Shown: positions 1 to 64,000 of the stretch, piece after piece
How the letters are laid out: the number at the start of each line of letters is the position of its first letter
How positions within the stretch are numbered: the stretch's first letter is position 1
From: Oikopleura dioica
Lineage: Eukaryota > Animalia > Chordata
Reading direction: 5' to 3'
Assembly: GCA_907165135.1 (NCBI GenBank)
Contig: OU015568.1
Location: forward strand, 8,494,001 to 8,558,000
DNA length: 64,000 nucleotides
Program-made: the position numbers and the translations under genes
The notes under the pieces: model-generated
Database searches by the model: none
What the model saw: the letters and a program-made list of their open reading frames with translations, nothing else
What the model was told of the DNA's origin: nothing

Positions 1-97
1 CTAAATATTTCTGAAGAATATCATCTGTCTTCCGCAATCGACTGGGTTCGAGCTCTTCGCGAGATTCATCCGATTCCTCCGGTTCATCCGATAGCTG
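1..97 (-). CDS. Partial coding exon of an unknown gene running off the window edge
   Basis: After a ctttctgtag acceptor, the minus strand reads QLSDEPEESDESREELEPSRLRKTDDILQKYL with no stop. No family recognised. Confidence 0.35.
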
Positions 98-606
98 CTA
101 CAGAAAGTAAAAAAAAAGAAAAAAACCAACACACATTCAAGCAAAGAAAAGCATATTATTTAGGATAAATTAATTGTATCCTCAGCACAAGACGAGACCA
201 GTCTCTACTATCGTATTATAGATTACGTCTGTGTGTGTTTAAAAACTGTGCCGCACGTAAAAAAAACACCAACAAAAGATATAGAGTCTTCGTAATTAAA
301 AAAACACTCACTATCGCTTCGTTAAATACCAAAAAACAATCTGTACTTACAATACAATATGTCCAAAACCAAAAAGCAACATTGTCAGCACAGTGTTTAA
401 CCGACAAAAAGCTGAAACGGGAAAATGAAAAAGTCAGCGTGAAACATTTTCGCCTGCTCCCTCTTTGTCTACTCGTTGTATCAATAAATCGTATTGCTCA
501 ATAAATTCAAATAACACAAAAAAAATAATGCGCCAACCGGCATCGGAGAATTTCAAGATTTCAAGAAAATTCTCACTTTCTGTGTAAATATTCAAAATAT
601 ATTTTT

Positions 607-3600
607 TCATTTCAAATTCAATTTGGCAGAAAAGATACTTCGGATAAGGGAAAGTTGCGAAGAAAGCCCTGCTCCGGGTGGAAGAATATCGTGTAGGGCC
701 TTTTCGGATTCTAGTTTTGACAGAATTTGTTGCCAGATTTGAACTGCTTCTTTGGTTGTTGCTGGTGTTTTGGAAGACGCGAAGATTTCTTCTATCGTTG
801 ATTCTATCAGCTTTCTTGCTTTATCATTACGAGCTACGTATTCGGGCATCTAAAAGAGATTGAGGAAAAAGTGATTTTCGACATGACAGTTGACATTTTA
901 CCTTGTACTCTTTATCCTTCAAGAAAACGACCAACGCCGTTATGTTATCCATCGAACCACGAGAGAAACTCGTATCAACCATTCTCCAGGCTACTTCTTC
1001 GTTTTTCCCGAAAACGCTTGCCTCAAAATGTGCATATTTCGCCGCTTCGGCGCTGGTTAAAACATCGAAAACGCCATCGCTTCCGAGAACGAGTAGACTG
1101 TCGCTTTCTTCGCGAGGGATGATTGTACAGGTTGGTGCTGCGATGACTGGCTGAAAGAGGTCGTGGTAGCGTCTTGAGGGCCATGTTCCTTCGGAATTCG
1201 GCTTGAGATCTAAATCCATTGTCAAATTTGAGAAGATTTGGAAGACGCGATATTTCTGTCTATATCTTTCGATGATGTACCAAAATCACCAAAAGCGCGA
1301 CTGAGAGCAAGATTTCCATTGACTCGATTGTATCTTACAAAGCCGCCAGTTTCATAAATGCGTTTTCTTTCCTCTGTATCCATCGGCTTATGATCTTCTG
1401 TTGAAAACTTGAGCTCAGAAGACTCATCTATTCAATAGTTCAAAATAGTTTTGTTCACTATCTAAAAACAAAAGTTCGAACCGTGCCCACAAGCAGCGTT
1501 CTTGAGTCCCCGACATTCGCAAAGATGAAATTCTTCGGCGTCATCAGCACAGAGGAACACGTGCTTCCGGAACGGAGACCACTGGCCCTAATCTCGCGAT
1601 CGAACTCGAGATAAGCGCGCTCTATTTCGGAAGAAATTTCTTCCGCACTTGCATCTGAAACAATATTGCAGATAGGGATCGAACGCAAATCAAAATGGGA
1701 ATTTTTAAAAATAAAGATATGCCTTTTATATTAAAAATTAAAATAGTAAATCGATTATGCTGATCTCAAATATGATAATCATATTGTATTTCAACTTCCG
1801 GTTTCCCGGAAACTGTCGGTTTCAGCGGCTTCCTGTGGACGCGCAATCTTGCGCCAATAACAGCAGGTTAATGAGCATTGGAAAAAGGATTTTCGAAGAA
1901 AAATATTGAAAATCGATGGCGCGTGGTTGCGCTTGCCTTTTGTACTTCTGAAGTATGACTCATGAAGCGGCGGCAAAAGCGCATAGCCCGCGTCAATGCG
2001 CGTGCGCGAAGGCGCCAGAGAGAGGCGCACGAAAAAATTGAAAAAGATGAGCGCGCCGCGATTCGAACCCGCCCCACCAGATAGACATGGTCCTATCAAT
2101 TGACAACCAGGCTATTGGAACTTGGGGAGACGCCCTTTTTCGTGGGTATAAATTATCTGCTTCTTTTTCTTTCTTCAGTAAAACTCCCTTAACCTTACGA
2201 CCACAAACGGGATTTTCACCTACCGGGTACTTTTTCGTCATTTTTTTCCAAAAAGTCAAATTTTTAAATGCGAGTCGAGATAGACTCCCAAAATGCGTCA
2301 AAATCGACTTTTGACCCGTAGAATCCATTTCCGGGCTCAAATTTGTGAAATTCCGCAAACAGATTTTTCGAAAATTGTTGACGGGGAGGGGGGTCCTTAA
2401 TCGAATTTCCTTCAACAAGAAGATCAAAAAATGCACAGACACAATTTTTCGAGCCAAAAAAAGAAATGATAATAAGTAAATTTTTTAAAAATTTTGATTT
2501 TCATAATTAGAAATTAAAAAATAAATAAGTTAGTTGTAAGATAAAAACCATAACAAAGCAAGAAACTGGATAAACTTTAATTTTAATGAAAACGGGTGTG
2601 GGTGGGGTTGGGGACAAAACTGAGATTGATCACCTCAGAGTTTAAAGTTTAAACCTTCTGTCAAGCCCTTTTCGAAGGGCCGTCAAGCCCCTTAAAATTA
2701 AAAATCAAGGAACGGGGCTGAGACGGCCCGAAGGGCCGTCAAGCCCCTTAAAATTAAAAATCAAGGAACGGGGCTGAGACGGCCCGAAGGGCCGTCAAGC
2801 CCCTTAAAATTAAAATCAAGGAACGGGGCTGAGACGGCCCGAAGGGCCGTCAAGCCCCTTAAAATTAAAAATCAAGGAACGGGGCTGAGACGGCCCGAAG
2901 GGCCGTCAAGCCCCTTAAAATTAAAAATCAAGGAACGGGGCTGAGACGGCCCGAAGGGCCGTCAAGCCCCTTAAAATTAAAAATCAAGGAACGGGGCTGA
3001 GACGGCCCGAAGGGCCGTCAAGCCCCTTAAAATTAAAAATCAAGGAACGGGGCTGAGACGGCCCGAAGGGCCGTCAAGCCCCTTAAAATTAAAAATCAAG
3101 GAACGGGGCTGAGACGGCCCGAAGGGCCGTCAAGCCCCTTAAAATTAAAATCAAGGAACGGGGCTGAGACGGCCCGAAGGGCCGTCAAGCCCCTTAAAAT
3201 TAAAAATCAAGGAACGGGGCTGAGACGGCCCGAAGGGCCGTCAAGCCCCTTAAAATTAAAAATCAAGGAACGGGGCTGAGACGGCCCGAAGGGCCGTCAA
3301 GCCCTTAAAATTAAAAATCAAGGAACGGGGCTGAGACGGCCCGAAGGGCCGTCAAGCCCCTTAAAATTAAAATCAAGGAACGGGGCTGAGACGGCCCGAA
3401 GGGCCGTCAAGCCCCTTAAAATTAAAAATCAAGGAACGGGGCTGAGACGGCCCGAAGGGCCGTCAAGCCCTTAAAATTAAAAATCAAGGAACGGGGCTGA
3501 GACGGCCCGAAGGGCCGTCAAGCCCCTTAAAATTAAAAATCAAGGAACGGGGCTGAGACGGCCCGAAGGGCCGTCAAGCCCCTTAAAATTAAAAATCAAG

Positions 3601-6600
3601 GAACGGGGCTGAGACGGCCCGAAGGGCCGTCAAGCCCCTTAAAATTAAAAATCAAGGAACGGGGCTGAGACGGCCCGAAGGGCCGTCAAGCCCCTTAAAA
3701 TTAAAAATCAAGGAACGGGGCTGAGACGGCCCGAAGGGCCGTCAAGCCCCTTAAAATTAAAAATCAAGGAACGGGGCTGAGACGGCCCGAAGGGCCGTCA
3801 AGCCCTTAAAATTAAAATCAAGGAACGGGGCTGAGACGGCCCGAAGGGCCGTCAAGCCCCTTAAAATTAAAAATCAAGGAACGGGGCTGAGACGGCCCGA
3901 AGGGCCGTCAAGCCCCTTAAAATTAAAATCAAGGAACGGGGCTGAGACGGCCCGAAGGGCCGTCAAGCCCCTTAAAATTAAAAATCAAGGAACGGGGCTG
4001 AGACGGCCCGAAGGGCCGTCAAGCCCCTTAAAATTAAAAATCAAGGAACGGGGCTGAGACGGCCCGAAGGGCCGTCAAGCCCCTTAAAATTAAAAATCAA
4101 GGAACGGGGCTGAGACGGCCCGAAGGGCCGTCAAGCCCCTTAAAATTAAAATCAAGGAACGGGGCTGAGACGGCCCGAAGGGCCGTCAAGCCCCTTAAAA
4201 TTAAAAATCAAGGAACGGGGCTGAGACGGCCCGAAGGGCCGTCAAGCCCTTAAAATTAAAAATCAAGGAACGGGGCTGAGACGGCCCGAAGGGCCGTCAA
4301 GCCCCTTAAAATTAAAAATCAAGGAACGGGGCTGAGACGGCCCGAAGGGCCGTCAAGCCCTTAAAATTAAAAATCAAGGAACGGGGCTGAGACGGCCCGA
4401 AGGGCCGTCAAGCCCCTTAAGGGGGTCGACGAGAATCGGGATTTCTGTGACCAAAAATGCGGGAAAACCGGATTAGATAGGGACAATCTGATGTTATTGG
4501 TGGATAGAAAAGGGTTGAAAAAATCAGGCGGCGAAAACTAGAAAAAATTTTCGCCAGAAAAAATCGGTCAAAAATCCCCTCAAAGTAGGGGCATTTTCGC
4601 GAAAATGCACCAAAAATGGCGATTTTTTTCACATTTTTCTTAATTTCACCCCCTAAATCTCATTTTTATCAAATGTTTTTAGGCTCAACAGATTCGGGAG
4701 GATCTGACAATTCCAAAAATATAAGTTTCATATCCAGACTATGAGTACAAGCGAAATTACGATCACCCCTGAAAAAATTCTCGTCGACCCCCCCCCTTAA
4801 AATTAAAAATCAAGGAACGGGGACCAAAATCAAGTGATCCCTTCTTCAAAATGACTCGATATCGAATCACGTGCTCAACGGCGGACCAGGATACCTGAAC
4901 CGAAGAAGACGTTATCTCCTCGATATTAACTCCACTTCCGCTTGGTGCTGTTTCTTCAGTGAAAATGACAGCGTCGGTTTCAGCATTAGCGACAAGTGCT
5001 GAGATCGCAATCTCGTACTTGGTCAGAGGGATCATTTGAGTGAGTCGAACAAAGTTAGCAAAGCCACCTTGGAGCCCGTTGGTAATTGATGCAATTGGTG
5101 GTTCCACGACGACTCGCAGATCCTTGGCACCCATAACGTAACCGAGAGCGATGGCGATCTGCGATGACTGCAGGAGGGCGACTCTTGAGTTTTCGAGAAG
5201 TGGTGCCGTCTTGGGAATACTGAAGACCTTGTCTGTCTTTCCGTGATAACCTGAAGCTCCACTGGATGAATAAGTGGCAGTCATAACGATCGAATAGATT
5301 GTGTTTGGAGTAGCACCGTCAAGTAACAGCGGACTCTCAAGCTCGACCATATTTCCATCAAAGTTGGGAATCGGTGGATTGATCAAAATATTGTAGAAGT
5401 CTGGTTTGGTAGCAACATCCCAGGTAAGTGTCAGTGATGTCGATCGCGCTTTCGCAGAGAAGTTATCTAGAGATGGAACTGTGGAATTATGTAAATTTCG
5501 CCCCTAAAACATATCTTTATCACATGATTTTAGGCTTAACTTCTCAATACACGGGCGCGCGACTAAGCGCTCAAAACACGGGGTCGGGAAAACCGACCAC
5601 CAGGCATTATTCAGCCCCGCGCGGCGCGCCGAATCCTGAGTGCGAAAAATAGCACCGAAGGTTTTGATCTCTTATTCATATTTCCGTCAAGATAATAAGG
5701 CGAAAAAGATACTGTTAGAAAGCTTGAACACTCAGCTATCCATTTATGTAATTATCACGGAAAAATAACTTTCCGATTTTCCGATAAAGAGCGTGAGAGA
5801 AATCTCGTGCAAAACGCCATCCCTCTTGAGAATCTTCACGAAACTTCGCAGAGTGGTTTGATTTGTTCATATGAGTATACATTGCAAAAATTGGGTCAAA
5901 CGGATTACCACATTCGAAGTTATTGAGGGCCAAAGTCGCCGTGGTCGGTTTTACCGACCACGTGTATTGAGAAGTTAACAGATTCGGCAGTACAGTTCAT
6001 ATGCAGACTATCTGTAGAAGTGATATTTTGATCACCCTGAAAGAAATTCTCGTCGAGATCTGGTTAAAGCCATCACACTCTCAGGAATGTATGGCTCAGT
6101 TGGTATCTGATAGGAACGGGACTTCTTAGTGAAGCGCGTTCGATTCCCGACGAGACCATTTTTTTTTCAATTTCTATTGGTCAGGGCGCGGGCTCGCTCG
6201 CAGGAAAAGTCAAAACGCGTCGCGGCAAAAGCTTCTCGCCCCGGAGCGCCACCCTTTGCGTGACACTTCTCCGCGCTGCGCGCTTCTCATTGGCCCTTTT
6301 CCTCTTCTCTCTTTATTTTTCAAAGTGTAATAACTCAAAAACTACAACACCTATGAAAATTTAAAATTCATATTTGAAAAGCCTGAGCCTCAAAACCCAT
6401 TTTTTCATTTATAAGTTTAGAAAAAAATTTTTTGGGTGCCCCGGTGGTGATTTGCGTTCGATCCCTAATTGCAGATAAGTGCCACATCCAGTTAGAACCT
6501 GATTTAATGAGGGAGCCGAGCTTCTTCTCGAGGAACTGTGGTAAGTTCTTAGAGCAGTACTGGGCGACGCGGTAATCTAAAGAGACAAAACATGTTGAGT

Positions 6601-6990
6601 ATCTTTGGCTTAGTATCTTTTACGAACCAACATGGCCATCAAGGACGGCGAAAAAATGATACCCAGGGGAATCGCAAAAATCCAGCTTCACGGCTGTATA
6701 GTCCTTTTATCAAGAGTTTTAAACTTAATGATTTGTAAAGAATGCTGCGTTTTGCGCAACTCTTTCCTCCATATACGGTCTGTAGAAAGTTTTACAAAAG
6801 AAAATTACGAATAAAATCGCTGAAAAAGTGGGTCTCTCAAAACTCTTTCCTGTATCCTTGAATTCCACAAGAAGTGTAATAAATCTCCCGCTTAGCATCT
6901 TCAAACTGTATTTTTGTCAATACAGGGACAGCAGCGAAACGAATCGAGTTGATACCAAGACGGAGAAAGCGCTTTCCAAAAGCCCACTAG
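607..6990 (-). CDS. PPM1A/B: PP2C/PPM-family Ser/Thr phosphatase, PPM1A/B-like, multi-exon
   Basis: Spliced motifs appear in the expected order: QGYRPYME|D (6860-6700), FFAVLDGH (~6650), [10 protein letters not shown] (~6560), [17 protein letters not shown] (1458-1650), DHKP...[14 protein letters not shown] (1280-1400), GSDGVFD and SMDNIT (900-1100). The C-terminal LPPGAGLSS resembles the PPM1A/B C-terminal domain. The 5' end is unresolved and may extend to ~7390. Confidence 0.9.
2041..2121 (-). ncRNA. tRNA-like Pol III cassette (A box, B box, T-run) in the left subterminal region of the hAT-like element
   Basis: Minus strand: TAGCCTGGTTG (2114-2104), GGTTCGAATC (2069-2060), then TCTTTTT. 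The spacing is tRNA-like, but no cloverleaf forms. Confidence 0.5.
2594..2613 (+). other. Potential G-quadruplex
   Basis: GGGTGTGGGTGGGGTTGGGG: four G-tracts with 1-3 nt loops, about 50 bp before the tandem array. Confidence 0.55.
2660..4822. repeat. 56-bp tandem array (~31 units) with an internal perfect hairpin
   Basis: Unit AAGCCCCTTAAAATTAAAAATCAAGGAACGGGGCTGAGACGGCCCGAAGGGCCGTC. Units differ only in C-run and A-run length. The last unit is split by the 4421-4796 MITE and resumes at 4797-4822. Confidence 0.97.
4421..4796. mobile_element. MITE with TTAA target duplication (Kolobok-like termini)
   Basis: TTAA (4417-4420), GGGGGTCGACGAGAAT...ATTCTCGTCGACCCCC(CCCC), TTAA (4797-4800). The repeat unit continues exactly after the second TTAA. 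A TTAA TSD with purine-starting TIRs fits Kolobok better than piggyBac. Confidence 0.8.
4823..5462 (-). pseudogene. Fibronectin type III gene fragment (about 2.5 repeats), intronless, carried inside the hAT-like element
   Basis: Open frame [31 protein letters not shown]...[12 protein letters not shown]...[14 protein letters not shown]...[23 protein letters not shown] shows FN3 W/Y spacing. Both ends run into repeat or MITE DNA. Confidence 0.7.
5490..6063. mobile_element. Left-truncated, diverged relative of the 4421-4796 MITE, itself interrupted by a piggyBac-like MITE
   Basis: Colinear similarity: TTTTAGGCT(T/C)AACAGATTCGG, TTCATAT-CAGACTA and GATCACCC-TGAAA-AAATTCTCGTCGA (6029-6056 vs 4761-4787). 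Ends before TTAA at 6064-6067. Confidence 0.65.
5540..5974. mobile_element. piggyBac-like MITE, 435 bp
   Basis: TTAA (5536-5539), TIR CTTCTCAATACACG...CGTGTATTGAGAAG, TTAA (5975-5978). An internal palindromic repeat (GGTCGG-AAAACCGACCAC) lies ~27 bp from the left TIR but directly against the right TIR. This asymmetric layout is typical of piggyBac ends. Confidence 0.85.
6085..6167 (+). ncRNA. tRNA-like Pol III cassette in the right subterminal region of the hAT-like element
   Basis: A box TGGCTCAGTTGG (6092-6103), B box GTTCGATTCC (6138-6147), then GAGACCA and a T9 terminator. The acceptor and T stems do not pair, so this is not a functional tRNA. Confidence 0.6.
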
Positions 6991-8377
6991 ACGAAAAATG
7001 CTCATAAAAACGTTCATTTTTGATGTTCATACTTTCATGTTATTCTATTTCGTTTCCGATCGATCAAGACACAATCTAAACAGTTGGACTTCTAGCAGTG
7101 CTAATTAAGAAGAAAGCTCAACTCACACGAATACAGCGTGATGGATAGGCTCCATCAAATGAGAGCTCGTCTGCGGTGGAAAAATCCGCGACTTTGTTTG
7201 CGCAATACGATGGAACGTACTCAATAAATTACCCCCTCTGATTTGACCTGATTGTCCTTCCATAAAGGGACGAAAAGTATGAAATTTCCAATTCATCTCG
7301 GATCGTCTCCTTACTACTTTATTTGAGTAAGTCCGCCGGACTCGTAGTATTTGCTCAGAAGAGCTCGGAATGCTTTTTATGGCTGTCATACAAAATCGCC
7401 AACGAGAGTTTGCTGAAAAGCATACTTAAAATTTCGCAAAAGTTTTAATACTAGCTGTTTCTTCTTTGAGCCCACCGAAAAGGACGAAGGTAGAGAGAGA
7501 GAAGGTGGTGGAAAAAACGAGCAGCGGCGCTCTAGGCACACAGGGAGAACGACTGGAGGAGGCCACTACTGGAGCGTGTGCCTAACCAAGGAGTAGCACA
7601 ACAAAAGCTGAGCGCTACTAGCCCCATCACTCTTCTGAAACATCGTTGTGTTTACAGTGCTGAAAGAAGTTAGAGAGTACTGAGAAGAGAGAGAGACGAA
7701 TAAAACTCCCACGAAAGAGAGAAGGCCACAAGACAGAGTACTGATCGAGCAACACCTTCGCATGTCGGCTAACTGGATAACTGGGGAGTGAAAAGCGAGC
7801 TTCACATGAAACAGTTATGTTCATAGAAAGAAGACTCTGGGGACATCTTTTGCTTCTTTCGCTAAGGGTCACTATTTCACAAAAAATGCTAGTTTGATGA
7901 AACTTTGTAAATGACGTAATAGACGTTTGATCTTGACATTAGACAATAATTGTGCTAGAATCAGAAGGAGTGGTACTTGAGTCGAGAACAAGCACACTTG
8001 AAAGGGCCGTGACGCGGCGGTAACAACTGTAATCGACATTTGGAAAGTCAATTCCAAATTGAACAATTGTTCGTGCAAAAGGTCGATGGGTATAATTGCC
8101 CTTGGCCCTGAGCCATAAGCCCGATTGAAATATTAGTTGATTTTCGGTCATGGGCTCTAATTTATGGGCGTAGCGGGACATCCCACATGTAGCTAGTACA
8201 ACTAGTGATCCAAGAAAAAGGTAACTATCTCGGCCAGATACACGAATAGCCGACAAGTCAACAACTTCGGATCTGCAGTTCGGCAACCAAGAAAGTCTTC
8301 GTGTGCTAAAAGCGATGGGAAAAGTAAAGGCTCAGAGGTATTGAATTTCCATCCGGCGAATAAACTCTAAAATAATC

Positions 8378-9117
8378 ATGGTTCAGAGGCCCCATGATAA
8401 ACCATTCAAGCCGTATTCTAACGACACGAATTTCGACGAATTCCTAGACCTCAGCAGTCCAGTAACTTCATTGACAAGACGAAGAAAAAGGGACTTGGAC
8501 TGGTTCTCACTTGCATCCGGGCTTCCACAGTCAGATACATTTTACACGCCTTGGATAAAAGAGGTTGAAATGACATTTTAAAACAAGAAAATGAGTGATT
8601 GTTTAAGAAATGTTACAGAACGATGATTGACTTTGGCAAGAATCTCGCAAATAATGCTGACTCACTTGCAGAATGCTTGGGTTTTAAATTAGAAGCTGAA
8701 CCTCTTTATATTCCAAAGGTAGAAGGGGTTAACAATCAAGGAGGATCTAAACAAGAATGTAGCCTAAAATCGTCATTGTAAAAACTTGGGAAGAGGAAAA
8801 GAAGAAGAAGAGAAAGCAAAAATATCGAAAAAAGAGAAGTCTTTATTTTCAACGATCATGTCATAGACACAGAGTTCATGCAGAAGGTAAGCTAGAAAAT
8901 TCATGTTACGGGTGAAAATATTATTTAAGGGCGTGCGATTGATTTACAAATAAATTGGCTAACGGATGAAAGAATAATGAGCAAGATCGAAAACGCTGGT
9001 AAACGCGAACAACTATTCCGAAACCTGCAAAAACTGGCAGAGCAGAGCTTCGATTTCGTAAAAATTATTCGATCTTCATCGAAACCTACAGTGCTCCACG
9101 TGTCCTGCACAGGTTAA
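8378..9117 (+). CDS. hh: Highly divergent hedgehog-like protein (Hedge signalling domain; no Hint/Hog domain seen)
   Basis: Introns 8564-8607, 8719-8762 and 8887-8929 (44, 44 and 43 nt, all GT-AG) splice to WIKE|KCYRTM...|PKIVIVKTWEEE...RVHAE|GRAIDLQI...LQKLAEQSFDFV...VLHVSCTG. This matches Shh TQ|RCKDKL..KLRVTEGWDED..LHYEGRAVD..LARLAVEAGFDWV..HIHCSV. The N-terminal exons are unresolved (one probably ends at 8337). Confidence 0.72.
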
Positions 9118-9603
9118 ACTGCAAACTTGCCCAGTACAAAATTGGTCGGAACCGGTGAAATCTAAGCAAACATGTAAAAAAGAATAAAAAAACGAAACCT
9201 AGCGATAACCTTTTCGCTAATTTTTGACTGCCGTATATTTGTAAAGTAAGGTTTTCATTTCATTGAGTGTTCTCAATCACTCGGCACTAGAACTATTCCT
9301 ACTCGTATTCATTTCTTCTCACTTCCCAAAACTGAGTATCCTGATACTCCTCGTTGTTCTCAAAGTCTTTTCTCTCTCCATGTTTATACTCACACTCGCT
9401 ACAGTACATAAAATAAACTAATTCGAAAACTAGAGCTCTGTACATCGGCTTCTATATTTACAGTAACAGGTAGACCAAACGGTAAAGTGTATACAAATAC
9501 AGTAAATAGCAGTAGTTGAGGTAGTTGAAACGCCGGAGGAAAAGCAGTGAACTTTGACTATTTATTTTTCAAGGAATGCGACCTTCTGGAGCTCCATTCT
9601 CCA

Positions 9604-12600
9604 TCACGATAAGCTGGACTCGGAAGTACTAAAAGATTTTTTAATGCTTGATTATAAATGAGCGGCACAGCGACTGTATAATCGATCCTCACCTCAGATC
9701 TCGATCCAGCGAGCTAGAAGTGGCCTCCAAAGGTGGCTCAACAAGATGGAGCGTTTTCTTTGGAGTCACTATCAGCGAATTAAGCACTTTGCGGTCGTCT
9801 TCGCTGAGGTTGATGTTGAATATTTGGTGGCTGACTTTCGCGGCAAAATCGAAAGAGATGACAACTTTTTCTGATCCGATCAAGTGCGCGACCAAGGAGG
9901 AGTTCAACATTGCAACTAGTACGCCGAATGAAAGAGGAGCTCCAAAATAGCTACGAATTTCATTAGAAAAATCGAGAAAAATGAGGGATGTACCTTGAAA
10001 TTGCCGAAAATGGCGAGCAGAGGAGAAAAATCAGCGGACAAAAACAAACAAGAGCCAGGCCAAGTTGAATTTGCGGGGTGTTGATTAATGGAACGTCGAC
10101 TTTGTTCAAGGACAAGAACACCGCCGGGTATAATGAGGCCAGCAAGCACCCAGCCAGAGTGAGCTGATTGAAGGGGATATTACAGAATGAAGTGAGCCCA
10201 ACGACTTGAAATAACGAGACAATCCAAACCGCAACCTACGATAGTTGTCGAAATAAATTACAGTCAGATTCTTTCGCTAATTTGATTTATAATCAACGGG
10301 CTAATAACTCACCGATAGAAACGAGAACATCATATCTGCATGTATAAGACCACCTAAAAACACGCCAAGAATGACGAAGCCGGCATAGGCGGCGATAGTA
10401 GATGGATCGGTCACGTTCTGTAGATATCCGAGCGCGTCGATTTCTGCTCCAGTGAGTTTTGCGTGCTTCATTTCGATAGAGATTCTCTGAAAATAGGAGT
10501 GTCAAAAGTTTTCTCAAATAAAATATGACTTACTTCTTGGAAATCTTTAAAGTCATCCATTTTCAAGCCAAAATCGTTAACAACTAATCGCACAGGCAGT
10601 TTGAGCATTTTCTTCGCATTTCTTTGAAACGGCCTGTAGTCGAGCATTTTATTGAGAGCAGTGGTAGGGCAGTTCTTTAACTTTTCAAGCGGCATCATTG
10701 TGTTTTTCTTCTTGCTGATGATTTCGGAGTAAGACGGAATCCAGCCAAATATTTCAAACTCTGTTTTCAATCTCAATTCGGCGCGGTTCAGATAAATCCA
10801 GGTTGCCAAAAGCGTCTCGTACTCTCCAGATTGGCGATCGAACGTCTTCTCCCTTCTTCCAGTTTTGTTGATAGCGTAGATTAGAATTCTCTCAATGGAC
10901 TCAGTAATATCTGATGCTTTCAAATCTCGACGGACATCTTTCTTTCTTAGACGGTTGACTGCAGCTCTGCATTCCCATTCCGTCACGTCTTCAACGCGGA
11001 CCTTTTCGTCGACCCAGGTCTTGAAGTTGTAAAACCAGAACTCTTTGTCGATCGACATTGATTGATGGAACTGACTTGATGAAGCGATTCGATGAGCATT
11101 CGCCAATTCATCGTGTAAATCGGTCGTTTCGTTGACATCGAGTTCCAGCATCGTTTTATGGACCGGAAAGTACGTTTCTATGAAGACTTGAGAATTTCAT
11201 CAAAATATAAAATCGATTTTTTGGAGAATATGTTCCATTTTAAAGATTCTCTTGAGATTCAAGCCTTTCCTTGGATACGCGCCGCAACATAATTGTGAGA
11301 TGTCTTCGGAATGAAATCGAAATTGCGGACAGAGATGTCGAATCGAAGCGCCAGACCGACTGCAGCCAGGATCGTTATCGAAACAGCAAGGACCACTCTC
11401 ACCGCCGCCCATAATAGCGTGCAGTAGAATTTCGCCCTGTGTGGCAGCATTATTTCTCTAAGATTCCTTTAGCTTCTGCCAGTCAAAAGAAGATATACCT
11501 GGTTCGATTGGACATGTATTTCGAGAGGCGGTGGACCTCGAAGACTTTCGGGACGATGCAAATGATGAAGAACATGAAGAAAATCGACATGATCAAGAAT
11601 TCACTTCCAAAATGCTCGAGCGTCGTGTTAGTTTTCGTCCAGTAAACTAATCCAAGCCCGAAAAGAGAGGACATCGATAAAACGATGGTTGGAAAGGTGT
11701 GGATGAAGATTTCTCCCATAGAAGTGGTATTTTTAGCTCGATACAGGTGACCAAATGTCGCAACGACTCCTAGGATGAGACCACCTGCGATAGATTGAAG
11801 AAGCGGACCACCAACATGCGAGATAAATGGGTCCAATTTCGCCTCAGCGTGAGTTTTCGCCTAAAGAATGATAATGATTTTGGCAATTAGCGAATTTCAA
11901 TGGTATGGGAGCACAATTATTGCACTAGGACTCACAGAAAGCGCGTAGTTGATGATGATGGAGGACCACCCTGTTGTAAAAGATCCAAAAACAAAGAAAT
12001 TCGAAATGGCGAAAATAGCGCTTAACAGAAGAGGGTGACTTAGCCCGGAAACAGCGACGATAAAGTAGACAATCCCGGTTGAAACCATCAAATATGGGGT
12101 CACCGCCAAAAAGCTAGAGTAAAAATAAGATTCTCTCCATTCAAAATCGATATTACCTTTCTTTGATATTCAGATTTTCGAGCTGGACGAAGTTTGGACA
12201 GTAGAAAAACGCATTTTCGTGAGATTCAACCACATTTTCTACATTGTTGAGGAAAGTTTCCAAAAGTTCTGCAGCGAGTTCGGGCGTCCAGAAAACTAAT
12301 GACTTGATGATTAACTCAAAGAGGAATTTATTACCTTGTCGTCCTGCGGAATTTCTCTTCAAGGGCTGATTGCTGAGCGTGTTTGAGTAGAAGTCGTAGA
12401 GAGAGTTTGCCGCCATGAGGTTAATAGTTGTTTGCAGGTATCCTTGATCGTTGATAGTTCTTTCCGTTGAATGAGAGATTCCAACGCTATTGCATGAACT
12501 TGACGATGAGATTCTACGAGATGTCAAGAGCGAATCGTTATCTTCGAAATACTCGTCGATAGAAATCTTTCTCGAGAAGTCAGAGAGGCCTGATAATGAG

Positions 12601-13674
12601 GAGTATCCACAAGGAGTGTCATCAGCCCAAGAAAATTTTCCATCGGTGCCAAGGCAATATTTTTCTCTGTTGTATATCAAAAGATCTTCGCCTTCACTGA
12701 AACAATTGAGGGGCGTGTCGACAATGCATGGAGCCAAATCGTTCTGAAAAAACTGGGAAAATTCGGTATCCAGCTTCGTTGTGAGTTCAATGTCTTCGCT
12801 CAATTTGAAACCAGTTGCTTTGTGACAGAGGCTCTCGATTGTCCATGTTCTTTGCCATTAACATGAGTTGCATTAAAAACTTTAAGATTTACCTTTCAAA
12901 AAAGGAAACAGATGTAGCAAGAACAGCTTGAACCACGGCTTGATGATGTAAAAGTGCCGACTTTGTAATGCCTTCTCTCGAATCGTCCGCATGTGTCATC
13001 ACATTCAGCATAAAATTACCCCACGTTGCGTTGACCCCTGAAATTGACGTGTGGTTCGACTTCCTGTGCTAAGGATCCTTCACTTGACACCTACTGTATT
13101 TAGGAAGGGCCTACTGAAGCCATGATCAAGCCTATTTCTACAGTACTTTCTTCATAACGCAAAATGCATCTCACCTGGGTTAACTTTTTGTTGCCTCGAG
13201 TAGACTATCAATTCGTCATTCTCACAGTACGTTATTGCGACGAGCCCGATTAGGAATGAGAATATGAAGAATACAGAAAACGAGGACTGCCTTTCGATCA
13301 AACTGCCAAGGCGGTACAGAAACTTGTGCCATTGATGCTTCACATCGTACTTTAATCTTCTCTTTTTTGGCTGAGGGATGAGGCACTAGAAAGTTGATAG
13401 AAAAAATTGATCTTATAATACTACATAGGAAATAAATATAGCGAGTAAATACTTTTTCGGAGTTATTTTGCACCAGACTTCGAGAACTATCTTCACATGT
13501 ATATTCAGAATCTGTCTCTGGCATCGTGTCACTGTCGCACCGCGGATAGTCACTGATTCTATCAGTCTCTCTCACACGCTCTTCTCTAGTACGTAAGTCT
13601 TCCTTGCGATTACTCGCATTCTCCTCTATGTTTGCAGTTTTCTCCCCTTCGTTTAGGGGGACTGTTTGGGTCAT
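9604..13674 (-). CDS. ptch: Divergent Patched-family 12-TM Hedgehog receptor
   Basis: Motifs colinear with PTCH1: KFLYRLGSLIERQ (LLFKLGCYIQKN), ITKSALLHH (LTTEALLQH), RTWTIESLCHKA (RQWKLEHLCYKS), PCIVDTPLNCFSEG (PCLIITPLDCFWEG), DFIPKTS (DIVPRET), FWFYNFKTWV (MWLHYFRDWL), LLATW (YLTAW), and IRSYFG..LVAMLNS (TM12). Two TM clusters (11260-12110 and 9880-10420). Confidence 0.88.
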
Positions 13675-13715
13675 CTTTGTTGAGGGGCTATGTCTAAACT
13701 GGCGTTATTTCTCGA

Positions 13716-14308
13716 GACCACACGGCCCCACTGGGTGGCAGATTACCACCCAACAGCGTAAAATGGATATTTGCACTTGGTCCTCTCTCTCGTCCGGGGT
13801 GGGCCGGTGATCTTCTCTGTTTTTCCCGTATTTCACCGCACTGGCTTTTTGTCCACTTGGTGGTGAAAATGATTGAGTAGCGCTGGACAAATTCAAAAGA
13901 GGAAAATCTAGCGCGAAATCTCTCAGAGGGCGACGGATGAACCACAAAATGATGGTGCTAATCCTCCAAGTGTTAAAGTAGCTGGATCAGGGCTCAGTCA
14001 CTACGGTAGTGAAATTAATTCCGATAACGCCACCCACGGGCAGAGGAAAACGCCAGAAGAGTCACTGACCACCTACCGATTCTCTTATCTCTTCTCCCAG
14101 AAAGAAAAAAAAAACGTAAAACAAAACCCCTTTGAGAGAGAAAATGCTTGACTTACCCTGAAAGTCACAGCTGTGAGTGCGGGAAAGTGAGGGTAACGCT
14201 CGACATTTCTTTCGCCAGTTCAAAAAAAATCGAGAAAAGATTTCCGCTATCTATAAAGGCAGATGAGCGGATGGTGGCATCATGCCATCGACGAGAACGG
14301 GCCACCCA
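13716..14308. promoter_or_regulatory. Cluster of near-consensus Gli sites upstream of the patched-like ATG
   Basis: Compared with GACCACCCA: TACCACCCA 13744-13752, GACCACCTA 14067-14075 and GGCCACCCA 14300-14308 (1 mismatch each); GACCACACG 13716-13724, TGCCACCCA (reverse strand) 13732-13740 and CGCCACCCA 14028-14036 (2 mismatches each). Confidence 0.45.
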
Positions 14309-15432
14309 GAGAGCGCAAATTAATCAACTCTCATAAATTAATAAACTCGCTGATAAAAACACCTTTATGGAAGGAAGTAACTTAGGACTATAAAAATTTC
14401 ATCACTTCCAAAGTTTCAAGTCTCGATTTCTACATCATCACTTTCAAATTTAACAAGCGTAAAAGCGAAAAACATAGAAAATATTTCAAACGCATTTTTA
14501 CGAGTCAATCCGGCCGTCAACTTTCAAAATACTCACGTTTGACGAGTCATTTATCCTTTTCTCCATTCCCACAAGAACCGCGCTTTTTCTCAAAAGCCAA
14601 TATCAATCTGCTTACATTTCTATCTCTCCTTGTCCACAAATGTTAGAGGGAGTCAACGGTGCGAGAAATTTTGTTGATTAATCTGATTTCAATTTTACGA
14701 GCTGGTCTCTCTGTCTGAGGCAGTAGGATTTTTTTCTTTTTCAATTTGTAAAAAAAATGGATCGTCCCACGCTCGACCACCGAGTTCGGGGAGCAATTGT
14801 AAAGATTGAACATCATCAGCGTCTTTTTAGAAAGGGAAATGAACGTCAAGAGGAATTCGGTTTGCATGTTTATCGCATTCCGGAGTTGGGAAGCAATAAG
14901 TGCTCTTGGCTTTTGCGAATCCTGGTGAATTCAGTTACTTGAATTTTTTACGTAGTATTTTGCGAGATTATCAAAATTATGCGAGATTGGTAGTAGAAAT
15001 TTTGTTCCAAATATCAGTCTAACAACAATCCGTGGAGGCTGAGGTCAGGGTCGTCCTTTTGAGGTCAGTTTAGCCAATTTTTTTACTCCTAGACACACTG
15101 AAAGTGCCTACAAGCCTTATTCCGAGGCAGAGTTAGCGACGATACGTCAGTTAAAACATCGGTCCCTGCATTCCTGATCATTCTTATGGTCTGTAGCTAC
15201 AGACCTACAGACTCTGTAGTACTGCTTGTATGAAGAAAGCGTAGTTAATGAAGTTACCTTTTATTGCACATAATATTATGGGAAACAGAGTCGATCTGAT
15301 AAGGATCGTCACCGAAGTGAAGCAGAGTCGCAGACTCTGGCTGGGTCACAAGAAACTGGAACAAGAACTTGAGCAGGAGCATTGCGCCAGAAGAAATAAA
15401 GAAAAAAGAATAGTTAAAATAGTAAAAAATGG

Positions 15433-18400
15433 TTATCTAAGATCGGGTTGGCCTTTCTCGAGTTCGTCGAAAACAGAACCGGGTTCAGCCGCGCTGGATT
15501 GGAAGAATGATGAGGCTCCAGTGAACTCTGAAAAGAGATTTCAAACGCTATCGGAGGAGGGTGGCTTTTTTACCGGGAATATGAGTGGCACTAGACGTCA
15601 CGGGTAAGGGAGCTTGCGAAAGAGTCTTATTTAAATCTGCAATGACTGCAGCTAGAGAGTCGGATCCCGTCAGTGGAGGAGTTGCAGAGCTCGATTCGGA
15701 AACTGGTGGCGCAAGAATTGGTGATTCGAGCTTTGGGATTCCTTGGAGAACGCTTTGGTCGAACAATAAGTTGCCACTTGCGGGTGCGCTCTTGTTTTCT
15801 TCAAGACTGGGTGTGGAAGACGATTCTTGAGGCGTGGGCTCGACGGGCGGACTTTCAGGGCTGGCAACTGTTGGTTCAACTTCGATTGGTTTCGCTTCAA
15901 CAGGGTTTTGCTGGACCTCTGGAGTCGGAGAAGCGACTGGAGAGGCCGCAGCGGGGATCGGGGATGTAACCACAGGTCTTAAGAAATAATAGAACTTGAG
16001 GTTGAAAGAAGCTTACTGTTGATCCGCGAGCATTGGCGCAGCAGCTGCGTAAAGGGGATTAGCAGCGATTCCAATGGTCGTTCCCATGTTATCAGCAGCT
16101 TGGTTCATCGTCAATAAATTTTGATGAGTCATACCAGGAGCTCTTTCAAGTTCTGGAACTGCTGGTGGCATGAGGTGCTCTGGTTGTTGCGTTTCTAAAA
16201 ATAAAATTTGATGAAATGAATGTTTTTGAGGAAATCTACCTTTGAAAAGCTCCTGCTTGAGATTTGGCAGAAAAACGTCGATTCTGTCCCAAGTGACTTG
16301 CCACAGATCGGTGTAACCAGTGTCAGGATTGTGAAAGATTCCAGCGGTATCCATCACCAGAAGCATGTTCTTCAAGCTTTCAGGAATCGCCTCGCACTGG
16401 GAAAAAGATAAAAAAATGCCTCCGAAAAACAGCATACCAGTAAATCTCGATTACCAACGCGCATGTATTTGTCCATAAAGTCTAAAATGGTGAGCCAGCA
16501 TGCTTTGAATGTCGGAGAGGTAAGCAGATCCTTCAGATGTTGAAGAAAGACCTTCGACAAAAGTGAAGCAGCGCGCATTCTGGTCTCGTCCATTGAATTT
16601 GGGTCATGTGGTGAAATGTTTTCTGATTTGTTTTCGTCAGTTATTGACAAAAGAAAAATCTTACCTAATAATCTAGTGAGCAAGGGGAAGAGAACTTTGT
16701 GGAAGCACGCTTCCCATTGAGTGCCATCGAGAACTTGAAGATCTTGAACAAGCAGCGCACTTGATAGGCAATTGAATGCATGCGTTCGGATTCCACGTCG
16801 AATATCGCAGCACATACGGGCGATTCCCTAGAAAAAGATGATTCTAACCCAAGAAGACTGGTAGAAAGCAAACCTCGAGTAGCGGGCACCAACCAGCCTC
16901 CCACAAGTTGTTAATGTCGATTGAATCTTCATTCCAACTTCTGAAAATTCGCCCTGCTCTGGTATGAAGAGTCTGTAGCAACTCAAGAAGTTGCATTGAG
17001 ACTTTTTGATAGTCCTCAGTTGAGGCGGATTCCGTCGTCTTTTCAGATGTGCTACGCTTTCTTCGACTTCGTGATGACTTTTTCGAAGGTGTAAGGTTCT
17101 TGTTTACACCGTTTATCGAAGCTATAAAAATGTGAGAAAGAAAAAAAAGATAAAATGATTGTACCTTCAACAAACGCTCGAATTGTATCGACACAAATTT
17201 CAAAGTTTGCTGGTGTTATATGCGCGGTATCTCGGACGAGGAAAGCAAGGGATTCTGTGGCTCGGATAAGAGCCCTTGGATCATGTGGGCCGACTTCAGT
17301 GTGATAGGCGAGTGAGAACTCATTCTGCCCCTCGGTTGATTCCTAAAGTTTTTGTTTTATAAAATCGGTGCTAAACTTTGAAGTTTGTGAGTGATTAATG
17401 TAAGATGATTTGAAATCTGTTGCTGATTGTTTGATTATCGTATTTGTGAGTTTTAGTAAAATCGACTTGAATCAAGAGGATGCAATTTTTTGAAGAACCC
17501 ATGCGACATTAACGCTTACTTTGTGGAGGCTTTTTTGGCGTACTACTCCGTTCTAAATTTATACTAAGTTTTAGAGCAAATGGGAGACAGAAACAAAGAA
17601 ATTGATTTTGAAATATTACAAAGTAAATTTCAGAATCGCCTGTTCTAAATCCTGCATGCACCCTATGGCGACGCTATTTTTACTATTCAACAGGTAAGAG
17701 AGTAATATATGGCCTCATTACCAATCTGATTGTAGCTTCCGCAGGAGCGTCGTTATCACTTGTGTAGCCGCGATCAGACACGTTGCCTCCTTCAGATTCA
17801 TTATCTGACATCCCCGAAGCTTGGCTCAGGTCTGCTTCAGATCCAGCCCGCGAGTTGTTCAAACTTCGCTGCTCCGCTCCTTCCTCTTCTCCTTGATTTT
17901 CTTCCGCCTTCTCTTTCTTCGATTCAAGCAGCAAACCTGCTCCAGCCGTCTTCAAAAGAAGGAAAATAGTGAACCAGTCTTCTGAGGAATGAATATCCGC
18001 GCCACATTTTTGCAAAAGCTCGTGGAGTCCATAGGCAATTTGTCTGTACAGACGAGGGATGATCTTCGGGCAGACGAGGAGGATGATTTGAAGGGAGTTA
18101 AGGACGGGTTGTTGAAGGTCTTCTCGATGGAGAAGTCGGATGGCCAGTCGAAGAAGTCCCGTGACAGCGCGTTCAAGTAGGAAAGTATGCTCGGTAGCGG
18201 ACGAAATGATGTCAACGAGATGCTGTCTAACCTGGCCCCAGAAGCTCAGAATACGATCTCTATTCTGCACAACGATGCGGAAGAGAACTTCAAGATAGAA
18301 CACTGCAGACTCTTCCGAGTAGTGCGTACCCAATGACTCATGCGTTTCCGCACTGCGCGACGCAATAATGAGCGTTTTCACAAGCTCGTGCAGCGAGTCT

Positions 18401-21400
18401 AGCCGAAGGAATTTGGACTCAGTCACGATGTTTTCGGGCTGAAGTTCAATAACGAACTCTCTTGCGAGTTTTAGAGCAGCGTCAGATTCTGACTTAGCGC
18501 CACCTTCTGCGCCACCTGTGAACATTGAATAAAAGGATGAAAAGACACCGCCGCCTTCTTTTTGTGGCACTTTCGCTTCGTCCCGAACGAGTAAGATTTG
18601 CCCGTCAACAAAGTCTTCTCCGTGAGCCATGTCCTCCGGGAGTAAGTTGCTGCGGAAGAGAGGCAACAACAGATCAAGAATATTTCGCCATCCCTCTCTG
18701 ATAATATCGCCATGCCGATTCGACAAGGTGAAAACTGCCCGAGCAGCTAATCTCGCCTTCGAATTCGTTCCCAGCGATGTAGAGACAATTTCCAGGGCCT
18801 CTGCAGAGGTCGAAAGTTGCGTTTTCTTACAGAGAGTGATGATCAAATTGTCGAAAACGTCGGATTTTCCATAATATGCACTGATTTTTGCGCACTTGCG
18901 GAACCCAGCCACGGCTCGTTGAATGATCGACGGATCGTTTGACCTGTCGAATGCGAAGCCAAGAGCGTGAACAGTCGGCCCCCAAGTAATTTCGAAAAGT
19001 TCAGAGTCGTACATTTGCGGCTTAGGAACTTGAATGTAGATTCCTTCTGGCAATTTTGAGCGCTGCTGGATGGTTGACCAGATCCAGTCGTCTTTTAGTG
19101 AGCCTTTTTGCTCTTCGGCGAGGACGATTTCGTTGTCTCTAATGTTGTTGAAGATCGCTTCGAGCATGTCCTGATCAAAGTCTTTATCGCCGTCGCAACC
19201 GCGAACATTCGACTTGAAGTTTTGAACTTTCATCGGCTCCGCGTTTTTCGCTACGTTCGCATTATGCTGATCTGTGTTCAACATAATCACTGCATAAGCT
19301 AAAACAACGACAGAATCATCATTATGGAAGCAGTTGCCATTAGCTTCATGCCAAGGTCTGGCAAAAGCCTCGAGCAGTCGCTGAATAACTGGTGCTTCGC
19401 CAGGTAATCGGAAAGTATTCAAAAAGCTTCTCAGGCCTTCATCGATCCTCTGGCCGGTAAAATCGAACGTGTCCAAAAACGCCGTCAAGAGTTCACCCGC
19501 GTGCCGACCGGAGATGAATTCCCCAATCTCTTTCTTGCTCAAAGCAGGATTCGTCCGCAACCACTTGGCAATCGCTGGCCAATCTTTTGAACCCATGAGG
19601 CCTTGTTCTTCCAAAAACGCGATGCCCTTCTTCGGCTTTTGATTGAAAAGCTCTGTGCCAGCTGCGAAGAGTTTCTTCTTTTGCTTGATGATCAGAATTT
19701 CCTCGACAGAGGGCTGGTTTGATGAAAATCTTGGAGGAGCACGAGTGCTTACTCGAATTGATCTTGGCGGATTAGATGATTGCTTCTTGAAAGTTTTTTT
19801 CGCGATCATAATTCCACTGTCCAAATTGTACGGGCTAGTGTTCTTTTCCGTGTTACCGTCGGTCTTGCTGTCGGAATTACAGTTTTCCTCGATTGAATCG
19901 ACAAGTGCACAGAGGCCATCAAGACTGATTAGGTTCGTTGAAAGCATGATGTTTCCACTGGTGAACGCTTGTTTTGACAAAAGCTTCATCGTATCTTCGT
20001 ACAAATTACTGCAGTGGCTGTCGCAGTCGTAGTTGAGATAGAGTTCTGTTGCCATTCCAGGCAGATGGAAGAACTGGACAAGACTGTCAAGGATAACCTC
20101 GCGCAGCTCGTAAGAATAGTTGGGGTTTTTGGTGTCTTTGACGATCTCCAACATTCGTTTGAGATATTCCTCGAGCTGATACTTCAGATGAGGCCTCAGA
20201 GCTTCGAAAAGCAGGAGAGATACGCGAAGAGACGAAGCTACCAAAGAAAGCTTATCACATGAGAGCATTTGATACAAATGCTTCGAGATATCATTTTGAA
20301 CGATTTCCAAGAGCTCTGGAATTTCAGAAATGTCATCGCGAGCGACTTCAAGAGCAACCATGATCAAGGAAAGGCCGGTTTTGATCATCAAGTCGGGATT
20401 TTGCCGCTCATGTTGGTCGATGAGCGAGGCGAGAAAAGTGAAAAGGTCGACGACAAGTGGCAAACCATATGGTCTGCTTTCTTCCGTTTCGTCTTCTAGG
20501 AGCGCGCTTGACTCGACGATGACAGGATCGTCTTCTGGATTCGCCATGCCGACCTCAGCAGTGGACATGTTATAGTCCCGGACGACAGGGTCTTCTGTCG
20601 CTTCTTCAGCAGTTTCAATCGCGTTGTCATCGCCTTCTTCTGTCTCATTTAGCTGATCATGACTCTCTTCTTCGATCGACTCTTGTGGCGGCTCCAATGA
20701 CTCGGCAACTGGGGTCTTTACTGGCTCCTCAAGAGCTTCTTCAGGGCTAGAAGCAGCCGTGAGGGAAGATTTTGAACTCAGGCGAGAACGTCTTTCGGAA
20801 ACCCTACGCTTTCCTTTGAATAGTTCGTTCATCCAAATTCCCTTTCTTTTAGCATCTACCCTAGCATCGATGCTCTCCCCTTGTAATTATCCAGTCGAGA
20901 GAACAGAAGCTGAACAACATCGACAAGCGTATGCTCCGCTGTTTTACGTAGCAGTTCAGAGAAAACCATTTGGAAGCAAATTCTGAAACAGGATACCATG
21001 ATTTCTCTGACAGTTTCGTTCGTCAAAAGCTGTCCGATTGGGGTGAGAACAAGAGTTCGAAGGACTTGAATAATCTTCATCAAAACAACTTCATCGTTTG
21101 CAGGAACAGTTCCGCGAAAACGCGCTCTCGTCACACTTTCAGCCAGCCTTTCGACCACTTCAGAACTCTGCGGATGAGCAGGATCGATCAATCCATACGA
21201 GAGAAACTTATTGACGGTGCTAAGAGCGAGACCAGTAATTGGCCCGAGCAAGTCTTCACTTTGGATGACTTCGAAGAACGGAACAAGATAGTCCAGTGGC
21301 TGGATTTCGGATAGGTCTTGGGCTTGATTCAGTTTTAATTTGAGCTCCTGGAATATCTGGATCTGGGGATCTTCGTCCACCTGGGGATCGTGCGAGTCCC

Positions 21401-21648
21401 ATCGATTTGCCTAAAGATTTGTTAAACTCTATTCAAGAGTAAAAATTTAATCGATGTGAAAAAATGAAATCAAGGAAGAAATCAAGCAATCAATCAAAAT
21501 AGTTACCGATCGAAAAGTACCTCCTGAAAGTTTACTATCAATAAATCTAGCTACTGTCTTTCGGTACCTTTTGAAGATCACGCCGTAGGGCAGTGCATAC
21601 TATATTCGCCTCGCCCAAGACTATATATTTCCCTCGGCTTATACTCAT
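15433..21648 (-). CDS. GBF1: Golgi brefeldin A-resistant Arf-GEF (Sec7 domain)
   Basis: N-terminus GKYIVLGEANIVCTALRR...RWDSH; DCB region (GPITGLALSTVNKFL); HUS region (ELYLNYDCD); Sec7 (FNQKPKKGI, FRLPGEAPVIQRLLEAF, LAYAVIMLNTDQHN); HDS and C-terminal exons (ETRMRAASLLSKVFLQHL, AIPESLKNMLLVM). One frame break at the C4 run 20877-20880. Confidence 0.96.
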
Positions 21649-21951
21649 TTCATATTTTCTTAAAGAATAACTTATTAGAATTTATAGATTAGCCAATGCG
21701 TAATTTATTTCATGTCATGTAGAAAGAGTGTAGCAGATAGGTAAACGAACGATTATCTCCTGGCACGAGTGATTTTTGGTGATCCCTCAGTCGGGACAAT
21801 AAATAAGTGATTGTGACATTTGTACAGATAGACATGTAAAGTAGCATTACAGAGGATAGTTTCTCTAGTTGCGTTTTTTCTAAAAGGAGAAATATATGAA
21901 GGGATTCGTAGACTTTCTACTCAAAGATGTTTGTACAGCGAGCCAGAGAAG

Positions 21952-24900
21952 TCACTTTCTCTGAGGATGAGGGCTTTCATCCAATAGCCGAGAATCGCCA
22001 CCTAAATCAATTATATGCGGTCTGTTCTTTCAAAAGTTTTGAGAAATAATAATGGAAGCTACTGGGTTCTCAACGGAGTCCGAGAGTATCCTTGGCCAGT
22101 AACTCTTGAGAAGCTACTGTCCAAGGGTACGACTATGGTCAACGATGAGGCCATGTTCTTTGTGCCTCGTTGCTACGAATTCCTGCTACGACAACTCTAG
22201 AATAAACTCAGTGAAGACACAGTAGATGGAGTTTTCTCTATGTATTTGGCGCTCGATCATAAAAATGCAAAGCGGCTTTCGCCGAGGTTGGCAGGACACT
22301 GAACTGGAAATTTGCGCCGGGCGCAGAGTCGAGCGAAAATCGTCCGCCTCCGCGCAGCCCGAGGCACACTGAGTTACATAACGGACTAGCCGCTCTGAAC
22401 CCATTATGCCTTCCGGCGCGTTCGTTCTGTAAGAGCAGTGATATGAGAGCAGGGCAGTAAAATACAGAGCAAAGCATGTCCGAGTCCGATTATTCATCGC
22501 AATCGCAGTTGAAGAATTCAGCGGCGGCAGGGTTGTAGCTCTTGACGAAGTTGCAGACGCTCATGCGCTTGCCGAGGACCACATTGGTCGCAACAAAGCC
22601 GAGATCAGAACTTGGCGCAAAGAGCACTTTGGCGCGCTCTTTGATCTCCTTCCAGCCGTCGGATTCGGCGAATTCCGGCTTGTCAAGGTCGGTGACGTGC
22701 TTCTGGAACAGGGACAACAACTCAACACTGTGTTTTTAGCAGCAGTGTTGGTGCTGGCTGCCGTGACGAGCATACCATGTTTCCGAGGGCCCTGAATCTG
22801 GTCATTGACCGGATTTTCGGGTTCTGGAGCGGGCTGAGGTTGATTTTGCGGGTCACCACCCAAGTTTCGGAGGAGATCGACCCAGTTTGCAGCGGTGAGT
22901 CGACCGAGAGCCTGAGCCACATCCTGGTCGAGGTTAAGGCCGGCGAGTGGGGCACGGGGCTGATTCTGGGGCACCAATGGAGCTACTGGGGCTCGAATTG
23001 GAGCTCGATTCGCACCACCATTGATAGAAATCGCCATGTTACCGCGGTTTGGCGCGTCGACGATGCGGTAGCCAGAGCCAACCGCACCGCGCGGCTGGGT
23101 GATCGGGACGATGATTTTTCCAGGGCCAGGACTAGGCGCGTTACGTGGAAGGCTCGCAACCTTGCGCCCGGTTTTTGCGGGACAACAACGATGGATTTGA
23201 GCTTCTTCTTGGGCTGAATAGCTCGAGTCTCAGATCGGGGCGAACCTGGGTTGTAAAATGCGGGGACACCAGAGTCGGCTTCCGAAGAGGACCGACCTGA
23301 GTCTCGCGATGATGGGGACGACTTGGAGGTGCCGTACATGAATCGGGGTCCACGGCGGAGGTTAGCATCACGCTTGGCATAGAGTTCAGCGCGTTTCTCG
23401 TCGAGGATGCGCTCCGCGGCTTCAATCTCTTCGGGACTTGGGGGAACGTAACCAGGGGCAGCGCGGAAGTCGCTTGATGCCGGTAAAGCCGGGACCGGTG
23501 CTTCGAACGAGAGCGAGGGACCACTTTGCTCGTCTTGGGTGGTCAGCTCGTCGTCGGCGTTAATGTCGATTGCGTCGGCACTGTGCTCCTCGCGGAGCAG
23601 TTCGTCCAGGGTGTTGCTGTCAGCGATGGGCTTGTCAGACATGTTCTAGAAAGGCGAATTATGGCTATGGGAATGAAAAAGGACTACTAAATCGTTATCA
23701 CCGTCGGAACAGTGATAACGATAGGACATGGTTAGTAAAATGAATGCAGAGGAAGAGAAGAACGCTAGGACACTGGCTACAAACACTGAAATACAGTGAA
23801 ATGCCTCCAGGCAGTGAACTAATCGATCGAATCGACCAGGGGACATTCATTAACTCTGATTTCGGTCCGAGCGGCGGACTTCTTTCTTTTGAAGCTCCTG
23901 GGCAAGTTTTTGGTCCGCAAGTTCCTGGGCCACTTTTTGGTCCTGGGTTTCTTGGGCCTGTTTTTCCGAGCGGTCTTTTGCCTGGGCTTGCTTCAAAAGC
24001 TGATTTCGCGTGACGGGCCGCGTAGCATAGGGGGCTGGAAGCCTGGGATTTTTGTAGGAGCGCACAACGCGCGCAGGACCAGGTGCTGGTTCTGACGGTG
24101 CGCTAGAATTTCCGATATCTGCAGGAACTGTCAGGGGTGACTGTGAGGGTTCCGGAGGACGGTTTTCAGCCGGCGAAACGGTATTCTGAGTAGAATCAGC
24201 GGGCTGTACTGTCGTGTTCGCAGGATCCTCACAGTCAAAGTAAATCGTTTCCTCTTGATCGGGAGGTGGCGGAGTAACATTTTCAGGGCGCACTGCCTCC
24301 GGATCAATTCTTAGGTTATCAGGAGGAGGGTCCACGAGCGGGATTGGACTTTTTGGAGGGTTGGGTGTGGTATTTGGCAGCGGAATATTGAGGGCAGGGA
24401 AATATGGAATTGGACCAAGATGTGGGAACCTCTTGATCTTTTTGATACAAGAGGACCGATGGAACCAATCCGAATTACCTTCCTCGTCAGAGGCCTGGAC
24501 AACGAATCCGTTTGAAGCTTGCACGTAATACGGGCCAAGCCAGCGACATTTGGACGACTTCGCGACTGTCGAGTTTTCGCGTTTGATCAGAATTTCGTCG
24601 CCAGGTTCTAACGGTTCAGGGGTGATTCTTGGACGGTTCCGGAGCACAGATTCGTCAGCGTGCTGCTGACAAATAGACATTTTATCGTAGAGTAGCTTCG
24701 TAACTCTTCTTCGCTGCTTGAGAAAATCAGGGATGTTAACGCCCGACGGCATCTCAGTCATTCTATCGAAATCAGAGAGCTGCGGGGGAGTACCAAAAAC
24801 GGCTTCGTGAGGCGACACGCGAGTGCTCTTGTTGGGCATTGCATTCATGATAAAGACGACTCTTTTGAGCACAACCGGCCAGTCAACCGAGAGTGAATGC

Positions 24901-27900
24901 GCCATGATAAAGACAGCATTTTTCAGCTCTCGGTGACGAGACTCGAGGAGTGAGCAAGATTGAGGTCTATATGCGCAGTGAAATCGCCATTTCAACTTAT
25001 TCGCGAGTGCAAATTCGGCATTGAGCTGACTCGTAAAGTGCGTGCCGCGGTCGGTCGACAGGATTTCTGGCTGGGGATAAACGTCGAGTAGATTTTCAGT
25101 AATTGCCTTTACTGCGTCCACTGCGCGACAGCGACGGGTAGGAACAACAATAAGGTATTTCGTGAAAGTGCAGAGGATCGTGACGGCGTACCGGAGGCCT
25201 GATCGGCTGACCGGAAGCTCAATAAAATCCACGTGGCAACGCTGAAAGGGCCGTTCGCCTTTGACAGTAGGGCGGAAACCGGGGTCTTGATGACGTCCAC
25301 GTTGACCGCTAACATGATGGCAAGGGCAGGATTTGACGTAGTTAGTCACATCAGTTGCGAGACTGGGCCAAGTCATATGCGACATTTTCTCGAGCATTCT
25401 CTTGCCTCCAGCGTGATTACAGTTATCATGATATGATCTTAACACGTCTGGACGGAGAGAGGCGGGAATGTACATGCGTTTTTGATGGAGCAAGGCACCA
25501 GTATCTTCGCATAAGCTAAGATGACGAAATTCGCGGGCAAGATAGGCCGATTCTTCGCATTTCGAGTCAGATTGAAATGCTTTGGAGTGTCTCAACGCAT
25601 CTATCGCGTCTTTGATCGGCTCGCAGGCATACTGTTCTGATGTGATACTCGTCTTTTGACACAGGGAACTCTCGATTGGGACTTTGTCGCACACATGGGC
25701 AACAAGGTCACTTCCATTAGACATCGATAATTCGTTGGCATCGAAATGTACTTTCGGCTGTTTGGAGAGATCGATCCAGGATGGAACATAAATCCGAAAC
25801 CCGTGGAAATCGTGAAATTGACCGGCTGGAATCGATTCACCGTTGAAAGTCGGGCGAAGAGTACTTTCGTTTGACGGGCGACTGTAATAGTCAGCCAAGG
25901 AATTCTTCTCTCCTTCGAGGTATTGAACGCAAAAGTCGAACTGTGAGAGGAAGGCCCACCATCGGGCGAGCTTGTCGTTCTTACTTGTCTTCGCGTCAAT
26001 AAAACTGAGGGCTTTATGGTCGCTTTTGATGATAAAACGGCGACCAGTGAGGTAAACACGGCAATCGGTAACAGCTAGAACAACTCCGAGGGCTTCTCGC
26101 TCAGTGGCAGAGTACCGTCGTTGAGTGTCTGTGAGTGTTTTTGAACCGATTCGGACGATTCTAGATTTTCCATCTACGACTTGGAGCAGGGCCCAGCCGG
26201 CAGCAGCTGAGCTAGCATCTGTTACCAAGCAGAAGGGAAGGTTGAAGTCCGGGAACCATAGAGTCGCTGGCGATGCAAGTTTCTGTTTTAACTTGTTGAA
26301 CGCCTTCGACGCTTCCGATGACCACGTAAATTTTGACTTGGGGCGATTCGTTTTCAGCAGTCCAGTAATTGGCTTCATTATGTCGCTGAATGACTCAGAA
26401 GCGACATTGTCCATCGGCTTGACAGAACAGTAGTTACGAATCCAATTACAGAGGCCAATCAGGCTTTGAAGCCCTTTGTAATCAGTCGGAGGGGTCATCT
26501 TGAGGATAGCGGCGGCGTTGTCGGGATCGACAGTCGTTCCATGAGTGTTGACAATGCGGCCCAACCATTTTACCTCATCATAAAGCAGAAACGTTTTCTT
26601 GCCTCCAGCGACAAAACCGTATTCGTGTATTTTGTCGAGGAGCTCGATCAGTGTTTCGCAGTAGGTATCGAAGTCAGAAGCGAATATGAGGATATCGTCC
26701 ACATATACTTTGATGTTCTCACGGTATTTCATGCCACGAAGAGCAAATGCAATAGCGCGAGAAAAAATGTGACCGGAAGTGCGGAGCCCGAAAGGCAACC
26801 GCGTAAATTTGAGAGTTTCATTATTCCAAGTCACGGTTAGCTTGACCTGATCTTCCTCTCGAACAGCGATATTCCAAAAGCCTTTCGATATATCGATCGT
26901 GCCAAAGAATATCATGCCCGGAGGGATCTCGGCTTCAGCGTCGATGGACGGAATCATGAACGTGTCGTTGTTAACTAAAAGTTTGTTAACAGTGAGGTTG
27001 AGATTGAGGATTAGTCTTGTTGAACCATCGCTCTTAAGAACACCACCCACTGGCGTGTTCCAGCCGCACGTGTTATCGCTTGGAACTAGAACAGTCAGGG
27101 CTTTGAGCTTCTCAAACTCAGCTGTTATCGCAGGTACATGGCGTTGCGCTACTCGGAATTGAGGGACGTGCTTCGTTTGTCCAGGCACGGTGTCAATATC
27201 AGCCACATAGCTTTTGAATTTGCCAACAGGGCGAGAAGGAGTTGAATAAGCTGGGCGTCTGTCAAGGACAATCTGCGCGACTCGCTTGGCTCTGCTGGGA
27301 TTGTCGCCGATGTGGATGTTGGCACCGATTTCCTTCTTGACGATCTCGACGAGATCGACAGCAGTGACGGACTCGTAAGCAGCGTAGGTTTTGCCAGAAT
27401 CGAAGCACTGGAAGAAACTCTCGTACTTGGGGTTATTCACATACGGAATCTTAGCTAAAGTGTTTCCGTGATAAGCACGTAACAGTAATTTTCGATCCCC
27501 AAGTACTTGAATGATCTCTCCGCAGCGGTCGAAAAGAGGATGTCTACCAATGATAGCCGGGATTTGCATCGCATTTGACGGAAGTACAAACCACCTGGTA
27601 GTTGGGAACATTGCGTGTGGGCCAATGCGAATGCTGGTGTTGATAACGCCAATACAGCGGTTTTCAGCGCCGATCCCCTTACTTTCTGTGAAGTCGGCTC
27701 AATTTTGAGGTTGAGATCGCGTGCTGCACGCTCAGAAATTAGGCTTCCGAAGCTGCCAGTATCGTACAAGCACGGGACCCAAAGGCCAGAAAATTTATGG
27801 CGTTGAATGAACTCCACAGGAAGGTAGACGGCTTCGCTGTTGGCCGAACAATGTTTAAAAGGAGCCACCGCAGACGGGAAGCTTAGCAGCTTTGGCAAGA

Positions 27901-30900
27901 GAAAGTCCGACGAAATCAGATGTTCCGCCGGAGCCAATTAGTTTTTTGAAGAATACTCGGGGTGAGGGTCAGCGTAGTAAGATGCGTTGTTGTAATTGTA
28001 CATCTGATTGTGTGGCACGAAAGGGGCTGCGTTAGGATTATACGGACTTTCAAAGTGCTCGTATCCCTGTGGCGGCGCGCAATCGGCCGACTCGGCGGCG
28101 TTGACGCCGTAGACTTGCTGACCATAGGCAGGGTTTGATTGGTATCGACGCATTTGAGGAGGGTAATTAGGGCCATCGTGGCGCCTGTACATAGACTGAT
28201 TGTTTGGGTTACCCTTGGCGCCGTTGTTCCCATTGCCCGCGTTACCACCGTTGTTGGAACGATTGTTCCCGTTGTTTTGGCGGTTATCGCCGTTGTGACC
28301 ATTGCCGTTGCCAGCGTGGCCACCATTGTTATTGCCATTACGGCGGCGACGTCGGTTATTATTGGATTGATTCTGATTATTGTTCGACTGAGCGTTGTTG
28401 TGACGATCGTCGTCGTCGCGCTTGTCGTTCTTCGCGCTGGAATTGTTTCCCTTCTTGTTAGACTGGTTTCCAGGGCGTCTCGACTCGGCGGCATTGCACG
28501 AGGAGAAAGTAGTCTGGACGCTGAGTGCCTGAGCTCTCGCAGCAAGCTGGTCCGGGGATGAGAACGTACTCAACTCGATCACGATGGAGCTGTACAACTC
28601 GGCCGACTCCTGGCGGATCGAGTGCAAGGTCTTCATCGTGACGAGGAGGTTAAAAGCATCATGAAATGTCGGAGTGTAGGAAGTAAGCGTAGGGTCAGCT
28701 TTGATCTTGTTCGCTTTGATCAGTTCCTCGTACCCTTGGATGATCGGCTCTAGCTGGGCAACGCACTCGGCATGGAAGGTCGAGAACGACTTATTAAATG
28801 GCTTCGGTCGGTTTTGCCATGTTTCCAAGCGTTGGAAAACGTTGCTAGCATTGCCATAATTGGTTTGGATGCACTTGACAAGGTCGCTTTCACTCTTAAT
28901 TGAAGCAAGTTCTAGCGTCTTCAAAACATTAGCCGATAACTTAGGCTTAATGGAAGCGTAGATGCGTTCAAAGTCGAGAGTTCGGCAAGACTGGATAATC
29001 GCTTTTACTTTGTTGATGAACGTGCTAGCATCTTCGGCACTGGCACCGGTGAACTTGGGCAGTGATTGCAAGTGTTGGCACAATAGTTGGCCTTCCAAAT
29101 GAATCATGTCCGAAGAACCCGAGCTGGCGGAAGTAGCTGGACCGGCGCTCATAACAAGTTGGACGAGTTCAGCTTTGGCATCGGCGATCTCCTTTTCGAG
29201 GTCAGCTTTGGCCTGAACCTGGGCATCCGTGGTGGCAGGGCGATCAGTGTAGGTAGCGAGTTTAGTCTGAGCCACAAGAATCTTGGCTTTTAGTTCCTCC
29301 ATTGTCGTAGTCATTGCTGAAAGATGGAGATTCTAGGAGTGCTACACTATCAAGGTTTGATTGAGACTTGGGATAAGAAACCTTTCGGAATCTTACAACG
29401 AAAATCTTTCGTTGAAAATGCGCGAAAATAAAATTTGAAAAAATCTGATATGGGGCTAGCCTAAGTCTAGTGCGCAACGGCTTGTCCGGATTCCGTTACA
29501 CTGACTTGATCTACAACCGCGATCAACTGTTGTCGTTCTCATCAACAGGTTCGCAGGAGATTGTGCGCAAAGTCCGTTACTGCGGACATGTTATTATGTT
29601 TTCGACCTTGGAAGCATCCGTTGCCTCGAAAACCGGCCAGCAGTTTTCGGGGAAGACGGTGTTCTCATTGGCCGCCCAGGACCATCCCCCTAGACCGCGT
29701 GATAATAAGGGCTGGGAGCTAGAACTAGGAAAAATGTGACGAGGGGCGAAATCACGCCGCTCGGCTCATACCTTGACCGACAGAGTTAACGTAAAAATAA
29801 CATAAAAAAAAAATAACATAAAAGTAAAAATAAAGATAGAAAATACAATACCGAGTGATCGTAGAGGGAAATTCGAGCACTCAGCTCTTCTGCACACCAG
29901 TTACTGGGTTCTCAACGGAGTCCGAGAGTATCCTTGGCCAGTAACTCTTGAGAAGCTACTGTCCAAGGGTACGACTATGGTCAACGATGAGGCCATGTTC
30001 TTTTTGTGCCTCGTTGCTACGAATTCCTGCTACGACAACTCTAGAATAAACTCAGTGAAGACACAGTAGATGGAGTTTTCTCTATGTATTTGGCGCTCGA
30101 TCATAAAAATGCAAAGCGGCTTTCGCCGAGGTTGGCAGGACACTGAACTGGAAATTTGCGCCGGGCGCAGAGTCGAGCGAAAATCGTCCGCCTCCGCGCA
30201 GCCCGAGGCACACTGAGTTACATAACGGACTAGCCGCTCTGAACCCATTAAAGCTATCGATTTCGAGCAGTTTACCTTGAAGCTAGTCGGTTTATTTTCA
30301 AAGGGAATGGCGATTTCTTTCCCAGTTGCGACGGAGGAAATAACGAGGCCACCAGCTTCGGACTGAAATGGACGGAAATAAAAAGAGGTGAATTTGCTTG
30401 GTACGTACGATTTCATTCGTAAGCTGTTTTGGATCTGCGTTTTCAATATCACTCAATGAAGAAGTTCTAACAAGCGCATTGGAAGTAAGAACATCGCCCA
30501 TCGATTTGACAGTTCGGAGCTCGTCGGTTTGAATCGCAATCGTTGAGCTTTGAGGACGGTCCAGATTGCTCATCGAGCGCGTATTTTCCTTCAGAGGGGG
30601 AATTCGAGAGTTGCTCTTTGTTCGCTCCAAATTTTGTATTTGAACCTAAACAAGGTGTTTATAAAAGAAAGAAAATTTCGAGGAGGTAATAAATGAGGAT
30701 AAGTGACGATGATAAAGGTTATTCCGATAACTGAAAAAAATAAACCTTCAAACGATCGTATGTCTCAAAATCACACAAAGTTGCATCGAAATTTTGAAAT
30801 AAATCTGTGATTCTGTCAATTTTTTGACTGACAGACTCATTTCTTTCCTAAAATAGCGGAAAAAATGATAGCCAGAGCAGAAACTAACCTTCAAAAGTCG

Positions 30901-33204
30901 ATTTTCATTGTGAACTTTTTCTTTCTCAATCTCAGCTTCGACGCGTTCGCATTCTTCTTCCATGCACGATTCGCGGGCGGCTTCAACTTCATCCTGTATT
31001 CCGGGGTACGAGATTGTTGTTTGTGATATTTTTAAATTAATCAAATCAGCACTGATTTCGAGGTCATTTACTGCAACAGCGAGTAAGTGAGCAAATCACT
31101 CACAGCGACTCAAAAAGGCCAAAAATGATGGGGTTAGCAATGGGGATGAAGTGAAAGCGCAGAGCCAAATTATTACACGATTTTCGATGGTGGTTTTGCC
31201 CGAGCTTGGCCACGAGCTTGAAGGTTTTTCGGCAATAGTTTAGTAGTAAGTTTGAATCACACACAAACACGATTTCAAGTTGGGGTTATGTCGAACTCTC
31301 AAGCTGAAGTCAGACAGTACCTTCAAGTCTGGTCGCCTCAAGAGTCGAAAGTAAGCCGTGAAGCCGCGAAAGGCTCTACTAAGCTCGCAGCCGAGCTCAG
31401 TCTTGGAATCAGATGAAATCACCCTGGCACAATCGGAAAGAATCACGTGTGTGCCTCAAATCATAAATTATTGATCATGCAAAACTAATCACTGATATGA
31501 TCATATTTTAAAGAAAGAATTTGTCTTAGACTATCACGCATCCCGTTGCAAATACGCGCTAAAATCGTCATACGAATTCCAGAATGATCTCCACCCGTCC
31601 TGAAGAGCTAGAATCTTTTGCTCGTGCGAGCGTATAATCCGCCGCGCTTCCTCTAGCTCGAGCTGAAGGTGTTCGACAAATGCTTGGTCCGCTTCCGGAG
31701 CCGATTCTAGCGTTTCCTCTTCTTCTTCCTCGTCGCGATTGCTGTAATTTTTAGAACGGGTGGAGGACGACATCGATCCGCCGGGAAGCCACTTGCCGAG
31801 GGGCGAGTTTTTCTTCGCTTCGCGTAGTTTAGCTATAAGAATCTGTTTCAACAAAAGAAATTTTCTTTTCCTAAACCTGTTCGGAGAAAATACGCTCGAT
31901 TCTGATTCCACTGCCTTCCCTCATGGCCAGAACTCGTCAAACTTGCCGCCAGACCTGACGATTTTTGATTACTAGCCGAAACCATTGATGATTTATCCGA
32001 GATGTAGCCCTTGCCAGATATTTGACTAAAAAGTATTAACATTCGATGAAGGATTCATGCTAAAGCCCAACCTCTCTGGCCGCTCCCTGGATCCTGCTGA
32101 AGACATGCTTTTGGAATCATCGTCAGAATATTTAACACGGCCTGTTAGCACGCTCGGCTAAAATTGGCAATCATTAAATGTTTATTTATTAATTAATCAG
32201 CGTACCTTAATGCCACCTCCATGTCCACTGAGAATGGACAACACATCCGAAGCTTCCTTCAAAGTGTCCCTTGGCGACATCGGCGGATTACCTTCATCAA
32301 AGTAATCTTTTGAAATAAAATGAATTAAAACACAGCAAACCACAATATAAAATACATAAAAAAACTCAATCTTGAGTTTTCTTGAGTTCAAAAAAAGCAT
32401 CACTTACCTTCGTTTTCGGCTTCATCATCATCAGCAGGCTCGTAGACGATGTTTTCCGAGTCGTAGTCGTGTTCTTGAGGCTGAGTACTGGAGAACATGC
32501 TCAAGAGATCGTCAGTTTTGCCCATTTGACTAGGCTTGGGAAGATTTCTTCGAGAGCCATTTGCTAGGGTTGGAAATAAGGACATGTTTGGAATTCGAAA
32601 GTTTTCTAGGGGCTTTGCCAGAGAACCCCTCGAACTTACTGTTGATAGATCTCTTCGATCCAGATTCATTAGACCTGGAACTCAAGTTGGTTAGTCTTTC
32701 GAGCAAGTCCTGTGCACCAGATTCCCCCTCGACAGTATGCGATCCTGAAGAGAGGTGGCTCTTTTCCCTGGCGAAGGATGGGGCAAGTCGGTTCCCTGAT
32801 CTGTTCTGATTGCTAGTTGTTGAAGTTGAAGATGATGGCTCGAGGAAATCGTTGAGAAGGGATGATTCGGCGCCGTTGGACGGGAGAGGCAGCTTCTTTC
32901 GACGACTGGATTTGGAATTGTTCGACCTTGTTTCTGAATGGGGATAGATAGAGTTGATAAGAGGCTTGTTATCACCGCTGGAGCCGCCCAAAAGTGAAGA
33001 GAGCAAGTCGCCAGCAGCGTCACCTTGCCCAGAAGGAAGAGGTAGATTTTTGCTTCGTTTGGAAGACTTCTTGCTTTTAGGATCCGAATTGCCCGAAAAC
33101 TGGCTGAGAAGGTCGACTTCGCCAGTGTTACTAAGCTGCGAAGGCAGGGGCAGACGCGCCTTGTTGCGCGAACGACTCGATCCTTGAGATCGCGTGTCCG
33201 ACAT
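21952..33204 (-). CDS. Unknown multi-exon protein (Ser-rich repeated N-terminus, coiled coil); its last intron hosts the LTR element
   Basis: Exons at 32530-33204, 32400-32669, 31534-31911 (coiled coil HLQLELEEARRIIRSHEQKILALQ), 30748-31044 and 30270-30630. The last exon is at ~21952-22026. Removing the element restores a 55-60 nt GT-AG intron. Confidence 0.6.
22060..22406 (-). repeat. 3' LTR (347 bp)
   Basis: Direct repeat of 29902-30250; the only difference seen is a T3 vs T5 run. Confidence 0.95.
22490..23642 (-). CDS. Third ORF of the retrotransposon, ~384 aa if two A-run breaks are corrected; not env-like
   Basis: ORFs 22983-23642, 22561-23037 and 22490-22720 join into one frame by adding one A at 23172-23176 and one at 22733-22737. 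Acidic/Pro-rich N-terminus and a C-terminal folded segment ending FFNCDCDE. No signal peptide or TM segment. Confidence 0.65.
23850..27937 (-). CDS. pol: pol polyprotein (protease, RT, RNase H, integrase)
   Basis: Protease YDTGS and IIGRH; RT TIDISKGFW and YVDD; RNase H LVTDAS, TERE and SDHK; integrase H-H-C-C (YHDNCNH...SCPC), D-D-E (HVDF, STDRG, LLESRH) and GPY motif. The protease segment is out of frame by two compensating 1-nt indels (~27858 and ~27676). Confidence 0.96.
27938..29314 (-). CDS. gag: gag (458 aa), with an Asn/Gly/Arg-rich low-complexity C-terminus and no zinc knuckle
   Basis: Lies between the PBS and pol; N-terminal coiled coil; capsid-like LPKFTG..FI motif; ends in A AAA AAC TAA. 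Confidence 0.9.
   Translation of the reverse strand: MTTTMEELKAKILVAQTKLATYTDRPATTDAQVQAKADLEKEIADAKAELVQLVMSAGPATSASSGSSDMIHLEGQLLCQHLQSLPKFTGASAEDASTFINKVKAIIQSCRTLDFERIYASIKPKLSANVLKTLELASIKSESDLVKCIQTNYGNASNVFQRLETWQNRPKPFNKSFSTFHAECVAQLEPIIQGYEELIKANKIKADPTLTSYTPTFHDAFNLLVTMKTLHSIRQESAELYSSIVIELSTFSSPDQLAARAQALSVQTTFSSCNAAESRRPGNQSNKKGNNSSAKNDKRDDDDRHNNAQSNNNQNQSNNNRRRRRNGNNNGGHAGNGNGHNGDNRQNNGNNRSNNGGNAGNGNNGAKGNPNNQSMYRRHDGPNYPPQMRRYQSNPAYGQQVYGVNAAESADCAPPQGYEHFESPYNPNAAPFVPHNQMYNYNNASYYADPHPEYSSKN
29887..29899 (-). other. Primer-binding site
   Basis: TGGTGTGCAGAAG, 2 nt inside the 5' LTR. It resembles the tRNA-Leu-type gypsy PBS TGGTGTCAGAAG with one extra G. Confidence 0.7.
29902..30250 (-). 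repeat. 5' LTR (349 bp)
   Basis: On the element strand it begins TAATGGGTTC and ends GAACCCAGTA (9/10 inverted match), followed by the PBS. Confidence 0.95.
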
Positions 33205-33346
33205 TTTTTGTCGATTTACGATCTCCAGCCGTTTTTTCTGAAAAAAAATATAGGATGAAAAATCAAAAACTGATTGAATGAATTGAATAAATACAGGAAC
33301 TCACAGTGGTTTTCTAGAAATAATTAATTCTAAAAAAGGGTTTCAG

Positions 33347-33777
33347 TCACAGTTTCTTCATCTTTAATTCCATGAGCAAGAATTGCTGAATCATTGGATC
33401 CGTCACCTCTGATTTAATAGTTTTCACGGCTTCCTCCAGTCCCTGAACAAAATTTATCTCTCAAAGTTGAGACCAAAGACTCGTAAAAACAAAAGAATGT
33501 TGACTCTATTTGTTACCTCTTTGCCGAAGTGCTCAATTAAATCGTCCGTGTACATAAGCCAGACGCAATTGGAACATCCAGAGCCACAACACTCGTCTGG
33601 GTCCGGCTCGATGGGCGGAGTTTTTTGAAGAAATCGACGGCCAGACAGATTTTCAGCGAGGAGATTTCGACTGAGAAGGAAATTCGAACATCTTTTCTTG
33701 GGTTTGAGACATTGAAAATTGTATAATTAATTTTAAGTTTAAATAAATAATAAAAATGAAAAATTTAACTTGTTCAT
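33347..33777 (-). CDS. OXLD1: Oxidoreductase-like domain protein (not in the ORF track)
   Basis: Minus strand reads PPIEPDPDECCGSGCSNCVWLMYTDDL, then after a short intron GLEEAVKTIKSEVTDPMIQQFLLMELKMKKL*. The start exon is uncertain. Confidence 0.85.
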
Positions 33778-34547
33778 AGGGTCATAGTTTTTGATTTGCA
33801 ACAATCAACGATAAAGTTCTCTTTTATTTAAGTTCTCTCATCCTTTTTCCTTCTCTTCGGCGGAAGGCTAAAGTTTCGTCTTGGCGAGATTCTCCATCGA
33901 AATGGCATCGCCAATAGCGTCGAACCAATCAACGCGCCGGCGCAAAATGAGGATTTGGCGCACCAAATTTCGACTCGCCAATTTTATGGTTTCTTGAATC
34001 TGAGAATGTCCCGCTGCTTACTGTAAAATCGTACTTCACTCGTATCCGAGATGAATCGATTTTTCAGTTTTCAATAAGAGAGATGGAAGACGTCAATAGC
34101 AAAAATATTTTTTATCTATAAAATGTTACGATTTCAAAATCTTGTCCGCCAATTTCTTCATTTCTCAGATTGAATAACTTATTAATTTATTCCCAAAAGT
34201 ATAAATTTGATTTCTCAGCTTTTCTGAAATGACCAGCACATCCCATAGTTTCCTATCAGTACCCTGTAAAAGACTGTTGTTCCCTGTACCTATATTATTT
34301 CTCTATAAAATGTTACGAAAAACCATATCAAAAATGGTTTCGCCATCTCGAATGTGTCTTTCAATTTGAGATTTATTATAAATTTCTTTTAAGTGTTTAT
34401 AAAGTATGCTGTCTTAAATTTTGAGTTTGAAATTCATCCAAAAGCTTTTCTTTCTTTTCAGAAACAAAGAAAATTCGACAAAGGACAGAAAGACGCGAAT
34501 ATGAAGCCTCAATTGAAAATCAAAGTCTTCAAACTAATAATCGAGCA

Positions 34548-35916
34548 ATGAAGAAACTTCTCAGTCGTCGAAACTTGTACCTTGCGATTGTACTGTGTTC
34601 CTTTCTTCTCGTTCTTTTGCAAAAGAGAAGCGCAACTATTATCGAATTCAAAACAAATATCCAAATCCGCGAAAGTCGAAAAGCGGCGAAAAATGAGGAA
34701 AGAAAAAGCTGCGAGGAGACGAAGAAAAATGTTATTTTCGTGAAAACTCACAAAACAGCGTCTTCCAGTGTTCAAAATGTTCTTCTTCGGTAAGTTTAAT
34801 CAAATCCGATTTACGAATTCAGCCAACTTTTCAAAGCAAAGAAAAAAAGAAATGCGCTAGAATCGCTGTTTATTCAATAAACCTTAAGTTTTACTTTTCA
34901 TTTAGCTACACCGTCAACCACGGCTTAAATCTGGCAATGCCTCGCCACAACGGCGCCAGATTCTACAATCCAGAACCCTTCCGCCCCGACATGGTCCGCC
35001 CATTCTACGAAGAGGATGAACGACCCAATGTCATTGCTAACCACCTCGTTGCGTCTCCCGAACTCTTTGACTTCATTCCAAACGCTTTTACTTTCACGAT
35101 TCTCCGATCAGTTCCAAACCTTTACGAGTCTACATTCGAGTACTTTAAAACGTCTACTAAAGCGTTCAAAAATGCGGAAAATATTGATTCATTCTATTCA
35201 AATCCAGAGCAGTTCTACTCTCCCGGAAGTCATTATAATGAGTATACAAGAAATCACATGGGAAAGGGCTTATTTATATCGATAATTGAATATTCTTGAA
35301 TCATATTTTTGCCAACGAAAATGACCCTAAAAAAGCTCACGACCTTGGATTCGACCAAAACTCAGTGGATCCTGCTTATTTTCAGCAATCGATAGAATAC
35401 ATGGAGCAAAGATTTGACCTCGTCCTCATCAGTGACTATTTCCTCGAAAGTATGATCCTCGTGCAGGACAAGCTCTGCCTCACCATGGATGAAGTCGTCA
35501 CCTTAGTCGTCAACGCGCGCGATAAAAAATCTCCATTATCGCCAAAGACGATAGAAAATATCAAAAACTGGAATTCTTTCGATCTTCATTTGTTCGACCA
35601 TTTCAACTCGACTTTTTGGAAACAACTCGAAAGCGTTCCTGACTTACAAAAACGAAAAGACAACCTCAAACAACGTACTCAAGCGCTAAAAGAGTACTGC
35701 GTCGCTGAGCAAAAAGTATGTGGCTATTTTGACTCCAGTTGCGGCTGGCAAAAAGCTGGTGCTAATATCAAAGGATTCTCTCTAACAGAAGCTGGTTCAA
35801 AGAATCAACTCTGTATCGATCTAACGATGCCTGAACGACCGTTTTTGGAGAAAATCGCAAAGTTGCAATGGCCGTTTTGGAAGGCTTTCTACTGGCCAAG
35901 TTTTTTAGAATTTTAA
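34548..35916 (+). CDS. GAL3ST: Galactose-3-O-sulfotransferase family, type II membrane protein
   Basis: N-terminal TM segment, 5'-PSB motif VFVKTHKTASSSVQNVLLR, FTILRSV...ESTFEY, RNHM|AHDLG, FDLVLISDYFLESM, WNSFDLHLFDHFNSTFW. One GA-AG intron (35262-35335). Confidence 0.93.
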
Positions 35917-36239
35917 TTTTAACACTGTTTCATTTTTCATCAAAGTAATGCTCATAGTTCTTCAGTTATCTACCTTGTCTTCAACAAATATACCACTCAC
36001 AAAAGGACACATAAAGATTTCGAGCTGCAAACTTCAGCAGTATTCTTTCTTGCAGTTAAGTTTCTTCCTTGATTTCATTCTCAAATAGGACAAACGTAAA
36101 TGTAGAATTCTATTGATTGATTTTTTTATTCTATAAATTATTCGCAGTTCGTGAACTCATTGACAGGTGTTACAAAAATAATCGGATAGTAAACTTCGTT
36201 TCGTTGCTCTGCAATTATTTGAGATTTGATGAATTTACT

Positions 36240-39019
36240 CGCTGAATCTTTTTGGAGGCTCCGAATATACCCAATTGAGCATGAATACTTTTTATTAGCA
36301 CAAAAAGAGTCCTGAACCTTGACCTAATTCAATCTTTTGAATCGGAGCTTCATCTCCGTCCAGATAGCCAGGAAATACGAAGATAGAGCTGTCCAAAAAA
36401 TTGCGGATGAATAAGATACAGCCTAAAAACGTAAAAATAAAGCAGTGAACATATAAAATAGAAATGAATTTACCTTTGAAAGCGAGCCGATTAATGACCA
36501 TTTGTCGTTCATCAGTTCCCAGATTTCATTCAATCGTTCATATGTCCCTTGATCTAGTCCTCCGATGGTTAAAAGACTTCGAGAAGGCAGTTCAACCACA
36601 GAGAAATATGCGATCCATCTAAAATTTTTACACAAAGAGCTTTTGCCTTCGAATTTCTACCTTTTATGATTCATCTCGCTTAGAGTTGACCATCCATCTT
36701 CCGTCAATGCCTCAACGGTTCCGTTTGCGTCCCATCCTCCGATTGCAATCACGCGGCCATTGTAGAGGCCCAGTTCACCAAAATGGTGACCTTTATTTGT
36801 TTCAAAAGTTTCCGTGATGGCCTCTTCATTGAATGACTGGCATTTTCTGTCACTGTCATAGTCGAAGCAAATAATCGCTGAGAATTTCGAATTTTCTTCA
36901 AAGTAAATCGAATTTTACCTATGCTGCCGTCATCGGTAGTTATAACTGAGTGACCCTGTTCAAAATTAAAGGAAAGGCGAAGAGATAATCTTGTAAACTG
37001 GCATCCGTCCAATCGTGCAATTTTGTAGTTATCGAACCATCCACCAAAAATATGAAGCCGACCATTGACCACTGCGTGTCTCGAGAAAAAAGCATATGCA
37101 GAAATGTTTTGGCTAAAATCGATCGGACTGTCGATGAAGATGTCGTTGATTCTCGACCCATCGGGCAGTAATGCAAAGGGTTTCTTGTTGCCAGAATAAT
37201 TCGGTAGTATGACATTGATCTGCGAAGTCTCTTGAATATGGACAAAGTTTTTGATTTTTGTAGTGCGGTCCAATTTAAGAATACGGACTTTTTTGTTCGC
37301 GACGTTTTCAAGCCCGGTTATTTTGATTTTTGAATCTTCATTCACATTTTTATTTCCACTCTGATGAAGTTAACAACCTTGAGATTATTAAAATAATAGA
37401 ATAAAATTTAAACTTTTCCTGAAAGACTTCGAGATAAGACGAGTCCGCTGAACTCGTCGAATTGAAATGAAAAGCCAAATCCTTCGAGTCTGATGCATTT
37501 GACTGGATAACAAAGCGGTCTTCGAAGTAATCAGACTCTAACCAAAACGAGCCATTTTGAAAAATTCCAAAGAGTAATAAAGTCGTTCCATCAAAGAGAA
37601 TCAACTCAAGAATTTTTATTTCTTCGCTGTAATTTGCAGGAGCCTCGAATTCGAGCATAAACGTATCTGTTCCATCAAGGTTCAATTCGACAGTCGAAAT
37701 GTGCTTTAAGGGACCTTGTCGAGCAAACTTTTGCGCAACTTCACGAGCGCTTCATTCATTTTCGACTTGAGATATTTTGAAAATTCTTTTTGGTGACATA
37801 ATCTACGGACACTCCTCTTTCTTTTGCAGTTTTCAGCTTTTCTTTATCATTTGTAATTCAGTGGCTATGGCCGAAAAGAGAAGTTCAACTTCAAAGGGAT
37901 TCAGCACTTTCATTTTTCAAGATATTAAATTATAATTACATTCACCGAAAAGCCCAGACAATTCTCTACAAAACTTCGCTCATGGGGAATCATTGAATGA
38001 GTGGTAAGAATCAGTAATCCGGAGCTATTAGCGCGCGCTTTGCGGGAATCATGTGCAAATAAGCCAAAAACATCCCTCGCGCAGCGCGAACGCCCGCTGT
38101 GGAACCGATCCACTCCGTGAAAGCTTGCCTTGATCTCGACAGGTAATTGTTATCATAACCCCATAAGCGAAGTTTTGTAGAGAATTGTCTGGGCTTTCCG
38201 GTGAATGTAATTATAATTTAATATCTTGAAAAATGAAAGTGCTGAATCCCTTTGAAGTTGAACTTCTCTTTTCGGCTATAGCGACTGAATTACAAATGAT
38301 AAAGAAAAGCTGAAAGCTGCAAAAGAAAGAAGAGTGTCCGTAGATTATGTCATCAAAAAGAATTTTCAAAATATCTCAAGTCGAAAATGAATGAAGCGTT
38401 CGTGAAGTTGCGCAAAAATTTGCTCGACAAGGTCCCTTAATTCTTCAAACGAAGAAAAGAAATCGTCGGGAACAATTGTTTTGCGATGAGAGGCTGCCGG
38501 AAATCGTGGCTGAGAGACGGCGTCTTTGGAAAAGGCAGGAAAGACATCGTCATGGAAGGCAAAAAACGGATTGCTTGTCACGTGCATTTTGTTATCCGCT
38601 TTTTGTTGAACGAGTTCGATCTCGATTCGTTCTTTATTAGATTTGTAATTAGGAGTCTAAGATACATGTAGTGATGCATTTAAATCTCAAAAATATCAAA
38701 AATCCTTTCCGAAATTTAACTCGATTTCAAATAGAGAATCAAAAACATAGTTTTGGAAAAAGATTTTCTCGTCGTTGATGATTCCGTTGCCAAAGTATTC
38801 GCATTCGTCATTGTGGAATGCCCCTCGATCTGTGTAGTAAGGATCGTCTGAAGCAAACAACTTCGAATAACAGATAGATTCTTCTTCGTATTCAACAAGT
38901 GAGCCGATCCACTCGCTGCCGAGAGTCAGAAACTTTCCCTCCGCCTCCAACAACAAGGAATACAAAGTGTTTGAAAGAACGATACTCCTGCTAACTAAAA
39001 TTAAAAGCAACCTTCCCAT
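36240..39019 (-). CDS. Multi-exon protein with kelch-like blades (lineage-expanded family), interrupted by a foldback MITE
   Basis: GRLHIFGG...KIARLDGCQF, VIAIGGWD, LLTIGGLD..EIWEL..W. ORFs 38366-38587 and 37350-37685 become one frame (FSSFEELKHISTVELNLDG) when the MITE is removed. Confidence 0.55.
37710..38436. mobile_element. Foldback MITE with 278-bp TIRs and TTAA TSD (Kolobok-like)
   Basis: TTAA (37706-37709), GGGACCTTGTCGAGC...GCTCGACAAGGTCCC, TTAA (38437-38440). Arms 37710-37987 and 38159-38436 are slightly diverged inverted copies around a 171-bp spacer. Confidence 0.92.
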
Positions 39020-39062
39020 ATCGTTCTTATCTGAGTTCGAAGTTCGAACTTCACGTCTATTT

Positions 39063-40760
39063 TTATACTAGTTTGAAAAAATCAGTTTGAACTCTTGTCA
39101 AAGGAACGACATGAACTGGGTCCAAGTCGCGAAATTCCGGCGGAAGCTTGATTTCGTTTTTTCTCCAGCCTTTTTCGAATTCTTCGTTTTTTCGAATTCT
39201 ATTCAAAGCCAAAGTCGTTGAAAGTTTGATGTAGTAGTCGCCCATTCTTACACTCATCAAGTAAAATACTCCTTTGAAGCTCGTTGAAGAGACTTTTGCG
39301 TTGAAGTGGTTGCTGGCAATGTAACCTTGGGCCTCTTCAAATCGGCCGAGATTGTAATCGGGAGCGTAGTAGAAGCATTTGTCAGCTCTTCCGGTTGGAG
39401 AACTTTTAATTGGTCAAAAAGAAAGGTTGATTAAAATGGATTCTCGCTTATTTTTTGACCTTTTTCAGATAACAACGACGGGGAAAATCGTACTGCCTTT
39501 CTCTTTCAGGCGAATCTCAATGTGATGTGTTCCAATCGACGATCCATAGTGGAAAACGAAGAATCCTCTAACACGCAAAATATTCTGAGTACTAAAAAAC
39601 GCGCTTACATTCTTTTACGACGAGTCGGTATAAATGTCGGAGAAGAGTCATTTTCCTTGACTTTTAGGAGATTTCCAATAGCATCGACCAAGTAATGCTC
39701 ACCATTGAGGAATGTTGCGCCCATTGACTTTCGCGTTTTTATTAATATGGGAATCTCAATGATTGACCGAAAATATTTTTCCATAAAAAACGTTCATAAG
39801 AGAAGAAAGAATCCGTAGCATTAACATTTTTAACAATTCCATTGAAATCGGAAAAAATAAATTTTCGAAATTCTCTTGCTTCATGTTTTCGGTCTTCCCA
39901 GCGAGCAGTAATCAGTTTGACATCACCATTTGATTCAGTCTTTACTGCATCCGGTACTGAGCCTGTAGAGTTTGTTTCTAAATCAAAAACAGGAATCATT
40001 TTCTGTCGCGATTCGATTTTTTCGCATTCATAGAACGGACAAGGACAGCCGTTTTGACAGTATTTCTGAGTTGGACAAACTTCTCCAGCTGATTGAGAAG
40101 ATCGAGTTAGTTCGAAGCAAATCGATTCACAGGGCGAGATTGGATTAGTCTTTGTTGATTCCAAAACGAGCGTATTCGAGCAAAGATGGCGACAGATATT
40201 TTGATCGTAAAACTGTTTCTTTTGACAGCGTCGGAGATTCACTTCATTTTCTTCTTCGGTAAAAATGAGCGGCTGAGCTTTGGCGTGTTCGATCTTCGCA
40301 ACTGGCTCGGGAAAGATGAATTCTCCTGTCTCGTGACATTCCTTCATCATAAAGCCGCAGTAATCCATCGGAGTGATTTTCACGCATTTCTTGTAGTTTC
40401 TGTGACAAGTCGAAGTCAGAAAAGTGGTGACTCCTCGCGATCTTTGCAAAGAGTACCAGTTCGCTTACAAAAATGAATCAAGAAAACGAATTCAAGTGTA
40501 CTTATGAGGATGATGGTTATCCAGAAAAGTGAACCATTAGTAAGATAGGTTGCCATTTGAGGAGACGTCGAGAATCCATGTTTTTCAAAACTTAGTTTCT
40601 GCTTGACTATTTTCATGGCAGGGGTTTTCTGTAATGAGGTGGTAATTGTATTCCGACAATTATAAATGAACTGATAAATCGGGGTTACAAACGCTACCGC
40701 TCCTTCAAATCTCGTTTTCGCGTGTGAATGCTTCGGGTCGACAAAACTTCTTCTGGGCAC
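39063..40760 (-). CDS. Cys-rich protein with kelch-like C-terminus (uncharacterised expanded family)
   Basis: Hydrophobic N-terminal segment, repeated Cys spacing and CPTQKYCQNGCPCPFYEC, followed by beta-propeller-like exons. Confidence 0.5.
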
Positions 40761-41209
40761 AAAAATAACTTTTCATCCTTTTGCCTGAGAACCCCAATGC
40801 AGTGACAGTCCAGACACTTTCAAAACCAGTGTTAATCAATTTCGCTCCTATTTTTATCTACCTGAATTTTCGGCTGCTCAATCTTATTTGAACCCGTCTC
40901 TATTTCTATATCAATAGCCATAGCAAGTGTTCGTTAGCTGAGAAAAGGCTTTTTGGGGGAGGAAAACGGTAAAAATGGTTTACGGGCATCTTCGTCACGG
41001 ATATCGACAGCTTAGTCCCCCTCTTTCAAGTAATTTCTTCCAGTTCTTTTTTAGTCCCACAGCGTCAGCTTTCCCAAACTTTCATGATGAAAGACACGCA
41101 AATCTCTGGTTTCCAGCCTTGACCACATATAGAAAATCGGTTCTTTTTCTAGCTTTCGAATGGGGAGATTTGACAAAGATATAAATATTGAAAAAATAAA
41201 TGAAGTTTA

Positions 41210-42500
41210 TTTCAGAAATATACTGGGCACATCGTAGCCGAACAACTCGTAATCTAATCGATACAGCTCGTAGATTTTTTGTATGTTTTCAGCTCCAATA
41301 TTTTCATAAAATTTCATCAAAGTTGAGTGGCTAAATAAAGAGTTGCAAAAAGTAAATGAGTATCTGAAGGTCTATATTGCGATGTAACTTACTTTGTGGT
41401 CTTATTCCTCTTCGGATAGTCGGTCAAATCTCTCACATTCATGTCATTGAGAACATATTCGACATCTTCATTCAACGTCTCCATCTTTCCAATAAAATTC
41501 CAATCGATCGAACACACTTTGCAAATTTGAAAATAGGGGCCCCAATGTCTCTGCCGGGCTCCATACTTTCTATCGTCACCTTTTGCTATCAGATATTTTA
41601 CGAATTGATGGAATCCTTCGACATTTGCTTCTTGGAGAAAATCGTCGTCACCTTTTGCTAGTTTTCGAAACCAGAGAAGAATATTTTAGCAATAAGCTTT
41701 TAAAACCGGCCTATTTCTTGAAGCTGTTTCGCGACGAAATTCTGCCGGAGATAGTTGTCTTGCACCTATAAAAAAATTATCGTGTAAAACACGGCGCATC
41801 TTGATGTTCAACGGACCTTGTCACGATATGCCGACAGAAGTCGCTCCAGGGGATGCCGGACAAACATAAATTTATAAAATGTCTGCAACATGAAGATTTG
41901 CTGCTCCTTTGGATAGGTCGATAGGTATCTGTAGCCATCCTCACCCTTTTTCCCGTGAGGCGATTTGATGTCTTCGACTTTCATTTTCCCGTAGGTGTCT
42001 GGGTGAATGAGCTGGAGCATGGTACGCTTCCAATTTGTACAGCCGACTTTGGGCAGCTCACAGTACAAAATTTGATGCTTCTCGTCAACTACGAGTCGTA
42101 AATGATGTTCCGCAAGGGTTTCACTGTCAATTTCCTCCAGTAATGTATCATTGTACAGTCCCTCGTCTTCCATAATTTGACAAACTCTTTCTTTATTTTC
42201 AAGTCTCTCCTTGTATTCCTCTTTGAAATCAATGTCTTCATAGTTCAGATCTATGGTCTCTAACAAGATATTGTCCCCACTGCCAGAATCAAATATTGAA
42301 GGAGCCGGTTGTTTTGACTTCTCTAGCTTTTTCGTTAGTGACTCCACTCGTCTAAGGGATGAATTCAAGTCGAGCTCAAGTTCTTGCAAGAGTTAAAATT
42401 TGTCTTGTCTTGGAAAAAGCCCTAATGCGAGTTGTATATAAGCAAAAAGATATCAGACTCTTTCGGCGATTTCATATCTAATTCTCTAACTCTTTCCATT
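41210..42500 (-). CDS. CHST: Carbohydrate sulfotransferase (CHST11/HNK-1ST family)
   Basis: LYCELPKVGCTNWKR (5'-PSB), KFMFVRHPLERLLSAYRDK (3'-PB), MGAPIFKFAKCVRSIGILLERWRR-overlapping FDFIGKMET-type exon, and terminal YELYRLDYELFGYD. Confidence 0.9.
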
Positions 42501-42947
42501 ACGCGTTTGCCAGGTATTGTAAGTAAAAAGGCTCAAAACTGCTAGAATTAAAAGCGTGAGATAGCGCGTTCGATCAATCATTGGAATATTGAAGTGGTTG
42601 TAGCTTCAACCATTAAGCGTAAGGACGCGCTAAGATGAGGGCGCTAGAAGCCTCTTATCGTGTCGACTCATGTCAGAATAAATTGGCAGGCTCAGTTTTT
42701 GTTTATTTAAATTTTAAAAAAAGGACGACAACTCAATGTGTATAATATACCTTGTAGGTACACTGTATATCTTCAACGTTACTTACCAATTTGATCGTGG
42801 CTGCAGACAAGCTCAAATTGGACATCAGAATTTTTTTCTCTAGACTCTAGACACTAGCAACTAGAGAGATTTTTAAAACTATGTTTTCAAAATTTTCTGA
42901 AAATTTATCTTATAATAGAGCATCACTAGGGTAGAAAAGACAAAATT

Positions 42948-44169
42948 ATGAGTAAAGATACCAACGAAGAAATGAATAAAGCTCATTCCGGTGATGTTTT
43001 TATGAAGCCTCTTCAAGAAGGAAAGCCGAAAGATGTTCCAGTAGAAGAAATAATTGTCCAGTTTGAAGATGATGCTAAATCGTACAAGATAGATTTCTTG
43101 TGTAAGACTTTTCCGTATTTCAAAACTCTCTTCGACTTTGAACTAAGCAACAAGAGGTAGTTTTTGACATTCATTTTTTACCGTTCAATAAGGATTTTGA
43201 TAGTGACTCCTCGATGATCAAGTACTCTCTTCCGATGAAAAAATGTCTTTTCGAATGTTTTCATGACAAACACGAAAAGGACATTGAGTGGGCGCCGAGA
43301 TTTCTTGAGAAGCTTGAAGAATTGAAAGATGGTTCAGAAGAGTTCCCTGATATGGTTCGACGAGCGATGATTTTTCTACAGATTGATGAGTACATGGTCT
43401 CGGCAAAAGATGAAGATGATGATTTTTTGGGTCACACGTTAGCTGACTACAAAGATGCCGTGGAAGCTGAATGGGATGGCAATGGCGAGCCTCATGATAA
43501 GTGCCCAGTAAAGTACTTGTACTCCGTTAGGGGATTCTTGATGCTCAGATATTTCCACAGAAATATATTCAATGTGCCTGACCGTGAGGATCGTGATTAT
43601 CGTGATTGGTGGGAGTTCGACATTCCTGATATCATTCCTGAAGTCCCAGAGAAATACGCATGGGTGATGTATCATGGAGGAAATTATGGTTTGTTCGTTT
43701 TCTTCACAGAATCCATGATATGGGATGATCATTTTGGTGACGAAGATGCTTGTGTTAAAGACGAAGAGATAGAGTTTTGCTTGTGAGTTCATTTTTATAA
43801 TCTTCAAAATTTGTTCAAATAATATTATTTAGCGCCCAGGAGATTCGAGTTGATTATAATCACAGACCTAGTGGGGAATTCTATATTCAGGAGTATGGAA
43901 TCAATGAGCTTCGAGCCAAGGAAGGAAGATCTGATTCAAAGTTCGCTCTATATTCGTTTTGGAATCTTGGCGAACCACTTGAAATCATTCAAATGGAATA
44001 TGGGAAGAGATACAAGGTCACAATAAACGTCTATCTTGAGCGGAAAGATGTATTCGTTGATGTTGATGGTACGAAAAATATGGGACCTTGGCTAGAAGTT
44101 GAAGACGAAGAAGGCCTTTCTTTTGAAATCACATTCCCTGGACATCGCTGTATCCCGTTCGAGCTGTAA
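42948..44169 (+). CDS. BTB/POZ-like domain protein, three exons
   Basis: EIIVQFEDDAKSYKIDFLCKTFPYFKTLF resembles the start of a BTB domain. Short introns at ~43157-43200 and ~43785-43832; the last exon is open to TAA at 44167-44169. Confidence 0.55.
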
Positions 44170-44333
44170 ATAAAACAAAATTAAAGATTCAATGTCAAAG
44201 TGAATCTTTAATTGCTAGAATGGCAAGTAAAGACGTTTATTATCAACTACAACAATCGTTCTTTTCGAGTTTTCCTAAACTTAAAAATGAAAGTGACTGT
44301 AACAATCTTCTTCAGTGGACAAAAATGAACAGC

Positions 44334-44989
44334 TATGATAATTTTTTAACCGGGAATGGTCGGCTTCGTGAGCGAGTCGGGAGTTGTTTGCGGGTTGCTG
44401 TCGTTGAAAGCGTAGCTTGTCGTAGCTGTTGCTGCTGAGAGTGGTAGTGGTGAGACTTGAGCGGGCTCAGGAGTGGGCTCTTCGTCGGTTGATCTTTCCC
44501 GTTTTATGGGAGGCGATACGATAACGGATGGGTGAATGAAGGAAGCGGCGGGTTCTTGCTTCGACATTTTCGGGTGCCTGAAGAAAGGATTTCAAGCGAG
44601 CTCTTCTAAATTGGGACTTACGGTCGTTTTCGTGAAATTGGTGTCGATTTGTCACTAGGCGGCAGGTCAGGGATGTTTTCCACGAGTCCAGAGAGAAAGT
44701 TCAAAGACTAAAGCACATAAATTTTCAACTCTTCAAAAGGGCCCTTTTTTACCTGGGTATTTGTTATCGCTTGTTTGATATGCTGTGGCAAAATCGTTCT
44801 GTACGTCTTCGACTGACTAACCGCCGTTTCAGCATCGTGGAGGAGTTTTTGCATGAAGAGTTCGATCGCGCGAGAGATGAGGACTGGAACTGCTTTGGCT
44901 ACTTTGCCGATTTCTTCGTCTGTCTGCATGATTTTCTTGATCCGCGAAGGCTGGAAGCGCGAGTTTGGGAATCTCTTTTTTGGCGGCAT
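44334..44989 (-). CDS. DRAP1: NC2 alpha / Dr1-associated corepressor (histone fold)
   Basis: [45 protein letters not shown] matches the DRAP1 N-terminus. Confidence 0.95.
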
Positions 44990-45449
44990 TCTAGGACGAA
45001 AAATAAGAGTTTCTCGGCTCTAAGGAAAGAAAGAGGGAGAGTTTAAGTTGCGAACTTTAGTTTGGTCTAAACACCGGGAAAATCCATGCTACATTTTCTG
45101 TTTATCCCGCTGATTCCCTTTGACATTAAATTATCTTCTGGTGAATTATGCGTTGAGCAAATAAAGAAAGAACCATCGTAATAATTATTTATATTTTATT
45201 CTTCTTGATTAAAATTGAGCGAAAAATACTGTATTTAAAAGCAAATAAGGCAGTAGGTAATAATATCTGTGAATGAACGAGAGAGATTTCGACAATTGGA
45301 TCGTCTTTTTGTGAGTCTTTTTGAACCAGTGATAAAAATAAGCATGAAAATAAAATAAAATGCTCAGAATGATGAAAGAAGGAGGAAAAGAAAGAATGGA
45401 GTGTGTTTTCGAGGTAGATGGGCAATTGCACTTTGTCTCTTTTTTAATT

Positions 45450-48400
45450 TCAGACGTAGTCAATTTTTCGCGGCTTCGGAGTAGAGTTGCTAGTGGTGGA
45501 GTTCAGCGCCAGGTTAGCTTGGCGAAGGGTGGTTACTTCGCTTTCGAGTTGTTGGTTTCGCGATTGTTCCTTAATTTTTGGTAAGGCTTTGGAAATAACT
45601 TATTTCAAATAAGAGGGTTTTGGAATTTGTTAGTTGGAGCTATTTTAAGAAATGACAAATCTTCGGCAGTTAAAAATGCTGATTTCCGGGTTAAAAATAC
45701 TCACAAAACTTTTACTCCTCAAACTGAAACAAAAGTTCAATTCTTCTGTTTATTTTAAGAGCTTTACCTCATCCAAACGAACTCTCAACTCCTCGACTTG
45801 GCGAGCTAAATCATCAGCCCCGTTTGTGGAACTTTTCGCTGGTCTTTTCGCAGGAGAACGCCCGCGACGAGTATAACTCGGATTCTGGTGAAATTCGGAG
45901 AATTGACGATCAGCTTCGGTCAGGTGCTCGTGATTGAACTTTCGTGGGCTCAGTTCGTCATCTGTTGATTCCCCACGGCTATTTTCTAGTGTTCGTTGGC
46001 TTTCTGCGGGTCGGAGTGGTTCTAGGGCGGGTTTTTACTGCAAGCAAATTGATTGAAAAATACCTGTGATTAAATTAAGAAGGTCTTGTTGAAGTTTGTT
46101 ACTGTCAGTTTGTCTTGGGTTCGATTGGTCCCGCCCAGGCCGCCTCTTGCTCGGTGGATAATGCATTGAGCCGTTTTTAAAGTTACAAAATACCACGGGA
46201 TTATCCCTAAAACGAGTAATAAACAAGAATATTTCGTAAAAATATCTACCTAATATTTCGTATCGATGCTAAATGCCGCGGAAGAGTGCTTTTCTGAGCA
46301 GGACTGGGTGAACTGTTCCTTGGCGACTTAATTATTTTGTTTCTTGGTGTTGGAAATTTGCTGCTTTGGTTGTGGCTATCCAAGTTTTGTTTTGAAAAGG
46401 TCTTCTCACTCAATCCGAGAAGAGCTGAAGCTGTCAGCTGATCCTTTTCCGTGCTTTTTACAGAAGTCTGCAGTGGTGTTGACGTCAAATCTGGCTGTGA
46501 GCTCTGAAAATTGGCCGAATAGTCCATCGACCGCCTTCTTCTTTCGAATATCTTGGGGCTTTGCCGTCGGACGATGTCTTCAACCTTGTCTCTGAAGGTT
46601 TCCTTGTGCATTGCTGCTGCTTGATAAGGGAGCGTTTCGCCGGACATAATGTGCGTATTTTGCAGTTCAAATCGGTCCACATCGCTTTCTGTGCTGGAAT
46701 CTCCTGTGTGGCTCGTGTGAGCAGTATCGTCCGATTTAACCATGTCATAAATGTTCTCAAGGACGTTTGGTGAGTCATCGTCATCGGTGAAATGCTCTTC
46801 CGGTTCCTCCAAGGGAGCGTCTTCTGGCTGAATATTTGGGAGCCTTGGCACGAGTGTCCAGACATCACGAGGAGTGTACCTGCTCTGCCCGGTCAAACGG
46901 GATGGAGGCAATAGACAAAGAACAACTTGTGGGAGGGAGCGGAGACACTCGATCATGTCGTTGTGGCTGAGATTCGCAAGCATAGAGCTGTTGATTTGGA
47001 CGATTCTTGAACCCTTTTGAAGACCGGCGTCGTGAGCGGCGCTTCCTTCGTCTACTTGATTGACAAAGCCTTCGTAGGAAATGTGAAATCCGAGTTGCAT
47101 CCCTGGCTGTTTTCTGTTGATAACAATCGTCCTCGTCGCCGAAGCTGGAGGATAGAGACCGTGAACGCCGCGGGAAACAAAATCCAGACGAGTAATGAGA
47201 TCAGATCGGTCGTTCTTGTTCTTCAACGAGAATTGAATAAAGTCGCCGGTCCCGTAGAAAATGACAAGATCTTTGTCGCCATAAAGAGTCCAACCAAGCA
47301 GCGCCTTTGGATAGATCGAGAAAACAGCAGTGCCTGGAACTGTATTTTCAAATATACCCGGGTCGGATCCGTTCCCATTCTGCGGCAGGACAAGCGCCAT
47401 CTGCTCGTGCGACAGTACCAAGTTGAAAGTGTACAGCCTCGCGTTTGCCCCATGAGCAGGAACTAGACTTTCGACTTTCCAAATCACCCCACCGCGGGAT
47501 TCGATCTCCGCTGGAACTCTCGCTCTTCTCTTCTCAGATCGCTTGAAGATCGAAAACCGGTTGCTAGAATTTTCGATTCCGTGCGCGTCCAACGAACAAT
47601 TTTCCAATATATTTCGGAGAAATTTGCGTCGCATATCGATTGCCAAGTTCGCAAATTTTCCCACTTTTGGAATGACATTTCGGCCGTTGATGATTTTTGT
47701 CAGCAGAAAGTCGCGCAAGACACTGTCTCTTCTGAAAGTAGCATCCGCTGGCACAGCGGGGCCAAAGTCAGGAACGCATTTCGCTTTCGAAACTGATATT
47801 TGGTAATTTAAGCCGCCAGAGACGGTCGGAACGGCGCGAACGATAATGAAAATGTGTTGAAATTGGCTTCTTATTGTAGCTGGGGAGAAGGGCTTCGCCC
47901 CTGGCTCTTGAAAAATTATCGAAATGACATCGTTCCCGATGTGGCGTTTTCTGTCTACTTGTTGGGAGTTCTGTGACGAGAAGGGCAAAAGTGTGGAGAC
48001 ATGGAACATGATTTGCGTCTCCCGGTGAGTTGTGTGATAAGAATACATTCCAGTAGAATCATCGCGAACATCCAGACCAGCTCTGAAGCCAGTAAAACCC
48101 TTGAGCCTTACTTTGTTCGCCAGCACGCCCATGAAATCGTCTAGATATTCAGAATTTGTGTTGTTGTACATTTCTTCTTCAGATGATTGCCCTCGCTTGC
48201 AGAGAAGCACGCCGACTTTGATGTGTTCTTGCTCTGCTTTCTCGTCGAGTTTTTGGAGCAAGTCTTTTGCGTCTTCCGAGCATCGGCGAAGAACAGAGAT
48301 GTCGAGTTCGGGGAGAATATGCATCAAGCAATCTCGCTTAAATTGACTTTTAGTAGAGCTTATTTGCGTGTAAGGACAACAAGGGAAACCGAAAAAAATA

Positions 48401-50947
48401 AAGACAAATTACAATCACTTTATGGCTAATTCTTTACCTGTGAAACTTGGCTAGAATTGCGACCAAGAGGAATAAGCTCCTCCAGTATTGATCCGCGAAG
48501 AACATATAAACTGGCAGTTCTGATGATTATTCGATAAAGGTTGATTGATTTTTCCTTCCTTGCGATTTCCTCGCGCTTTTCTCTTCTTATGCTGATAGAG
48601 ACTGGGCCGTATCTCTCGTCTTCTCCGATGTAATTACTTCGAAAACGATATATAAATTTCTCGAAATAAGAAAGAATCTACCTGTGAGGTTTCTCAAGAA
48701 AGTATTTCGAGTAATATTTTTGCCCGTGATCTTGACCTTCGAGGAGGAAACCATTTACAGGTTTTCCCAATCCTTCAAAGACCGTCGCTGTTCTCCCTGT
48801 ATCTAAGACCTGTCTGTACTCCCCTCGCTGCATCGGTTCAGGACGGACGTTTGGAAGGACAACTTCCTTTTCAGTTCCAATTTCGTTGCGGAACTAAATT
48901 CACAGTTTGCAAAAACAACCTTATTTTTATTTTTACCTGAGGACAGGAGACGACCAATTTGTTGGATTTACCATCACCAGCGTCCGAAACGAGCGAGTTC
49001 GCCAGCTTCTGCAGCTCATCTTCTGAGCCTACTTCTGATTCTAGCGCTGAGTTGAAAACAGCAGCTGATGCTCCCGTAGCAATGTAGGATCTTCGATTCA
49101 TTCTGTCGAAGAGATTCTTCATCGGTTCAAATTCAAATGCTGTCGACTGCGCGTCATGGTGAGCGAACCATCTTCTTCTTGCCAGAAAACTACCGAATAA
49201 ATTAAAAATAGGGATTCGATATGTTACATACCGTTTGTCATTTTTTCCAATTGTCGAAATATCGGATGCGGAGCTTTGGCCAGGCTCGTATCCAGATTCG
49301 CTTCCAGGTTTGACATGGGTGGCTCTCTGAGTTCGGTTTCGGAAAATTTCTTTTACGGAAAGCCGTTTCTTCCCTCTAGGCCGCTGATGGTGGCTCAATC
49401 TTATGCTACTTTGGTGGCTTGCTATTTTTGGGTCAATAAACTTTCAATGAAAAATGACTAAAAACTGATTTGACATCTCGACCCCAAAAACTGTGGAATT
49501 TCTCTTATTGTGGTATTTCATGTTTCTGATTTTTCAATCACACTTTAAATTGTTAAAAATCTTCACAATAAGAAAGTTACTCATCCAGTGATCCACTGAG
49601 GCGAGCGCAAAAGATACCGATGCCGTATTCAAACACACGTATTCAAAATGAAATGACAAGTAATCCAAGCGAGTAAATCCCACTCCGCGCGCCATAGTCA
49701 GTAAAATAACAAAAAAGAAATGAACGTGAGAAAAAATGAAGCCTTTGTAGTAATCGTAAAAGTGTCGATAAAAGGGAAAGATTGAGCCCGGGCCTTTTCG
49801 CTTTCTGCGATTCTGCTTGAGAGGGAACGGTCTAAGGCTTGTAACTTGGCCATGGTACTTTCGCTGGGTAATCGGACGGTTTGACTTCTGGGGGCTTTTG
49901 GTTGGGATACTCGTTTGACAAATTTACACATTGAAAATTGTATTTCCTGTTTTTGGGGGTGTTACTAAGCTTCAAAAATCTCTGACTGTCATTGAGCCTG
50001 AAATTCAGGCCCTGAATTTTTGAAAAGCGTAAAAGGTATGTCAATATAATTTAATAAAAATAGCTTTATCCTCTCCTGCTGCATTCATGTGCGAGGCAGC
50101 AGCGTCCACGGGGAGAACAACATTATTCACGTTCTCACGAGAGGAGCGCCGCGGGATTACTGTAACCAATGTACCATCAGAGCGTTTCATTATTTGTTCG
50201 CGCTTGGATGGATCAATTCCGAGCTCATTTTTCCCCCAAGATTACTGTTATTGGGAAGAGTAAATTTGCCTTTTCGAACTAATGAGTTCATTTGTTTTCC
50301 TGTGGGGGGAAACAAATTTGTCCATAGTTTCGTAAACAAAAGTGTTCAAAAAGACGGAAAATGATGATTTCAGGTCAAAAATTATTGGTATTCTTGAAGA
50401 AAAACCTCGGAAGATTTTCTAGCGTCATAAATTCCGTTCGTTAAAATGTAAAAACACTTCAGTAAAATCATAAATTAAACGAATTCTGGTTGTTTAAACA
50501 GCACCTGAATTCAGGTCTAAATCAATGGAGCGTAAAAGTCAACAGGGACACCCTGAAACGTCTGAAATGTCTGAAATATCCACTCAAAAAGACTTGTGTG
50601 TGTTCTGAGCTAACAGATTGAGATTTTGAGAACAATGAAGCTCGAAATTGATCCGTGCCTCGTTTTCTGGCGCATGCTTTCTGTATCGAAAGACCACTTT
50701 GGGACGGTTTAAATCTGGTGGGACAAACATCTCGCTAGAATTTCTCGATACAAATTAGACCATTCTTTTCTCCAAACCTTGAATGAATTTTCTCAACATT
50801 CAGTTTATCTTTTCTCCTCGAAAATCGCCTCAGACGATCAATGACCGAAAACGATCGTTTGTTTTGAAACAAATCATCCTCTTCCGGAATTTCATTCTTC
50901 CTCCTCGTTGAAAAAAATTTTCGAAAAGAGCTTCTGGGTCGCTCCAT
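45450..50947 (-). CDS. SIPA1L: SIPA1/SPAR-like RapGAP with PDZ domain
   Basis: KVGVLLCKRGQSSEEEMYNN, FRAGLD, IMFHVSTLLP, RKRHIGNDVISIIFQE, RSQFQHIFIIVR; PDZ QLGFHISYEGFV...AGLQKGSRIV; C-terminal coiled-coil exon at ~45760-46020. The 5' extent is uncertain. Confidence 0.9.
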
Positions 50948-52256
50948 TTTTTATGAGCCCTATTTCCGCTCGCTCAGCGCATTCGAATGATTATTGATTG
51001 AAAACGTATTTTTCTCTCTTTTTGGTTCCTCTTGAGCGTCTCTGGCTGTATATGGCGCTAGAAAAATAGTTGTGATTATGATGAGAATCTTGTTTATTTA
51101 TTTAGAACACTAATTTCTAGCACAAAATAGTTCTTTCAATGATCATTTTCATGAGTCTTCCAAAAAGTAAGACTTTTAGGGCCAATAAAAAATTAAAAGT
51201 AATTGTTGCCAGTTGATTAGCATATGAAAATCAAAGGTTAATCACCTTGTAAACTTTCGCCCAGGTTCTCGTTCGATCTCTTATGAAAACAAAAAAAGAG
51301 CGATAAAGGTCTTTTCTACGTGACAGAACTGCCAAAAAGTCGCTATACTACGCCTTCCGTTCTATTGATTTTTCTCTGCAAACTTAGTTCTGGTTATGAA
51401 TTTGCGCTGGAATTCGTAGATTCTTGAGCAAATGGTAGAACGTCGCGGAGAATCAAATTTGATCGTTTTATTTGTGCTTCTGCGCTCTTTTGAAAAGAGA
51501 ATTGTGTGCACGAAATAAAGCTTTCACTAAAGAGAAAGACGCTGTACTTTATGGTAACAACTTTATGTGACAACGAGACGCAACTTTTGACGCGTCTGTC
51601 AATTAAATATTAAAACTGGAATACGCTTCTTTAAAAAGCTTCTGATTTGACACCAAAAAAGGCATTTACCTCAAAATTCTCTTCTACGATTCCAAATTCC
51701 TCAAATCCAATTTCTCTTCAATTCAAACTCTTCAAAAACTCCTTCAAACAACGAAAAAAAAATCTCATCCGTCGAAGTTTTATGATCGCGCACGAGCCTC
51801 CTAACGCTTGGTTTTGATCGTGTCCCTCAAGCTTACTCGACAAATAATAAAAATTTTTATTCAAAACATCTTTGTAGGGAAGGTGAACTTTTTTTGCTAT
51901 ATTGAGGGCTGAATGGGGCAGGGAGCGGTGTTTAATTGAAAATATACGATCCTCTTGGGTAGGGTTGTAAAATTGGAAGTATCAGAAGAGACCGATACTC
52001 ATTAAAATTGAAGAGATGGAATTTGGACGTTTCTGACGTTGTACACGCGTATGAATAAGCTTCAAGTAATTGGCAGGACAATTTTGGCCTTTTCTGTTTA
52101 CGATGTTCTTAAAATATGGCCAGACATCATGACGGGGTCGGTTACAGTGCTATTCGTAGTAGGCAAGACCATGAGAAGACCCTTCAAATATCACTGACTT
52201 ACTTAAAATCCTCAAAACCAACCTCAATTATCTGATGAGAATCCGATAGCACCGTG

Positions 52257-53948
52257 TCATAAAAAAATTGAAAATTTGATCACTTTTGATTTATATTGAC
52301 AAAAATAATCCTCCTCCGCATCTTTGAACTGGTGAATAAGCCAGCAAAAAGTACAAATACTAAATAATGAGTGCATTTCCGAAACCGTTGCCTGAATCAT
52401 GAGCGAGTACTCGGTACTGCGCGGTGACAAAGTGCCTTCGCGACGGCGCCGTTGCTGGGCTGATCGATAGTCTTCGTCCTTTTTGCTCGAGCTCAACTTC
52501 CCGACCAGGACGTCCAATCGATCTCGACTCTGACTCAGGAATGTCTTTTTACGCTGTGGACGGATTTATGACCAGCTAACTTCAAACAAAGCATAAAAAC
52601 GATGCAAATATTTTGAAATTTTAGTTAAAAAAGAATGAAATCCTTTCATAATGAAAAAGTCGTAAATCACTTTTCCTTGTTCGGCTTTGATTCTGGCAGC
52701 GATTGCCTCTGGTGGTATCGGAGGTTTTTCCTCGTCAGTGCGCTGGAATGATCTTGCGAGTGTGGGGTAAAAATAAAACTGAAAAGAAAAGTTTTCAACG
52801 ACTTTTAAAATGGAAACAATCTGGACCTGTCAAAGGATTGCAACGAACCATAGAGGGGTTGTTGAGGCAAGGCGGTGGAAATGTTCCGTCTCTGCGCAGC
52901 GGGGGTCCAAGCTTGCCTAAGAAAAATTATTGGAAATTGGGTATTCTTATTCCTGCTTGTTATTGACTCTGGCCGAGCTGGAGGGGCTCAGGCATTGAAG
53001 GAGAGAGTCGAAACAAAGAAGCTAATTGACCGTGAAATCCTCTCACACTTATAAATACCCTTTCAATCTTACTCTGATGAGCTTTTAGGTTGTTTCGGGT
53101 ATTTTTCTAGCGCTAGGTGATACAAGAGGATAAGGGAAGGAAATTTTCGATAAGGAGAGGATTTTCGGGGGAGGGCGGAGGATAAGGTCTACCTTGTAGG
53201 CTGAAAAACTTCGAAATCATGGCGAGCAGTACTGTCAGGAAGCGAGGCAGTTTCGGAATCACCAAATTCCAGATTTGGAGAGTCAGTACGGGTAGGAACG
53301 TAGCGATGGCTTTGGAGCTCGCCTTGTGATTTGGAACCATGTGTATTTCTGAAAAAGGCAATGTTAAAGCTAATCTGTAGTGAGTCACTACTAGTGCCGA
53401 GATTCGATTCTATGATAGGCATCTATTGGAGATAGAAATGCAGCCGGCGATCTACTGCTGCAAAACAACTGTTCTGAGCACTTGCAAAGAAAATCATCTG
53501 CTTCCAGCGTATAAATACAATCCTTCGCTTTTGTTGCGTTATATTTTTAAAATGATTTCAATACATCAAGAATCACTTGCTCACGAAAAATCTCCTTTAT
53601 AATATCTTCACTTCATTTATGAAATGATTCAGATCTCGAAAAATATCCTAGAGACTGCATTCTGCCTACAATAATTTATCATTAAATAAACTGTCATCAA
53701 TAATAATTATTGTGTTCTCGCAATATCTCAAATAATCACCAAGTTGTGACTTAGTTGACTTACCTTAGTGGTTGAACAGCAGCGATAGGAGTTCCATGAA
53801 CAAGTGACTGTAGCGATTGCGAGACATCTTCACTGTAGCCAAGCGGCTTGGAAAGATCAGAAACCGGTCCCAGTGAACGCAGTCTTTGGCGAGTTATGCG
53901 GTGTTCATTTTCTGGCTTGAGCCAAACAGGCAAATGTCGCCCGTTCAT
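52257..53948 (-). CDS. Scattered Ser/Pro-rich coding exons, possibly upstream exons of the SIPA1L-like gene or a separate gene
   Basis: Short open frames bounded by splice-like signals at 52380-52560, 52660-53050, 53110-53420 and 53760-53940. No motif recognised. Confidence 0.35.
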
Positions 53949-54047
53949 TTTTGCGCGACGCCGATTTCAAACTCGTCCCATTTTCTAAAAAAAAAAATTT
54001 TTGAAAATCAATTTTGCTTGATTATAAATATATTGCGAAAAAGTCAG

Positions 54048-56099
54048 CTAAATCGCCTCGACAGAATCATAATGCTCTCCCGAAGCGTACAAGTGTCGGC
54101 AGTAAATAATCGTCAAAAGTTTCTCTTCGTCATTTTTCTCTTCGCCAAAGAAAAGCTCGTTCGGTGACTCGGCCTACAAAAACACGGCATTGAAAAATCT
54201 GTCAATCGAGAATGATTTTGGACGGACCTGAATGACACGAATCCGCGTTTCTAATGCAGCCGCCAAAGCAGTCAGTTCGATTTGACCTCCCCAGATTGGC
54301 TCGTTCACTAATTTCTGGCAGTACAGCTCTATCACGGCGTCATCAAAAATATAAACTTTCGGTCAATTTCATGCGAAAATTTTGGGAAGAGATTCCGATC
54401 TTTTGCAAATCCTAAAAATCACTGATTTTGATCTTGAATCTTATTATTCCCAAAAATATTATAATAAAACGAGATTTTATTTGAACACAAGTCCGTTTAG
54501 GTGCTTTCTTGAGCAGTTAGCAATCGATCTTATTTGAAAAAGAAATATAAAAGTGTAAACCCTAGATTTATAGTATTTGAAATTGTTGCCTGACTAGGTC
54601 ACATTTCAAAAGCAAAAATGACGATCAAATGATAACCCAGATCTCCTTTATCTAGTGCAAATTTACGAATCCCGCTGAGGTTTCTCCTCGCGCCCTTTTT
54701 AAAAGGTATAAAATAGGAATCTGTCCTTTGAAATCTCAAAAAAAAAAAATGAAACAGAAGCTTGCCTAATTAGATTCCGTAGGTCGTCAGCCCTCTCGAG
54801 GAAATCCAGAAAATTTTTCAAATTATACCTGTATTACTGATCAAATGAAAACATAATAGCACTTATTTGATAGACCAACGTATGATCCTTCAAATAAATA
54901 TTCAAATATAAATCATCTCACTTTCGTAAAAAAATACCGCCGTTTCCTATGTCTGATTCCAAAAACGCAGCGAACTGTTCTTTATTCTTCAATAAATGCT
55001 CGGCCGCAATTTCTCTCAATTCTTCGACCGAAATTCTCGGCCTGTTCTTTTTCATTTGATGCACGAGAGAAGAGAACATACAGTCACCGTCGCTGGGAAC
55101 CGACTTTCGCTTGAGTCCATTTTGCTTGAGTAAATTATTGAGACGCTCCTTCTCCACCGCCGCTGGGGTCAGTTCGCCGCGCAGGAATTTCTCGTTTTCC
55201 TTTTTCAAGTCGCAAACTTTAGAATAGAAAAATCCCAGATCGAAAAATATTTTTATGAAAAAGAACTGAAACGGCCGCGGGCAACGGACTTATTAAATTT
55301 TTACATGACAATTTTTTTCTACAAAGCTATAATTAGCATAATTGTTCCTAAAGCTGAAAAGGGGCTCAAAGAAGGCTCGGCAACCTGTGTAGAAAATCTG
55401 AGTCAGGATCCCGAAAGAATATTATGAAAACCGCGCAGTCTTTTCTGGATCCTGACTCAGAATTTCAACACAGGTTGTCGAGCTCTGGGCTCAAAATTAT
55501 TACCCTCAAAATACTTTTTTCAGATTATATTTTTGCGTCTTTTCCTCATCAATAGCAGCCTTGATTCTTTCCTTCCTCTCTTTCTCTTCTTGCTCTTTCT
55601 TGAGTCGCCTCTTCGCCGTTTTCGAAAGTTTGCTTTCCTTCTCCACTTGAGCGTTCGTTTCTTCGCTCTTCTCTGATTCTTCTCCTTTTGAATCTGCGAT
55701 TGATTCTTTTTCCTCAAGACTGAGCTTAGCGAGGATGATCTCGTCGTTTTCCGAAAATAAAAGGCGACTCTTTTCTTTTTCGTGACGGTCGTCCAAATCG
55801 TCTCTTTCTTTCTTCACTTCTTTTTTAATCCTCTTTTTGTTCACTGCTTCGGAAATGCGTTTCTGAAAGCAAAAATCACTAATTGAAACTTCTCTTTCGA
55901 ATTTGAACCTGAAAAATGTCTTCGTAATATTTCGTCTCCTTAGCGTGCCTGTCATCAAGTTCTTCTAGCAAAAGGCTCTATATTTATATTTTCAAAACCG
56001 CTAAAACGAAATCCATACGTTTCAAAATCGAATTCGACCCTTGACTATAGATTTGATCACAATCTGTGTTTCAGGGTTGAAATCGCCTTCTTCCGACAT
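54048..56099 (-). CDS. OTUD6: OTU-domain deubiquitinase
   Basis: Charged N-terminus, VPSDGDCMFSSLVHQ (catalytic D/C), IWGGQIELTALA, and terminal YAFGEHYDSV (catalytic H). Confidence 0.92.
55376..55482. repeat. Small imperfect inverted repeat (possible mini-MITE) in an OTUD6 intron
   Basis: ~43-bp arms CTCGGCAACCTGTGTAGAAAATCTGAGTCAGGATCC / GGATCCTGACTCAGAATTTCAACACAGGTTGTCGAG with a ~20-bp spacer. Confidence 0.7.
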
Positions 56100-57293
56100 T
56101 TTTTTCTTCTATAATGAAATGTTGAAGGACACTTTCATGGAGAAAAATTTGAACGAACAAAGAAAAAGGAGCTTTTTGGAGTTTATCTTTATTTTAGGAA
56201 GAATTATTTGAGAACAGGGAGAGAGGGAGTAACCAAAAGAATGACTCAGTAAGAATTCATATTATTTTAGAGATCATTTAATAAACTGAAGTAAAATTTA
56301 AAGTATAATTCATGGTTCATGAGCAGCAATCAAAAGGCTTGATTATTCACTCTAACTGGTACATCAGGGACCCCACTGTACATCATTTGATAAAGAATTA
56401 GTAAAAATTTACAATAAATTGTGAGAATGAAAAACACCCTCACTCGTGACGAATGGGCCAGAAGGTACTAATGAAGGTTGATCAAAAAGTTTTCATTTGA
56501 TTATAATTTTTAAGAATTTCAAACGGTAGCGTCGTATTTATGAGTTTCCAAAAAATGGCGCTATGGACATTCTCAGCGGGAGTTACGGGTTTGCTTCGAG
56601 TAAAAAATCTAGATTATTATTTGCACGACCTTTTTTTACTGTTACAGTAAACACCCAGTCTGGGTTAGGCTTTCTGGAAGCTTTTTATAGCCTATAAAAA
56701 TGGTACTGTTGGGAAATTCAATTTAAAAACAAGGTCTATTAAAAATCAGGAATAAGTGCAATCTATGAGTGTAGTGAAACTGTGCCACGGACGCTGGTAT
56801 CAGGAAAGAGGGATGAAAAAGTGCAGTAGCTTGGTTCTCGGTTAGATTTCAGGGCAGCGGTGCTGCGTCAGAGTCGCGCGCCCAATTAAAATTGTGGCTC
56901 GGCCATGACTAGGCAAGTTCGACTCTTCTTTTATCACCGCCCGGAGGAGCTAATCAAGGAAATTCAAAAAAATCCGACACATTTTTTCAAGCACCACTTC
57001 ACTGACTCAAGACAGAGAATTCATGAAGTTACTGATCGACGGAAAATCGACAGAACAAGAATTTTTTAGCGCTAGAATTAAAAAAATAAGGCATTTTTTT
57101 CTGAAAACAGGTGTCTTGATTTTCGGTAGTGATGAATGAGAAGCTACAAATGATTTTTGCCAGAAATATAGATAAATTTTTATAATAAAAATGAATTTCA
57201 TTTTCGGAAATCATGCTTCGCGGTAGCTCATTAATGATTTTTAAATATGCTATTCAATGAATTCATGAATAGTATCAATTATTTCGATTTAGA

Positions 57294-59179
57294 ATGAAAG
57301 CGATAATCGGATTGTTAGCCCTCGTGGCAGCAGAAATCACCAGCGAAGGAGGAGTTCTTGTTGGAACTAAAGAAAACTTTGACGAAATTCTTGAAAACAA
57401 CGCTTTCGTCCTTGTTGAGTTCTGTAAGTAGCAAAGAAGTTGCTGTTTTGAACAAATAACTGGCATTTGTTTTGTTGAATAACCAGACCTTTCCGAAACA
57501 AATAGAAAAAGGTTAAAACAGTCAACAAATTGACCAATCATTTTTTGAACAGAATCTGTTACATACAGCTTCTTTTCATGATTAGAGCAACACGGAAACA
57601 AACAGGATTTCACTCGAACTATTTTTTAGATGCTCCGTGGTGTGGTCACTGTAAACAACTCGCTCCCGAATACGAATCTGCTGCTGGTAAACTCGCCGAA
57701 TCCAATCCTGAAATCAAGCTTGTCAAAGTAATTTCAGCCCTTTTCTTTTCCACTAATTTTCTTCATAAAGGTTGATGCTACTGAAGAAGGCGACCTCGCC
57801 GGAGAATTTGACGTTGGAGGATACCCAACTTTGAAATTCTTCAAAAACGGCAACCGAGACAATGGAATCGAGTACGGTGGTGGACGACAAGCCGACGAAA
57901 TTGTTTCTTGGCTAATTAAGAAATCGGGACCTCCGGCAATTGAGATCAGCGGCGCTGATGCAGCCAAAGCAGCTGTGGACGACAACGATGTTATTGTCTT
58001 GATTAACGGGTAGACAGTTCCTTATCTTTTCCATTTTATTCATTTTTAAATAGAAAGACTGATGAATTCATCGCCGCCGCCGACTCCATCGATGATGTCG
58101 TCTTTGGCGTCCTCGACGAAGCCGCCGCCGCCGAGCTCAAAGTCGATGCCGGCAAAATCGCCCTTTTCAAGAAGTTCGACGACAACCGAGTCGACTACTC
58201 TGGCGCCAACGACGCCGACGAAATCACCGCCTTTGTCAATTCCGAGTCTCTTCCTCTCGTCAACGAATTCAACGACGAAACTGCTCCAAAGATCTTCGGC
58301 GGCGATATTACTCAGCATGTTCTTCTCTTTGCCGCCAAATCTGCTGAAGGATACGATGATAACTACGCTGCCATGGCCGCTGCTGCCAAGGACTTCAAGG
58401 TGAAAAATAATCATTAAAGAACATTCTTGTAATCAAGCTATGTAGGGCAAAACTCTCTTTGTCGTTGTTGATTGCGACGTTGAAGACAACGGTCGTGTTC
58501 TCGAATTCTTCGGCCTCACTCAAGAAAACTGCCCAGCCGTCCGTCTCATCCAAATGGGCGACTCCATGGCCAAATTCAAGCCACCAAGCGAGGAGATCTC
58601 CGCAACCTCTTTGGCCGGATTCGTCAACGGTGTTGAAAGCGGTGAAATTACTCGACATTTGATGTCCGAAGATGTTCCCGAGTCTAACGATGGACCAGTT
58701 TTCGTCATTGTCGGCAAGAACTTTGAAGAGACCGTCCGAGATCCAGCCAAACACGTCCTCGTTGAATTCTACGCCCCATGGTGCGGACACTGCAAAGCGC
58801 TCGAGCCAACTTACGAGAAGCTTGGAAAGCACTTTGCTGATAGAGACGACGTTGTTATCGCCAAGACCGACGCTACCGCCAACGAATTCGAAGGTGTCGA
58901 TGTCCAGGGTTTCCCAACGATCAAGTTCTTCCCCAAGGGAGAGGATTCTGATGTCATTGAATACGAAGGCGATCGATCTCTCGAAGCTCTCATCACTTTT
59001 GTTGAGTCCGACGGTACCGAGGGCAATGATGGAGCAGGAGACGATTATGATGATGAAGACGTAAGAATTCCAGAAGTGGAACTCATCATATAACCTTGGA
59101 TTTTTAGTACGAGGACTACGACGACGAAGACGAGGATTATGAAGATTACGATGACGAAGAAGGTCACGATGAGCTCTAG
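57294..59179 (+). CDS. P4HB: Protein disulfide isomerase (a-b-b'-a' plus acidic tail)
   Basis: Signal peptide, two APWCGHCK thioredoxin motifs, acidic tail ending HDEL* (TAG at 59177-59179), short GT-AG introns. Confidence 0.95.
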
Positions 59180-59727
59180 AGATTTCATTTATTAAAATTA
59201 ACACTTTTAAACAATTAATTTCGCAACAACTGAAACAACTGCTAGAATTGCCACGTGTGAGCAAAACAATATTTTCTACCCTCGTCCTTCCAAAGAACAT
59301 ATAGTGATTCCTATCTATTTGAAACGATACTGTAGTCTCCTCAAGTTCTGCAGCTGAATCCTTTGTTCAATTACACAGTGATCGCGTCAAGTGCAATAAA
59401 CCTAAGAATAATACTGTAATCATCAAGTCAGAGAGTGGCTTTTCTGAAAGTCTCTCACCAAAAATGTGTTTTTTTCTATAAAATCAACCTTGATTGTCTT
59501 GATTTTCCTCAAGAAACTGGACATCGACCATATGAGTAAAAAGCCAAGCATATTTTAATATTTTTTTTCGACTAGAGAGCATGAATGATAGCATAAAATA
59601 AAGAATGGAGCTCATCATTATTTATAAAGCTCTGACAAAGTATAAGTCATACCTTCTTTTCTATGAAAGAAAACTTGGTGCGAATCTAAGCATGCTAAAG
59701 CATCTGCAAAGATGCAATCAACAAAGA

Positions 59728-60206
59728 CTACCATCGCAATATAATTAACGCTTGTTTATTTTTTAATAAAATTGAAGCCATTGCTATTTCCATCTCTTGG
59801 CTAGGCATTGAAAATTTACCCAGAAAAGGATTTTCCATTGAGCTCAAGATCTGGAAGGAAAAAGAATCCAGCTCCGGCGCTCGAATTTCTAGCGTCTCAT
59901 CCTGCGCCAAAATTTCACACCTCGATTTCCTTCTTTACCACCTGCTCAACTATATTTACGACTTGAGTGAAGTACTGTAAGTAGTATTTGTGATGCCGGT
60001 TGGCCGATCTGTTTTGACTTGTGCGAGGCTGAGCCGACCGCGAGATGGATATTCCGGGCGCAGAGTGCGGTCGCCCGCATTCGGTACCGAGGTGTGACTT
60101 TTTTTTTTCTTCCATTTCCATTTGCTGCATGGAAGCCACACTTGATACTAGAATCCGTGGTGAATCCTAAGCGCGTGAAAAAGCAAAACCGCCAAATCGC
60201 ACCCAA
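59728..60206 (-). CDS. Possible terminal exons of an unknown gene
   Basis: Open frames 59915-60139 and 59728-59910 only; no motif recognised. Confidence 0.25.
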
Positions 60207-63200
60207 AGTATGAAAACGCCACGACTACCTCTCTCCCCTATGCAAACATAAAAGGCTAGTCATAGAAGGGGCACTTCCATTTCTTTGGATTAGGCGGCGA
60301 AAATCCGCGAAAAATATAGCGCGAGAAAAAAGAGGACCGCAAGATTGAATCGGTCACGCTGCCAAAGCCACTTGAAAGAAGAGCGTATGCAGTTTTATGA
60401 ATACATTTTTATCATTCTTTCGTTTGCAAGAAAAATAACGTGAATTCCGATTCTATCGAATGGAAATATTATCACCTGTATCTTTCGTTGTTCGTTTGAT
60501 TGGTATCATGATTTTTTGCTAGTTATTTCTCGCAGCAGGTAGCATCTCCTGCCGAGTTTATCGACTCAGTCGCGCCATAAAGTGTTCAACTCTGGATTTA
60601 TATTTCGAGAGTCGACCTTTGTTCAGTTAATATGGAAAATAAAATGATCAGCTTGAATATGCAAAATTTTTCTTCGAGTTAAGATTAGTTAATAATTTTA
60701 ACTAGAAGAAAGATGTCTTATATTGAAAACTGAAATTTTGAAAACAAGAAAACGAAAGAATTGTCACGATTACTAGACTGTCTTCAATAAATTCAATTAA
60801 CGTATAGTCTATACCGTATATACCGTATAGTCTAGTAGTAGAAGTCTAAGTAGAAAAACATAGTTTACTTGTTGTGTATTTCAATTACAGGAAAAGAAGG
60901 AAGGAAAATCAGAAAAGCGACGTCAGTTGTCGCCTGGCTCCATTGTTAATCTATTTATGTTGTTGCAGTGCGGTCGTCGTTTCCTTCTGGTGGTGGTGGC
61001 GGCAAGCTGGCACCAAGAGGCGAGCGCAGCCAGACGATTCATTTCAATCGATCAGTTCCGAAATAGCACACAAAAGGCCAGTGTCGCAGCATTTCAGAAT
61101 CTACTCAAATCAGCATTTTTAACAAACAAAAGAAAGAAGTACTGATCAAAATTGTTACTTACGTGTTTAGCAATCGTGAAGATGGGAATATCTTCAAGGA
61201 TTTTGGGTACAAGACGTTTGCAAAATATTCAAATACAATTTTACATATATCAAGATGATGTTAGACAATGCATTTGACAAGAAAAATGTTATATAAAACG
61301 TGTTCACTCGAATGTCGATTTCTCTACTAGCAATATTTTTAAGAACATCCCGACTACGAGTCCAAATATAGTACCTGTAGGCTCCGAAATGATTTCCGCA
61401 GGTATAGAAGGCTTACGGTAGCCCACTTTGACAAAACCTCTTGATTTTATCCAACCATCAATGAGTTCTTTCTAGGAATCTTTCAACCCCTAATTGGCCA
61501 TTACCGCGCGTCAAACATCTTTGTCGAAATTGAAAACGTCCGGTTGGGTTTATTTAACTTTGCGTCGGCGTGTGAAACCGCGTGCATTTTCATTGCTGTC
61601 TCGCTTTGGCGAAATTCAAAGGATGTAAGTGTGATGCGCCTGCGTTGAAATGCAGGAAACGCGACATTTTCGTTTAAACATTTTAGCAAAGGCGCCAACC
61701 GGACGGGCTCAGTCGTGAAAATTGACGGCTCCTGACGCCGCTCCATCCCTTTTCATAATACCAAAAACGCAACACTGTCGACCAGACAATGAAGGAGCAC
61801 CACCTCCGAAGCCAAGTGTGATTGATTTACGCCTTTTGCCGCTGTTTTATTTACGAATAAGGTCACCCGCGCCGGCCAAATAAGGGAAAGATTTTGATAA
61901 TTATGATTTCTATCTGTTTTTGTGGAAAACTTTTTGAAGTCAAATTTTTTTCATAGATTTATTTTCATGATTTGTTTTTCGGAAGAGTCCACTCTTGCCT
62001 CTTCTCAATGAAACCGAGTTCCGTTTGTTTCTGCGCAGAATCTGTTTATATTTTGTCGAAGCTGGGACAGGAGGCCCTCTGATAGTTGGCAGAGAACAAG
62101 ACAGTTCGCAAATTTCACCAGGACCGCGCATAATCCCATCCAGATTTGCTTCCTGTCACTTTCATTTGCCCAGAAAAGCAATAAATCCGTCAACGAGAAA
62201 ATTCTTTTCTAAATAGCTTCTCGGTCAAAGACCCAGGTAAAGTCGTCCGGATTCCGGATCCCGTAGAAGAATCTACAGCGCGATGACTGTAATAAAAGCG
62301 TGCCAAAAGTGGAAAACATAAAATATTACGCTTTGGATTTCCGAAAGTAATTCTCGTTCGGCCGCCGCCTTTGAAGAATTGTAATGCCATAAACATGTTA
62401 AACATGATGTTTCTCGGCGAATAAATGTAAATTTGCTCAAGTTGTGGAAAATTGAGAAGTTGGGAAAATAAATTTCTCTTTCCCGCGTCGGAAAATTAGA
62501 ATGCTGGCCTTTTCCGCCACGGCTAACTCTTTCAACCAGCTAATTTACAAACAACAACATTCGTTTATTTCCCCCTTTGTGGGCTGACGATCATGTGCCA
62601 TGAATTTTGAAATAATAAATAGACCCAAAATTTAGTCGCAAGGGTCTTGTAGTAGTACTGCGATTTTGAGAGGGTAACCATCGTGAAATGTTTTTCTTGC
62701 AAAAAATATCTTTTGAAAGATTTCAGATATACCGGCAAAAAGAACAGGCTGGTTTCTCTGAGGAATGGTAATTGGCAATTAGAAGTGCTGGGAAATGGCC
62801 TCTACAAAAAGTCCCAAAGTCAACAAAGTCGGTAGATATTCATGTCGAGCTCTGATCAAAGGTATTTGTGAAAAAGCTCCACCCTTTTACCACCACCACC
62901 CATTTTCCAGGCGCCTGGGAAAGCGTCAAAATTCTCGACAAAAGAATCCGCAAAAAGCCATTTCTCCTTAACGTTTTCAAGACAGTATTAGAAGCCTCTC
63001 TGCTTTAGTAGCAGATGACCAACTGTAACTCGTTCACTTGCTGACAGATTCTGAAGTGTATGAAAAAGGAAGTGCGCCACCTTCTAACAAGCGGAGAACG
63101 TTGATTGGCGGAGCGGGTTTCCGATCGGATAGGATTCGCGTTTGCCATTTCCGCTTTATGCACACGGGCGCCCCCTTACCACACCGCTCGGTCGGGTTTT

Positions 63201-64000
63201 ACACTTTTCGCGTTCGTTTTTCTTGCGTTTTTGATGCTCTTTCTACTCATAGATAGCTCTAAAGGAAGAAATAGATACTTTCTTACATTACTGTCCATAA
63301 TATATCCACCTTTCTGAAGAAAGTTGTGAATGAAGCTTCAAAAATGTGGTTCAACGTCAAAATATTGGACATTTTTTGAGACTTTCGCGAGAATTATGAA
63401 GCGTAAATTTCTAATCAAAAGTCTTCGGAAAAACTCTGGGCAAAGACACTTCTCACTTATGTATCGTAGATGTAAGAAATACAGTGTTAGCTGGATAAGA
63501 GGAATGAAAGTGTGTCTCCCAAACAAGAAATTAGTGTCGAAGAGGCCTCAACCGAAACAGACCTTTTCGACCTCTTGTGCTATGACATCTTCGAAAGAGG
63601 ATACTAATTGCCTTGCCGATCCTTCCGGTTATTTTCAAAACTGTACCCATGCATGGGACAAATATTTTCACAACACAAGGGGCGAAAAAAAAGGAGAATC
63701 AATTCGAAGGAATTTTGATTGTGCTAATTGACGATAATTTGTTGGAAGAAGAAAGGAGATATGTTTTCAAGGTGAAGTGGGATTAATCGAATTTTGATTC
63801 AACGTAGTGATCATAATTGTATAAATTGAGCTTGATGCGGTTTGTGCAATAAGGTGCACCGATCGGATATCTAAACGTTTCCTTCTTTCACACTGTTTAT
63901 TTTTATTCAGGGGTGATTCAAGGGGTACGCTTCGTTATGAGAAAACTCAAATTATCAAATTGAAAAAATTGACCTTTCGAAAAGGGCGTGTATTTCTTTC

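What the first reader, a model, noticed from the sequence alone, without database searches (positions are those of the whole stretch)
8378..14308. Candidate linked ligand-receptor module: hedgehog-like and patched-like genes tail-to-tail
The hh-like stop (9117, +) and the ptch-like stop (9604, -) are only ~490 bp apart, so their 3' UTRs may overlap. In the chordate genomes I know, hh and ptch are unlinked. Both proteins here are very divergent, in ways that may be complementary: the ligand lacks the Hog domain and the receptor has remodelled loops and a short tail. Gli-like sites lie upstream of ptch. Inference: a co-evolving, possibly co-regulated Hedgehog cassette, or a re-purposed non-canonical pathway, in a lineage known for losing developmental genes.
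Basis: partly seen in the sequence, partly recalled or inferred. Interest (0 to 1): 0.9.

Follow-up and report, generated by a model that had tools for sequence, protein, structure and literature searches.

The report
Hog-less hedgehog beside divergent patched
In the tunicate Oikopleura dioica, said in the literature to lack hedgehog, a small secreted protein with a very divergent hedgehog signalling domain and no self-processing half is encoded tail-to-tail, 486 bases apart, with an equally divergent patched-like membrane protein.

Summary
The window is Oikopleura dioica OKI2018_I69, chromosome PAR. The + gene (g10799, stop 9115-9117) and the - gene (stop 9604-9606) are real. They lie tail-to-tail, 486 nt apart, and have the same arrangement in the Norwegian genome.

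The + gene encodes a secreted protein of about 255 aa. It is conserved in at least four lineages or samples and is seen as spliced mRNA. Pfam and PDB sequence searches do not recognise it. A clean profile-profile comparison aligns its C-terminal ~115 residues end to end with the hedgehog N-domain core (hhalign probability 82-86%, P 5e-6 to 1e-5; shuffled null maximum 21.6 against 38.5). It fits hedgehog far better than an M15 peptidase profile (P 0.056). ESM Atlas models give the Hedgehog/DD-peptidase fold. The protein ends where hedgehog exon 2 ends, so it has no Hog/Hint half, and it has no N-terminal CGPG cysteine.

The - gene (12 exons, 1116 aa in my model) has the 1+5(6)+1+5 TM layout with two large loops. 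Its first loop matches PTCH1 specifically (E 0.005). It has no Pfam Patched or SSD hit; the only hit on record is TRA2_N.

Homology is supported. Co-regulation, co-evolution and binding are untested. This scan also noted the hh-like gene separately on the same window (s1-357666).

The parts
7817..7867 (+). Probable true first coding exon of the hh-like gene. It encodes the signal peptide MFIERRLWGHLLLLSLR, followed by donor GTCACT.
   Evidence: Matches the N-termini of metatranscriptome orthologues P0007/P0008 (MFIEGLWRHLLLLS.., MFIGGLWRRLFLL..) and an exon at L003 9488-9544 in the Norwegian genome. Joined to 8221 it gives an open 255-aa frame. The annotation does not use it.
7911..7915 (+). 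Annotated first coding exon of g10799 (ATGAC, donor GTAATA).
   Evidence: The exon set reproduces P0001 exactly.
8221..8337 (+). hh-like exon 2 (the annotated form starts at 8238). It encodes the N-terminal, fast-evolving region.
8387..8563 (+). hh-like exon 3 (RPHDKPF...YTPWIKE).
   Evidence: blastn does not align it to the Norwegian locus.
8608..8718 (+). hh-like exon 4 (KCYRTMIDFGKNLANNADSLAECLG...LYIPK). This is the helix that precedes the hedgehog core.
8763..8886 (+). hh-like exon 5: PKIVIVKTWEE, a basic insert, then QRSCHRHRVHAE. It holds the first half of the metal-site motif.
   Evidence: hmmsearch and hhalign put KIVIVKTWEE on the hedgehog consensus vrlrVTEgWDE, and VHAEGRAID on LHYEGRAVD.
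8930..9117 (+). hh-like last exon: (G)RAIDLQINW...LAEQSFDFVKI...LHVSCTG, then the stop. It ends where hedgehog exon 2 ends, and no Hog/Hint coding follows.
   Evidence: Orthologues end at the same point (HVSCDDTD stop).
9118..9603 (.). 486-nt spacer between the two stop codons. It is transcribed and conserved, and at least 293 nt of it is hh-like 3' UTR.
   Evidence: 74% identity to Norway over 531 nt. The mRNA contig L001 aligns to window 9143-9410. Sister-lineage RNA reads cover 9159-9308 and 9507-9592.
9604..13674 (-). ptch-like gene, my model: 12 exons, 1116 aa. Exons: 13674-13453, 13385-13175, 13037-12893, 12849-12157, 12113-11936, 11860-11499, 11457-11270, 11186-10534, 10486-10313, 10235-9994, 9950-9693, 9628-9604.
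   Evidence: Single open frame. Collinear tblastn to the Norwegian gene at 48-91% identity per exon. Junctions 13175|13037, 12893|12849, 10313|10235 and 9994|9950 are supported by loose ends of RNA reads.
12157..12849 (-). Exon encoding most of the first extracellular loop, with the Patched-specific stretch RTWTIESLCHK...APCIVDTPLNCFSEG.
   Evidence: PDB searches: 12 of 17 hits (single sequence, best E 0.033) and 13 of 15 hits (two-lineage profile, best E 0.0046) are PTCH1/Patched-1.
11187..11269 (-). Non-canonical GA-AG intron (83 nt) of the ptch-like gene.
   Evidence: It is needed to keep the frame. The Norwegian gene is uninterrupted across this point.
14536..14550 (-). Annotated alternative first coding exon of the ptch-like gene (MTRQT, donor GTGAGT).
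   Evidence: The annotated gene range maps to 9604-14550 with a 1111-aa product. Sequence.
13744..13752 (+). GLI-like 9-mer TACCACCCA, 70 nt upstream of ATG 13674. A second one, GACCACCTA, lies at 14067-14075.
   Evidence: Both are kept at matching offsets in the Norwegian locus. They lie in a transcribed stretch.

Best explanation
These are the much-diverged Oikopleura descendants of hedgehog and patched, kept side by side.

Shown: the + gene makes a secreted protein of about 255 aa. Its C-terminal ~115 residues are a hedgehog N-terminal ('Hedge', LAS-fold) domain. That domain keeps the three positions which hold zinc in hedgehog (H in VHAEGRAID, D in AID, H in LHVSC). The protein stops where hedgehog exon 2 stops. 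The - gene makes an ~1100-aa protein with about 12 membrane spans and two large outside loops. The first loop is Patched-like.

Inferred: with no Hog/Hint half and no N-terminal cysteine after the signal peptide, the ligand cannot acquire cholesterol or palmitate. It would therefore be a soluble, lipid-free hedgehog. It could bind the receptor's loops through its metal-site face but could not plug a sterol tunnel. The receptor's membrane part is too diverged for any sterol-sensing or Patched profile to see it, and I saw no acidic residue where I expect the transport motifs. So the pair most likely works as a binding-type ligand-receptor couple with a non-canonical output. The precedent is nematode TRA-2, a Patched relative that signals through its tail to the Gli protein TRA-1. 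A canonical Patched-Smoothened sterol relay is less likely.

The close tail-to-tail placement and the conserved, transcribed spacer allow shared 3' regulation. That is not shown.
For: Organism and genes: P0001 = OKI2018_I69.PAR.g10799; same order PP2C | hh-like | ptch-like | Sec7 in OKI and Norway.

Coding and expression of hh-like:
- Orthologues P0002, P0003, P0005-P0010.
- An uninterrupted ORF on the 1169-nt Tara metatranscriptome contig L001.
- dN/dS 0.42 overall and 0.23 in the C-terminal core.

Signal peptide.

Hedgehog homology:
- A hedgehog-core HMM built from 22 real hedgehogs scores the five Oikopleura proteins at 11-15 bits, p 1e-6 to 2e-5.
- hhalign gives probability 86.5%, P 4.5e-6, 79 columns, and probability 82%, E 1e-5 with the session tool.
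- 300 column-shuffled profiles reach at most 21.6 against 38.5.
- The M15 peptidase profile gives only P 0.056.

Fold: ESM Atlas TM 0.51-0.56 to M15/VanY/DUF5715 and to chordate and arthropod hedgehog models.

Patched:
- PDB hits are almost only PTCH1, best E 0.0046.
- Hydropathy layout.
- The TM exons are the best-conserved parts between lineages, 80-91%.
- Pfam TRA2_N is on record for both annotated products.
- TRA-2 is 'distantly related to Patched' (PMC12719749).
Against: - Pfam HH_signal does not hit any family member at E <= 10.
- A family profile finds no hedgehog in the PDB or among 5.8 billion proteins at E <= 1.
- Both AlphaFold runs were low confidence (pLDDT 45 and 51) and their fold searches were meaningless.
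- The language-model feature search ranks phage M15_3-like clusters (0.92-0.93) above hedgehog (0.89).
- Both hhalign profiles are shallow (Neff 1.5 and 1.8).
- The hedgehog hypothesis was framed after the EGRA.D motif had been seen.
- For the receptor, only one stretch of ~70 residues matches PTCH1. The second loop and the TM4-6 and TM9-11 exons hit nothing, and no Patched/SSD Pfam hit is on record.
- Nothing shows binding, co-expression at cell level or 3' UTR overlap.
- No Smoothened, Gli or Dispatched search of this genome was possible.
Confidence: 0.62

Rival explanations
1. The + gene encodes a LAS-fold (M15 peptidase-like) secreted protein that does not descend from hedgehog. It could be an old transfer from bacteria or phages, or a bacterial-type HH_signal protein. 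Its place beside the patched-like gene would then be coincidence.
For: ESM feature search: the top clusters are phage M15_3-like (0.92-0.93), ahead of hedgehog (0.89), and bacterial HH_signal models match as well as animal ones. Pfam HH_signal does not hit.
Against: - hhalign favours the hedgehog core (P 4.5e-6) over the MepK/phage M15 profile (P 0.056).
- The motifs that set hedgehog apart from M15 are of the hedgehog type: W-E-E not G-Y-R, FDFV not GGVG, and H-V-S-C, as in the real hedgehogs P0065, P0072 and P0080.
- tblastn against 50,697 phage records finds nothing in the core.
- The gene has five spliceosomal introns, and its coding sequence ends where hedgehog exon 2 ends.
- Only one M15 subfamily was tested, and bacterial HH_signal proteins were not.
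Confidence: 0.17
2. Both genes are true hedgehog and patched descendants but no longer work together. They are fast-drifting remnants, or have separate new jobs. They stay adjacent only because the whole block has not been broken.
For: - The whole 20 kb is collinear between OKI and Norway, so the adjacency is not special.
- hh-like is the fastest-evolving gene of the block: ~50% aa identity against 91% for Sec7.
- The lipid-modification features of the ligand and the recognisable transporter features of the receptor are gone.
Against: - Both are under purifying selection: dN/dS 0.23 in the Hedge core, and TM exons 80-91% identical.
- Both are transcribed.
- The metal-site residues are invariant in all family members.
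- The spacer and 3' UTR are more conserved than synonymous sites (89% identity against dS 0.48).
Confidence: 0.3
3. The - gene is not a Patched orthologue. It is another RND/SSD-type protein (Ptchd/Ptr, Dispatched or NPC1-like) that shares one short motif with PTCH1.
For: No Pfam Patched or Sterol-sensing hit on record. Only ~70 residues of loop 1 match PTCH1, with E 0.005-0.03.
Against: NPC1, NPC1L1, DISP1 and PTCHD1 are, to my knowledge, among solved structures. None appears among the hits, which are nearly all PTCH1/Patched-1. The matched stretch (W.[LI]E.LC.K ... PC[IL][IV].TPL[DN]CF.EG) is, from my knowledge of the family, the Patched loop-1 signature.
Confidence: 0.12

Closest known systems
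Hedgehog proteins (HH_signal N-domain plus Hog/Hint C-domain), e.g. Shh, and Ciona Hh1/Hh2
   Same: It is a secreted protein. Its core aligns end to end with the hedgehog N-domain core, with the H-D-H metal positions kept. The helix-strand order is the same in all predictions. The exon starting X-C (KCYR against RCKD) and the end of the coding sequence lie at or near the two hedgehog exon-2 borders.
   Different: - It has no Hog/Hint half and no G|CF cleavage site, so it cannot take cholesterol.
- It has no CGPG cysteine after the signal peptide, so it cannot take palmitate.
- A 20-35-residue basic insert lies between WEE and the H..EGRA.D motif.
- A ~16-residue insert lies after the motif.
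- The N-terminal half is unalignable.
- Pfam does not recognise it.
Patched (PTCH1, Drosophila Ptc)
   Same: The layout is one TM, a large loop, five or six TMs, one TM, a large loop, five TMs. The first loop matches PTCH1 specifically.
   Different: It is ~1100 aa with a ~66-residue tail. No Patched or sterol-sensing profile hits it. I saw no acidic residue in the spans where I expect the GxxxD/E transport motifs; this is by eye and memory, with no alignment.
C. elegans TRA-2 / HER-1 / TRA-1
   Same: TRA-2 is a Patched-derived receptor, diverged beyond easy recognition, that binds a small secreted protein and acts without Smoothened (PMC12719749). The only Pfam family on record for the Oikopleura receptor is named TRA2_N.
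   Different: HER-1 is not a hedgehog relative. I could not read the definition of PF27572 or reproduce the hit on single exons, so the link is a lead only.
Hedgling and nematode hedgehog-related genes (warthog, groundhog)
   Same: They are examples of the Hedge and Hog halves living apart (from my own knowledge).
   Different: In Hedgling the Hedge domain sits on a large cadherin. Nematode genes keep Hog and lose Hedge. Here a free-standing Hedge domain is kept in a chordate.
M15 / LAS zinc peptidases (MepK, VanX/VanY, phage endolysins)
   Same: The fold and the H..G.A.D motif are shared.
   Different: The hhalign match is poor (P 0.056). It lacks the SG.R and H.D motifs seen in the MepK/phage set.

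Membership tests
Hedgehog N-terminal signalling domain (Pfam PF01085 HH_signal) | Hit to the curated Pfam HMM | tested here: not met
   0 families at E <= 10 for P0001, P0002 and P0003, and for single exons.
Hedgehog N-terminal signalling domain (Pfam PF01085 HH_signal) | Profile-level similarity over the whole core | tested here: met
   hhalign probability 82-86%, P 4.5e-6 to 1e-5, 73-79 columns covering template positions 7-86 of 86. Shuffled null maximum 21.6 against 38.5. Hedgehog-core HMM p 1e-6 to 2e-5.
Hedgehog N-terminal signalling domain (Pfam PF01085 HH_signal) | Hedgehog/DD-peptidase (LAS) fold | tested here: inconclusive
   ESM Atlas models give TM 0.51-0.56 to LAS families, including chordate and arthropod hedgehog. 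My two AlphaFold models were too poor to use.
Hedgehog N-terminal signalling domain (Pfam PF01085 HH_signal) | Zinc-site positions H...D...H | tested here: met
   H170, D177 and H229 of P0001 are invariant in the family. They align with the H and D of LHYEGRAVD and with an H of HIHCS.
Full-length Hedgehog | C-terminal Hog/Hint autoprocessing domain with a G|CF site | tested here: not met
   The ORF stops 2-4 residues after HVSC in OKI, Norway and the metatranscriptome mRNAs. No Hint Pfam hit.
Full-length Hedgehog | Signal peptide followed directly by the palmitoylated Cys (CGPG) | tested here: not met
   A signal peptide is present. The first Cys of the 255-aa alternative model is residue 45, well past the signal peptide, and there is no CGPG. 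No signal-peptide predictor was available.
Patched (Pfam PF02460 Patched / PF12349 Sterol-sensing) | Hit to the Pfam Patched or SSD HMM | tested here: not met
   The precomputed list for the 1111-aa and 1103-aa products holds only PF27572 TRA2_N. Exon-wise scans found nothing.
Patched (Pfam PF02460 Patched / PF12349 Sterol-sensing) | Twelve-span layout with large loops after TM1 and TM7 | tested here: met
   Hydropathy peaks at 106-131, 424-596 (five or six), 612-647 and 911-1049 (five). Loops of ~290 and ~260 aa.
Patched (Pfam PF02460 Patched / PF12349 Sterol-sensing) | Patched-specific sequence in the first extracellular loop | tested here: met
   PDB phmmer E 0.033 and two-lineage profile E 0.0046. 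12 of 17 and 13 of 15 hits are PTCH1/Patched-1.
Patched (Pfam PF02460 Patched / PF12349 Sterol-sensing) | Acidic transport residues in TM4 and TM10 (GxxxD/E) | tested here: inconclusive
   No D/E in SSIIINYALS or LTLAGCLLASLYPAVFLSL. However, no alignment to PTCH1 TMs could be obtained; the placement is from memory.
Patched (Pfam PF02460 Patched / PF12349 Sterol-sensing) | Binds hedgehog | not testable with these tools
M15 (LAS) zinc peptidases | Profile similarity and the SG.R / H.D motifs | tested here: not met
   hhalign against MepK plus 7 phage homologues gives probability 1%, P 0.056. The family has SWEE and HVS at those places.
TRA-2-like receptors | Pfam PF27572 TRA2_N | tested here: inconclusive
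   It is listed unmarked (E <= 1e-5) for both annotated products. It was not reproduced on any single exon, and I could not read the family's definition.

The most novel reading that the evidence does not exclude
Oikopleura did not lose hedgehog signalling. It rebuilt it as a lipid-free system: a soluble Hedge-only ligand acting on a transporter-dead Patched that signals through binding (TRA-2-like). The two genes would be held together with a shared, conserved and possibly overlapping 3' region that couples their expression.
Probability: 0.2. Interest if true: 0.85.

Novelty: new variant of a known kind. Interest (0 to 1): 0.72.

Why it matters
Oikopleura is the textbook chordate for loss of developmental genes. 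[quoted passage not shown] 2011, PMC3034685). No later paper among those I checked corrects it.

A conserved, expressed, secreted Hedge-only protein beside a Patched relative changes the question. It is no longer 'how does a chordate develop without hedgehog?' but 'what can a hedgehog domain do with no cholesterol, no palmitate and a receptor without recognisable transport motifs?'. That question is directly testable in a tractable animal.

It also bears on the debated lipid-independent (metal-site) mode of hedgehog-Patched binding. And it shows how far a core ligand can drift beyond curated-profile detection.

Tried and rejected
1. By eye I matched 'KVEGVNNQGGSKQE' to hedgehog 'VTEGWDEDGHHSEE' and built micro-exon models around it (one search timed out). 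The annotated protein and its orthologues show that this stretch is the intron 8719-8762. The match was pareidolia.

2. Pfam and PDB searches with single exons, whole proteins and a family profile found no hedgehog. The weak HADH hits are out of order and I regard them as chance.

3. AlphaFold on two shallow alignments gave pLDDT 45 and 51. Foldseek against PDB and Swiss-Prot models gave only noise.

4. The ESM Atlas search on the ptch loop-1 exon was uninformative.

5. PDB searches with ptch loop 2, TM4-6 and a TM9-11 profile found no relevant hit.

6. tblastn of P0006 against phage genomes found nothing in the core.

7. RNA reads: the listed runs belong to the Norway-type lineage, ~25-30% diverged at DNA level. 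Only conserved pieces map, and the libraries are unstranded. So there is no read-out for the hh-like exons and no strand for the spacer.

8. A full-length receptor could not be passed to any search or structure tool. Full-length Pfam, HHsearch, phylogeny and structure steps for the receptor were therefore left out.

Its E-values are circular and are not used as evidence. The stretch proved identical to real entries.

Full report
**What is there**

The window is Oikopleura dioica, Okinawa assembly OKI2018_I69 (GCA_907165135.1), chromosome PAR. A 62-residue translation of the last + strand exon found a 234-aa protein that is 100% identical over those residues. A source names this protein Oidioi.mRNA.OKI2018_I69.PAR.g10799.t1. 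Its encoding contig places window 7911 at position 10001 of locus L002.

They are 486 nt apart.

**The + gene**

The exons 7911-7915, 8238-8337, 8387-8563, 8608-8718, 8763-8886 and 8930-9117 reproduce the annotated protein exactly. All introns are GT-AG; four are 43-49 nt and the first is 322 nt.

Relatives exist in several sources:
- the Norwegian O. dioica genome (P0006, 198 aa, 'unnamed protein product'; P0003, partial);
- a JGI sample (P0002);
- ENA samples (P0009, P0010);
- a Logan assembly of run ERR1719223 (P0005, 255 aa).

P0005 sits on a 1169-nt contig as one uninterrupted frame with UTRs on both sides. That contig is a spliced mRNA.

Between the Norwegian gene and that mRNA, dN/dS is 0.42 overall. 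It is 0.54 in the N-terminal part and 0.23 in the C-terminal core, at dS 0.48. The gene is therefore coding and under purifying selection, but fast-evolving. OKI and Norway share only about 50% of residues. The ptch-like gene shares 71% and the neighbouring Sec7 gene 91%. blastn cannot align exons 2-4, although it aligns the flanking non-coding DNA.

Two metatranscriptome fragments begin MFIEGLWRHLLLLSFTVTAAATN and MFIGGLWRRLFLLTCTVTAAATN, which are plain signal peptides. The window has the matching exon at 7817-7867 (MFIERRLWGHLLLLSLR) and Norway has it at L003 9488-9544. Joined to 8221, it gives an open 255-aa frame. The annotation uses another first exon and so misses the signal peptide. 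I had no signal-peptide predictor; this reading rests on the sequence and its conservation.

**Is it hedgehog?**

Standard tests say no:
- Pfam finds nothing at E <= 10.
- A family profile finds no hedgehog in the PDB.
- The family profile finds none among 5.8 billion proteins at E <= 1.
- My two AlphaFold runs were too poor to use.

One of my own by-eye matches turned out to lie in an intron.

Three other lines say yes.

First, the ESM Atlas holds both P0006 and P0001. Its models match LAS-fold families at TM 0.51-0.56. These include M15, VanY, DUF5715, Extensin-like_C, bacterial HH_signal proteins, and chordate and arthropod hedgehog models. Its feature search lists phage M15_3-like clusters at 0.92-0.93 and a 'Protein hedgehog' cluster at 0.89.

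Second, I ran clean profile tests. I fetched real hedgehog sequences with a bait alignment (its scores are circular and unused). I cut 22 non-redundant cores from them.
- A hedgehog-only HMM scores all five Oikopleura proteins at 11-15 bits, with per-sequence p of 1e-6 to 2e-5. It aligns KLVIIKSWEE with vrlrVTEaWDE, and VHAEGRAIDL with LHYEGRAVDI.
- hhalign of the Oikopleura-only alignment against the hedgehog-only alignment gives probability 86.5%, P 4.5e-6 and score 38.5 over 79 columns. These cover template positions 7-86 of 86.
- The session's own tool gives 82% and E 1e-5.
- 300 column-shuffled hedgehog profiles give a mean of 11.8, SD 2.4 and a maximum of 21.6. The reversed profile gives 13.1.
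- Against a profile of E. coli MepK plus seven phage homologues, the family scores only P 0.056. Hedgehog itself scores P 0.004 against that profile.

Third, the details are of the hedgehog type.
- The motifs are W-E-E, FDFV and H-V-S-C. HVSC occurs in the real hedgehogs P0065, P0072 and P0080.
- One real hedgehog, P0121, carries a long insert in the same loop as the Oikopleura basic insert.
- Many hedgehog ORF fragments start being hedgehog-like at RCK and stop after CSVK[AS]. This marks the exon-2 borders.
- The Oikopleura exon 8608 starts K-C, and the protein ends 2-4 residues after HVSC.

H170, D177 and H229 of P0001 are invariant in the family. They align with the hedgehog residues that I know as the zinc ligands.

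I put descent from hedgehog at about 0.75 to 0.8. The main rival is another LAS lineage.

**What it lacks**

There is no Hog/Hint half and no G|CF site in any lineage. There is no CGPG cysteine next to the signal peptide. From established knowledge of hedgehog processing, this predicts a protein carrying neither cholesterol nor palmitate. That is an inference.

**The - gene**

Twelve exons, from ATG 13674 to the stop at 9604, give one 1116-aa frame. Ten introns are GT-AG and one is GA-AG (11269-11187).

The RNA runs proved to be of the Norway-type lineage, because their loose ends are exact Norwegian sequence. Loose ends of those reads confirm the junctions 13175|13037, 12893|12849, 10313|10235 and 9994|9950.

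The Norwegian gene is collinear with my model from the same ATG. Identity per exon runs from 48% at the N-terminus to 80-91% in the membrane exons, and Norway has no intron at the GA-AG site. The OKI annotation (1111 aa) instead starts with a 5-codon exon at 14550.

Hydropathy gives one span, a ~290-aa loop, five or six spans, one span, a ~260-aa loop, five spans and a ~66-aa tail.

The loop-1 exon hits PTCH1 almost exclusively in the PDB:
- as a single sequence, E 0.033, with 12 of 17 hits being PTCH1/Patched-1;
- as a two-lineage profile, E 0.0046, with 13 of 15 hits.

The alignment pairs W.[LI]E.LC.K and PC..TPL[DN]CF.EG. The other exons hit nothing relevant.

The only Pfam family on record for the two annotated products is PF27572 TRA2_N. 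There is no Patched or sterol-sensing hit, not even a faint one. I could not reproduce or inspect that family. TRA-2 is described as distantly related to Patched and as acting on the Gli protein TRA-1 without hedgehog signalling (PMC12719749).

I put membership of the Patched lineage at about 0.85.

**Linkage and the spacer**

The order PP2C (-), hh-like (+), ptch-like (-), Sec7 (-) is the same in OKI and Norway. The stops are 487 and 465 nt apart by the annotated gene ranges. The whole 20 kb is collinear, so this is no evidence that linkage is selected.

The spacer aligns at 74% over 531 nt between OKI and Norway. It aligns at 89-100% between Norway and the mRNA contig, whose coding dS is 0.48. 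It is therefore more constrained than synonymous sites.

The mRNA contig covers window 9143-9410, so the hh-like 3' UTR takes at least 293 of the 486 nt. Sister-lineage reads also cover 9507-9592 and run on leftwards. The whole spacer is thus transcribed. Overlap of the two 3' UTRs is plausible but unproven, because the libraries are unstranded.

**Gli-like sites**

GACCACCCA with one mismatch or fewer occurs 13 times in the window, against 5.8 expected. One shuffle in 100 reaches 13. Seven matches lie in 10348-14783, all on the + strand, and three of those are inside coding exons. TACCACCCA (70 nt before ATG 13674) and GACCACCTA (about 390 nt before it) are kept at the same offsets in Norway. 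They lie in a transcribed, conserved stretch. Whether Oikopleura has a Gli protein was not testable here.

**Verdict**

The functional part (a co-evolving, co-regulated cassette) is open.

Against the published remark that Oikopleura lacks hedgehog (PMC3034685), a Hedge-only hedgehog relative next to a Patched relative is a new variant of a known system. It is worth a bench test.

Noticed in passing
window 11187-11269 (-): An 83-nt GA-AG intron in the ptch-like gene. The Norwegian orthologue reads straight through this point without an intron.
   Followed up: partly
window 12296-12334 (-): A 39-nt in-frame GT..AG stretch inside the loop-1 exon. The 13 residues it would encode are not conserved in Norway, so it may be a spliced mini-intron. 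My 1116-aa model keeps it.
   Followed up: no
window 1667-6495: This 4.8-kb stretch has no counterpart in the Norwegian locus. The flanks (3-1666 and 6496-8190) align to adjoining Norwegian DNA only ~24 nt apart.
   Followed up: partly
window 9127-9643; L003 10730-11222; L001 922-1169: The spacer and 3' UTR between the two genes is better conserved than the hh-like coding sequence and than synonymous sites. A 98-nt piece (9180-9277) is missing from the sister-lineage RNA reads (joint 9179->9278).
   Followed up: partly
window 8190-8760: blastn does not align hh-like exons 2-4 between OKI and Norway, although the surrounding non-coding DNA aligns at ~70%. The N-terminal half of the ligand evolves unusually fast (dN/dS 0.54 between closer lineages).
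   Followed up: partly
P0008, P0009, P0010 (JGI/ENA contigs): Several environmental transcripts of the hh-like gene end in ..KKVRKVQVHDFSLFLGLLQIDDSFREGFG. This is read-through into the intron after the exon equivalent to 8387-8563, so these are unspliced or intron-retaining forms.
   Followed up: no
window 10348-14783 (+): Seven of the window's thirteen 1-mismatch GLI-type 9-mers fall in the ptch-like locus, all on the + strand. Three sit in coding exons as GGTGGTC on the coding strand.
   Followed up: partly
window 13550-14150 (-): Sister-lineage RNA reads map well upstream of ATG 13674. This lies in what the OKI annotation treats as the first intron, which suggests an alternative start site or a long 5' UTR.
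   Followed up: no
P0121, and P0013 (fetched hedgehogs): P0121 is a real hedgehog fragment with a ~25-residue acidic/serine-rich insert between WTE and SLHFEGRA. P0013 carries a tandem duplication of the Hedge core ahead of its Hint domain.
   Followed up: no

What the first reader, a model, noticed from the sequence alone, without database searches (positions are those of the whole stretch)
8378..9117. Cryptic, highly divergent hedgehog-like gene that ends without a Hint/Hog domain
The gene is invisible in the ORF track because the diagnostic exons are short or absent from it. After splicing, it keeps the three zinc-site residues of the Hedge fold (H-AEGRAI-D and L-H-VS; Shh H140, D147, H182) and W-E-E-E (Shh WDED). 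It has a phase-0 intron just before (K/R)C, the position I recall for SHH intron 1 (Q100|R101 C102; needs verification). It lacks the Glu equivalent to Shh E176 and has a very basic insertion (KKKKRKQKYRKKR) that could bind heparan sulfate or be cleaved by furin; there is also an upstream RRRKR. The frame stops right after the domain (TAA at 9115, or ANM* if 9113-9166 is spliced), and no Hint-like exon is evident before the convergent patched gene. Inference: a ligand with no autoprocessing or cholesterol modification.
Basis: partly seen in the sequence, partly recalled or inferred. Interest (0 to 1): 0.82.

Follow-up and report, generated by a model that had tools for sequence, protein, structure and literature searches.

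The report
Secreted hedgehog-like protein lacking Hint
A real, expressed gene of the tunicate Oikopleura dioica, an animal reported to have lost hedgehog, encodes a small secreted, very basic protein that keeps the zinc-binding signature and one intron position of the hedgehog signalling domain but has no self-cleaving half; the kinship is plausible, not proven.

Summary
The gene is real. It is Oikopleura dioica OKI2018_I69 gene g10799 (P0001). It is single copy. RNA contigs from a marine metatranscriptome confirm three of its introns.

The gene starts upstream, with a signal-peptide exon at 7817 that both NCBI gene models miss.

Relatives were found only in O. dioica lineages and marine metagenomes. 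They are only 42-57% identical. Three blocks are invariant in the copies that cover them: QRSC, VHAEGRAIDLQI and FDFVKI...LHVSC. That includes an H-x6-D...H zinc triad.

Standard tests fail. Pfam, PDB profile searches and Foldseek find nothing, and the AlphaFold models are poor (pLDDT 53-55).

Weaker evidence points to the hedgehog/DD-peptidase (LAS) fold:
- hhalign against real hedgehog exon 2 gives probability 68% and P 5e-5, but most of the score is the 10-residue motif.
- All ten ESM-Atlas structural neighbours with a family label carry families of that fold.
- ShhN and fly Hh are in the top 50 of 48,161 chains for both models.
- The phase-0 intron before K-C matches the conserved hedgehog intron 1 exactly.

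No Hint exon follows the gene. The "patched" neighbour is not supported.

My odds: derived hedgehog N-domain 0.42, other LAS origin 0.30, unrelated orphan 0.24. The scan also holds a first-reader note on this window (s1-357649).

The parts
7817..7867 (+). Exon 1: start codon and signal peptide (MFIERRLWGHLLLLS-LR). The 3' end is either 7861 or 7867; both are in frame.
   Evidence: tblastn of P0007 residues 1-18 matches here. Orthologue proteins P0007 and P0008 carry the same N-terminus contiguous with the rest of the protein. Reads of runs X6-X8 (Norwegian-type strain) cover 7738-7871 and continue after 7861 with a 30-mer that is the start of the next exon in L007. Inferred for this strain; the NCBI model P0001 does not use it.
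7868..8220 (+). Intron 1 (353 nt, GT..AG if the donor is at 7868).
   Evidence: Inferred from reading frame and homology. Not covered by RNA of this strain.
8221..8337 (+). Exon 2: basic, poorly conserved N-terminal part (VTISARYTNSRQ...KGSE).
   Evidence: The 3' end 8337 is fixed by the X1 RNA contig joint. The contig covers 8260-8337. The 5' end is inferred from the AG at 8219-8220 and by homology with the Norwegian exon at L007:9879.
8338..8386 (+). Intron 2 (49 nt, GT..AG).
   Evidence: RNA contig joint 8335>8385, cut +2.
8387..8563 (+). Exon 3: contains RRRKR, a possible proprotein-convertase site; ends ...TPWIKE.
   Evidence: X1 RNA contig covers 8385-8517. Identical to P0001 residues 36-94. 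Orthologues have KRK or SKR at the same place.
8564..8607 (+). Intron 3 (44 nt, GT..AG, phase 0), directly before K-C. Same place and phase as the conserved hedgehog intron 1.
   Evidence: Used in P0001. Present at the same site in the Norwegian genome, FLKK|DC. 20 of 21 hedgehog loci have a phase-0 acceptor directly before R/S-C/L. No RNA of this strain covers it.
8608..8718 (+). Exon 4: KCYRTMIDFGK...LAECLG..., predicted helix 1 plus a short helix.
   Evidence: P0001 residues 95-131. AF2 secondary structure. Cys96 and Cys117 are kept in all four copies that cover them.
8719..8762 (+). Intron 4 (44 nt, GT..AG, phase 0).
   Evidence: RNA contig joint 8716>8761, cut +2. Same site in the Norwegian genome.
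8763..8886 (+). Exon 5: beta strand IVIVK-TWEEE, polybasic insertion, QRSCHRHR-VHAE-G (first zinc His, H170).
   Evidence: X1 RNA contig covers it. The block QRSC..VHAEG is invariant in all five copies that cover it. hhalign pairs PKPKIVIVKTWEEE with hedgehog PGVKLRVTEAWDED.
8887..8929 (+). Intron 5 (43 nt, GT..AG, phase 1, inside the Gly codon of EGR).
   Evidence: RNA contig joint 8883>8927, cut +3. Same site in the Norwegian genome.
8930..9117 (+). Exon 6: RAIDLQI (zinc Asp D177), two helices, FDFVKI strand, LHVSC (zinc His H229), TAA stop at 9115-9117.
   Evidence: X1 RNA contig covers 8927-8965. P0001 residues 173-234. Invariant columns listed.
9183..9188 (+). AATAAA, the likely poly(A) signal about 70 nt after the stop. 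It leaves no room for a Hint exon before the convergent gene.
   Evidence: Read from the sequence. Inference.

Best explanation
The locus is a six-exon, expressed, single-copy Oikopleura dioica gene. It encodes a secreted, very basic protein of about 255 aa (pI about 9.8).

Its C-terminal part of about 140 residues most likely adopts the hedgehog/DD-peptidase (LAS) zinc fold. I read it as a fast-evolving remnant of the hedgehog N-terminal (Hedge) domain, corresponding to hedgehog exons 1-2, that has lost the Hint/Hog half.

What the sequence shows:
- The zinc triad H170-x6-D177...H229 is invariant.
- The catalytic-type residues are absent: the first His of H-x-H and the Glu six residues upstream.
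- There is no Cys after the signal peptide and no Gly-Cys-Phe/Hint.

What I infer:
- It is not autoprocessed, not cholesterol-modified and not palmitoylated in the hedgehog manner.
- It is probably not a peptidase.
- It works as a soluble extracellular zinc-dependent binding protein. The conserved polybasic loop, inserted between the W-E-E strand and the zinc motif, would hold it on polyanions such as heparan-sulfate-like matrix. A dibasic or furin-type site upstream may release the domain.

Shown: the gene, most of its splicing, the secretion signal by homology and cDNA of a sister lineage, motif conservation, and absence of Hint. Inferred: the fold, the hedgehog ancestry and the binding role.
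For: - Gene and splicing.
- Single copy in the genome.
- Signal peptide.
- The longest invariant block of the family is the zinc motif VHAEGRAIDLQI, next to hedgehog LHYEGRAVDITT, and FDFVKI and LHVSC are also invariant.
- A targeted HMM of 39 real hedgehog exon-2 peptides gives single-comparison P 3e-5 to 4e-4 for all four orthologues. Fully shuffled decoys never reach those scores (0 of 2000 each).
- hhalign of the family against hedgehog exon 2: probability 67.8%, P 4.9e-5, 58 collinear columns in three blocks.
- hhalign against full Hedge domains: probability 58.8%.
- hhalign against actinobacterial proteins that carry the identical 9-mer: 33%, 21 columns.
- ESM Atlas: all ten structural neighbour rows have TM 0.50-0.56. 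Every row with a family label carries HH_signal, Peptidase_M15_3, Extensin-like_C or DUF5715; the rest are unnamed phage or bacterial clusters.
- VIA-align: ShhN (Z 4.8, 18-21% identity), a second ShhN chain (Z 4.7) and fly Hh (Z 4.2-4.6) are within the top 50 of 48,161 chains for both independent models, with the highest sequence identities in the lists.
- The phase-0 intron directly before K-C equals hedgehog intron 1 and is conserved in the Norwegian lineage.
- The protein ends 5-7 residues after the last His, about where hedgehog exon 2 ends.
- The literature reports no hedgehog in O. dioica (PMC3034685, PMC8704543), and no other HH_signal candidate was found in the genome.
- SUFU is still present.
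Against: - Pfam gives no HH_signal or M15 hit, exon by exon or for the whole database protein.
- phmmer and profile searches of the PDB never reach Shh.
- Foldseek against PDB and BFVD finds nothing, as does the Atlas shape search with my own model.
- The AF2 models are of low confidence: pLDDT 53 and 55.5.
- The VIA Z values lie in the noise band; the top hits are unrelated alpha/beta sandwiches.
- With the 10-residue motif held fixed and the flanks shuffled, the similarity to hedgehog is not significant: 11 of 160 for hhalign and p 0.07-0.26 for HMMER.
- The exact hedgehog 9-mer also occurs in bacterial and phage-like proteins that are not hedgehog.
- The nearest clusters by language-model features are phage proteins. 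'Protein hedgehog' is only rank 64.
- One orthologue weakly hits a phage endolysin family (E 0.003).
- Nothing in the N-terminal 90 residues aligns with the exon-1 part of Hedge.
- Orthologues between O. dioica lineages are only 42-57% identical, which is unlike a morphogen.
- No canonical Patched was detected.
Confidence: 0.42

Rival explanations
1. It is a LAS / Peptidase_MD-fold protein that does not descend from hedgehog. It could be an old animal LAS gene or a bacterial or phage cell-wall peptidase domain captured by horizontal transfer, as proposed for tunicate rusticalin-like proteins. It then gained introns, a signal peptide and a polybasic loop. It would act on or bind bacterial cell walls, in feeding or defence, with or without residual peptidase activity.
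For: - The motif H-x-EGRA-V/I-D is shared by non-hedgehog bacterial and phage-like proteins.
- The nearest clusters by language-model features are small phage proteins and Peptidase_M15_3 (score 0.93).
- P0006 hits PHROG 894 'endolysin' at E 0.003.
- Flanking similarity to hedgehog is not significant.
- Fast evolution, high charge and secretion suit an immune or digestive effector.
- Horizontal transfer of an MD peptidase into tunicates has been proposed before (PMC6339383).
- O. dioica carries such a gene at C5:1124064.
Against: - It is not close to the rusticalin-like gene: BLASTP finds nothing and hhalign gives probability 0.8%.
- No M15 Pfam hit. No hit at E<=1 for Peptidase_M15_3 in a six-frame search of the genome.
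- tblastn against 50,697 phage records finds no LAS match.
- The catalytic His of H-x-H and the Glu are missing in all orthologues, so enzyme activity is unlikely.
- The W-E-E block and the FDFV strand are hedgehog-subfamily features.
- One of only five introns sits exactly at hedgehog intron 1. My rough estimate for a chance match, from five introns in about 765 coding positions, is about 1%.
Confidence: 0.3
2. It is a lineage-specific orphan secreted basic protein with no evolutionary link to the LAS fold. The 8-of-10 match to the zinc motif and the other short matches are chance, picked out by a reader looking for famous motifs. The structure-based hints follow from that motif.
For: - All standard homology tests are negative.
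- The models are of low confidence.
- The Atlas shape search with my AF2 model gives unrelated folds at TM<0.4.
- The VIA Z values are no higher than for unrelated sandwiches.
- The family has no relatives outside O. dioica-like sequences.
Against: - The motif is the longest invariant block in a family that otherwise changes at about half of its positions.
- The three putative ligands have the right order and lie in the predicted strand elements.
- The order helix-strand-strand-helix-strand-strand fits the fold.
- Every Atlas structural neighbour with a family label carries a family of one small clan.
- Three hedgehog chains recur in the top 50 of 48,161 for two models.
- Fully shuffled decoys never reach the observed HMM or hhalign scores.
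- The intron coincidence.
Confidence: 0.24
3. It is not a functional protein-coding gene: a transcribed pseudogene or a mis-annotated non-coding locus.
For: - Expression looks low: two small contigs in X1 and a few dozen reads in X6-X8.
- The NCBI models differ at the 5' end.
Against: - The open frame is kept across six exons in at least four divergent lineages, with four conserved cysteines, invariant blocks and three conserved intron sites.
- Spliced poly(A) RNA exists.
Confidence: 0.03

Closest known systems
Hedgehog N-terminal signalling (Hedge) domain, Pfam PF01085 (Shh, Ihh, Dhh, Drosophila Hh)
   Same: - Secreted.
- H-x-EGRA-V/I-D plus a C-terminal His in a strand (zinc triad).
- A strand followed by W and acidic residues.
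- An F-D-W/F-V strand.
- A phase-0 intron directly before (K/R)-C.
- The domain ends at about the place of the hedgehog exon 2/3 boundary.
   Different: - Does not score with the family HMM.
- About 15-20% identity at most.
- Insertions of about 15 and about 20 residues, the second polybasic.
- No Glu or His catalytic-type residues.
- No N-terminal Cys after the signal peptide.
- The exon-1 part cannot be aligned.
- No Hint domain, so no cholesterol.
- Evolves very fast.
Bacterial hedgehog-like M15A proteins (Hh/DD-peptidase family; Roelink, PMC6027127). Examples fetched here: L051 and L080.
   Same: A Hedge-type domain that ends right after the last His strand, with no Hint. It stands alone at the C-terminus of a secreted protein.
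   Different: The bacterial proteins score 146-182 bits with HH_signal and keep H-x-H. The Oikopleura family scores nothing and lacks the first His.
Rusticalin-like proteins of tunicates, amphioxus, coral and placozoans (PMC6339383)
   Same: A secreted tunicate protein with a Peptidase_MD-clan domain. O. dioica has members.
   Different: Rusticalin-like proteins have two Cys-rich repeats, an acidic to neutral pI, conserved catalytic residues and clear VanY/M15 similarity. The O. dioica copy at C5:1124064 shows no relationship beyond the H..G.A.D motif.
Nematode hedgehog-related genes (warthog, groundhog, quahog) and other Hog/Hint-only genes
   Same: They are a precedent for uncoupling the two halves of hedgehog in a fast-evolving lineage.
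   Different: They are the mirror image. Nematodes keep Hint with new N-domains and lose Hedge. Here a Hedge-like part would be kept without Hint.

Membership tests
Hedgehog N-terminal signalling domain (PF01085 HH_signal) | Scores above the Pfam gathering threshold (22.1 bits) | tested here: not met
   No family at E<=10 for single exons or for P0001, P0002 and P0003. The six-frame genome search gave no candidate. Positive controls: hedgehog exon 2 alone scores 161 bits, bacterial Hh-like proteins 146-182 bits.
Hedgehog N-terminal signalling domain (PF01085 HH_signal) | Zinc triad H-x6-D ... H in the conserved sequence context (HYEGRAVD; H-C-S) | tested here: met
   VHAEGRAID and LHVS are invariant in all five sequences that cover them. 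hhalign pairs them with the hedgehog motifs.
Hedgehog N-terminal signalling domain (PF01085 HH_signal) | Residues equivalent to Shh E176/E177 and H134/H135, and the first His of H-x-H | tested here: not met
   The position two residues before the last His is V or L. The position six residues before is S, G or K. No His lies six residues before H170; Cys164 is there. The Shh numbering comes from my own knowledge.
Hedgehog N-terminal signalling domain (PF01085 HH_signal) | Calcium-site acidic cluster (strand-G-W-D-E-D plus acidic residues of the exon-1 part) | tested here: inconclusive
   T/S-W-E-E-E/Y is present in three of four orthologues, and L-E-E-Y in P0005. hhalign pairs it with AWDED. 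The exon-1 acidic residues cannot be aligned.
Hedgehog N-terminal signalling domain (PF01085 HH_signal) | Hedgehog/DD-peptidase alpha/beta sandwich fold | tested here: inconclusive
   AF2 pLDDT is 53 and 55.5. Foldseek finds nothing. VIA gives ShhN Z 4.8 and fly Hh Z 4.2-4.6 in the top 50 of 48,161 chains, twice. Atlas neighbours at TM 0.50-0.56 all carry families of this fold where labelled, but the Atlas shape search with my own model was negative.
Hedgehog N-terminal signalling domain (PF01085 HH_signal) | Conserved phase-0 intron directly before R-C/L at the start of helix 1 | tested here: met
   Window intron 8564-8607 ends ...ttaag|AAA TGT. 20 of 21 hedgehog loci have the same arrangement. 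The same site is used in the Norwegian genome.
Full-length hedgehog (Hedge + Hint) | C-terminal Hint/Hog module with a Gly-Cys-Phe cleavage site | tested here: not met
   Stop at 9115-9117 and AATAAA at 9183. Orthologues end at the same place. The only Hint-like match in the genome is weak and on another contig.
Full-length hedgehog (Hedge + Hint) | Cys as first residue after the signal peptide (palmitoylation site) | tested here: not met
   After the hydrophobic core come VTISARY (this strain) or TVTAAATN / FTITAAPTN (others). There is no Cys. The cleavage site itself was not predicted with a dedicated tool.
LAS / Peptidase_MD clan enzymes (M15 families, VanY, M15_3, M15_4) | Match to any family HMM of the clan | tested here: not met
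   Pfam finds none. In PHROGs only P0006 hits endolysin phrog_894, at E 0.003 and 17.6 bits. No hit at E<=1 for PF08291 in a six-frame search of the genome.
LAS / Peptidase_MD clan enzymes (M15 families, VanY, M15_3, M15_4) | H-x(3-6)-D and H-x-H with a catalytic His, Glu or Asp | tested here: inconclusive
   The metal ligands are present, but the catalytic His of H-x-H is absent in all orthologues.
Rusticalin-like proteins | Two Cys-rich N-terminal repeats plus a VanY-like C-domain | tested here: not met
   The protein has 4-5 Cys only and no repeats. There is no similarity to the O. dioica M15_4 gene.
Patched / RND sterol-sensing family (the convergent neighbour, not the finding itself) | Match to the Patched (PF02460) or Sterol-sensing (PF12349) HMMs | tested here: not met
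   No hit on any ORF of the neighbour in the window or in the Norwegian orthologue. The genome-wide hits are two NPC1-like loci elsewhere. The Atlas search was negative.

The most novel reading that the evidence does not exclude
The ancestral chordate hedgehog gene was taken apart in Oikopleura. The Hedge half would survive as this fast-evolving, lipid-free, secreted zinc-binding protein on the PAR chromosome. A Hint-like module would survive in a separate gene on another chromosome (C2, about 4.786 Mb). The Hedge-like protein would signal through a non-canonical partner, possibly the equally fast-evolving multi-pass membrane protein encoded tail-to-tail next to it in both the Okinawan and the Norwegian lineage. 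This would happen in a genome that keeps SUFU but has no recognisable Patched.
Probability: 0.1. Interest if true: 0.88.

Novelty: new variant of a known kind. Interest (0 to 1): 0.6.

Why it matters
Oikopleura dioica is cited as the tunicate, and one of the few chordates, without hedgehog (PMC3034685, PMC8704543).

If this protein is a derived Hedge domain:
- Hedgehog was not simply lost. It was stripped of autoprocessing and lipid anchors and freed to evolve fast.
- It would be a natural experiment on what the Hedge zinc site does without Hint, cholesterol, palmitate or a canonical Patched.

If instead it is a captured or ancient LAS domain, it adds a second, catalytically degenerate MD-clan protein to tunicates.

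Either way:
- It gives a fold and testable residues (H170, D177, H229) to an unannotated orphan family.
- It corrects two public gene models that miss the signal peptide.

Tried and rejected
- Exon-by-exon Pfam and PDB searches: nothing, or chance hits only.
- Whole database protein against Pfam, PDB and PHROGs: nothing, apart from one weak endolysin hit for one orthologue.
- The family profile against the PDB gave 3-hydroxyacyl-CoA dehydrogenase at E 6e-4. I rejected it because the two matched stretches are in the wrong order.
- The core-only profile found nothing.
- Foldseek against PDB and BFVD, and the Atlas shape search with my model, gave no usable match.
- tblastn against phage genomes found no LAS hit.
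- A second copy was suggested at C2:12745715. It is a coiled-coil protein, so I rejected it.
- A close relationship to the O. dioica rusticalin-like M15_4 gene: rejected.
- The neighbour as Patched: no support.
- I considered the two sterol-sensing loci of the genome as Patched. Both are NPC1-like.
- Extending the hedgehog alignment into the N-terminal 90 residues: no signal.
- I looked for a Hedge-like exon upstream of the Hint-like ORF on C2: none within about 3.5 kb.
- The Hint-like ORF against the PDB gave only spurious TAL-repeat hits.

The joined form used is the database entry P0001. The 255-aa model that includes exon 1 was never searched or folded.
Full report
ORGANISM AND GENE MODEL

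The window is C1:8494001-8558000 of a 64.28-Mb, 19-contig assembly. A phmmer search with the last exon found a 234-aa database protein, P0001, that is identical over that exon. NCBI names it Oidioi.mRNA.OKI2018_I69.PAR.g10799.t1 of Oikopleura dioica. From residue 3 onward P0001 reads exactly like the exons 8238-8337, 8387-8563, 8608-8718, 8763-8886 and 8930-9114.

Contigs of a poly(A) marine-plankton metatranscriptome (run X1, 99-100% alike) show three joints:
- 8337|8387 (49 nt)
- 8718|8763 (44 nt)
- 8886|8930 (43 nt)

The intron 8564-8607 is not covered by RNA of this strain. It is used in P0001 and sits at the same site in the Norwegian genome. It is also spliced out in P0002, a protein from a short JGI contig that reads like a transcript. 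The gene is single copy.

All quoted motifs are present at the stated places. The stop at 9115-9117 is the annotated one, and orthologues end at the same point.

The ATG at 8378 is wrong. It lies inside the intron 8338-8386 that the RNA contig skips.

Orthologue proteins P0007 and P0008 begin with a hydrophobic signal-type N-terminus that is contiguous with the rest of the protein. tblastn places the equivalent exon at 7817-7867 of the window (MFIERRLWGHLLLLS-LR).

Reads of three O. dioica RNA runs (X6-X8, 90-95% alike, so another lineage) cover 7738-7871. After 7861 they continue with a 30-mer. That 30-mer is found exactly at L007:9879, the start of the next exon in the Norwegian genome. Splicing of the signal-peptide exon onto the body of the gene is therefore shown for the sister lineage and inferred for this one.

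Both NCBI models (P0001 and P0006) miss this exon. The full model is six exons and about 255 codons: 7817-7867 (or -7861), 8221-8337, 8387-8563, 8608-8718, 8763-8886 and 8930-9117.

THE FAMILY

Sequence searches find relatives only in O. dioica records and marine metagenome or Logan contigs. The fuller-length ones are 42-57% identical to P0001, and two N-terminal fragments (P0007, P0009) are only 28%.

P0006 is the Norwegian orthologue. It lies in the same gene order: this gene, then a convergent gene for an 1103-aa membrane protein, then the Sec7/GBF1 gene.

Despite the divergence, these features are kept in every copy that covers them:
- the blocks QRSC.R..VHAEGRAIDLQI.W.TD, FDFVKI and KP..LHVSC
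- four cysteines
- a polybasic insertion

The proteins have pI 9.7-9.9.

IS IT A HEDGE DOMAIN? SEQUENCE TESTS

Pfam gives nothing at E<=10 for single exons or for the whole proteins. phmmer and two family profiles do not reach Shh in the PDB.

To make a fair targeted test I fetched real hedgehog DNA with a degenerate pattern for HYEGRAVDI from metagenome contigs. This gave:
- 39 distinct animal hedgehog exon-2 peptides
- one complete intronless hedgehog (L022)
- two bacterial Hh-like proteins (L051, L080)
- 32 loci (27 of them listed here) with actinobacterial-type and a few phage-like proteins that carry the same 9-mer

Pfam confirms these identities and serves as a positive control: exon 2 alone scores 161 bits.

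An HMM of the 39 peptides gives the four orthologues single-comparison P values of 3e-5 to 4e-4. Across the Pfam library that would correspond to E about 1-10, which agrees with the negative Pfam scan.

hhalign results:
- Family against hedgehog exon 2: probability 67.8%, P 4.9e-5, 58 columns in three collinear blocks. The blocks are PKPKIVIVKTWEEE with PGVKLRVTEAWDED, VHAEGRAIDLQI with LHYEGRAVDITT, and LAEQSFDFVKII with LAVEAGFDWVYYE.
- Family against full Hedge domains: probability 58.8%.
- Family against the actinobacterial proteins with the same 9-mer: probability 33%, 21 columns.

Null tests:
- With all columns shuffled, the mean score is 11.3 and the maximum 18.7, against 31.4 observed.
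- With the 10-residue motif kept and only the flanks shuffled, 11 of 160 shuffles reach the observed hhalign score.
- The HMMER equivalent gives p 0.07-0.26.

So the motif is far beyond chance for this composition. What surrounds it adds only weak support for hedgehog specifically. The motif itself is not exclusive to hedgehog.

STRUCTURE

Two AlphaFold2 runs on shallow alignments gave pLDDT 53.2 and 55.5. One used P0001:60-234 and the other the Norwegian P0006:36-198. Both predict the same order of elements: helix, helix, strand, insertion, strand, helix, helix, strand, strand.

Foldseek finds nothing in the PDB or BFVD. The Atlas shape search with my second model returns unrelated folds at TM<0.4.

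VIA-align against 48,161 chain representatives gave these rows within the top 50 for both models:
- ShhN 7e2i_G (Z 4.8, rmsd 3.6-4.2, 93-94 aligned, 18-21% identity)
- ShhN 6rmg_B (Z 4.7)
- Drosophila Hh 2ibg_E (Z 4.2-4.6)
- the LAS carboxypeptidase DacB 4nt9_B (Z 4.0-4.4)

The hedgehog chains have the highest sequence identities in the lists. However, all Z values are within the tool's stated noise band, and the top rows are unrelated sandwiches.

The ESM Atlas holds P0001. Its own model (pLDDT 0.53) has ten neighbour rows at TM 0.50-0.56. Every row with a family label carries HH_signal, Peptidase_M15_3, Extensin-like_C or DUF5715. That includes chordate and arthropod hedgehog clusters. The remaining rows are unnamed phage or bacterial clusters.

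By language-model features the nearest clusters are small phage proteins and M15_3 (0.93), with 'Protein hedgehog' at rank 64 (0.89). The same tool returned nothing patched-like for the neighbouring gene, so it does not simply echo expectations.

I rate the hedgehog/DD-peptidase fold at about 0.75.

GENE-STRUCTURE EVIDENCE

In 20 of 21 hedgehog loci from diverse animals, a polypyrimidine tract and AG directly precede the codon of R/S in R-C/L-K-E/D-K-L. This is a phase-0 intron.

The window has ...tgtttaag|AAA TGT TAC, a phase-0 intron directly before K-C, at the predicted start of helix 1. The Norwegian gene has it too, as FLKK|DC.

With five introns in about 765 coding positions, I estimate an exact chance coincidence at about 1%. 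This is my estimate, and it depends on accepting the Cys as the anchor.

The other two introns inside the domain have no hedgehog counterpart. By my knowledge of the genome paper, this fits the known intron turnover of this species.

The protein ends five residues after the last His in the Okinawan copy and seven in the others. Hedgehog exon 2 ends five residues and one base after it. Stand-alone bacterial domains end similarly, so this does not discriminate.

HINT AND PATHWAY GENES

No Hint exon can follow the gene. The stop is at 9115 and AATAAA at 9183, and then the convergent gene begins.

Genome-wide, the Hint HMM finds one weak match on another contig, C2:4786209-4786451 (16.9-19.1 bits, E 0.001-0.12). 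Its sequence reads ...GDEVLS...IRLTPDHLVYV. A neighbouring ORF reads ...APITENANILAGGTAASV, which aligns collinearly with the Hint of L022. I take it as a probable divergent Hint module. No Hedge-like exon lies within about 3.5 kb upstream of it.

SUFU is present. The only two Patched/sterol-sensing loci found are both NPC1-like. I did not test Smoothened, Dispatched, HHAT or Gli.

THE NEIGHBOUR

The convergent gene (about 9250-13950, minus strand) encodes a multi-pass membrane protein. The order of its hydrophobic and loop-sized ORFs resembles the RND/Patched layout (my reading).

No ORF of it, in this strain or in the Norwegian orthologue, matches Patched, Sterol-sensing or any other informative Pfam family. 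The Atlas gives nothing. The Norwegian product carries a precomputed label, PF27572 'TRA2_N', a family absent from the library here. 'Patched' is therefore unsupported.

HOW IT MOST LIKELY WORKS

Shown:
- It is a secreted protein.
- It has an invariant H-x6-D...H triad and four conserved cysteines.
- It has a conserved polybasic loop and a di- or polybasic site upstream of the domain.
- It has no Hint and no N-terminal Cys.

Inferred:
- It binds zinc in a hedgehog-like pseudo-active site but is not a peptidase, because the first His of H-x-H and the Glu are missing in all lineages.
- It carries no cholesterol or palmitate, so it is soluble.
- The polybasic loop tethers it to polyanions.
- The zinc groove serves as a binding surface. 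By my knowledge of published Shh complexes, this is how Shh binds Hhip and Patched.

Its rapid divergence argues against a classical morphogen and for a derived role.

VERDICT

My odds:
- hedgehog-derived: 0.42
- LAS fold of other origin: 0.30
- unrelated orphan: 0.24
- not a functional gene: 0.03

LIMITS

- The family alignment is very shallow (Neff about 1.4).
- The fold evidence is not independent of the motif.
- The joined form used is the database entry P0001, and the 255-aa model with exon 1 was not searched or folded.

Noticed in passing
G000:C2:4786034-4786683 (minus strand; L001, L094): A probable divergent Hint/Hog module in three adjacent ORFs. The middle one scores Pfam Hint at 19 bits (E 0.001). 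A downstream ORF, APITENANILAGGTAASV, aligns collinearly with the Hint of a real hedgehog (L022). No Hedge-like exon lies within about 3.5 kb upstream. O. dioica may keep a Hint gene although hedgehog is reported absent.
   Followed up: partly
window about 9250-13950, minus strand; orthologue L007:11184-15207: A convergent multi-pass membrane-protein gene (1103 aa in the Norwegian model). Its ORF order resembles the RND/Patched layout, but it has no Patched or Sterol-sensing hit in either lineage. It carries a precomputed label 'TRA2_N' (PF27572), a family not in the local library. The gene order (this gene, the membrane protein, Sec7/GBF1) is conserved between the Okinawan and Norwegian genomes.
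   Followed up: partly
window 7817-7915 and L007:9441-9975: Both public gene models miss the signal-peptide exon. P0001 starts with a 5-nt coding exon (ATGAC at 7911-7915), and P0006 starts at an internal Met.
   Followed up: yes
L007:9534|9879 (equivalent to window 7861|8221): The cDNA junction in the Norwegian-type runs reads ...CTTTCG|TTTACT. On the genome this implies a non-canonical intron (TT..AG, or GT..AA if shifted by one base). It is seen in 35 reads over three runs.
   Followed up: partly
window 9078-9345: Reads of X6-X8 (90-95% alike) pile up here with a 98-nt 'joint' 9179>9278 (AA..AT) and loose ends on both sides. This may be the diverged 3' UTRs of the two convergent genes in the other lineage, or a repeat. 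Unexplained.
   Followed up: no
G000:C4:10409000-10416000 (L092) and C1:4212000-4219000 (L093): The only two Patched/sterol-sensing loci found in the genome are both NPC1-like (E 1e-61 and 1e-73 to human NPC1). No canonical Patched was detected. SUFU is present at C4:10259059-10259382.
   Followed up: partly
G000:C5:1124064-1124171 (L008:1372-1866, minus strand): A Peptidase_M15_4 hit in an ORF with the motif SNHLVGHAIDFNL. It is probably the O. dioica rusticalin-like gene of PMC6339383. It is unrelated to the finding beyond the metal motif.
   Followed up: partly
L010, L011, L014, L018 and about 25 more metagenome loci; also L057: Actinobacterial-type proteins (...GSAHYEGRAVDIFVRP...) and a phage-like protein carry the exact hedgehog 9-mer HYEGRAVDI. 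The two that were scanned (L010, L057) match no Pfam family at E 0.01. The motif is wider than the HH_signal family.
   Followed up: partly
window 14600-20832, minus strand: A GBF1-type Sec7 guanine-nucleotide exchange factor gene (Sec7 214 bits, HUS domain, TPR_28). Ordinary.
   Followed up: yes
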